IMG/VR virus record: IMGVR_UViG_3300037419_002114
Origin: an uncultured virus (IMG/VR IMGVR_UViG_3300037419_002114)
Taxonomy: Duplodnaviria; Heunggongvirae; Uroviricota; Caudoviricetes
Length of the DNA stretch: 20,000 bases
Strand: one strand, 5' to 3'
Positions within the stretch are counted from its first letter, which is position 1; every line of letters begins with the position of its first letter. This document shows positions 1 through 20,000 of this stretch, one piece after another. The translations under genes and the position numbers were made by a program. A model generated the notes under the pieces. The model saw only the letters and a list, made by a program, of their open reading frames with translations. It did no database searches and had not been told where the DNA came from.

Positions 1-1557
1 GTCATACCCAATGTTCCAATCGCCTGCACCTGAACCGGCTTGGTAATACGTACTATCATTCGAGTCGAACGCTTTCGTTTGGTTATAACTCGCATTTAAG
101 AATCGTGACGCAAACGCTTTGGTCGTATCGGTTGCTTGGTTGATGTTTCGTTGCGTAGAAACACCTGTCACTAAATACGGTGTAATCAATTTGTCTTTTC
201 CACTTGCGATGTTTACTGCGTTCCCTGCGGCTACGGTTACGAGTGTCGAGGTACGTACAGGACTTCCGACAACAGAGCCATTATAAGCGAATGCCCCACC
301 CACTTCTGAAATTTTGTCCAAATACGTTTTATTGGAATGGACATGAATATTACCTATATCCGCAGTCGATACGCTTGAGTTATTCGTCAACTTCGATAAC
401 GTAGTAGAAGCGTTTGAAAGAGCGTCTTGTTTTGCACTAACGAGCGTATTTGTTTTGCTCGCAGATAGTACCGTAGTGGTGCTGGATAAATTGGTGTCAT
501 CAATCGTTGCACCACCTGTACCACCACCTACAACAGACCCATTATAGGTCATCTTTCCTGTTCCATCTTCACCAATCTTCGCAACCTGCGTTGCATTAGA
601 AAGGGTCGTTTGCTTTCCTGCGAGCAAATCAGAGGTGTGTTTAGCCGAGAATACGGTTGTAGTCGAAGTCGCATCTGCATCATTCACGGTAGCCCCACTC
701 GTTCCACCAACCGATGCTCCATTATACGTCAGTTTTCCGCTTCCATCCTCGCCAATTTTAGCAAGTTGTGTAGCGTTCGAAAGTGTTCCTTGTTTGTTAT
801 CAAGAGCAATTTGAAGTCCGCTTACATCACCAATGACATGTTGATGACCAGTATCGGATTTCCCTGCCAATAAATCAGACGTGTGCTTTGCGGAGAAAAC
901 AGTTGTAGTAGAAGTCGCATCCGCATCGTTCACGGTAGCACCGCTTGTTCCGCCACCAACGGCCGAACCATTATACGTCAGTTTTCCGCTTCCATCTTCG
1001 CCAATTTTTGCTACTTGTGAAGCATTCGCTAAAGCGTCTTGTTTGTTACTTAAAGCGTTTGAAAGTCCAGTAACATCAGAGATGGCATGCGTATGACTCA
1101 CGTTTGCTTTGCCTAAAAGCGTATCATTAAGCGAGATGATATCGCCTGCATTATGCGTATGCGTTTTTGGTGCATACGTAGCATCTGCACTTGTTTTCGT
1201 AGGGTAACGATTATCAAGGTCAGTGTACGTAATGCCTGTATCTTGCCACGAAACTACGCCACCAACGATATTTGCTGCCATGAACTTATTCACATCTTCA
1301 ACATAACGAAGTTCGTCTTGCATTACGCCAGTTGTCGGAAGAGCAGAAGCCGTTCCTACATGAATAATACCACCACCGCTAGATTGAGTAGAACCAGTTC
1401 CACCAGGAACAAATGCATCATAGGTTTGAGAAGTAGTGTTCCAAAGCATAATTTTGTTCGTTGCCGTATCAACATAAATTTTGCCTGCCGTACCTATTGC
1501 TTGAGAATCATAGTTTTGTACATTTGAAGTTGCTGAACGTCCAAATCCAAAAGGCAT
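1..1557 (-). CDS. Large repeat-rich fibre/appendage-like protein (3'-truncated by window edge; >=519 aa)
   Basis: Absent from the ORF track because it has no stop inside the window. ATG at 1557 follows RBS AAAAGGAGGG. Manual translation MPFGFGRSATSNVQNYDSQ... stays open to position 1. Contains HxH fibre-type motifs (KTHTHNAGDI, SHTHAISDVTGL, GHQHVIGDVSGL, IHVHSNK) and three ~60-aa repeats. Ends in KAFDSNDSTYYQAGSGAGDWNIGYD, resembling the start of a discoidin (F5/8C) domain. Confidence 0.8.
   Translation of the reverse strand, partial: MPFGFGRSATSNVQNYDSQAIGTAGKIYVDTATNKIMLWNTTSQTYDAFVPGGTGSTQSSGGGIIHVGTASALPTTGVMQDELRYVEDVNKFMAANIVGGVVSWQDTGITYTDLDNRYPTKTSADATYAPKTHTHNAGDIISLNDTLLGKANVSHTHAISDVTGLSNALSNKQDALANASQVAKIGEDGSGKLTYNGSAVGGGTSGATVNDADATSTTTVFSAKHTSDLLAGKSDTGHQHVIGDVSGLQIALDNKQGTLSNATQLAKIGEDGSGKLTYNGASVGGTSGATVNDADATSTTTVFSAKHTSDLLAGKQTTLSNATQVAKIGEDGTGKMTYNGSVVGGGTGGATIDDTNLSSTTTVLSASKTNTLVSAKQDALSNASTTLSKLTNNSSVSTADIGNIHVHSNKTYLDKISEVGGAFAYNGSVVGSPVRTSTLVTVAAGNAVNIASGKDKLITPYLVTGVSTQRNINQATDTTKAFASRFLNASYNQTKAFDSNDSTYYQAGSGAGDWNIGYD
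430..1045 (-). repeat. Three imperfect intragenic ~60-aa repeats (KQxxLxNAxQxAKIGEDGxGKxTYNGxxVGG..GATxxD...STTTVxSA)
   Basis: Seen directly in the translation and in DNA, e.g. ccattatacgtcagttttccgcttccatc occurs at about 719 and 968. Boundaries are approximate. Confidence 0.85.
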
Positions 1558-1576
1558 GTTCTTGCCCTCCTTTTAA

Positions 1577-1876
1577 TTAAGATAGAAATACAATAGTTGT
1601 AGGCGTAGGAGAAGCAGTTGTTACTTTCACAGTTACCGATTCAAGGTCAACAAACGGCTCTAAACTTGCCCCTTCACCCATCGGAATGAAATCTCCGCCA
1701 TTAAAACTCACTTCAATTACGGCACTGCATTTAATAATGTTCACTGAAAATGCTCCAAATGGAACAGTTACAACATGGTCACCAGTAGCTGAAGAATCCA
1801 AGTCAACACGAGAAACCTTCGAAATACCGGATAGAATGACACGATTATTTTGATCGACTTTTTGAACGTATGCCAT
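1577..1876 (-). CDS. Hypothetical 99-aa beta-rich protein, possibly a fibre adaptor or partner
   Basis: Strong RBS (TAAGGAGG) before the ATG. Alternating hydrophobic, beta-strand-like pattern. Lies directly upstream of the fibre-like ORF. Confidence 0.75.
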   Translation of the reverse strand: MAYVQKVDQNNRVILSGISKVSRVDLDSSATGDHVVTVPFGAFSVNIIKCSAVIEVSFNGGDFIPMGEGASLEPFVDLESVTVKVTTASPTPTTIVFLS

Positions 1877-1892
1877 TTTTATTCCTCCTTAG

Positions 1893-1923
1893 AAAAAGTA
1901 AGAGAGGCCAAATTGACCCCTCT
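1893..1923 (-). terminator. Probable intrinsic terminator after the endolysin
   Basis: Minus strand AGAGGGGTCA-ATT-TGGCCTCTCT hairpin followed by TACTTTTTCT, just after the endolysin stop. Confidence 0.6.
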
Positions 1924-1925
1924 AT

Positions 1926-3098
1926 TTATTGAAGTGGTTGACCACTTAAAAAACGAAGCACATTGGCTGCGTCATGAAGTTTGCTTTGAGCGTCTGCATC
2001 TGTTGAAAGACCATATGCTTTTTGAAGAACCAAAAGTCCTGCGTTTGCCGTATCCACATCAAGGACAGGCGGTTTATTCAATCGAAGTGTTTGTCCAACG
2101 AACAAAGCATCGCTAGTGAGTCCATTAAATGCTTTAATATCCGAAATCGCAAGTTTCGTTTTCATTGAAACTGAATAAAGTGTGTCGCCTGCAACGACTG
2201 TATAGATATCCGTTGGTGCTGGCGTTGGGTAGTTATCCCAAATCCACGTTCCATCGGAAATTTGACGAACAGACGAATGATCCCACTTCTTTGCTTCAGT
2301 AATGGCATCCGTTTGTGTGACGAACTCTTGAAGCAATTTTTCGAATTGATATACGCGGTACTGCATCGGTTTTGGAAGCACTTTAATATATTTACCGCTC
2401 ACATATCCGCCTTCCGGACCATACGTTGTTTTATACCAATCTACGCCATCAACCGTATCTTTTTCGATTAGATGAATCTGATCGTTGAGTTTTAGTTGAT
2501 AACGAACCGGAAACGTTGTTCCAAGTCCTGCACGAATGTTTAACGTAGAAGCAGGGTCAATACCAACGACTTGTCCGATATCATCCATTACAACACCTTT
2601 AACGCCATTTAAAAGAATAGCAAGTTCATGACGAAATTGATCCATCGACTTTCCGTGTGCTTGAAAGTATTCGTCTGGATCTGTATGTGTACCGTGGTCT
2701 TGCGGATACATAATCGTTACTTCGTGGTGAGAATATACTTTTTCAACTGGAATTTTCCAACGAGTGCAGATATCACTTGCAAGCCATAAAGCACGATTCC
2801 ACACTTCCGTAAACTTAGTCATTTCGGTAAACTCGCAACATTCCACACCTATCCCGGAGTGGTTAGCAGTATAAAGAGCGTGCCAGGCAATTTCTGTTTC
2901 CGGCACAGTTCGAATGATGGAGGTGTCGTCAACAAAGTAATGAGCACTCGCATTACGATTTCCGGTATTAAACCAGTTAAATTCATTTTGTGCAGTTGCC
3001 CCATTATCTGCCGTTGAGTGAATGACAAGGATTGTTGGGTTTAATGGTTGGTTGCTTCGATTATATGAAATTAATTTTTCAGTAATTTGATATGCCAT
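1926..3098 (-). CDS. Endolysin: N-acetylmuramoyl-L-alanine amidase (Amidase_2-type) with SH3b and LysM cell-wall-binding domains
   Basis: Zn-amidase motifs VIHST, SAHYFVDD, EIAWHA, GIGVE and HTDP. SH3b-like LNIRAGLGT...WYK...GYVSGKYI. LysM YTVVAGDTLYSVS...FNGLTSDALFVGQTLRL. Lies downstream of the holin. Confidence 0.93.
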   Translation of the reverse strand: MAYQITEKLISYNRSNQPLNPTILVIHSTADNGATAQNEFNWFNTGNRNASAHYFVDDTSIIRTVPETEIAWHALYTANHSGIGVECCEFTEMTKFTEVWNRALWLASDICTRWKIPVEKVYSHHEVTIMYPQDHGTHTDPDEYFQAHGKSMDQFRHELAILLNGVKGVVMDDIGQVVGIDPASTLNIRAGLGTTFPVRYQLKLNDQIHLIEKDTVDGVDWYKTTYGPEGGYVSGKYIKVLPKPMQYRVYQFEKLLQEFVTQTDAITEAKKWDHSSVRQISDGTWIWDNYPTPAPTDIYTVVAGDTLYSVSMKTKLAISDIKAFNGLTSDALFVGQTLRLNKPPVLDVDTANAGLLVLQKAYGLSTDADAQSKLHDAANVLRFLSGQPLQ

Positions 3099-3108
3099 TT
3101 TACTTCAC

Positions 3109-3441
3109 CTATTTCCTTTCTTCGAGTTCTTCACGCAGTAAATCAAGTTGTTCACGCAAGATTTTGTTTTCCGCCATCAATTTGGCGTTTTCTTGTTTAA
3201 CCATATTTAATTCGTCCATTAAGTTTTTAATGTCAGCGATCAAATCTTCACGGTCTTTTTCTAAAAACTCAAGGCGATTGGTCATGATGCCCATCTGCAT
3301 GAAAACAGAGTTTAATACTTGTTGATTCGCATCTAACTTATGTTTTTTTCTTGAAATAAAATAGTTTACACCTGCAGTGATAATGACTCCGAAAAATGTA
3401 AACATAGCGGCTTGCATATCCGTAAGGCTACTCCAATCCAC
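3109..3441 (-). CDS. Lysis-cassette membrane protein (N-terminal TM helix plus coiled coil)
   Basis: Hydrophobic AAMFTFFGVIITAGVNYFI followed by basic SRKKHK and a heptad-rich tail. Sits between holin and endolysin. GTG at 3441 follows RBS GGGGGAG (the ORF track starts at 3456). Confidence 0.7.
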   Translation of the reverse strand: MDWSSLTDMQAAMFTFFGVIITAGVNYFISRKKHKLDANQQVLNSVFMQMGIMTNRLEFLEKDREDLIADIKNLMDELNMVKQENAKLMAENKILREQLDLLREELEERK

Positions 3442-3745
3442 TCGTATCTCCCCCATCTGTCAATCCATTCACAAATCTTCCAACGCTTTCTGTCTGTATC
3501 GGTTGTATGATTGAAGGTTCGCTAGATTGCACATTTTCTATTGGTTTTGGTGTTTCTGTTGGCGTTGCATTGTAACTTTTCATAATACCAGTACCCATCA
3601 ATACAAAGGAGAGCAAGTCTACAAGTTGCGTATATAAATCAGTCGGCACGTGAATGCCAAAATGAATTAGGACTTGATAGAGAAAACTAACAACTGCAAG
3701 AATAAAGTACGGATTCTTTAGTCGATTCAGCAGTGCATCTTTCAT
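3428..3745 (-). CDS. Holin (phi LC3-like pattern, two TM segments)
   Basis: ATG at 3745 follows RBS AAGGAGGTG. Sequence NRLKNPYFILAVVSFLYQVL...LVDLLSFVLMGTGI. Lies upstream of the endolysin. Confidence 0.8.
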   Translation of the reverse strand: MKDALLNRLKNPYFILAVVSFLYQVLIHFGIHVPTDLYTQLVDLLSFVLMGTGIMKSYNATPTETPKPIENVQSSEPSIIQPIQTESVGRFVNGLTDGGDTSGLE

Positions 3746-3761
3746 GTTCTCACCTCCTTGT

Positions 3762-3788
3762 AAAAAAAGAGGTGTCCTAAGACACCCC
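3762..3788 (-). terminator. Intrinsic terminator between tail fibre and holin
   Basis: Minus strand GGGGTGTC-TTAG-GACACCTC followed by T7. Confidence 0.8.
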
Positions 3789-3793
3789 ATTCG

Positions 3794-5074
3794 TTATTTA
3801 ACTTGATACCCTTCAAAACTCGTCCAGTGCGTATAAACGCCACGAATCGTAGCGGCATATTGGACGTTTACATAGGCTTCAATTACATCGCCTACTGCAA
3901 TTTTCGTACGAGCCGTTCCACCAAGCATTCGAACGCCATCGTTTGTTCCAGTAGGAGTTGCACCAACAACTTGAATCGGAACACCGTTCTTTTTAATCAC
4001 AGTAGTAAAGAAGTTAGTACCACCTGTATACGTGTTATTGATATACGTATAAAGGGTGAATTCATACGTTCCTGCTTTTGTTGCTGTCCACTTAAAGTTC
4101 GTTTTATCGAACTCATTTAAGTCGTCAAAATCAGTTGTATTAAACGCAACTTTTACGTCTGTGTTAATCGTAGGTGTTTGGTCTGCCGACATATACACTT
4201 TAAAGTTCGTCTTTGTCGATTCAAGAGCCGCTAAGCGTGAACCAACGTTTGCTAGAACTGTTTCAGACGTTTTAGGAGTCGTTGCATTCGGAAACAAATT
4301 ACCACTATCGGCAACCGAGATATACTGTGCTCCAGCGTTTCCTGTCGTAAGAACCGTTTTATAGGTGCTTACGCCATCCCATAACTGCAAAGAACCACTA
4401 GATGCCAAAAGCATTACTTTCGTGCCTTCTACGGTAAATTCCATATTTCCAGGAGTCGTAGAGTTTGCGTTCCAAACGATTTTCGAAAGAGCACCACGTC
4501 CTGCGTCAAAATAGAGAATCGGAACACCGTGTGGTCCGATATAGGCGTTTCCACTAGCGTCTTGTTTTAACTTATTTACAAAGAGTTCGTTTAACGCACC
4601 TTCGACCGTGGTAGAAGCAAAGTTACTGGAAGCGTTTTGAAGCGTAATTTGATCGGAACGAATACGTCCTACTTCTACCCAAACGCTCGATAGGTACACT
4701 TTCAAGACCTTGTAGTTTGCATTCGAAGTATCAAGCCACATATCATTTGCACTAGGACTACTTGGAGCAGACGCTGATTGTGTAATCACTTTTTGCTTTC
4801 CACTTTGAAGAGCAGTAATAGCCGATGCATTTGTGGAGATATTTCCTGTGTTCGTTGCAATATCACTTGTATTCGTACTCACACTTGTTTGCAAAGAACT
4901 AATCGCAGAAGCATTTGTATCGGCTTCTGATTTAGCGAGATTTGCTTTATCTGAAATCGACTTTAAATTACTATCAATCGTTGCAAACGCACTATTAAAA
5001 TCATCCATCAGCACATAATCATTACTAAGCCATTGAGGAAGGCTATAGTTTGTTGTATGGTTAGTTGATGCCAT
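3794..5074 (-). CDS. Tail fibre / receptor-binding protein with C-terminal C1q/TNF-like head
   Basis: N-terminal baseplate-anchoring pattern (TTNYSLPQW...DDFNSAFATID), coiled-coil shaft, APSSPSANDMWLDT motif. C1q-like end FKVYMSADQT...VAFNTTDFD...FD...KWTATKAGTYEF...GDVIEAYV...TSFEGY. Lies directly after the baseplate genes. Confidence 0.85.
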   Translation of the reverse strand: MASTNHTTNYSLPQWLSNDYVLMDDFNSAFATIDSNLKSISDKANLAKSEADTNASAISSLQTSVSTNTSDIATNTGNISTNASAITALQSGKQKVITQSASAPSSPSANDMWLDTSNANYKVLKVYLSSVWVEVGRIRSDQITLQNASSNFASTTVEGALNELFVNKLKQDASGNAYIGPHGVPILYFDAGRGALSKIVWNANSTTPGNMEFTVEGTKVMLLASSGSLQLWDGVSTYKTVLTTGNAGAQYISVADSGNLFPNATTPKTSETVLANVGSRLAALESTKTNFKVYMSADQTPTINTDVKVAFNTTDFDDLNEFDKTNFKWTATKAGTYEFTLYTYINNTYTGGTNFFTTVIKKNGVPIQVVGATPTGTNDGVRMLGGTARTKIAVGDVIEAYVNVQYAATIRGVYTHWTSFEGYQVK

Positions 5075-5085
5075 TCTTCATCCTC

Positions 5086-5652
5086 CTATTTCCAGACTCG
5101 CAGTTGATCCCATGTTAGACCAGAACCGCCATTTTGACTTTTTAAATCGTTCCACGTATGGGTTGAAAGTTCGCCCCATATTAAATACGTATAAATGAAT
5201 GTAAGAGCAAGATGAGCAGGAACAACACGCTCAAGGGAATCTCTTACTAATGTTAGGTTTGAAGGAATTCCACGAGTTCCTACAAAGTGAATCTCGATTT
5301 CATAGTTTGAAAAGTTTTCAACTACATCAATTTCACCATTCACAAAACTTGCCGCAATATTTTGAAGCATAGAAGCATTCACAGTTCCAATTCCTCGCAA
5401 TTTAGCAAGGAGGGCAGATCTTCGCTCATCAACTGTAAGGGAAGTATCTGTTGGAACGTCTAATATGGATTCCCAATAAGAAAGACCCCAAGTTGCAGTC
5501 GAAACAAATAATTGATTCATTAGGTCTTGTACAGAGGTCGAATACGCATCCATCTCTTCGGCTTGACGAGTTAAAATATTCGTTACAGTGTTTGATTCTT
5601 GGTAGTAATCCGGCATGTTTTGAAGCATTGAATCCAAGAGAGGTCTACTCAT
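5086..5652 (-). CDS. Baseplate wedge protein, XkdU/YmfQ (DUF2313)-like
   Basis: Motifs QLFVSTATWGLSYWE, ERRSALLAKLRG and VVPAHL. Follows baseplate J. Confidence 0.9.
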   Translation of the reverse strand: MSRPLLDSMLQNMPDYYQESNTVTNILTRQAEEMDAYSTSVQDLMNQLFVSTATWGLSYWESILDVPTDTSLTVDERRSALLAKLRGIGTVNASMLQNIAASFVNGEIDVVENFSNYEIEIHFVGTRGIPSNLTLVRDSLERVVPAHLALTFIYTYLIWGELSTHTWNDLKSQNGGSGLTWDQLRVWK

Positions 5653-6716
5653 TAGATGGTCACACTCCCTAGAATGGGAACAGTATCACCTGCTAAGATG
5701 ATATTTCCACTACCACCATTCATATTAAATCCAGTTAAATCCACAACGCCAGGAATATTTAAAATCGTAAAAGCAACATGACTGATACGCACTGTTGTAT
5801 CTTTAAACGCAAGTGTTTTAAAATAATCCGCAATCGCAGAATTTACTTGCGTCATCACGCTTGGTTTATCGACACCTGTATCTAAAACCAGCGTTCCAGT
5901 AAAGTTGATCGTGAGTGATTTTGCCGCTTCTACCGTAACACTCGCTCCTACAGGCCGAACTGAATCAACATACGTCTGTACACTCGTAACAAGTGAACTC
6001 GTTGCAGGTGAACCGTTTCCATCAATAACTGCGATACGAACCGTTCCATTGCCGTAAGCAAGCGGAAACACTTTGCAATCACCAACGCCTGCTACCGAAC
6101 GAACCCACTGCACGTATTCATTCGCATTCCCACTTGTCGCTGGAAGCTGAACCTTTTGATAATAGCGGCTCAAAAGTGCCGTATCGCTTTCAGCATCGAC
6201 ACCGCCAGCAAAAGCCGAAGCGTTTGTTACACGAAGTACACCGGATAAATTACCTGTAACCACGGTAATTGTGCCTACTGCCACGTTTCCAAGGATTCCG
6301 CCAACATTGCATTCAGCAGGGGCATCCACGCTACCTTGACCGTTTGAACCAGTTGTAATCGTAGCATCAGCAGTCGTTGTAAACGAGAGGGCACTTGCAT
6401 CTGATGTGTTGCAAACCGTTCCTTTTGGAATCACTTGACCAATGTTTCCACTAAAGGTAAGCGTTCCATTCGACACAACAGAAGGAAGCCGATAAATACC
6501 AACCTCTGCTGCTCGTAAATCCAAAAATACTCCTGTTGCTGTATTTGCAAACCCCATTTTAAAGAGGTATTCAAGGGCTTGATAAAGATTATAGATTTCA
6601 TAAGTAGAAGGATTTAAAAGATCCCAAACTACCGAACCTTCACGTGTATCTAAACTTGCATCCACTTTTGAAAGCATTCGAGTTAAAATCACTTGTGGCG
6701 TTTGATCTTCATACAT
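5652..6716 (-). CDS. Baseplate J/gp47-family protein (XkdT-like)
   Basis: Motifs DTREGSVVWD, TATGVFLDLRA, GGVDAESD, SGNANEY and RPVGASVTV. Confidence 0.93.
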   Translation of the reverse strand: MYEDQTPQVILTRMLSKVDASLDTREGSVVWDLLNPSTYEIYNLYQALEYLFKMGFANTATGVFLDLRAAEVGIYRLPSVVSNGTLTFSGNIGQVIPKGTVCNTSDASALSFTTTADATITTGSNGQGSVDAPAECNVGGILGNVAVGTITVVTGNLSGVLRVTNASAFAGGVDAESDTALLSRYYQKVQLPATSGNANEYVQWVRSVAGVGDCKVFPLAYGNGTVRIAVIDGNGSPATSSLVTSVQTYVDSVRPVGASVTVEAAKSLTINFTGTLVLDTGVDKPSVMTQVNSAIADYFKTLAFKDTTVRISHVAFTILNIPGVVDLTGFNMNGGSGNIILAGDTVPILGSVTI

Positions 6717-7159
6717 TACATGTTCACCTCCTGCGTAAACGTAAATCCATCACGAGTCGTTACATCAAAGGAGATGTACATGCTCGTATCAACGGTTGAA
6801 AATGAAAAGTTTGTTAGGTCAGCGATTCGGTCATCTACCGAAAGAGCATCTTGAATAAGTCGCTGGATTTCTTGCTGAAGAAAAATGGGGGGAAGTTGTT
6901 CGGATAAAACCGATTCAATTTCACTTCCATAATCGGTCGAATACATTAAATACCGATACCTTGGCGTTAGGATTGCTTTGAAAATCGACTGCTTTAACGC
7001 ATCAATGCCGTCAACAAACACGTTTTCAATCTCGCCAGTTTCAAAGTTAATTCGATAGGTTTTACTTGGCGTTAGCGGTTTTGTATTATCTACTAATTGA
7101 GGTTCTTGAACAGGTGTGCTAGAAGCAGTTTGCGTCATTTGAAGAGGTGAAAGTGCCAT
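6716..7159 (-). CDS. Baseplate protein, XkdS (DUF2634)/gp25-like sheath initiator
   Basis: Motifs DGIDALKQSIFKAILTPRYRYLMYSTDYGSE and DALSVDDRI; gene order. Confidence 0.88.
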   Translation of the reverse strand: MALSPLQMTQTASSTPVQEPQLVDNTKPLTPSKTYRINFETGEIENVFVDGIDALKQSIFKAILTPRYRYLMYSTDYGSEIESVLSEQLPPIFLQQEIQRLIQDALSVDDRIADLTNFSFSTVDTSMYISFDVTTRDGFTFTQEVNM

Positions 7160-7434
7160 TAAAACGCCACCACCTTGTCTAAAATTAAGTAGGTTTGTCC
7201 TTTATTCATTTGAACAACCATCACTCGATCCCCTACTTGCATGGTTTGAGAATACGAGTTTAAAAATAAAAGATGGTCTTTCTCTAATGTAAGCCCCACA
7301 TCTTCAAGTTTGATTTGTGGGGGAGATGTTTGGACAATCGTAGCAAACTCAAAAATAAAGGAGTCATTGTAGCCGAACTGTTTAATCAGTTGGACTAACT
7401 GACTCCCACCGGAACCCTGCAGAGGTTCTTTCAT
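7159..7434 (-). CDS. XkdR (DUF2577)-like baseplate protein
   Basis: C-terminal VGDRVMVV...GQTYLILDKV. Lies between the hub and XkdS-like genes. Confidence 0.82.
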   Translation of the reverse strand: MKEPLQGSGGSQLVQLIKQFGYNDSFIFEFATIVQTSPPQIKLEDVGLTLEKDHLLFLNSYSQTMQVGDRVMVVQMNKGQTYLILDKVVAF

Positions 7435-7452
7435 CTACAACAACTCCTTAGA

Positions 7453-8577
7453 TTATTGGGTATTGAGGGAATATCCATAGTTAATACGATTGATAAGTTG
7501 GTCAAGTGGCGTAGGGGCTTTTGATTTACCGCTTCCCTTTGCTTTGTGAATTGCCCATTCTCTCTCTTCCGGTAAGATGATAAATGGCAAATCATCCGTA
7601 GGAGAAATATCAAGCGTCATTTTATATGAGCCGTTTCCATCAATCGTGTGCATATCGGTAATGATATAGTAAGGTCCGTATAGACCAGTAATCGGTTCGT
7701 TTACATACACGCTCTTGCCTGCTAAACATTCTTTCACGCCTAAACTATCGACCGATATGACGATATTAGGTCGTTTCATTTTCTCTAAAACAATGTTAGC
7801 GTGATGTTGAGCACGGTCATTTGGAATGCTTGTTCCGATTGATTCAATATGTTGCATTAAACCGAAGGCTGCAATGCTTTCTTCGTCTTTCGCAATCACA
7901 TACGAATACTTTCCAGTAGGAGAATCTTCGTTTCCTTGCGTTACTTTAATTTGGTTTCGCACTTCTTCGATATCGTAACTTGCGTTCACATGTTCGATAT
8001 TGTAGTTTGACTCTAACACATACGGAACAATTTGCTGAGAACGTTTTAATATGTTGACTTTTCCATCAATCGTTGGCATCCAAAAACTATCACCTGTTTC
8101 AAGACGAGTTTCCGTAAACAACTCTTGAGCCATATCCCAAATTGATTTTTCACGAATAATGTGCTTTGAAAAAACATACCCAGTATCATCAATTTGGCCT
8201 GTTGGAATGCCATATTCTCTACATAACTGTTCAATAAATTGGCTTGCCGTTTGCCCATTAACCACACGCGAATCTTCGTTGTTGGTTAGATACTTTCCTT
8301 CATCAAAAGCATCCATTTTCCCTGTTCCGTTTGTATCCATCTCTACTCGAAACACAACGCCACGAAACACTTCTTCGCCATCTAAAAAAAGAGAAAGCCT
8401 TTTCCCTGCTTGAAAGTTGAAAAGGCGTGTGTTCCATGTGTTCGGATCAATATTGGCATAGGTTACAGAAATTTTTCGAGCGGCTTGTTTTAAATCCCCA
8501 CTCCATTGAACGTTTTGAAGAAGTTGATCTAAATGATATTCAACTCCATCTTGGTAATAAACAACATCCACATTCAT
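7453..8577 (-). CDS. Baseplate hub protein, XkdQ/YqbQ-like
   Basis: Motifs VQWSGDLKQAARK, EVFRGVVF, DEESIAAFGLMQ and ITGLYGPYYIITDMHT; gene order. Confidence 0.88.
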   Translation of the reverse strand: MNVDVVYYQDGVEYHLDQLLQNVQWSGDLKQAARKISVTYANIDPNTWNTRLFNFQAGKRLSLFLDGEEVFRGVVFRVEMDTNGTGKMDAFDEGKYLTNNEDSRVVNGQTASQFIEQLCREYGIPTGQIDDTGYVFSKHIIREKSIWDMAQELFTETRLETGDSFWMPTIDGKVNILKRSQQIVPYVLESNYNIEHVNASYDIEEVRNQIKVTQGNEDSPTGKYSYVIAKDEESIAAFGLMQHIESIGTSIPNDRAQHHANIVLEKMKRPNIVISVDSLGVKECLAGKSVYVNEPITGLYGPYYIITDMHTIDGNGSYKMTLDISPTDDLPFIILPEEREWAIHKAKGSGKSKAPTPLDQLINRINYGYSLNTQ

Positions 8578-8587
8578 TCTAGCTCAC

Positions 8588-9487
8588 CTACCTCGTCAAC
8601 TTTGGCATAAACAAAAGTCCAGCGGAAATGATAGCCGTTGCGTGAACTGGATTTGTTTTGAGTCCGCTTAATGCTTGCATGCTTGCATAGTTATCAATCG
8701 CTTCTTGCACTTGTGCCGAAGTAGGAGTAGGAGGGGAAGTAATCACAGGTGCTGAAGGGGTCGGTGCAACATGTTCATACATCGTAGGCGGAACAGGTTC
8801 TGTTACCGTAATGGTGTGGGTCACTGTACCGTTTCCAATGCCAGGAATCGTCAACACTTGTCCGCTATAAATCACGTTCGGATTTTTAATCTTATCGGTG
8901 TTGGCGTTATAAATCGTAGGCCATTTTGTGGCATCGCCATAAAATCGCTTAGAAATTGCCCATAACGTATCGCCATTTTTTACCGTATACGTTCCGGCAA
9001 CTTGTTCGGTCACTGTACGAGTCACCGTTTTTGTGCCTGCTGGTGAGTACGTTCTCCAACGAAGAGGACGATACTGCTTAAAGGAAATATCGAAATACAC
9101 ATCACCTGGTTCTCCACCATTTTCATGATACGTAAACGAACGAACCGTAACAGGGAATGTGATATCGGTATTGGTGACCGTTAGATATAAAACCGTGGAA
9201 GCATGCATCCAGTTGATGATTTTATTTGTTGCATCATACGGTGCTAAAAAGTTTGGTGTATGGCAATAACTTGGATTGTAATCTCGTGGGAAGAAGGAAC
9301 TGAAGGACACCGAATATTGCTTCGGTGTTCCTGCAATCGTCACTTCACCATAGTTGACTACATTTATATCTTGAAACTGCGTGTCTTTGGTTACAGAAAA
9401 AGAAGAGGGATTGACAGGAAATAAAATCCTGTCATCCCCATTCGATAACCAAAATTGCATTTTTGGTTGAACTGGATACTGTATCAT
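8588..9487 (-). CDS. XkdP-like LysM-domain tail tube initiator protein
   Basis: Motifs FPVNPSS, FSSFFP, GDVYFDISFKQYR and LysM YTVKNGDTLWAISKRFYGDATKWPTIYNAN...IYSGQVLTIP. Follows the tape measure gene. Confidence 0.9.
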   Translation of the reverse strand: MIQYPVQPKMQFWLSNGDDRILFPVNPSSFSVTKDTQFQDINVVNYGEVTIAGTPKQYSVSFSSFFPRDYNPSYCHTPNFLAPYDATNKIINWMHASTVLYLTVTNTDITFPVTVRSFTYHENGGEPGDVYFDISFKQYRPLRWRTYSPAGTKTVTRTVTEQVAGTYTVKNGDTLWAISKRFYGDATKWPTIYNANTDKIKNPNVIYSGQVLTIPGIGNGTVTHTITVTEPVPPTMYEHVAPTPSAPVITSPPTPTSAQVQEAIDNYASMQALSGLKTNPVHATAIISAGLLFMPKLTR

Positions 9488-12400
9488 TATCCCATCAATC
9501 CTCCAGACACTTGAATTTCTCTTGCGAGTGCTCGTGCAATCTTATCGATATCCTCTTCGTTGCGAACGTTGAAGGTATTACCTGTTACGATAACGCCACC
9601 GCCTTCACCACTTGAAGCATTATTTCGATAGTTGCTTGCTGCCCCACGTGGTAGAATCATCTCATCTTTGTGGATGTAATGAAGTCCATCCGTAGGAACT
9701 CGCCACAATCCGCCTGCATTATGCGAAGGTGTTACGCCGCCTAATACATTGCCGACAACGTTTGTAACCGTACCGATAAATTGACCAATCGCACCGAAGA
9801 TGCCACCGCCACCACCGGAAATAGCAGGAATTGGAGCAGAGTTAATCGCTTGTGCTGCTGCGTTTTGTGTCGCTTGAATCACCTTTTGGTCACGTTGAGC
9901 AACCGCAGAACCAATTTGACTTCCAAGAACGTTTGCACCACTCGTTGCAGAAGTCGTAGACGACTGAACACTTGTCGTGATGTTATTAACATACTGCTGA
10001 AGCGTATTCTGAAGCGTAAACCCATCCTTTTGAACAGGAAGTCCGTTATTCATCAACTGTGCAATTGCCGCGTCTTGACGAGCCTTCGCTTCCGGAGCCA
10101 TTGCAAGCGGATGCTGAGGAGTTGGGTCGTATGCTCCGACTTTGTTTTTAATATACGTTTCCAACTGTTGCTGAACAATCAAATCGTCATTGAACGATGT
10201 GAACGGATTATGACCGTATTGAGCACGAGTAAACATCTTCGTAAACCACGATTGGTTCATGATGTTAGAAGGAGTATCGGCATTAGGGTCAGCCGCCTTC
10301 ATCACTTGTCCGCTACCTGTACCATATTTTTTAATATAGTTATCAGCAGTCATGGAGTTTTTAGCCATCGTGCGTTGAAGCATTGCATCTTTATCTTTTT
10401 GGGTACTTGTTGCAAGATTATTCATCGCAATGCCAGCCGCCTTTTGACCATCCCAAGCCGTAATTCCACCTAAGAGAAGATCAACGATCGGATTTCCAAG
10501 ACCTAAAAACGTACCTACTTTTCCAAGTTTACCAAAGAAAGAACCAGTACGAAGTGCTTTTGCTTCGATATTTGCATCTTCAAGTGCTTTAGCTTTAGCC
10601 GCATCTTGAAGTATTTTTTGTTGACGTGCTTCTTCCAAACTTACAACCTTACTAGAAGGTTTTGTTTCGGTTACCGTAGACGATTTCGGAATACCATTTT
10701 CTTTCGGTGTAGTTGTCTTGGTTGTTGAACCAAGTTTTGTTTCTTCCGCACCTACCGCCTTTGGAATGACTTCCTCAACTGCACCAGCACCTTTTAGTTT
10801 TTGAACAAGAGCACCACCTCCGTTTACGAGTCCAGAGATAAGCACAAAGTCTAAAAGAGTGTTTCCTAAATGCGACATATAACTTCCTGCATCGGTAGAA
10901 TCTTTCGGAGTAGCTGTGCCGTTAATCGCAAGTGTACCAAGCGTTCCTGCGATACCGCCTAGAAGGGCATTCGTAGTAGCGGTATTGGTTGCTACGGTGC
11001 TAACCGAATTAGAAACGGTAGCTGCCGCTTCAGTCGATGCAGCCTTGAAGCAATCGCAACATCCACACTCTGCAACTTGTCCGAGTGTTGGCCCGCCACC
11101 TTTCGGACTTCCGCCTGTTGGTGTTGTTCCACCACCGGGTCCAGAAGGAGGTGTCCATGTTGGAGGTTGTATGTTCATTTTCTTCGTTCCAAGAACTCGA
11201 CTCCATACATCCCAAGCATTTGTTAAAGCCGTAAGACCTGCGGTAACGAAACCTGCACCGAATAGAATCTCAACGACTCGACCAGTTCCGCCACTATCCC
11301 AAATGCCCTTCAGTGCTCCGATGATCGCATCGCCAATATCACCAAGCCACTCCTTGCCGTGTGCCTGCAATTCTTGACCAACCGCTTTAAAACCATCTTT
11401 CATAAGTCCTTTTAAGAAGTTGCCAAGAGCAGAAAGAATCGGTGCTCCAAACGTATCAAAAATGAACTTAAAACCATCAGCAAGGCTTTGACCCCACTCT
11501 TTTAGTTTCTCTTGGTTTCCTTTATCAGAAGCCCACTTTTTAATCGAATCTCCGATTACAGTTAAAGCCCCTTTAAACTTCCCACCAAGTGTAGTTGCGT
11601 TCTTAACAAGAGGGCTATTCGCAATGGTACTACCAAAATCACCGAACCATTTGCCAATCGCATTCCCAGCCTTTTGAATTTTTTCTTGGTTATCCAAAAG
11701 GAAGTTATTGATGACTTTAAACATATTGCTCAAAGGTGTTAAAAGCGGAGTGAAAAGGTTCACGCCAGTAATTTGCATTGCCGTTCCGAATTGCGATACA
11801 TCAAAACCAGTGGTCGATTGCATGTTCGAAAACATTTGGTCGAGTGTTTGCTTTTGAATGTTCGTTTCGAAATCTTTGATCGCTTGACCATTATTTTCAC
11901 CTTGATCAAACAATTGAGCAAACATACGAATCCCACGTGTACCACCGATGGTGTTAAACGCTTTATCCATCTCATCCGGTGCTAAATGGTTCTGTTCGAA
12001 TGTTTTACGAACAATGGTCGAAATGGTCTGCAAGTTTTTGAGTTCACCGTTTTGGTCATAGAAAATCGAACGACCATTCTTATCCAACCAATCTTGTTTA
12101 TTACCCTGGTCATCCGTGTAATGAAGAGATTTAAAGATGGCTTGTGCAGGTTTTGTCGAAGGCTGAAGCCTTTCCAGACCTACCTTTATGAGCGTTCCGG
12201 CATCTTGGCCTTTATATATACCCTTCTGACTCATGAGTCCAATCCATGCCGCGTTATCAAGGAAACTCATCCCTTGCTGAGCGGTAATGTTACCGGATTG
12301 CATCATACCTAATGCGATATCTTGTGGGTCGGTTACGGCTTGGTTCGAAACACCTGCGATAATGTTCGCAACCAATTCTGCACCGTTCATATTCTGTCCG

Positions 12401-13668
12401 CCCCAGTTCATACCGTTTTGCAGTTGTTTATCATGGTTGAACGTGGTAAGCATCGTAGCAATCAACTGACCGGATTTAACCGTATCAAAACCAGTTGCTT
12501 TCGAAAGTTCCATTGAGTTCATCAAAACGCCTTGCTTATAGTCGGAAGCAGAAGGAGCAAGTCCGTTTTTCGTACCTGTCATCTGATTAACAGAAATACC
12601 TGCTTTACCTAACTCTTGAACCGCTGCGAGTGTTTCATCAAGGCTAGAGCCTGTTTGAAGGGCAACGTTTCGAGTCAGCAAATCCAAAACTCCGCCACCA
12701 TTAGCATATTTTTGATCGCCTGCATCCAAAACCGTTCGAACGCCAGCGAGTCCTTTTTGATAATCAATGGCAGTCTTTAGTCCAGCAACTGTAAGTCCTG
12801 CCGTTGCAAACTCACCCATCCCTAAAATATTAGAAGGGGAAAGATATCCGCCTGCGGTTAATAGGTTTGTACTCGCTCCCACAATGGCATTTTTCGTGGT
12901 GTTAAATACACTTTTCACGCCACCTGTTCCGAGTTTTCCATAACTTTTTAAAAGAGTTGAACGTGCATCGTCAATCTCTTTATTTTGGCGGTTAATCTCC
13001 GAGTTCTGCCGAGAAACTGCAGACTTCTGTTGAATAAAATCACGATACGCATGAGAATATTCGCTATTATACGCCTGCAAGTCGTATCTACGTTGAGCCA
13101 AATCATCTCGAAATTGCATCGAGTTTGTTCGTGCATCGTAATAAGAAGCACGAGAATTGTTCAAGCCTACTCGTGAATTATTCAGTTGCTTATCGAGTTT
13201 CGCTTGTTGTTTCACGCCTGGAATAGACGCTTGAATCCGAGAAGCATTCGCAAGTTTTTCGGTTGCTTTCGCATCCTCAAGTTTTGCAGAAGTAACGGTT
13301 TTATACGCTTTCGCTTCTTCGTTTAAAAGTTTCGTACCGTTTTTAACGGTGTTCGTTAAAACCCGATCTTCCGTTTTTAATGCATCAGAGAGGGAGTTAA
13401 TAAGACCAGTGGTTTCTTTTAGTGACTTAATCATATTATTCATATAACCAAGTGACCCAGCACCGCCATATCCACCGCCGCCTAGAGCCGTACCGCCGGA
13501 CTTCATGACGTTCTTTTGTGCTTCTTCCATCAGCATTAACGCTTCGGTCGTCTTGTAAATCTGATCTTCAAACGCAATCAGTTTTGCAAGGGCTTTATCC
13601 ATTTTAGAAGAAAAGTCATCTTGAAGTTTGAGTGTTGCGGTTAAATCAAATCCACCCATTCCAGCCAC
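9487..13668 (-). CDS. Tail tape measure protein (1393 aa)
   Basis: Longest gene, after the chaperone. N-terminal LTATLKLQDDFS, TP901-type core (ELGKAGIS...GQDAGTLIK), C-terminal GGLWRVPTDG...HKDEMILP and NTFNVRNEEDIDKIA. GTG start follows RBS GAGGGGG. Confidence 0.93.
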   Translation of the reverse strand: MAGMGGFDLTATLKLQDDFSSKMDKALAKLIAFEDQIYKTTEALMLMEEAQKNVMKSGGTALGGGGYGGAGSLGYMNNMIKSLKETTGLINSLSDALKTEDRVLTNTVKNGTKLLNEEAKAYKTVTSAKLEDAKATEKLANASRIQASIPGVKQQAKLDKQLNNSRVGLNNSRASYYDARTNSMQFRDDLAQRRYDLQAYNSEYSHAYRDFIQQKSAVSRQNSEINRQNKEIDDARSTLLKSYGKLGTGGVKSVFNTTKNAIVGASTNLLTAGGYLSPSNILGMGEFATAGLTVAGLKTAIDYQKGLAGVRTVLDAGDQKYANGGGVLDLLTRNVALQTGSSLDETLAAVQELGKAGISVNQMTGTKNGLAPSASDYKQGVLMNSMELSKATGFDTVKSGQLIATMLTTFNHDKQLQNGMNWGGQNMNGAELVANIIAGVSNQAVTDPQDIALGMMQSGNITAQQGMSFLDNAAWIGLMSQKGIYKGQDAGTLIKVGLERLQPSTKPAQAIFKSLHYTDDQGNKQDWLDKNGRSIFYDQNGELKNLQTISTIVRKTFEQNHLAPDEMDKAFNTIGGTRGIRMFAQLFDQGENNGQAIKDFETNIQKQTLDQMFSNMQSTTGFDVSQFGTAMQITGVNLFTPLLTPLSNMFKVINNFLLDNQEKIQKAGNAIGKWFGDFGSTIANSPLVKNATTLGGKFKGALTVIGDSIKKWASDKGNQEKLKEWGQSLADGFKFIFDTFGAPILSALGNFLKGLMKDGFKAVGQELQAHGKEWLGDIGDAIIGALKGIWDSGGTGRVVEILFGAGFVTAGLTALTNAWDVWSRVLGTKKMNIQPPTWTPPSGPGGGTTPTGGSPKGGGPTLGQVAECGCCDCFKAASTEAAATVSNSVSTVATNTATTNALLGGIAGTLGTLAINGTATPKDSTDAGSYMSHLGNTLLDFVLISGLVNGGGALVQKLKGAGAVEEVIPKAVGAEETKLGSTTKTTTPKENGIPKSSTVTETKPSSKVVSLEEARQQKILQDAAKAKALEDANIEAKALRTGSFFGKLGKVGTFLGLGNPIVDLLLGGITAWDGQKAAGIAMNNLATSTQKDKDAMLQRTMAKNSMTADNYIKKYGTGSGQVMKAADPNADTPSNIMNQSWFTKMFTRAQYGHNPFTSFNDDLIVQQQLETYIKNKVGAYDPTPQHPLAMAPEAKARQDAAIAQLMNNGLPVQKDGFTLQNTLQQYVNNITTSVQSSTTSATSGANVLGSQIGSAVAQRDQKVIQATQNAAAQAINSAPIPAISGGGGGIFGAIGQFIGTVTNVVGNVLGGVTPSHNAGGLWRVPTDGLHYIHKDEMILPRGAASNYRNNASSGEGGGVIVTGNTFNVRNEEDIDKIARALAREIQVSGGLMG

Positions 13669-13685
13669 GTTTATCCCCCCTCTGA

Positions 13686-13910
13686 TTATTGTTTATTGCG
13701 TAACTGTTGCTTGCGTATCTCTTTTTGCCGTTTTTCAAATTCATCTTGTTCATCCTCCAACTGGGTGATCATCGATGCATAGATGAATCGCTTTTGTCCA
13801 TAGGGGAGGTTATAGATTTCATGGGGCAGAATGTGATGACGCTGAAAAATAATATGGAGCAGGCGTGCCTCTGGATCTGAGTCATCGCCTGCCCCCTTAA
13901 TTAGTCCTTT
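13686..13910 (-). CDS. -1 frameshift extension of the tail assembly chaperone (gpGT-like C-terminal part)
   Basis: The -1 frame overlapping the chaperone stop is open for 74 codons: KGLIKGAGDDSDPEARLLHIIFQRHHILPHEIYNLPYGQKRFIYASMITQLEDEQ...RNKQ*. It has no early start codon or RBS and fills the gap before the tape measure gene. Confidence 0.8.
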   Translation of the reverse strand, partial: KGLIKGAGDDSDPEARLLHIIFQRHHILPHEIYNLPYGQKRFIYASMITQLEDEQDEFEKRQKEIRKQQLRNKQ

Positions 13911-14290
13911 ATTTCGTCCTCACTGTCCGCATAGCCACTTAGTGCCATAATCTCTCCGGACAAACGAGAAATCTCACCTGGTAAGAATAGTTCCTGTACT
14001 GCATCAATGGCAGAACCATATTGTGCTACAATTTGCATATCATTGAGGTTAGGGTCAATGACACCATTTGCGATAATCAACATCCCAAATTGCACTTCAT
14101 CAAGTTGGCTTTCATTTTTCTTGCCTGGCACTGGGAATGTTGCTTGCTCACGAAGGCGTTGCAAAAGTTTGTAGTCAATCGACTGCAATTTAAAATCTGC
14201 ATCAAACCGTTTCATGTAGAATGTTTTGGTAGGTTTCGTTCCTCCAACTGCAAGCAGTTTGCTCAAAAGATCGTCATTTTTCTTAGTCAT
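13901..14290 (-). CDS. Tail assembly chaperone, XkdN-like
   Basis: Lies between tube and tape measure. Motifs IDPNLND and LFLPGEISRLSGEIMALSGY. RBS GGAGG. Confidence 0.88.
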   Translation of the reverse strand: MTKKNDDLLSKLLAVGGTKPTKTFYMKRFDADFKLQSIDYKLLQRLREQATFPVPGKKNESQLDEVQFGMLIIANGVIDPNLNDMQIVAQYGSAIDAVQELFLPGEISRLSGEIMALSGYADSEDEIKD

Positions 14291-14341
14291 CGTAATTTTC
14301 CTCCAAAGTTTTTCATAAGTTTTTGTTTTTTAGCATAATAT

Positions 14342-14370
14342 AAAAAAAGCAGGGGGCAATAAGCCCCCTT
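14342..14370 (-). terminator. Intrinsic terminator after the tail tube gene
   Basis: Minus strand AGGGGGC-TTATT-GCCCCCT followed by GCTTTTTTT. Confidence 0.8.
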
Positions 14371-14391
14371 TTAAATAAACGGTTATTCTTT

Positions 14392-15322
14392 TTATACAGG
14401 GCGAATCGTAGAAAGAAACTCGAAACTGTCGAAAGTGAACGGAAGTTCTTCTTTGACAATATCGCCAACAGTGAACTTCAACACGTCAATCTTGTCGAAA
14501 GACACGCCCTTCACACGAATGCGAAGCGATTGTCCGTTAGGCGAATCCGGGTCAGCAGCCGAGAAAATCAACTCGGTAACCCAAGGCTTTTTGGTATCGT
14601 CCATAACTTGGGCGATGTTTTCAAGGAACTCAGTCGTAACTTTATCTTTTCTACCCTGTCTTTCGACATATTTGCATAGGGAATAGACTATACCACACAC
14701 TCATTGAGTGTCCTCTTGGTAGTCGTTGGGGGCACGCCATTACGCTTATCCCTGCTGATTGTCCAATCCTAAGAATTTTTACACTTTGGTATCTTAGGCT
14801 CTAAGGAGTTTCCAGCATATTCGAGGTTTGCTATAAGCATCACTGCTTAAAGGGGCTATACGTTAACCCAGTTAAATGACCAGTTCCTTTAAAACCAACA
14901 ATCTTATTACCGATAGAACGTGTACCTGCACGTTTAATTTCGGTCTTTTGAAGGTCAACAGAGATTTCTCCACTGTCAGCATTCATCAACCATTGTCCAC
15001 CATAGTACACAGTAACGAAGTTCATTTTCTTTACGTTCTTGGCTTTTTATCCAAGACTCCTATACCTTCCTATTCGGTATAGATGAGCATACATTTTCAC
15101 CCTCGCCATTATGCGTTAGGGTGTCGAGCACTCGTGGAGAGATTATATTTATTCACTCTCTATGCGTTACACTGCTTTTACGCCTTTCGCTATCGTAAAA
15201 GTTAGCACGGTATTAGGAATCTCACCCTTCACCGTTTTTGCTCGATGATTATATAGATGCTTTCGCACCTACACGGCAACTGATTTACCGGAGATTACTT
15301 GAGAACCGTCTAAATATGCCAT
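14392..15322 (-). CDS. Tail tube protein (XkdM-like, 148 aa), split into three exons: 15322-15287, 15022-14866, 14645-14392
   Basis: ATG at 15322 follows RBS GGAAGGAG just after the sheath stop. Joined exons read MAYLDGSQVISG|NFVTVYYGGQW...KIVGFKGTGHLTG(Y)|KVTTEF...ADPDSPNG...EELPFTFDSFEFLSTIRPV. This restores the tube motifs VIxG, GTGxxTxYKV, DPD and ELPFTF. Confidence 0.92.
14646..14865 (-). ncRNA. Group I intron (220 nt, ORF-less), second intron of the tail tube gene
   Basis: 5' exon ends GGGU and pairs with the intron guide GCCC (U.G at the splice site); intron ends in G (AGAAAAG). Core elements: P AUAUGCUGGAAA, Q AAUCAGCAGG, R CAACGACUAC, S GGUAUAGUC. P7 GACUA/UAGUC, P3 CCUC/GAGG, P8 ACACUC/GAGUGU, P9 UGUC-GAAA-GACA. 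Phase-1 splicing creates the UAU (Tyr) codon of TGYKV. Confidence 0.92.
15023..15286 (-). ncRNA. Group I intron (264 nt, ORF-less, subgroup IA-like), first intron of the tail tube gene
   Basis: Junctions CCGGU^AAAUCAGUUGCCG ... AAAAUG^AACUUC. Guide AGUUGCCG pairs with the ligated junction CGGU|AACU over 8 bp including U.G. P3 UCGAGCA/UGCUCGA, P4 ACGGU/ACCGU, P7 GCAUA/UAUGC with J6/7 GUAAC, extra stem GAGAG/CUCUC between P7 and P3', P8 CACCCU/AGGGUG. Phase 0. Confidence 0.92.
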
Positions 15323-15340
15323 GGTCTATTCTCTCCTTCC

Positions 15341-16411
15341 TTATACGAAGATACTTAGGAATACTTGCTCAATCGAGTCAAGTTCTAAGTAACTCACTGT
15401 GATATAAAGTTGATCGCCAACAGATTGCTCAGTCTTATCAACACCAACTTGAATGTTCGTCAGCACTTCTGCTGCTTGAAGGGATTCAAGATAGAGTTTA
15501 ACCATCGATTGAACATAAGCCGCTCCGTTGCTATCGTTTGTGATTTGTCCGATAACGGATGCTTCAACAGAACGAGTGATCGAAGTGGAAACCGTTTGGC
15601 GAACTTTCTCTTTACGAATTTTCGTAAGATTAGTTGTGATGCCTTGCTCAAGTCGTACAAACTCGCCATTGTTTACAAGCACCAAAGAACCGTTTGCAAC
15701 TGCATTTTTAATGTCAGAGATTGCAAGGCGTTTGGTTACATCGTCAACAGGCAACTTGAGGAACGTGATGCTTTTTTGGAGAGGGCAAGAAGCAACTGCA
15801 CCAGCAACATAACTTGCGAATTGTGCAGAGTTCTGAGTTACTCCATCAGTTACAACACCACTGATAAGGTTTAATACATAGTCATCTTTCACACGAACAC
15901 TGCGAGCATTACCAATCGAAGGGTCAAGGTCATCAGCCGCTACTACACAACCAACTACTGCGAAGTAGTGTTTGCCAAGGTCACGATTTTGTTTTACCCA
16001 ACGAACGCAGTCGTCTTGTTCTGTTGCAGATACGATACCATCGTATGCGAACACATCGAAGTTATAGGTGTCAAGCACCGCACGAGCGTCATCATACGCA
16101 ATCTTTTCGGTTACAGTCGTACCATCGATTGCTTCAAGCGTATACACAAGAACTTGAGCAGCCCCTGCGGATAGAGCGTTTTTAATCGATTGAACGTTAG
16201 CCGCTCCGAACGTATTTTCTGCAGTGGTAATGTCATTGATTGTATAAACAGTTTTTGCGGTTGCAGTTCCGTATGTCACCAAAGGGATAGCGACAACCCC
16301 ACGACTTGCTACAGTCGAAGAAACCTGTGCATTTGCTAGGGAAGTAAAGCGAACATACAAACCTGGAAGGGTATTACTTGCATTAGATGTTGGATCCCAT
16401 GTTCCAGCCAC
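15341..16411 (-). CDS. Contractile tail sheath protein (XkdK-like, compact 356 aa)
   Basis: N-terminal LPGLYVRF...RGVVAIP, YVAGAVA...SITF, LEQGITT...KIRK, YLESLQ and C-terminal DSIEQVFL. Precedes the tube gene. Confidence 0.9.
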   Translation of the reverse strand: MAGTWDPTSNASNTLPGLYVRFTSLANAQVSSTVASRGVVAIPLVTYGTATAKTVYTINDITTAENTFGAANVQSIKNALSAGAAQVLVYTLEAIDGTTVTEKIAYDDARAVLDTYNFDVFAYDGIVSATEQDDCVRWVKQNRDLGKHYFAVVGCVVAADDLDPSIGNARSVRVKDDYVLNLISGVVTDGVTQNSAQFASYVAGAVASCPLQKSITFLKLPVDDVTKRLAISDIKNAVANGSLVLVNNGEFVRLEQGITTNLTKIRKEKVRQTVSTSITRSVEASVIGQITNDSNGAAYVQSMVKLYLESLQAAEVLTNIQVGVDKTEQSVGDQLYITVSYLELDSIEQVFLSIFV

Positions 16412-16427
16412 TAGAGTTCATCTCCTT

Positions 16428-16874
16428 TTAAGGAATAATTACCGTAGAAACACTCTGAATCTTAGCGAGTTCGCCTTGATCGATTGCTTCACGGGTTTGC
16501 GTTGTAAGTACGCCAACTAAAACATTCATGCTCGACTCGTTCCAAAAAGGCTGACCAAACGTAAGATGTTGTATTCTCATATATTTGAGCGTATCTTGTA
16601 TTGGAATTAAAAGCCGTTTGTTGAACGAATACGAAGCAAGATTATCAACGACATTCAAACAATCTTGAATGTTATTGCTAAAGTAAACGATTTGCCATTC
16701 GCGAGTAATCACAGAATGAGAAGCCGTTTCAAGTTTTCGATTATCGGATTGATATCGAATAACATACGTACCACTTTGAGGAGTTAAAGGTACGTTCTGA
16801 CGTTCGATAGTAGCAGTAGGGTCACAATATTGAATAAAGGAAACTACTGATTCAAGTTCCGTTATCAGCGACAT
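16428..16874 (-). CDS. Tail terminator / tail completion protein (XkdJ position)
   Basis: ATG at 16874 (MSLITELESV) follows RBS AAAGGGGTGG, next to the upstream stop. Lies immediately before the sheath gene. Confidence 0.7.
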   Translation of the reverse strand: MSLITELESVVSFIQYCDPTATIERQNVPLTPQSGTYVIRYQSDNRKLETASHSVITREWQIVYFSNNIQDCLNVVDNLASYSFNKRLLIPIQDTLKYMRIQHLTFGQPFWNESSMNVLVGVLTTQTREAIDQGELAKIQSVSTVIIP

Positions 16875-16875
16875 G

Positions 16876-17337
16876 CTACCACCCCTTTGCTCGTAATGCG
16901 GATTCAATCTCGGATTCGATAGCATCTTTCAACTGAGCATTTACCGTATCAAAGGCGACTTCAAAGTGATTCCCATATCCGATTCCTTTTTTCGGACTCC
17001 AACCTTCTTCCCCTCGTTCATACCAGTAAAGGGCGTAGTTAAAGTCACGATGTGAAAAAAGAATATGTTTTCCTGTCTTACTTCCTTTATCGCCTGCATA
17101 CGCATTATCGTAAATTTCACCAACCATCACACCGCTTGAAAAAACGGAAGCGATCGGGTTTACGACTTTGATTTCATCTTGCAAATGCCCTGTATCAATC
17201 AGTGCATCTCTTCGTGTTTCCTCAGCCCAAATTTGAAGAGCATTTTGGATTCCTTTTTGACTGGCTTTACCAATCGTTTGTGGTGTGGTTTGCATCGCAC
17301 GTTTTAACTGTGAAAGTCCTTTGATGGACAAACTCAT
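16876..17337 (-). CDS. HK97 gp10-like neck/tail completion protein
   Basis: Motifs SIKGLSQL, ALIDTGHLQDEI and FNYALYWYE. Confidence 0.82.
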   Translation of the reverse strand: MSLSIKGLSQLKRAMQTTPQTIGKASQKGIQNALQIWAEETRRDALIDTGHLQDEIKVVNPIASVFSSGVMVGEIYDNAYAGDKGSKTGKHILFSHRDFNYALYWYERGEEGWSPKKGIGYGNHFEVAFDTVNAQLKDAIESEIESALRAKGW

Positions 17338-17684
17338 ATCACAGTCACCACACTCAACATCGGCTTTCCGGATAATCCTCGGATAACTTTAACCGACAGA
17401 ATCGAATAGATAACCTTGTTGCCAAGTTCGTCAATATACTGAATCTGATCGTCTAAGTCTAAGTCGATATGTTTATCAAAGAAAATCTCGCCAGTAGCAA
17501 CAATTTCTTTTCCACGCACATCACGAATCGAATGCATAGCAGAAGCGTTTTTCATCACTTTTGCCCCATCGTTAATTCGGCATTTTACTTCCACTGGCGG
17601 AAGGTCTATCTGTCCGCCCCACCCATCGGAAGTTTTGCTTTTGCGTAAGATGGTCACCTTTTGGTGCATAGGGATTAGTGGCAT
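17334..17684 (-). CDS. Head closure / head-tail adaptor protein
   Basis: MPLIPMHQKVTI...DGWG...VKCRI...DDQI pattern; gene order. Confidence 0.75.
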   Translation of the reverse strand: MPLIPMHQKVTILRKSKTSDGWGGQIDLPPVEVKCRINDGAKVMKNASAMHSIRDVRGKEIVATGEIFFDKHIDLDLDDQIQYIDELGNKVIYSILSVKVIRGLSGKPMLSVVTVI

Positions 17685-17685
17685 G

Positions 17686-18093
17686 TTACTTCATCCCTGT
17701 ATACCTTACTTTATAAGAAGCAGGCTTATTATTTGCCTTAGCGATCAACTGCACGCTAATTGGTGGGATTAGCGAAGTGAAGTCGATATAGTTCGCTTGG
17801 CGAACGCCCATACTCCGAAAAGAGAACGTTCCGAGCGATTGAATCGTAAAAGAATCGATACCTTGAAGCTGAAGTTTATTCGTATCGGAAAACATAATCG
17901 ATAACACATTAGCAAACTCGTAAACGGCAGGGTCGGGAATGATAAGGTTCGGATATGCGTCCGTAAGCGTTCGACTGGCTACATTTAAAAGTCTTGTTTT
18001 TTGGTCATCCTCAATGTTCGATACCCATTCTTCAACATCAATGCAATTAAGAGAAATATATTCGTTTGCAGAAGTTACATCCAAAATGAACAC
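17686..18093 (-). CDS. Head-tail connector (head completion) protein
   Basis: ANEYI...W...DQKTRLLNVASRTL...AVYE...GIDSFTI pattern; gene order after the capsid. The true start may be TTG at 18084, after GGAGGTG. Confidence 0.72.
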   Translation of the reverse strand: MFILDVTSANEYISLNCIDVEEWVSNIEDDQKTRLLNVASRTLTDAYPNLIIPDPAVYEFANVLSIMFSDTNKLQLQGIDSFTIQSLGTFSFRSMGVRQANYIDFTSLIPPISVQLIAKANNKPASYKVRYTGMK

Positions 18094-18098
18094 CTCCG

Positions 18099-18404
18099 TT
18101 ATTTAGTAGAGGATTTCTTTTTCGGCTTTTCTTCTGCCACTTCCTCCACTTTTACTTCTTCAACAGGTGAAACTTCCTCCGCAGGAACTTCCTCAACTAC
18201 TGCTTCTTCTTTTACTTCCTCTTGGACTTCATCCTTACAAGGACATTCAAGAACTTTAATATATTGAGGTGCAAGTGCTTTGAGAGCCTTTACTTCTTCT
18301 GCATCAGTTGTTTCATATTCGCCAAAGTAATCAAAACGGATTTCTTTGTCCGCAAATTTTACTTTATAGAATTGACTAGATTTAAATTTGTGTTTCTCGT
18401 TCAT
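18099..18404 (-). CDS. Small capsid-associated hypothetical protein with Glu/Val-rich low-complexity tail
   Basis: RBS AGGAGG. N-terminal IRFDYFGEYETTDAEEVKAL, then EEV repeats and a basic end. Lies immediately after the capsid gene. Confidence 0.8.
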   Translation of the reverse strand: MNEKHKFKSSQFYKVKFADKEIRFDYFGEYETTDAEEVKALKALAPQYIKVLECPCKDEVQEEVKEEAVVEEVPAEEVSPVEEVKVEEVAEEKPKKKSSTK

Positions 18405-18416
18405 CGTCTACCTCCT

Positions 18417-18446
18417 AAAAAAAAGAGGTGGCCATTACGCCACCTC
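18417..18446 (-). terminator. Intrinsic terminator after the major capsid gene
   Basis: Minus strand GAGGTGGC-GTAATG-GCCACCTC followed by T8, about 15 nt after the exon 2 stop. Confidence 0.85.
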
Positions 18447-18461
18447 ATGTTTTACCAACAA

Positions 18462-19848
18462 TTAAGAAACAGTTGTAGAAACGTTCTCGATGATGGCTAC
18501 TTTCTCTTTAGCGTTCTTCACGCGAAGACCGTATTCACCACGAATTTGACGAGCAACAAAGTCAGCCATTTTCTTTACGTTCTTGGCTTTTTATCCAAGA
18601 CTCCTATACCTTCTTATTCAGTATAGATGAGCATACATTTTCACCTTCAACTTGACTTGGTAAGGTGTCGAGCACTCGTGGGTTCATTATATTCTCTTGC
18701 GAGGTTCAGAACCTATGCGTTACGGTGAGCCACATCTATTACAATGTGCTTTACCTCGGTATTAGCATCTCAGCCTTCACCGATATTGCTCGATAATAAC
18801 ATAGATAATTTCTTACCTAAGCGGCAACTGATTTACCTGGGATCGATGCGTCAACGTCATACAATTGACGACCTTGAAGTGGAGCGAACTCAAGGATGTT
18901 GCGGTCAAACAGAACGATTTTATCTTTCGGCATGTTAGGGTCAACAACCAATACCGCTTCTCCGCCACCGATCATGTCGGAAACGATGGTGCTGATTTGG
19001 TGACCTGTTGCAGAATCCGTTCTTTGCGTACGGATAGCAGCATCTGCCATTTTGGAGATTTGACGAGCACCAGCCGTGTTAGTCAAGATGGTGTTAGCCA
19101 TTCCGCCCCTTTTGAAAATTTCTTCGAAAAGATCGTTAACGCCCTTAGCAGAAAGTTCTGCACCACCGTTGTTTACTTTGAAAGATCCTTCAAGGTTAGC
19201 GAAGTTCAAAAGTCCGCCAGTCATACGAGGTGCACCTGCACCAGCATCGATTCTACGTCCGTAGATGATGGAATCGTTCATCTCACGAGCAAGTTCTTTC
19301 AAACGAAGTTGAACTTGGTAGTTCAGTTCATCGCCAACGTTGTATACATTTGTGTGCATACGAGTGTTGGTAACAGAAGCGTAACGTTCGAAGATTTGAG
19401 TGTAGTTGAACTGTACCAAACGGTCATGTCCTTCGTCCACTCCAGGCATTGCACCCTCAAGTTGAGGACGAGCAACAATGCGAAGTTCATCGCCTGCATT
19501 ACCTGATACTGCAGTCGTTCCATCGAAACCACGAACAACTGTGATTTGGTCACCGTTTACTGCGGTTACTTTCATATACTCATCGCCAAAAACTAAAACG
19601 GCATTCACACGGAATTTACCGCCATCGCCAGCAATAAGTGTAATCGTAGTATCGCCAGCCGCGAAAGAAGCGGAAGCATTTGCACGATTAGAATTCAAAT
19701 GGTCTTGCATCCACTCAAATTTGGTCTGAGTGTGTGGTACTCCGTTAAGACCGATAAGACCAAGCAAAATAGGTGCATCGTTGATAATCAACGAGATACC
19801 TGCTTCGAGGTCGCGAATTTGGTCTTGGAAATCATAAGACTTTAACAT
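18462..19848 (-). CDS. Major capsid protein (SU10/DUF5309-like, 372 aa), split into exons 19848-18835 and 18566-18462
   Basis: RBS AAAGGGGAG. Motifs KFEWMQD, NYTQIF, ELNYQV...KELAREM and RMTGGL. Exon 2 supplies ADFVARQIRGEYGLRVKN...TTVS*, carrying the conserved GEYxL capsid C-terminal motif, and is followed by a terminator. Confidence 0.92.
18567..18834 (-). ncRNA. Group I intron (268 nt, ORF-less, subgroup IA-like) in the major capsid gene
   Basis: Junctions CCAGGU^AAAUCAGUUGCCG ... AAAAUG^GCUGAC. P1 GGU/GCC with U.G, P10 UCAGU/GCUGA, P3 UCGAGCA/UGCUCGA, P4 UCGGU/ACCGA, P7 GCAUA/UAUGC, extra stem GGUUC/GAACC, P8 CACCUU/AAGGUG. Phase-0 splicing restores the reading frame. Confidence 0.92.
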
Positions 19849-19934
19849 CGAAGGTTCTCCCCTTTAATTTACTTTTTTTTAGTATCAATATCACGCTTTT
19901 GGTCTTTATTGGAGTAACTACTCATCATCGCTTT

Positions 19935-20000
19935 TTATCCTTTTAACAGATTTTTTAGTTTGTTCGAAAGAGTAATTACTTTATTAAAGTCCTTTTTGCG
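19935..20000 (-). CDS. C-terminus of the upstream gene, probably capsid scaffolding protein (partial)
   Basis: Open frame RKKDFNKVITLSNKLKNLLKG* ending at 19935. Amphipathic basic helix directly upstream of the capsid gene. Identity is inferred from position only. Confidence 0.5.
   Translation of the reverse strand, partial: RKKDFNKVITLSNKLKNLLKG

Follow-up and report, generated by a model that had tools for sequence, protein, structure and literature searches.

In a contractile-tailed soil phage, the major capsid gene is very probably split by a single group I intron without an ORF (C) and the tail tube gene by two such introns (T1 and T2). The best reading of all three is that of selfish mobile elements, tolerated since they would be efficiently spliced. 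The window (the whole 20,000-nucleotide [nt] stretch of DNA that was analyzed) is filled by the late-gene region of this phage, comprising head, tail, baseplate, and lysis genes, all of which are carried on the minus strand. The nearest relatives of the capsid protein are found in Paenibacillus and Brevibacillus genomes. The source record is a metagenomic contig. Coordinates of exons, predicted introns with their helices, and neighboring features are compiled in Table 1.

Table 1. Features of the split capsid and tail tube genes and their surroundings in the window
Feature	Position	Strand	Details
Major capsid gene (SU10_MCP type), exon 1	19848..18835	-	338 codons, ends ATC CCA GGT; Pfam PF17236, E 4.5e-56, profile positions 9-259/292
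Intron C, predicted ORF-less group I	18834..18567	-	268 nt, in capsid gene; starts AAA, ends ATG; preceded by U
Intron C, P1/P2/P3	guide 18827..18823; P2 18819..18802; P3 18793..18787 with 18674..18668	-	guide UUGCC; P2 with GAAA loop
Intron C, P7/P8	P7 18718..18714 with 18635..18631; P8 18667..18662 with 18647..18642	-	P7 GCAUA with UAUGC
Intron C, 3' part	P9 18626..18621 with 18610..18604; P9.1 18601..18595 with 18586..18580; terminal G 18567	-	
Major capsid gene, exon 2	18566..18462	-	34 codons and the stop codon (ADFVARQIRGEYG...); PF17236 positions 265-291/292, E 0.0073
Terminator-like hairpin and T run 3' of capsid gene	18446..18425	-	8 pairs, 6 of them G-C, then TTTTTTTT
Sheath gene (PF04984, PF17482)	15341..16411	-	upstream of tube gene
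Tail tube gene (XkdM/DUF2001 type), exon 1	15322..15287	-	12 codons (MAYLDGSQVISG); colinear with N-termini of 4/4 tube homologues
Intron T1, predicted ORF-less group I	15286..15023	-	264 nt, first tube-gene intron; preceded by U
Intron T1, P1/P2/P3	guide 15279..15274; P2 15271..15254; P3 15245..15239 with 15130..15124	-	guide UUGCCG
Intron T1, P7	15165..15161 with 15091..15087	-	extra hairpin between P7 and P3': 15160..15156 with 15141..15137
Intron T1, 3' part	P8 15123..15118 with 15103..15098; P9 15082..15077 with 15066..15060; P9.1 15057..15051 with 15042..15036; terminal G 15023	-	
Tube gene, exon 2	15022..14866	-	157 nt, NFVTV...GHLTG and first base of Y65; PF09393 positions 15-62/139, E 6.2e-8
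Intron T2, predicted compact ORF-less group I	14865..14646	-	220 nt, second tube-gene intron; preceded by U
Intron T2, P1-P4	guide 14858..14853; P2 14849..14834; P3 14826..14823 with 14715..14712; P4 14817..14812 with 14757..14753	-	guide UAGCCC; P2 with GUGA loop; P3 CCUC with GAGG
Intron T2, P7/P8	P7 14724..14720 with 14690..14686; P8 14711..14697	-	P7 GACUA with UAGUC
Intron T2, P9	14681..14678 with 14657..14654; terminal G 14646	-	P9 encloses GUC-GAAA-GAC
Tube gene, exon 3	14645..14392	-	final two bases of Y65 followed by KVTTEF...IRPV and the stop; PF09393 positions 65-138/139, E 3.4e-13
Terminator-like hairpin and T run 3' of tube gene	14369..14351	-	7 pairs, 6 of them G-C
XkdN-like chaperone gene (PF08890)	13901..14290	-	downstream of tube gene

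As called, the capsid ORF enters insert C and ends after KSVAA at 343 amino acids (aa). This truncated product is also entry P0001 of the protein collection, bearing out the prediction of the initial annotation that gene callers would misjudge the capsid gene. When the two exons were joined by script, a 372-aa ORF with one terminal stop only was obtained, and together they match the PF17236 profile (SU10-type major capsid) over its full length. Capsid homologues at E<=1e-10 (n=122) are, when full-length, mostly 369-376 aa long; 372 aa is the commonest length, found in 25 of the 120 listed proteins. The junction was aligned with P0002-P0040, which come from the first 40 of these 120. It is gap-free in all 39 full-length homologues, which read ...G/AD[FY]VARQ (the slash marks the junction), and exon 2 aligns to their C-termini without gaps.

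Joining the three tube exons by script yielded a 148-aa ORF, also with a single terminal stop. Its first exon begins 19 nt past the stop of the sheath gene and is preceded by GGAAGGAGAG. A full-length match to DUF2001 (PF09393) and the location, with the sheath gene on one side and the XkdN-like chaperone gene on the other, identify it as an XkdM-type tube gene; exon 3 matched 11 phage records annotated as XkdM or tail tube in tblastn, and both junctions are gap-free in 4/4 intron-less homologues. Profile positions run consecutively across the exons of the capsid and the tube gene with Pfam and PHROG profiles, PHROGs placing the exons in the same order as Pfam. Both hairpins are intrinsic-terminator-like, each lying past the last exon of its gene. 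The initial annotation had described three inserts of 268, 264, and 220 nt, each following a U and ending in G, whose removal restores the 372-aa and 148-aa proteins. The recomputed coordinates agree with this description, and the junctions SIPG/ADFVARQ, VISG/NFVTV, and HLTG/YKVTT are those of the intron-less homologues, which are colinear (39/39 capsid, 4/4 tube).

By computation, the three inserts are predicted to be group I introns, as had been proposed. In each, a P1 helix of 5-6 bp places a U.G wobble pair at the 5' boundary: GGU/AA pairs with UUGCC in C, CGGU/AA with UUGCCG in T1, and GGGU/UA with UAGCCC in T2. The terminal omega G is present at 18567, 15023, and 14646, and the exons then join in frame. 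The boundary of T2 is unique; a cut shifted by 1 nt in C or T1 would give the same protein, and there the U/G rule picks the boundary. The conserved core, P3-P4-P6 and P7-P3'-P8 with the P3/P7 pseudoknot, was found by covariation for C/T1 and on all 253 RF00028 positions for T1 and T2. With a coding capacity of at most 73-89 aa, the inserts are ORF-less by size. The ORFs that overlap them are only mechanical, 33-64 aa long, and lie on the opposite strand or cross an insert boundary.

The covariance-model check suggested in the initial annotation succeeded in part. T1 (15296..15060; 35.8 bits, E 1.9e-7) and T2 (14875..14664; 35.1 bits, E 3.3e-7) matched RF00028, each over model positions 1-253. 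Both scores are below the 50-bit Rfam gathering cut-off, which is an operational threshold and not a biological definition; at about 1e-7, the E-values count as significant. RF00028 failed to match intron C when 321 nt were searched, even with the limit relaxed to E<=10. Run as a positive control on AR9 and KIL1, this model returned 19 and 5 matches, respectively.

Neither the whole window nor a 5.8-kb region gave a hit in standard Rfam scans, as might be seen if the inserts were of another kind, such as a miniature transposon, a group II intron, a translational bypass element, or an assembly artefact. We regard this as extremely improbable. T1 and T2 align to the whole RF00028 model at the E-values given above, the covarying fold (see below) includes the P3/P7 pseudoknot, and a search for direct repeats found none flanking the inserts. 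Typical group II introns are larger than 220-268 nt, and we know of no translational bypass of >200 nt occurring three times. In addition, independent public contigs from other runs bridge intron-exon junctions (X10 record 6, 18507-18940; X9 record 25, 14831-15052). Since such contigs exist and C and T1 are also present in a second virus record, G001, the arrangement seen in the DNA did not arise as an artefact of assembly.

The predicted group I introns C and T1 are paralogues, with 213 identical positions over 268/264 nt. Their host genes have no other similarity. They share the guide and P1 loop (AAAUCAGUUGCC), and each is inserted after ...C-N-GGU. Together with eight phage relatives, they adopt a predicted family fold, P2-P9.1 with a P3/P7 pseudoknot (9 helices, 66 pairs). 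Among these 10 sequences from 10 loci, 48 of the 66 pairs change on both sides, and 96.9% of 653 cells are paired. This was reached by 0 of 500 shuffles; in slid controls, 32-43% of cells were paired and such pairs numbered 11-16, a margin that is inflated because this very alignment supplied most of the fold. In P3, 5 of 7 pairs covary, and in P7, 1 of 5: an A-U pair of this pseudoknot helix is G-C in three of the ten sequences, and its G-C and C-G pairs do not vary among the ten. The family is found across phages of Firmicutes, with one member in a crAss-like phage, and adjoins homing endonuclease genes in several phages (PJN02, cr6_1, and phiCP39-O). Annotated settings of the relatives include a RecD-like helicase and an endonuclease in PJN02, a site next to an annotated Intron_gpI in phiCD211, an 'intron-encoded endonuclease' in cr6_1, and a split Pol III alpha gene in WH1.

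T2 belongs to a different family, with relatives in the terminase gene of Bacillus phage AR9, the portal gene of Pseudomonas phage KIL1, and other genes. An alignment of T2 with Lak-B1 revealed compensatory change in P3 and P8. Parts of the AR9 and KIL1 introns are 78-86% identical to the T2 core (query positions 49-117), and RF00028 gives these introns 70.6 and 59.9 bits, against 35.1 for T2. Between P7 and P3' they contain an additional insertion, which T2 lacks, and their host genes are not tube genes; the AR9 terminase large subunit CDS is joined from 5 pieces and the KIL1 portal CDS from 2. An element that follows the tube-like gene of Kayvirus V1SA09 shares 86% identity with the 3' 50 nt of T2.

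G001 is 98% identical to the window over 5 kb and contains C and T1. At the T2 site, in contrast, it has uninterrupted coding DNA, and a different intron of 265 nt (RF00028, 81.4 bits, E 2e-21) is located 27 nt upstream. The tube coding sequences (447 nt) of the two phages show 37 differences and 2 amino-acid changes. Of these differences, 25 fall in nt 126-201, the 76 nt around both intron sites, and all of these are synonymous; nt 1-125 contain none. The comparison thus reveals a presence/absence polymorphism together with co-conversion of flanking exon sequence, and the introns appear to turn over by DNA-level recombination, as in G001. A Pfam search of 24 window ORFs or exon pieces detected no homing endonuclease in the introns or the 20-kb window, and C, T1, and T2 are of insufficient length to encode one. 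We consider the three introns selfish and mobile because of the paralogous copies, the relatives in many unrelated phage genes, often with homing endonucleases, and the replacement of T2 in G001, where a tract of synonymous changes surrounds the site.

More speculatively, C and T1 may reflect the spread of an ORF-less group I intron within one genome to an unrelated gene, via guide-directed reverse splicing and not endonuclease homing, and the tube gene may form a hot spot in which two different introns compete, in sister phages, for sites separated by 27 nt. The identical P1 loop and guide, the same insertion context, and the lack of an endonuclease gene in introns or window speak for this scenario, which we nevertheless find doubtful.

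With RF00028 scores below the curated cut-off, C undetected by that model, splicing at the level of prediction, and a metagenomic contig as the record, the inserts could also be decayed, non-splicing relics, which would leave the capsid and tube genes as pseudogenes in either a defective prophage or a phage remnant. This is very unlikely in view of what has been retained. Exon phase, U/G boundaries, and complete helices are kept in all three inserts. The exons are open and conserved, as seen from the low number of amino-acid relative to nucleotide changes between the tube genes of the window and G001, and in that second record C and T1 persist with 98% identity, as they do in contigs from several runs. 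Moreover, the remaining late genes of the window are all intact in a Pfam scan.

Group I introns in virion genes are known from other phages. Staphylococcus phage Twort is likewise a contractile-tailed Firmicutes phage in which small group I introns interrupt a single short tube gene more than once: orf142 has three self-splicing introns, compared with two here. Twort splicing was reportedly shown experimentally by Landthaler and Shub in 1999, whereas that of the window introns is a prediction. According to PMC11878797, orf142 is the tail tube gene. The tube families differ, being phrog_985 in the Twort-related Kayvirus locus L005 and XkdM/DUF2001 here. PMC3706429 describes introns in the LittleE capsid gene and the BAKA/Optimus minor tail gene of Cluster J mycobacteriophages and cites a capsid-gene intron in lactococcal phage Tuc2009. 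Like those of the window, the Cluster J introns are U/G-bounded, interrupt major capsid and tail genes, and include related copies in two structural genes, and the BAKA tail intron (265 bp) has no endonuclease gene in that account. The same paper reports an endonuclease ORF in the LittleE capsid intron, unlike the three ORF-less introns here, and Cluster J splicing confirmed by RT-PCR and N-terminal sequencing, as opposed to predicted splicing in the window. Hosts and capsid folds of Cluster J and Tuc2009 differ from those of the phage studied here. In prophages of Bacillus weihenstephanensis KBAB4 as well as of B. cereus B4264, a tail tube gene of a Bacillales-host prophage is also split by a group I intron (Tourasse and Kolsto 2008, PMC2504315); it has one intron and not two, and the likeness is one of gene and intron class. 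Given the Twort, Tuc2009, Cluster J, and Bacillus prophage cases (PMC11878797, PMC3706429, PMC2504315), the view that late-gene introns are less common was overstated.

The initial annotation had further suggested that splicing gates or times morphogenesis, the phage using its introns as a control point at which splicing rate or timing would set capsid and tube output and hence assembly. The literature discusses group I introns whose splicing is conditional in bacteria and phages. Three introns in two genes whose products rank among the most abundant proteins of the virion, and early in-frame stops in each intron, are circumstantially in line with such control. However, we found nothing that bears on regulation, and the sequence is without any pointer to it. 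G001 lives without T2, carrying another intron at another site, and the 39/39 aligned capsid and 4/4 tube homologues are intron-free at these sites, indicating that the introns are dispensable and interchangeable. Intron relatives lie in unrelated genes of unrelated phages, as for selfish elements. Regulation by splicing is therefore improbable, and the findings fit ordinary selfish mobile introns.

Guanosine-dependent self-splicing of C, T1, and T2 would be expected from the intron class, from which the following mechanism is taken. With the pre-mRNA folded as a group I core, an external guanosine would attack after the U.G wobble pair of P1, and the terminal G of the intron would dock before exon ligation, giving mRNAs for the 372-aa capsid protein and the 148-aa tube protein. 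The first in-frame stops lie 15-25 nt from each intron start, and translation of unspliced RNA would end 5, 5, and 8 codons into the introns. This split-gene arrangement, which automatic gene callers get wrong, is real but of an already familiar type, with precedents in Twort, Tuc2009, Cluster J mycobacteriophages, and Bacillus prophages.

Every gene in the window lies on the minus strand, and the major capsid gene is interrupted by one insert (C) and the tail tube gene by two (T1 and T2). When the exons were joined computationally, single ORFs of 372 aa (capsid) and 148 aa (tube) were obtained. The early capsid stop (IPG-KSVAA) and the fragmented tube gene described in the initial annotation were seen in both the ORF calls and the Pfam pieces, and its insert lengths, the U before and the G at the end of each insert, and both product lengths were correct throughout. 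The first capsid piece covers positions 9-259 of the 292-position Pfam profile that exon 2 continues, and PHROGs profiles agree with Pfam on the tube gene pieces. Terminator-like hairpins were found 3' of the final exon of both genes. Gene callers mis-annotate the two genes, as had been anticipated: the protein collection contains the cut-off 343-aa capsid protein, and the tube gene appears as fragments.

Exons and introns of the capsid and tube genes, and elements related to C and T1 in other phages
Feature	Genome	Position	Strand	Remarks
Capsid ORF as called, 343 aa	window	19848..18817	-	SU10 major capsid family; ends ...IPG-KSVAA
Intron C, 268 nt	window	18834..18567	-	preceded by T, final base G
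Capsid exon 2, 34 codons	window	18566..18462	-	Pfam profile positions 265-291 of 292; 268 nt past first piece
Sheath gene	window	15341..16411	-	upstream neighbour of tube gene
Tube exon 1, 12-codon start	window	15322..15287	-	XkdM-type tube gene
Intron T1, 264 nt	window	15286..15023	-	preceded by T, final base G
Tube exon 2, 157 nt	window	15022..14866	-	PF09393 profile positions 15-62
Intron T2, 220 nt	window	14865..14646	-	preceded by T, final base G
Tube exon 3	window	14645..14392	-	PF09393 profile positions 65-138 of 139
C/T1-type element	Bacillus phage PJN02			inside split RecD-like helicase + endonuclease gene
C/T1-type element	phiCD211 (Clostridium phage)	L002, 2501-2751		directly after 'minor tail protein' CDS
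Annotated Intron_gpI	phiCD211	L002, 2792-3057		between C/T1-type element and tape-measure CDS
C/T1-type element	crAss-like phage cr6_1			adjoining 'intron-encoded endonuclease'
C/T1-type element	phiCP39-O			after HNH endonuclease gene

The junctions were compared with homologous proteins, a check that the initial annotation had proposed, and proved colinear at every one. Searching with capsid exon 1 at E<=1e-10 yielded 122 relatives. Their length is nearly always 366-377 aa and most commonly 372 aa (25 of 120 listed); one relative of 343 aa (97% identity) is the same shortened gene call in a sister record. The first 40 proteins of the 120 listed were aligned with the spliced capsid product, and all 39 full-length ones were gapless at the junction, ...(P/A/N/K)G^AD(F/Y)VARQIRGE... 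(^, junction). Homologues of the tube protein came from a tblastn search of phages, in which 11 records matched; the four proteins taken into the alignment (Brevibacillus phage MRSA107, Sporosarcina phage Lietuvens, BalMu-1 XkdM, and phiCD119 XkdM) were all gapless at both junctions, MRSA107 reading VISG^HTGQV and GTLNG^YKVTT. For C and T1, moving the cut by 1 base leaves the protein identical, and the U/G rule selects the boundaries in the table; the T2 boundary is unique. Other searches yielded little: tube exon 3 found no longer homologues in a protein search, the 5.6-kb region had nothing beyond one 39-nt match to phages in a megablast search, and capsid exon 1 hit a single distant locus (31% identity) in the genome contigs, which was left out of the comparisons.

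Rfam scans of the whole window at the gathering threshold, and of 14200-20000 at E<=10, gave no group I match. These blanks are a filter effect, because matches to RF00028 (the Rfam group I intron model, Intron_gpI) surfaced only once 691 nt were searched. There, T1 (35.8 bits, E 1.9e-7) and T2 (35.1 bits, E 3.3e-7) each matched all 253 model positions, both below the curated cut-off of 50 bits, with a P1 that encloses the predicted 5' splice site with a U.G pair. The covariance-model check suggested earlier was thus borne out, below the cut-off, for T1 and T2, whereas C had no RF00028 match in a 321-nt scan. As a positive control, the model gave 19 matches in phage AR9 and 5 in KIL1. Blanks from RF00028 genome searches are unreliable: phiCD211 and the Staphylococcus Kayvirus vB_SauM-V1SA09 were empty at first look, yet the former has an annotated Intron_gpI and a 601-nt cmscan of the latter gave a 43.5-bit match.

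C is a paralogue of T1, with 213 identical positions and repeat families at 87% and 82% identity. When C was compared with phage genomes by BLAST, 33 records matched, 9 of them over at least 80% of the query, and C and T1 were aligned with eight of these BLAST relatives of C. RNAalifold predicted P2, P3, P4, P5, P6, an extra hairpin between P7 and P3', P8, P9, and P9.1, with compensatory changes in 47 of 61 pairs. The P7 pseudoknot helix (GCAUA with UAUGC) was added by inspection before a recount, in which 96.9% of 653 cells were paired and 48 of 66 pairs changed on both sides, the structure being mostly drawn from the same alignment that was used for counting. No shuffled control reached these values (0/500), and slid controls gave 32-43% of cells paired and 11-16 pairs changing on both sides. 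In P7, A-U is replaced by G-C in the same three sequences on both strands of the helix. The 3' halves of T2-type introns differ by an insertion and were not alignable with MAFFT. Together, the full-model matches of T1 and T2 and the covarying C/T1 fold with its P3/P7 pseudoknot uphold the group I core originally described, and we consider the inserts very probably group I introns. A group II intron, an intein, translational bypass, and an assembly error were considered as their identity and rejected. Given the extra hairpin between P7 and P3', C and T1 would be expected to fall in subgroup IA.

A sister virus record (G001) contains C and T1, with 98% identity to the window over 5 kb, and its tube gene is uninterrupted at the T2 site (...CAC CTT ACG GGA TAC AAG GTA ACG...). 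This is a DNA-level intron-less allele, and it confirms the T2 boundaries. G001 instead carries a 265-nt intron 27 nt upstream of the T2 site, after the first base of codon F56, which RF00028 matches at 81.4 bits (E 2e-21). The spliced tube coding sequences differ at 37 of 447 nt: none in nt 1-125, 25 in nt 126-201, which flank the insertion sites at nt 166 and 193 and are all synonymous, and 12 in nt 226-369, with two amino-acid changes. This polymorphism shows the pattern expected of recombination exchange with co-conversion of flanking exon sequence.

DNA contigs from four other public runs were compared with the window, and the same arrangement was found in contigs of soil and rhizosphere origin. 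One contig (X10 record 6) holds the complete capsid intron with both junctions (18507-18940, one difference), and another (X9 record 25) holds tube exon 2 with the ends of both adjoining introns (14831-15052, no difference). Three X7 'joints' (41-nt sides, depth 246) were considered as splice joints and rejected, since they look like unrelated repeats or other organisms. In X9, a single contig follows capsid exon 2 up to 18566 and then reads ...HDMDASVPG (translated by eye), which may hint at an intron-less relative. Over 14644-14870, contigs of much higher depth (17-59; X2, X7, X10) match only the T2 core (~14751-14817, A>G at 14783) and then continue into unrelated sequence; T2-like introns are therefore also present in different genes, belonging to more abundant organisms of these soils.

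With T2 as the BLAST query, 110 phage records matched, and in none did coverage of the query reach 80%. RF00028-positive introns that the T2 core overlaps lie in the terminase gene of AR9, whose CDS is joined from five pieces (70.6 bits), and in the portal gene of KIL1, whose CDS is joined from two (59.9 bits). Bacillus phage WH1 has a split Pol III alpha gene, and there the match begins exactly where the first half of this gene ends. In V1SA09 (L005, 1852-3610), a tail-tube-like ORF of 134 aa (phrog_985 positions 1-134 of 141) is directly followed by the unannotated RF00028 match (2244-2533, E 8e-10) and then by an ORF with matches to intron-encoded/HNH nuclease families; the last 50 nt of T2 (3' end) share 86% identity with the RF00028-matching element. 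This tube gene probably also has an unannotated intron near its 3' end. In phiCD211 (L002, 2499-3082), the C/T1-type element and the annotated Intron_gpI lie adjacent between the 'minor tail protein' and tape-measure CDSs, which may be one tape-measure gene split by two introns.

As expected of their class, the introns would be removed from late transcripts by guanosine-initiated self-splicing, restoring both reading frames. Unspliced RNA would give tube fragments and a capsid protein without the 34 conserved residues at its C-terminus. The initial annotation had gone on to propose that splicing gates morphogenesis; no support for this was found, and we regard it as very improbable. No homing endonuclease gene was detected in the three introns or the 20-kb window. 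C and T1 have the same guide sequence, and each is preceded by ...GGU in genes that are not related to each other, which would fit spread by reverse splicing or by a trans-acting endonuclease encoded elsewhere.

The remaining genes encode a tape measure, baseplate proteins, an amidase endolysin, and a tail-fibre-like protein, and the tail module is PBSX/XkdK-M-N-like throughout. The endolysin (domains Amidase_2, SH3_3, and LysM) and a tail/baseplate protein that also bears LysM are located at 1926-3098 (-) and 8588-9487 (-). A 101-aa ORF (18099-18404, -) separates the capsid gene from the head-tail connector genes. Its acidic tail, rich in E, V, and K, is repeat-built, with some copies at 12-nt spacing (family D2), and the ORF had no match in a Pfam scan.

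Group I introns in structural genes are already documented, multi-intron tail tube genes included; this is no new kind of biology. For Cluster J mycobacteriophages, spliced introns are described in one capsid and one tail gene, the tail intron being 265 bp, endonuclease-less, and related to the capsid intron (PMC3706429, where the capsid-gene intron of lactococcal phage Tuc2009 is cited as well). Bacillus prophages have a tail tube gene with a group I intron, and the rule of early in-frame stops in introns described for them (PMC2504315) holds for the window introns too. Twort orf142, with three introns, is identified as a tail tube protein gene in PMC11878797, where splicing is reported in infected cells only for 4 of the 8 spliced genes.

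What is added to these precedents is the presence of two unrelated intron families in one 447-nt gene and a sister phage that documents turnover. The pair offers a clean, naturally occurring view of how introns turn over in a gene for a virion protein, with one intron lost or gained and another nearby, and is useful for studying the movement of ORF-less introns. There is also a detection gap: in normal scans, none of the three introns was picked up by the Rfam group I model. RF00028 misses the widespread phage intron family that contains C, whose fold covaries (48/66 pairs). With a covariance model built for this family, many split phage genes that lack annotation would probably come to light. 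The chief consequence is practical: annotation, structure prediction, and proteomic searches of this phage group require the spliced forms.

Follow-up and report, generated by a model that had tools for sequence, protein, structure and literature searches.

Two group I introns with shared ends and divergent cores in the major capsid and tail tube genes of an uncultured tailed phage

In this study, we describe two introns of one group I family that occupy two non-homologous essential late genes within 20,000 nucleotides of DNA from an uncultured tailed soil virus with a presumed Paenibacillaceae-like host (the window). The intron of the major capsid gene (C) and the first intron of the tail tube gene (T) have their ends in common, whereas their cores group with different members of the family, and the trees of the two parts are incongruent. 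The pair is a recombinant mosaic. On balance, we consider it probable that whole-intron copying between the two genes was followed by replacement of the interior by recombination. A 2014 review (PMC3984707) states that no transfer of a group I intron to a new site has ever been directly shown, and the best circumstantial evidence named there comes from rDNA. The phage pair represents a compact case from nature that involves protein-coding genes, with ends that are found in this pair only. The mosaic is datable, and for one of the two cores a source lineage can be identified.

Gene organization and splice junctions

The coordinates, the minus strand orientation and the phase 0 insertion behind a GGU codon that the initial annotation had given for both introns are borne out by the sequence and by the junctions in tblastn alignments (Table 1). 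Both 5' exons end in ...GGT, and both introns finish in ..AAAATG, with G as the 3' end. Capsid exon 1 is covered in tblastn by the homologues P0002, P0016, P0020 and P0077, residues 339/341-372/374 of four capsid homologues align with 18566..18465, and the junction between 18835 and 18566 is found in 4/4 uninterrupted homologues (..DASIPG before it, ADFVARQ.. behind it). For the tube gene, homologue P0122 begins with MAYLQG..., and both full-length homologues (2/2) break at 15022, where exon 2 starts, and at about 14867/14643. Uninterrupted homologues that are aligned across the C and T junctions neither gain nor lose a residue. Removal of both introns from the late mRNA must take place to yield a capsid protein of 372 aa and a tube protein of 148 aa, and we infer the splicing of C and T from the essentiality of the genes and from the fold.

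Table 1. Exons, introns and shared intron modules in the window
Feature	Coordinates	Strand	Evidence or remark
SU10-type major capsid gene, exon 1 (338 codons; SU10_MCP)	18835..19848	-	Pfam PF17236, E 4.5e-56
Capsid intron C, 268 nt, ORF-less group I (putative IA-type)	18567..18834	-	splits the SU10-type major capsid gene
Capsid exon 2 (34 codons + stop)	18462..18566	-	tblastn of 4 homologues
Tail tube gene, exon 1 (MAYLDGSQVISG)	15287..15322	-	read directly from the sequence
Tube intron 1 (T), 264 nt, ORF-less group I, same family as C	15023..15286	-	
Tube exon 2	14866..15022	-	Pfam PF09393, E 6.2e-8; tblastn
Tube intron 2, 220 nt, phase 1 after GGGU, different intron family	14646..14865	-	
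Tube exon 3, stop included	14392..14645	-	PHROG 365 positions 67-143; tblastn
Shared 5' module in C: P1 3' strand, guide GCC(G)	18822..18834	-	13/13 identical to 15274-15286
Shared 5' module in T	15274..15286	-	counterpart of the C module
Shared 3' module in C: P7 3' strand, P9, P9.1, 3' tail to final G	18567..18645	-	
Shared 3' module in T	15023..15101	-	77/79 versus C; clade 100/100

The second intron of the tube gene is outside the twin pair. It is not matched by R1, a covariance model built from the family of C and T (6.3 bits), and in blastn it matches 110 phage records, 68 of them from Staphylococcus. The PHROG 365 profile runs across it from 15-66 to 67-143, continuous between 66 and 67. 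Of the 120 homologue clusters, 113 have no insertion at the capsid site, and P0001, the window's own group, is the only cluster that reads into the capsid intron. No intron-less allele was seen in the contigs of 4 DNA runs, which are short and patchy in coverage.

Group I identity and fold

Both inserts are ORF-less group I introns, structurally intact in the fold model and predicted to be self-splicing, and their family of group I introns is widespread in phages and has a fold that is supported by covariation. R1 matches both over their full length, T with 273.9 bits as the best of 47 matches and C with 242 bits, in agreement with the initial reading of two introns of one family in non-homologous late genes. 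The fold comprises 66 pairs in 9 helices, the P3/P7 pseudoknot included, and 94.1% of 628 cells are paired in it, versus 33.5-43.4% with the partners slid. Changes on both sides occur in 44/66 pairs, a count that was equalled in 0/500 shuffles. In P7, 5/5 pairs are kept in 10/10 sequences, with one switch from A-U to G-C; P7.1 is present and covaries in 5/5 pairs, and a separate P7.2 is not evident in the family fold. The label IA is putative and follows from the link to phage Twort described below. Rfam returned no match for either intron at the gathering score or at E<=10, and the same search was equally blank for the loci of 15 relatives, including the annotated Intron_gpI stretch of phiCD211, so that this negative carries little weight.

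A P1 hairpin with a U.G pair at the GGU codon is predicted for both introns. The tube P1 has 6 bp and -5.7 kcal/mol (z -3.5; 1/200 shuffles as good); the capsid P1, where A.G replaces C-G, is one base pair short of it, with 5 bp and -3.7 kcal/mol (34/200 shuffles as good), and would thus fit an ectopic site. Recognition of the 5' exon is predicted to be minimal: the P1 guide GCCG pairs with (C)GGU, complemented by two A-U pairs of the intron, so that any GGU would be a near-fit. Candidate P10 pairings of 4-5 bp were recognized by eye, in registers that differ, and were set aside.

There is no sense-strand ORF of >=40 aa in either intron, and the window contains neither a reverse transcriptase gene nor an endonuclease gene. 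Where relatives have intron ORFs (PJN02, LboJY46, cr6_1 and L050), these are located 5' of the guide sequence, i.e. in the P1 loop.

Shared ends

The first 13 nt of C and T are identical (AAATCAGTTGCCG), and positions 186-264 of the tube intron match the capsid intron in 77/79 nucleotides, with mismatches at 211 and 217; the pair alignment thus reproduces both figures of the initial annotation. Over the whole length, the two introns are 75.8% identical (blastn; 52 mismatches and 5 gap openings in 273 columns). The other family members all finish in ..GATAACAAAAyTG, C and T instead in ..GAACGTAAAGAAAATG. Judged from these sequences, the shared ends are specific to the pair and shared-derived rather than generic to the family, which means that DNA has passed between the two sites in this genome. 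In this respect, the proposed movement between the two genes is upheld. The tube-capsid pair also has the highest excess of 3' over core identity of all 990 family pairs (+30.7 points; mean -3.0, sd 7.7, runner-up 19.9).

Sequence scans found no donor with pair-type ends elsewhere: a 19-nt P7'-P9 word gave 3 matches over metagenomes, all unrelated on alignment, and a core motif gave 0 matches over genomes. In the first viral scan, a stricter motif detected only 4 distant family members. A similarity of the exon flanks of both sites (7/9 upstream, 9/12 downstream at a 3-nt offset) was considered and set aside as not robust, with p ranging from 0.001 to 0.15 depending on a comparison window chosen post hoc.

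Divergent interiors

The closest match to the capsid core is R (L060), an intron in the capsid gene of another phage: over core positions 41-189 the capsid intron shares 85% with R versus 67% with the tube intron. The two relationships change from segment to segment. Capsid-R identity exceeds tube-capsid identity in P6-P6a (82% versus 30%) and in P7-P7.1 (90% versus 75%), where C and R have a 9-nt insert in common, and falls below it in P1'-P2 (31% versus 74%) and from P9.1 to the tail (62% versus 100%). The capsid intron and R are sisters in the core tree with a support of 100/99, and the AU test speaks against uniting the tube and capsid cores in one clade, which it rejects (p 0.002; p 0.03 on stricter columns, i.e. 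those filled in >=90% of rows). The tree of the 3' segment gives tube and capsid as sisters (100/100) and rejects capsid+R (p 0.016). With R left out of the set, the tube+capsid clade is not rejected (p 0.098). The tube core is closest to introns of DNA polymerase genes (81% and 79%); support for this grouping drops from 95/86 to 52-80 after adding R.

The helix differences that had been listed for the pair (tube versus capsid) are all present in the structural alignment: GC/GC versus AA/UU in P2, A-U versus U-A in P4, G.U+C-G versus G-C+G-C in P6, GAGAG/CUCUC versus GGUUC/GAACC in P7.1 and C-G versus U-A in P8. Additional differences are G-C versus C-G in P5 and a wholly unlike P6a. Their interpretation as compensatory changes that arose in place after a duplication is not supported by the core tree. 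Likewise, the view of C and T as closest relatives in every segment is true for the 3' segment and rejected for the core. The initial annotation had weighed its reading against separate lineages with generic ends: the cores do fall in separate lineages, but the ends are specific to the pair. The whole-length tree that it recommended as a check places C and T as nearest neighbours (79%), and is misleading in view of the rejected core clade. Recombination within a family can thus be taken for co-evolution in place if an analysis relies on trees of whole introns or on the number of compensatory pairs.

P2 is 67% identical between tube and capsid and well matched in no other member, so that the history must include one more event or several. 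The capsid P8 is like that of PJN02 (91%) and unlike that of R, which makes the capsid core itself a patchwork. A second phage contig with two copies (L040/L046) exists; its flanking genes have no PHROG match.

Origin of the mosaic

In the explanation that we favor, the 13 nt at the 5' end and the 79 nt at the 3' end would stem from one recent common sequence and the interiors from different sub-lineages. The whole intron of one gene would have been copied to a position behind a GGU in the other gene, either by reverse splicing or by an illegitimate DNA event. During co-infection, gene conversion by other family members may then have overwritten the interior of the capsid copy, if not of both. 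A conversion tract that originates from an intron in a foreign gene would have to start and stop within the intron homology; consequently, interiors can be swapped and the extreme ends persist. We infer both this order of events and the mechanism of mobility. A possible but less probable contender is that two family members arrived independently and that their ends were later homogenized by ectopic gene conversion between the co-resident copies, with tracts reaching the heterology border at each intron end. Such a history would account for cores of different lineages and for an identity that peaks exactly at both borders, and introns I2 and I3 of phage Twort are likewise end-identical, suggesting a recurrent process between co-resident introns. 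However, it demands two ectopic arrivals together with two conversion tracts that each stop precisely at the heterology border, the 5' tract of 13 nt being very short for conversion. In addition, R is without P2, in contrast to the capsid copy, in which the base of P2 resembles that of the tube copy.

Duplication of a single lineage into the second gene, with all internal differences added later as compensatory substitutions in place, seems improbable to us despite the common ends, the preservation of every helix in both copies and the pairing in the whole-length tree. The core identity of 67% is not above that to members from unrelated phages (58-71%), P9/P9.1 are 97-100% identical although equally variable, the capsid core is the sister of R to the exclusion of the tube core, and the pair is an extreme outlier among the 990. 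Least credible of all is an artefact, either a mis-assembly, given that the window is derived from a metagenome, or a repeat without splicing function: two further viral contigs contain identical versions of both copies, and a 434-nt contig from an independent run (X10 record 6) spans the capsid intron with both junctions. Moreover, the exon junctions restore full-length conserved proteins and the fold covaries.

Within the favored explanation of copying and interior replacement, a more specific and rather unlikely version is that the pair-type ends result from reverse-splicing transposition into a guide-fitting GGU between genes of one late transcript, combined with 'ends-anchored core swapping'. 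If true, interiors would be replaced freely from members in other genes and phages, and the termini would represent the insertion footprint. More speculatively, because both introns are in phase 0 and have the guide and the entire 3' domain with the P7 3' strand in common, the 5' part of the capsid intron could pair with the 3' domain of the tube intron on the same transcript and cause long-range exon skipping.

Relation to known systems

Phage T4 also has several related group I introns that are spread over different genes (td, nrdB and nrdD), and Bryk and Belfort reportedly described domain shuffling between T4 introns in 1990. Recombination of T4 introns runs through conserved core blocks, the shuffling was seen as laboratory recombinants, and the T4 introns have, or once had, endonuclease genes, unlike the ORF-less C and T. 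T4 also differs from the family described here in giving 0 R1 matches.

Group I introns in major capsid and tail genes, with late splicing, are reported for Cluster J mycobacteriophages (PMC3706429). As far as the cited sections of that paper go, these introns are of 'two distinct types' in different phages, and shared ends are not described. In rDNA, related group I introns occupy non-allelic sites and recognize their targets through 4-6 nt of P1, which is taken as evidence for spread by reverse splicing (PMC3984707; see also PMC1299323). Those cases concern eukaryotic rRNA genes, whereas C and T are chimeric copies in protein-coding phage genes. Collaborative homing, as outlined in the relevant portions of PMC3984707 and PMC2988022, combines ORF-less introns with free-standing endonucleases. 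The family resembles it in having ORF-less members and an HNH-like ORF (PHROG 559, E 4.4e-16) directly 3' of the capsid gene that harbors R, and differs in that the window has no endonuclease gene.

The closest parallel is found in phage Twort, which R1 matches over the full length at 16987-17234 (53.5 bits, E 2.4e-14) and at 17265-17543 (44.7 bits, E 1.1e-11). By their position, these stretches should correspond to introns I2 and I3 of orf142, which the cited part of PMC10136302 presents as adjacent, 'highly similar' IA2 introns with ~30 nt between them. At the sequence level, the matches point to homology of C and T with an experimentally proven self-splicing ribozyme, that of the Twort orf142 introns. 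The mosaic pair resembles I2 and I3, in which the last 70 nt are identical, the 5' part is similar and the interior is divergent. This recurrence suggests, by analogy, that the pattern may be a general rule for the evolution of co-resident phage introns. The Twort pair is confined to one gene, whereas a distance of 3.5 kb separates C from T, which split two non-homologous genes, and the identifiable source of one core also sets C and T apart from the Twort comparison. The gene that hosts I2 and I3 is located directly downstream of the tail sheath gene.

Introns of the capsid and tail tube genes

All genes of the window lie on the minus strand in a block of myovirus-type late genes: SU10-type major capsid protein, neck proteins, tail sheath, tail tube, chaperone, tape measure, baseplate, fibre and lysis genes. 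The DNA is present in soil and rhizosphere metagenome runs, and the capsid proteins closest to this one that lack an interruption come from prophages of Paenibacillus, Brevibacillus and related Bacillales. The capsid frame loses sense at 18834 and regains it at 18566. In all four full-length homologues, residues 1-343/345 align with 19848-18820 and residues 339/341 to the end with 18566-18465, and the predicted junction ..DASIPG|ADFVARQ.. neither gains nor loses residues against them. The predicted joined products measure 372 aa (capsid) and 148 aa (tube), with modal homologue lengths of 372 and 145-149 aa. The capsid intron and tube intron 1 are both inserted in phase 0 after GGT and both end on G.

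Coordinates of introns, exons and related features in the window and in relatives
Feature	Position	Strand	Remarks
Capsid intron	18834-18567	-	268 nt
Tube exon 1	15322-15287	-	MAYLDGSQVISG
Tube intron 1	15286-15023	-	264-nt insert
Tube exon 2	15022-14866	-	
Tube intron 2	14865-14646	-	220 nt, phase 1, unrelated to tube intron 1
Tube exon 3	14645-14392	-	
Variant second tube intron, phage record G001	L002:1106-1370	-	~265 nt
HNH-like endonuclease ORF	L060:1-597	-	PHROG 559, E 4.4e-16; directly downstream of the R-bearing capsid gene
phiCD211 family member (in L008, phiCD211 28600-29156)	1485-1768 (locus)		
phiCD211 Intron_gpI annotation	1792-2057 (locus)		
Twort locus with the intron-bearing gene (L065)	16000-18200		gene directly after tail sheath gene (PHROG 985, 'virion structural protein')
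Twort match 1	16987-17234		E 2.4e-14
Twort match 2	17265-17543		E 1.1e-11

A large family of phage group I introns

In blastn searches, the capsid intron found relatives in 129 phage records and tube intron 1 in 37. Relatives occur in the RecD-like helicase gene of Bacillus phage PJN02 (two endonuclease-type ORFs within the intron), the DNA polymerase gene of Leptolyngbya phage Lbo-JY46 (LAGLIDADG ORF within the intron), the terminase large subunit genes of two crAss-like phages, Staphylococcus phage SA2 and Clostridium phage vB_CpeS-1181, and between two tail genes of phiCD211. In the endonuclease-bearing relatives the ORF closely precedes the guide sequence, which places it in the P1 loop; no ORF was found inside the capsid intron or tube intron 1.

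The family structure, drawn on 10 members, comprises P2, P3, P4, P5, P6/6a, P7 (pseudoknotted with P3), P7.1, P8, P9 and P9.1. Standard pairing holds in 94.1% of its 628 cells, against 33.5-43.4% with partners slid by 1-3 columns, and 44 of the 66 pairs change on both sides, a count matched by none of 500 shuffles. Independently, RNAalifold predicted every helix except P7 and P9. The covariance model made from this alignment (R1) scores both window introns over their full length (tube intron 1, 273.9 bits; capsid intron, 242 bits) and detected no third copy in the window. Both are members of one large family of phage group I introns. Rfam gave no match to them, to their relatives or to the phiCD211 stretch annotated as Intron_gpI, and its silence is not counted against this assignment. 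As that stretch starts 23 nt after the family member, phiCD211 may carry two introns in tandem between its minor tail and tape measure genes. Two tandem family copies, only 53-54% alike, occur in each of the loci L016 and L019. Two members (L040, L046) lie 11 kb apart on one 31,840-bp viral contig; they pair together in the core tree (84-87/93-97) and share 74% identity in the core and 67% in the 3' segment.

Shared ends and different interiors

The initial annotation read the two introns as one lineage that had moved between two genes, with compensatory internal differences that kept both copies functional. Its observations hold: the first 13 nt are the same, as are 77 of the last 79, and every compensatory difference it listed is present. 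Along tube intron 1, identity to the capsid intron is 100% at positions 1-13, 67% at 14-40 (P2), 63% at 41-118, 80% at 119-167, 55% at 168-189 (P8) and 97% at 190-264. The interior value of 67% equals the level at which either intron resembles family members from unrelated phages (58-71%). Conservation of the 3' region is nothing special in the family: the 596 pairs whose cores are 60-76% alike average 67.4% there and none reaches 90%. Among 990 pairs, the window pair has the highest excess of 3' over core identity (+30.7 points; mean -3.0, sd 7.7, second highest 19.9). The pair has the tail ..GAACGTAAAGAAAATG in common and every other member seen has ..GATAACAAAAyTG, so that the ends are a shared-derived trait of the pair and not generic to the subgroup. 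The two introns are twins at their ends only.

A soil-metagenome relative, obtained by aligning contigs on the window, spans the capsid intron interior and diverges into other sequence at both ends; a search with its 30-letter loose end led to viral contig L060. The intron of this contig, R, matches the family model over its full length (217.8 bits) and splits a major head protein gene of another family (PHROG 422; exon matches E 1.2e-6 and 2.1e-40), after GGT as in both window introns. The HNH-like ORF beside the R gene is the arrangement expected of a free-standing endonuclease mobilising an ORF-less intron. Capsid-R identity is 82% in P6-P6a (tube-capsid 30%), 90% with a common 9-nt insert in P7-P7.1 (75%) and 85% over the core, tube-intron positions 41-189 (67%), whereas it is 31% in P1'-P2 (74%) and 62% from P9.1 to the tail (100%). 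The capsid core belongs to a lineage other than that of the tube core and is related to R.

The maximum-likelihood core tree (38 members) joins capsid and R with 100/99 support, and forcing tube and capsid into one clade lowers the log-likelihood by 45.1 units (AU p 0.002); when columns less than 90% filled are dropped, capsid+R has 100/98 and tube+capsid p 0.03. In contrast, the 3'-segment tree gives tube+capsid 100/100 and rejects capsid+R (p 0.016). The tube core is closest to a clade of DNA polymerase-gene introns (81%) and to Lbo-JY46 (79%); its grouping with the DNA polymerase-gene introns has support of 95/86 without R and only 52-80 with R. Without R, the AU test does not reject a tube+capsid core clade (p 0.098). 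A chimeric relationship of these two introns is well supported. The intron phylogeny proposed in the initial annotation would seemingly confirm its reading, since the whole-length tree makes the two nearest neighbours, but the core tree rejects this pairing. The resemblance it noted stands and its interpretation is supported in part; covariation in place after duplication is not supported, the capsid core grouping with R.

History of the pair

The compensatory differences are real and show that each copy has kept a fold that is predicted to work. Most of them distinguish lineages of the family and were brought into the pair by recombination; they do not reflect co-evolution of two duplicates. 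Even so, ends found in this pair only mean that sequence has moved between these two genes of one genome. We favour a history in which a whole intron would have been copied into a GGU site and its interior then replaced, because a family member in a foreign gene, without exon homology, forces the conversion tract to lie within the intron; starting and stopping there, the tract would leave the termini untouched. The guide GCCG is widely conserved across the family, and the 5' sites of ORF-less members are CCGGT (tube intron, L040, L016/L019), ACGGT (R) and CAGGT (capsid intron). The predicted P1 has 5 bp in the capsid intron (-3.7 kcal/mol), with A.G where the 6-bp P1 of the tube intron (-5.7 kcal/mol) has C-G; a secondary nature of the capsid site would fit this weaker P1.

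Alternatively, and less probably, two introns may have arrived independently and had their ends converted later up to the heterology border. P2 (67% tube-capsid) resembles no other sequence well and capsid P8 is 91% like PJN02 and unlike R; both need further events whether a copied intron had its interior replaced or two introns arrived, and helix exchange is evidently frequent within the family.

Comparison with other phages

R1 gave no match in phage T4 and two in phage Twort, adjacent and within the gene immediately after the tail sheath gene. The tube gene of the window has the same gene position, the likeness being one of position. Both Twort matches agree with what is published on introns I2 and I3 of orf142, IA2 introns that flank a 23-nt exon and are termed 'highly similar' (PMC10136302). 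Aligned, I2 and I3 are identical over the last 70 nt, similar over the first ~45 nt and divergent in the middle, the same pattern as in the window pair, but they reside in one gene and not in two. Cluster J mycobacteriophages also have capsid and tail introns within one phage group, but these are of distinct types (PMC3706429). The open-access literature searched yielded no capsid/tube intron pair that shares its ends and has cores from elsewhere. Spontaneous domain shuffling between T4 introns was reportedly described by Bryk and Belfort in 1990.

A variable second tube intron

Tube intron 2 has blastn relatives in 110 phage records, 68 of them from Staphylococcus phages and others including Prevotella Lak, Acinetobacter and Bacillus phages. 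R1 does not match it, and it is a member of another widespread phage intron family. The phage contig G001 is ~98% identical to the window but has an unlike sequence as its second tube intron, 27 nt (9 codons) upstream of the window site. It is inserted after ..KIVG (GTA GGG T|TT), that of the window after ..HLTG (ACT GGG T|AT), both in phase 1 after GGGT. Exon differences between G001 and the window number 12 in 14897-14933, 15 in 14470-14643 and 0 in 14934-15640; they cluster beside the second tube intron, a pattern that suggests co-conversion by a divergent donor and continuing mobility of introns in this phage population. The variant intron scores weakly with R1 (19.9 bits) and shares 81% identity with part of Twort I2.

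Follow-up and report, generated by a model that had tools for sequence, protein, structure and literature searches.

A phage tail tube gene very probably interrupted by two unrelated group I introns

An uncultured PBSX/Mu-like myophage very probably carries an XkdM-type tail tube gene that is interrupted by two unrelated, ORF-less, self-splicing group I introns. The gene lies on the minus strand of the analysed stretch of 20,000 nucleotides, hereafter the window, with the sheath gene on one side and an XkdN-like chaperone gene on the other; the nearest isolates of this phage are Brevibacillus and Bacillus phages. We observe the anatomy of the gene, its junctions, the covariation of both introns with their relatives and a natural series of alleles. 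Its parts are as follows:

15343..15341, minus strand: sheath gene stop TAA, just upstream of the tube gene ribosome binding site
15331..15337, minus strand: ribosome binding site AGGAGAG, 8 nt upstream of the tube gene ATG
15287..15322, minus strand: tail tube exon 1, 36 nt, MAYLDGSQVISG, 3' end ...CGGU, the U pairing with a guide G
15023..15286, minus strand: intron 1, group I, 264 nt, phase 0, no ORF (RF00028 35.8 bits, E 3.2e-07)
14866..15022, minus strand: tail tube exon 2, 157 nt, NFVTVYYGG...GHLTG plus the first base of Tyr65
14646..14865, minus strand: intron 2, group I, 220 nt, phase 1, no ORF (RF00028 35.0 bits, E 5.5e-07)
14392..14645, minus strand: tail tube exon 3, 254 nt including the TAA stop (14394..14392)

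Layout and splice junctions of the tube gene

The gene thus reads exon 36, intron 264, exon 157, intron 220 and exon 254 nt, a total of 447 coding and 484 intron nucleotides, with a predicted spliced product of 148 aa. An earlier note on this DNA had given the same split, which is exact by coordinates. Its span of 14646..15322 reaches to the last base of intron 2 (14646), and exon 3 continues to 14392.

Exons 2 and 3 each score above the cut-off of 27 bits for Pfam PF09393 (DUF2001), at 33.2 and 50.2 bits, and their matches occupy adjoining stretches of the profile, 15-62 and then 65-138. With tblastn, exon 2 matches BalMu-1 and MRSA107, and exon 3 matches 11 phage records. The two matches are separated by exactly one codon both in BalMu-1 (24729-24884 and 24888-25121) and in MRSA107 (8029-8172 and 8176-8409). 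Exact removal of both introns restores a reading frame colinear with the intron-less homologues: the predicted spliced protein aligns in one piece with all eight uninterrupted loci (L004, L005, L006, L009, L010, L011, L012 and L014), and residues 1-145 take up 145 columns against L005. The N-terminus encoded by exon 1 aligns with uninterrupted homologues as well (L005: MAPLDSTRVISG). The earlier note placed both introns at conserved tube motifs, and this holds, since G12 at the intron 1 site is invariant in 9/9 aligned tube proteins and the intron 2 site lies within GTG..GYKVT.

A protein homologue search with exon 3 for longer proteins gave no match. The genome-contig scan returned a single distant uninterrupted tube gene (L014) and the metagenome-contig scan three, with no further alleles in either. 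An N-terminal intron was suspected in L014 and L010, where tblastn started at residue 21; it was ruled out, as Rfam gave no match and both L014 and L010 contain an uninterrupted 148-aa ORF.

Splicing would be unneeded if separate peptides were made, or if the tube protein started at an ATG that consists of the three terminal bases of intron 1 (15025..15023); this ATG is in frame with exon 2 and, with intron 2 taken out, begins a frame of 137 aa. We find this scarcely credible. The 20 nt preceding this ATG (AAGCCAAGAACGTAAAGAAA) contain no Shine-Dalgarno sequence, in contrast to the true start with its AGGAGAG. The paralogue of intron 1 in the capsid gene (see below) also ends in this ATG, which makes the ATG a property of the intron, and the allele without intron 1 does not have it. 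Moreover, the product, beginning MAYLDGSQVISGNFV..., would lack the first 12 residues, which are conserved and include the invariant G12, and the splicing of intron 2 would still be required. For the 148-aa tube protein, both introns would have to leave the late mRNA.

Structure and families of the two introns

The elements read in the two introns are listed here, beginning with intron 1:

15279..15274, minus strand: intron 1 guide UUGCCG
15271..15269, minus strand: intron 1 in-frame UAG, first bases of P2
15245..15240 / 15129..15124, minus strand: intron 1 P3
15165..15161 / 15091..15087, minus strand: intron 1 P7 (GCAUA/UAUGC)
15160..15156 / 15141..15137, minus strand: intron 1 P7.1 (GAGAG...CUCUC)
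15122..15118 / 15103..15099, minus strand: intron 1 P8
15081..15076 / 15066..15061, minus strand: intron 1 P9
15056..15051 / 15042..15037, minus strand: intron 1 P9.1
15023, minus strand: intron 1 terminal G
14858..14853, minus strand: intron 2 guide UAGCCC
14842..14840, minus strand: intron 2 in-frame UGA, P2 loop
14826..14823 / 14715..14712, minus strand: intron 2 P3, CCUC pairing with GAGG
14817..14812 / 14758..14753, minus strand: intron 2 P4
14798..14792 / 14774..14768, minus strand: intron 2 P5a
14724..14720 / 14690..14686, minus strand: intron 2 P7 (GACUA/UAGUC)
14711..14706 / 14702..14697, minus strand: intron 2 P8
14660..14654, minus strand: intron 2 P9 3' strand
14646, minus strand: intron 2 terminal G

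In both introns the 5' splice site follows a U that is wobble-paired to a guide G, and the last base is G. The site falls between CGGU and AA in intron 1 (guide UUGCCG) and between GGGU and UA in intron 2 (guide UAGCCC). Each guide is thus predicted to pair with the end of the upstream exon, CGGU/GCCG in intron 1 and GGGU/GCCC in intron 2, and each intron would fold a P3-P9 core and end in G.

The RF00028 scores of both introns, obtained with the full model in a 1.15-kb scan, are below the curated gathering score of 50 bits, and scans of the whole window gave no match either at gathering or at E <= 0.01. Such covariance models are described as under-detecting phage introns in the available text of PMC11878797. 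On the loci of 14 relatives, Rfam gave only four matches, in three loci, and the families were therefore aligned by hand-chosen anchors. Three relatives of intron 2 pass the gathering score: the alternative intron of the nearest record, G001 (81.4 bits), L017 (78.8 bits) and L018 (59.9 bits).

Covariation backs a P3-P9 core with the P3/P7 pseudoknot in both families, with slid controls at 31-46%; the structures were drawn from the window's own sequences, which favours the unslid register, and the alignment members were picked by the analyst. Among the nine sequences of the intron 1 family, 97.7% of 437 cells are paired, against 34-46% with partners slid, and 33/50 pairs show compensatory changes. 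Among the 33 sequences of the intron 2 family, 90.1% are paired against 31-44%, with compensatory changes in 23/32 pairs; here P7 was set by the search pattern. Six rows of alignment A3 began at a wrong upstream motif, which lowered the counts rather than raising them. The weak points of intron 2 are its P3 of only 4 bp and a P10 that is weak in a hand reading. This short P3 is complementary in 52 of the 58 family members that have both flanking motifs, in 26 distinct P3/P3' combinations.

Subgroup IA introns have extra pairings, P7.1/P7.2, between P7 and P3'. These are named as class features in the available text of PMC3984707. Intron 1 has such a stem between the P7 5' strand and P3', a single hairpin, so that the P7 and extra stem of the earlier note are borne out; the hairpin covaries in 5/5 pairs, and a small further hairpin sits within the P7.1 loop in three of the nine relatives. 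By contrast, this IA stem is absent from intron 2, in which only the four nucleotides CCAA separate P7 from P3' (GAGG), and it is absent throughout the compact family to which intron 2 belongs, with at least 114 viral-contig loci. That intron 2 has a P7 almost abutting P3', another guide and phase 1, as the earlier note held, is read directly from the letters. The further claim that it differs from the IA-like intron 1 stands for the missing stem; it needs qualification for the P1-P6 half, which shares 78-85% identity with td-like introns from phages of Acinetobacter and Pseudomonas, and those introns do bear stems between P7 and P3'.

In a global alignment, introns 1 and 2 show no mutual similarity (z 0.2), whereas the z for intron 1 and the capsid intron is 38. 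The two tube introns also contrast in guide (GCCG vs GCCC), in phase (0 vs 1) and in the P7-P3' interval (P7.1 hairpin vs CCAA), and they have separate sets of blastn relatives: crAss-like, Leptolyngbya, Clostridioides, Staphylococcus and Bacillus phages for intron 1; Lak, Bacillus WH1, Acinetobacter and Pseudomonas KIL phages for intron 2. The proposal of two different group I introns is thus well founded. Intron 1 is a member of a P7.1-hairpin family, and its sister lies in this phage's capsid gene; intron 2 is a member of a very common compact family that has no stem between P7 and P3'.

It could be argued that one or both introns are decayed relics that do not splice, with the tube gene as a pseudogene of either a defective prophage or a tail-like particle; the sub-threshold Rfam scores and the short P3 of intron 2 point this way. 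We consider this very improbable. The core helices are all intact and covary with those of relatives, compensatory changes separate intron 1 from its paralogue in the capsid gene, and all three tube exons and every neighbouring late gene are open. Furthermore, the phage is present in soil and rhizosphere metagenome runs, and the element recurs in several runs and three separate records; none of the 24 runs listed is an RNA run. The tube introns are predicted to self-splice.

The capsid paralogue and natural alleles

Intron 1 has a paralogue in the major capsid gene, which is laid out as follows:

18835..19848, minus strand: major capsid gene exon 1, 338 aa (Pfam SU10_MCP 190.4 bits; tblastn)
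18567..18834, minus strand: paralogue of intron 1, 268 nt, phase 0, 76% identical to intron 1
18462..18566, minus strand: major capsid gene exon 2, 34 aa plus stop (Pfam SU10_MCP profile 265-291)

The predicted spliced capsid protein of 372 aa aligns without gaps to the uninterrupted gene of MRSA107, and an alignment to KLEB27-1 spans the junction between DASIPG and ADFVARQIRGEYG. The capsid intron shares the guide UUGCCG with intron 1, and its nt 16-18 form a UAG in frame (KSVAA and then stop). Compensatory differences between the two paralogues are found in P2, P5, P7.1 and P8. The capsid intron gave no match to RF00028, even in a 551-nt scan.

Each of the two tube sites varies separately among natural alleles. 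A DNA contig from run X9 joins 15020 to 15285, skipping 264 nt with an ambiguity of 2 nt, which is exactly intron 1, and the same contig is continuous through intron 2. The comparison of runs left out those with small shares (X10-X24), and uncovered stretches in runs X3, X5 and X8 were excluded as evidence. In G001, which is 98% identical to the window, intron 1 is identical (0 differences in 264 nt). Where the window has intron 2, after CDS nt 193, G001 has no intron; it bears a different one, of 265 nt, after CDS nt 166, which is 27 nt upstream of the intron 2 site. This alternative intron is flanked by 25 synonymous changes in 76 nt of exon, and it appears td-like in a hand comparison with the td sequence. 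The capsid paralogue and the alternative intron of G001 are new observations of this study.

These alleles, together with the lack of similarity and the different relatives, support an independent gain or loss of the tube introns, and the independent histories suggested earlier are upheld; the two would have entered the gene separately. An alternative is that the introns are real but arrived together, ordinary recombination having brought in the entire tube gene or a large segment with both of them. The late genes of phages are mosaic. L007, with the same architecture as the window, differs from it at 1/931 positions in the tube gene and is 96.6% identical across 4.6 kb, and this part of the genome can therefore move or sweep as one unit. 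We nevertheless judge a joint arrival quite improbable, as the sites vary singly among near-identical genomes: the X9 contig is without intron 1 only, and G001 differs only around site 2. The introns are also unrelated, with different relatives.

The mode of mobility of the introns is an inferred part of our reading. We searched for an endonuclease gene among the 17 large ORFs, among the seven queries of the Pfam search and inside the introns, and found none; within the introns (264, 220 and 268 nt) the sole sense-strand ORF of at least 30 aa is one of 33 aa (15268..15167). We propose, as an unlikely possibility, that the tube stretch GFKGTGHLTGY is a contested landing zone for introns with endonuclease-free exclusion, and that intron 1 has in addition jumped between the tube gene and the capsid gene. 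Two ORF-less lineages may aim at the same GGGU guide target at alternative sites 27 nt apart, in co-occurring phages 98% identical. The synonymously recoded tract of each allele may destroy the GGGU of the other intron (GGU at one site, GGA-U at the other). Finally, the move of intron 1 may have conserved its guide, between the tube site AUCUCCGGU and the capsid site AUCCCAGGU, as expected for reverse splicing.

A comparable known system is collaborative homing, in which ORF-less introns rely on free-standing endonucleases, as described in the available text of PMC3984707. Like those introns, the ORF-less introns here show signs of movement, and the co-conversion-like exon tract beside site 2 fits double-strand break repair; unlike in collaborative homing, the search above gave no endonuclease gene. 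The allele series, with intron 1 present or absent, intron 2 or another intron 27 nt away and a sister in the capsid gene, could serve for studying endonuclease-free movement and competition of introns in phage populations.

Early stops, exon skipping and known systems

The earlier note had reported an in-frame UAG just inside intron 1, and it is present: reading on from exon 1 gives KSVAV and then the stop. Translation of the unspliced RNA would stop 18 nt into intron 1 or 26 nt into intron 2, in both cases inside P1/P2, ahead of the catalytic core. A link between translation and splicing has reportedly been described for T4 introns by Semrad & Schroeder (1998) and by Sandegren & Sjoberg (2007). 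In the available text of PMC2504315 and PMC3984707, such introns generally have early in-frame stops at which translation halts within P1/P2, and in the latter ribosomes are thought to help or hinder the folding of phage group I introns. A coupling of translation and splicing via the early stop is an established idea, and ribosomes may affect folding here as well. As the tube and capsid genes would both depend on splicing of late RNA, the tube gene having a first exon of 12 codons, this phage is a convenient test bed for it.

Published work already records group I introns in the tail tube, tape measure and capsid genes of phages, and the tube introns are a further example. According to the available text of Tourasse & Kolsto 2008 (PMC2504315), the tail tube gene is interrupted by a group I intron in B. 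weihenstephanensis KBAB4 prophage BwK1 (pBWB401) and in a B. cereus B4264 prophage, and TMP-IVS1/2/3 are introns of B. cereus-group prophages. As here, these introns sit at conserved sites in tail genes of Bacillota prophages, several occur within one tail gene (tape measure), in-frame stops in the first 27 nt end translation in P1/P2, and paralogues about 80% identical occupy different sites. The published introns are of classes IA1/IA2, with relatives among introns of other phages. Compared by description, the KBAB4 tube gene has one intron against two unrelated ones here, and our case differs in its natural allele series, with intron 1 present or absent and alternative introns 27 nt apart. 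When plasmids were searched with an XkdM-like tube protein of the B. cereus group, 28 records came back, all unsplit and none from the KBAB4 plasmid.

Three group I introns with exon skipping have reportedly been described in orf142 of Staphylococcus phage Twort (Landthaler & Shub 1999). In the available text of PMC10136302, orf142 resembles our gene in that it contains several group I introns that self-splice, and short exons lie between these introns or ahead of them; its introns 2 and 3 are IA2 introns of high mutual similarity on either side of a 23-nt exon, with skipping observed, and the published skipping cases concern exons of 23 and 34 nt. In contrast, the tube introns are unrelated, their guides differ, and the middle exon is 157 nt. 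Skipping of exon 2 had been raised as a possibility; we reject it as a productive route, since it would shift the frame and yield a 37-aa product.

T4 td, nrdB and sunY, in the available text of PMC3984707, are likewise protein genes with group I introns that have a stop in frame shortly past the 5' splice site; unlike the present ORF-less introns in virion genes, those introns carry or carried endonuclease genes and lie in genes of nucleotide metabolism. Cluster J mycobacteriophages (Pope et al. 2013, PMC3706429) offer intron splicing in both the major capsid and a tail gene within one phage group, as far as the available text describes it; compared by description, they are siphoviruses with hosts of another phylum. 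In practical terms, gene callers would report a 102-aa tube tail (ORF 14392..14700) and a truncated capsid gene, and Rfam at default settings misses all three introns in the window. To the known group I introns of phage virion genes, this case adds a compact natural series of intron states.

Splice junctions of the tube gene

Two essential virion genes of the window carry three ORF-less group I introns with exact junctions and conserved, covarying cores. All window genes lie on the minus strand, in the late block of a contractile-tailed phage:

Minus strand, major capsid (Pfam SU10_MCP), first in gene order
Minus strand, head-tail connector-sized ORFs, between major capsid and sheath
15341..16411, minus strand, sheath
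Minus strand, tube, between sheath and XkdN-like chaperone
13901..14290, minus strand, XkdN-like chaperone
9487..13668, minus strand, tape measure
Minus strand, after the tape measure: LysM protein, YQBQ-like protein, sheath initiator, baseplate J, Mu gp48-like protein, amidase

The tube gene starts at the ATG at 15322, with a ribosome binding site (AGGAGAG) at a spacing of 8 nt; unspliced, its frame has only 17 codons (MAYLDGSQVISGKSVAV, then a stop). Taking out intron 1 (15286..15023, 264 nt) and intron 2 (14865..14646, 220 nt) yields a 447-nt frame for a 148-aa tube protein, and the split of 36/157/254 nt with 484 nt of intron (264 + 220) proposed in the earlier note matches these coordinates exactly. 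Between the tube stop and the chaperone gene lies a terminator-like hairpin (14342-14368, minus strand; GGGGGC-UUAU-UGCCCCC plus a U run), which would allow sheath and tube output above that of the downstream genes.

The strongest evidence for the junctions is a 919-nt DNA contig from a soil run (X9) that covers 14442-15020 and 15285-15500: the 264 missing nucleotides coincide precisely with intron 1 (position ambiguous by 2 nt), and intron 2 is present unbroken. Exons 2 and 3 both score above the Pfam cut-off for DUF2001 (XkdM-type tail tube), with adjoining profile ranges (15-62 and 65-138) that leave a gap because a Tyr codon is split. By tblastn, exactly one codon separates the two exon matches in both Bacillus phage BalMu-1 and record MRSA107; in BalMu-1, the start of the XkdM gene is 33 nt ahead of the exon 2 match, consistent with an exon 1 of 12 codons. 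Assembled from the coordinates by script, the spliced protein aligned in a single piece to 8/8 uninterrupted tube loci; only two close relatives of the window, L007 and G001 (tube locus L008), gave an alignment broken into three; at one further locus (L013), just an 18-residue fragment aligned. An ATG (15023-15025) ends intron 1 in frame with the downstream exon, and the capsid paralogue ends likewise; no ribosome binding site precedes the intron 1 ATG.

Structure and relationship of the introns

Rfam at default settings found no group I intron in the window, nor did a whole-window E-value scan. Limiting the scan to 14300-15450 brought out two RF00028 matches over the full model (35.8 bits, E 3.2e-07, and 35.0 bits, E 5.5e-07), each under the gathering score of 50 and outside formal Rfam membership; the group I call therefore rested on structure and covariation. 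The capsid intron (18567-18834) had no RF00028 match even in a 551-nt scan. Intron 1 was read by hand (^, splice point):

P1, CGGU^AA with UUGCCG
P2, UAGGUGC-GAAA-GCAUCUA
P3, P4, P5, P6/6a, after P2
P7, GCAUA/UAUGC
P7.1 hairpin, GAGAG...CUCUC, after P7 and ahead of P3'
P3', P8, P7', P9, P9.1 and terminal G, after P7.1

Intron 1, its capsid paralogue and seven phage introns from blastn (cr6_1, MT835539, Lbo-JY46, pCD1602_4, cr131_1, PJN02, Sau-SA2) were aligned: 97.7% of 437 cells are paired, falling to 34-46% when 3' partners are slid by 1-3 columns. Both-sided changes occur in 33/50 pairs, including 5/5 in P7.1, and the observed values were reached by 0/500 shuffles. Contigs in runs X3, X8 and X9 match just 15060-15099 of intron 1.

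Intron 2 reads as follows:

P1, GGGU^UA with UAGCCC
P2, after P1
P3, CCUC/GAGG, 4 bp
P4, P5/P5a, P6, after P3
P7, GACUA/UAGUC, with just CCAA between P7 and P3'
P8, then P9 with a GAAA-capped arm, in the 3' part

At least 114 stretches in viral contigs match a pattern from its P7-P3'-P8-P7' region. Among the matches listed, 76 distinct sequences (75 loci and the window) formed the P3 set; both flanking motifs occur in 58, and 18 lack the upstream motif inside the 190 nt extracted. The four bases before GAAUAU are fully complementary to the four after GACUACCAA in 52/58, the better of two upstream motifs being taken in 16 cases, and these 52 hold 26 distinct P3/P3' combinations among the matches listed. 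An alignment of the window with 32/66 candidate loci (inter-motif distance 68-124 nt; the nearly identical L058 left out) is 90.1% paired versus 31-44% when slid, with 23/32 pairs compensatory, P7 being fixed by the search pattern and at least six rows starting at the wrong motif. Pairing in P9 is weaker (68-73%), since the design of this helix differs in several members. A 23,441-nt contig of another organism in X8 matches just 14644-14692, the last 49 nt of intron 2 (P9 region). Partial contig matches in X3, X8 and X9 place relatives of both families in other members of the same communities.

Globally aligned, introns 1 and 2 are no more alike than shuffles (z 0.2), against z 38 for intron 1 with the capsid intron and z 7.7 for intron 2 with the alternative intron of G001, and their blastn relatives are separate phage sets. 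This bears out the earlier claim of two different introns; the architectural contrast drawn there, an extra stem ahead of P3' in intron 1 and P7 nearly adjoining P3' in intron 2, also holds. Judged by sequence, intron 2 has ties to the IA world: over the P1-P6 half it shares 78-85% identity with Acinetobacter and Pseudomonas phage introns that pass RF00028 (78.8 and 59.9 bits) and have P7-P3' stems of ~35-47 nt, and from this identity it appears to be a compact derivative of td-like introns. In one relative (Acinetobacter phage YMC13/03/R2096, L017 771-923), a further, partial RF00028 match of 40 bits lies ~120 nt past the first intron, adjoining an HNH endonuclease gene; the pair may be tandem introns.

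Capsid paralogue and natural alleles

A 268-nt paralogue with 76% identity to intron 1 and the same guide and early UAG interrupts the major capsid gene at 18834..18567 (minus strand; DASIPG^ADFVAR). The 372-aa product of splicing shows no gaps against the uninterrupted MRSA107 gene (67.7%), and an alignment to phage KLEB27-1 spans the junction DASIPG^ADFVARQIRGEYG. The paralogues differ by compensatory changes in P2, P5, P7.1 and P8, and they form a mosaic: identity is 97% over the last 73 alignment columns (15023-15095 versus 18567-18639; perfect run 47 nt) and just 50-58% in the centre (P6, P7.1, P8). The pattern points either to gene conversion between the two copies in one genome or to a swapped core.

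In G001, the nearest record, flanks are ~98% identical to the window, and intron 1 and the capsid intron show 0 differences. No intron occupies the window's site 2 (after CDS nt 193); 27 nt upstream, after nt 166 and in phase 1 within Phe56, G001 carries a 265-nt intron (L001 1234-1498, minus strand; RF00028 81.4 bits), which we take to be td-like. Both spliced tube genes are 447 nt long, and the proteins differ by 2 residues. Of 37 nt differences, 25 fall in nt 125-200 (76 nt), all synonymous, with 0 in nt 1-124 and 12 in nt 201-447. The synonymous tract around both sites resembles exon sequence co-converted from a diverged donor. Each allele lacks the GGGU target of the other's intron. Run X5 contains both the G001-type junction and the window-type intron 2 junction; thus, the alleles co-occur. 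Near site 1, the X9 allele without intron 1 shows no flank differences, and sites 1 and 2 vary separately in the population. L007, with the window's architecture, is 96.6% identical over 4.6 kb, yet only 1/931 positions differ across the tube gene and introns, a region far more uniform than its surroundings.

Splicing, mobility and known systems

We infer that all three introns would self-splice out of the late transcript. In unspliced RNA, P2 begins with an in-frame UAG (intron nt 16-18) in intron 1 and in the capsid intron; for intron 2 the stop is a UGA within the P2 loop (nt 24-26), and in the G001 intron a UAA straddles the 5' splice site. These match the generalisation, in sections of PMC2504315 and PMC3984707, that such introns halt ribosomes in P1/P2, ahead of the core; coupling of translation to splicing is therefore a reasonable idea, already known in the literature. 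Exon skipping is described, in part of PMC10136302, for tandem group I introns around 23- and 34-nt exons, whereas exon 2 here has 157 nt, and the introns and guides differ; skipping it would give a frameshifted 37-aa peptide.

No endonuclease gene lies in the introns or among the 17 large ORFs or 7 queries searched. Mobility may involve recombination between co-infecting phages, or an endonuclease in trans; reverse splicing is a candidate route for tube-to-capsid spread (targets AUCUCCGGU and AUCCCAGGU).

All three introns are missed by Rfam at default settings, a lesson for annotation; a 2025 survey (PMC11878797) reports a poor fit of phage introns to the old subgroups and under-detection by Rfam and GISSD models. 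A prophage tail tube gene with a group I intron, several introns within one tail gene and paralogous introns at different sites are already in print (parts of PMC2504315), as are introns of capsid and tail genes in Cluster J mycobacteriophages (PMC3706429) and three introns in Twort orf142 (via a section of PMC10136302). The kind of element is already known, and the new member described here is well documented; what the window adds is its series of natural alleles and the lesson for annotation.
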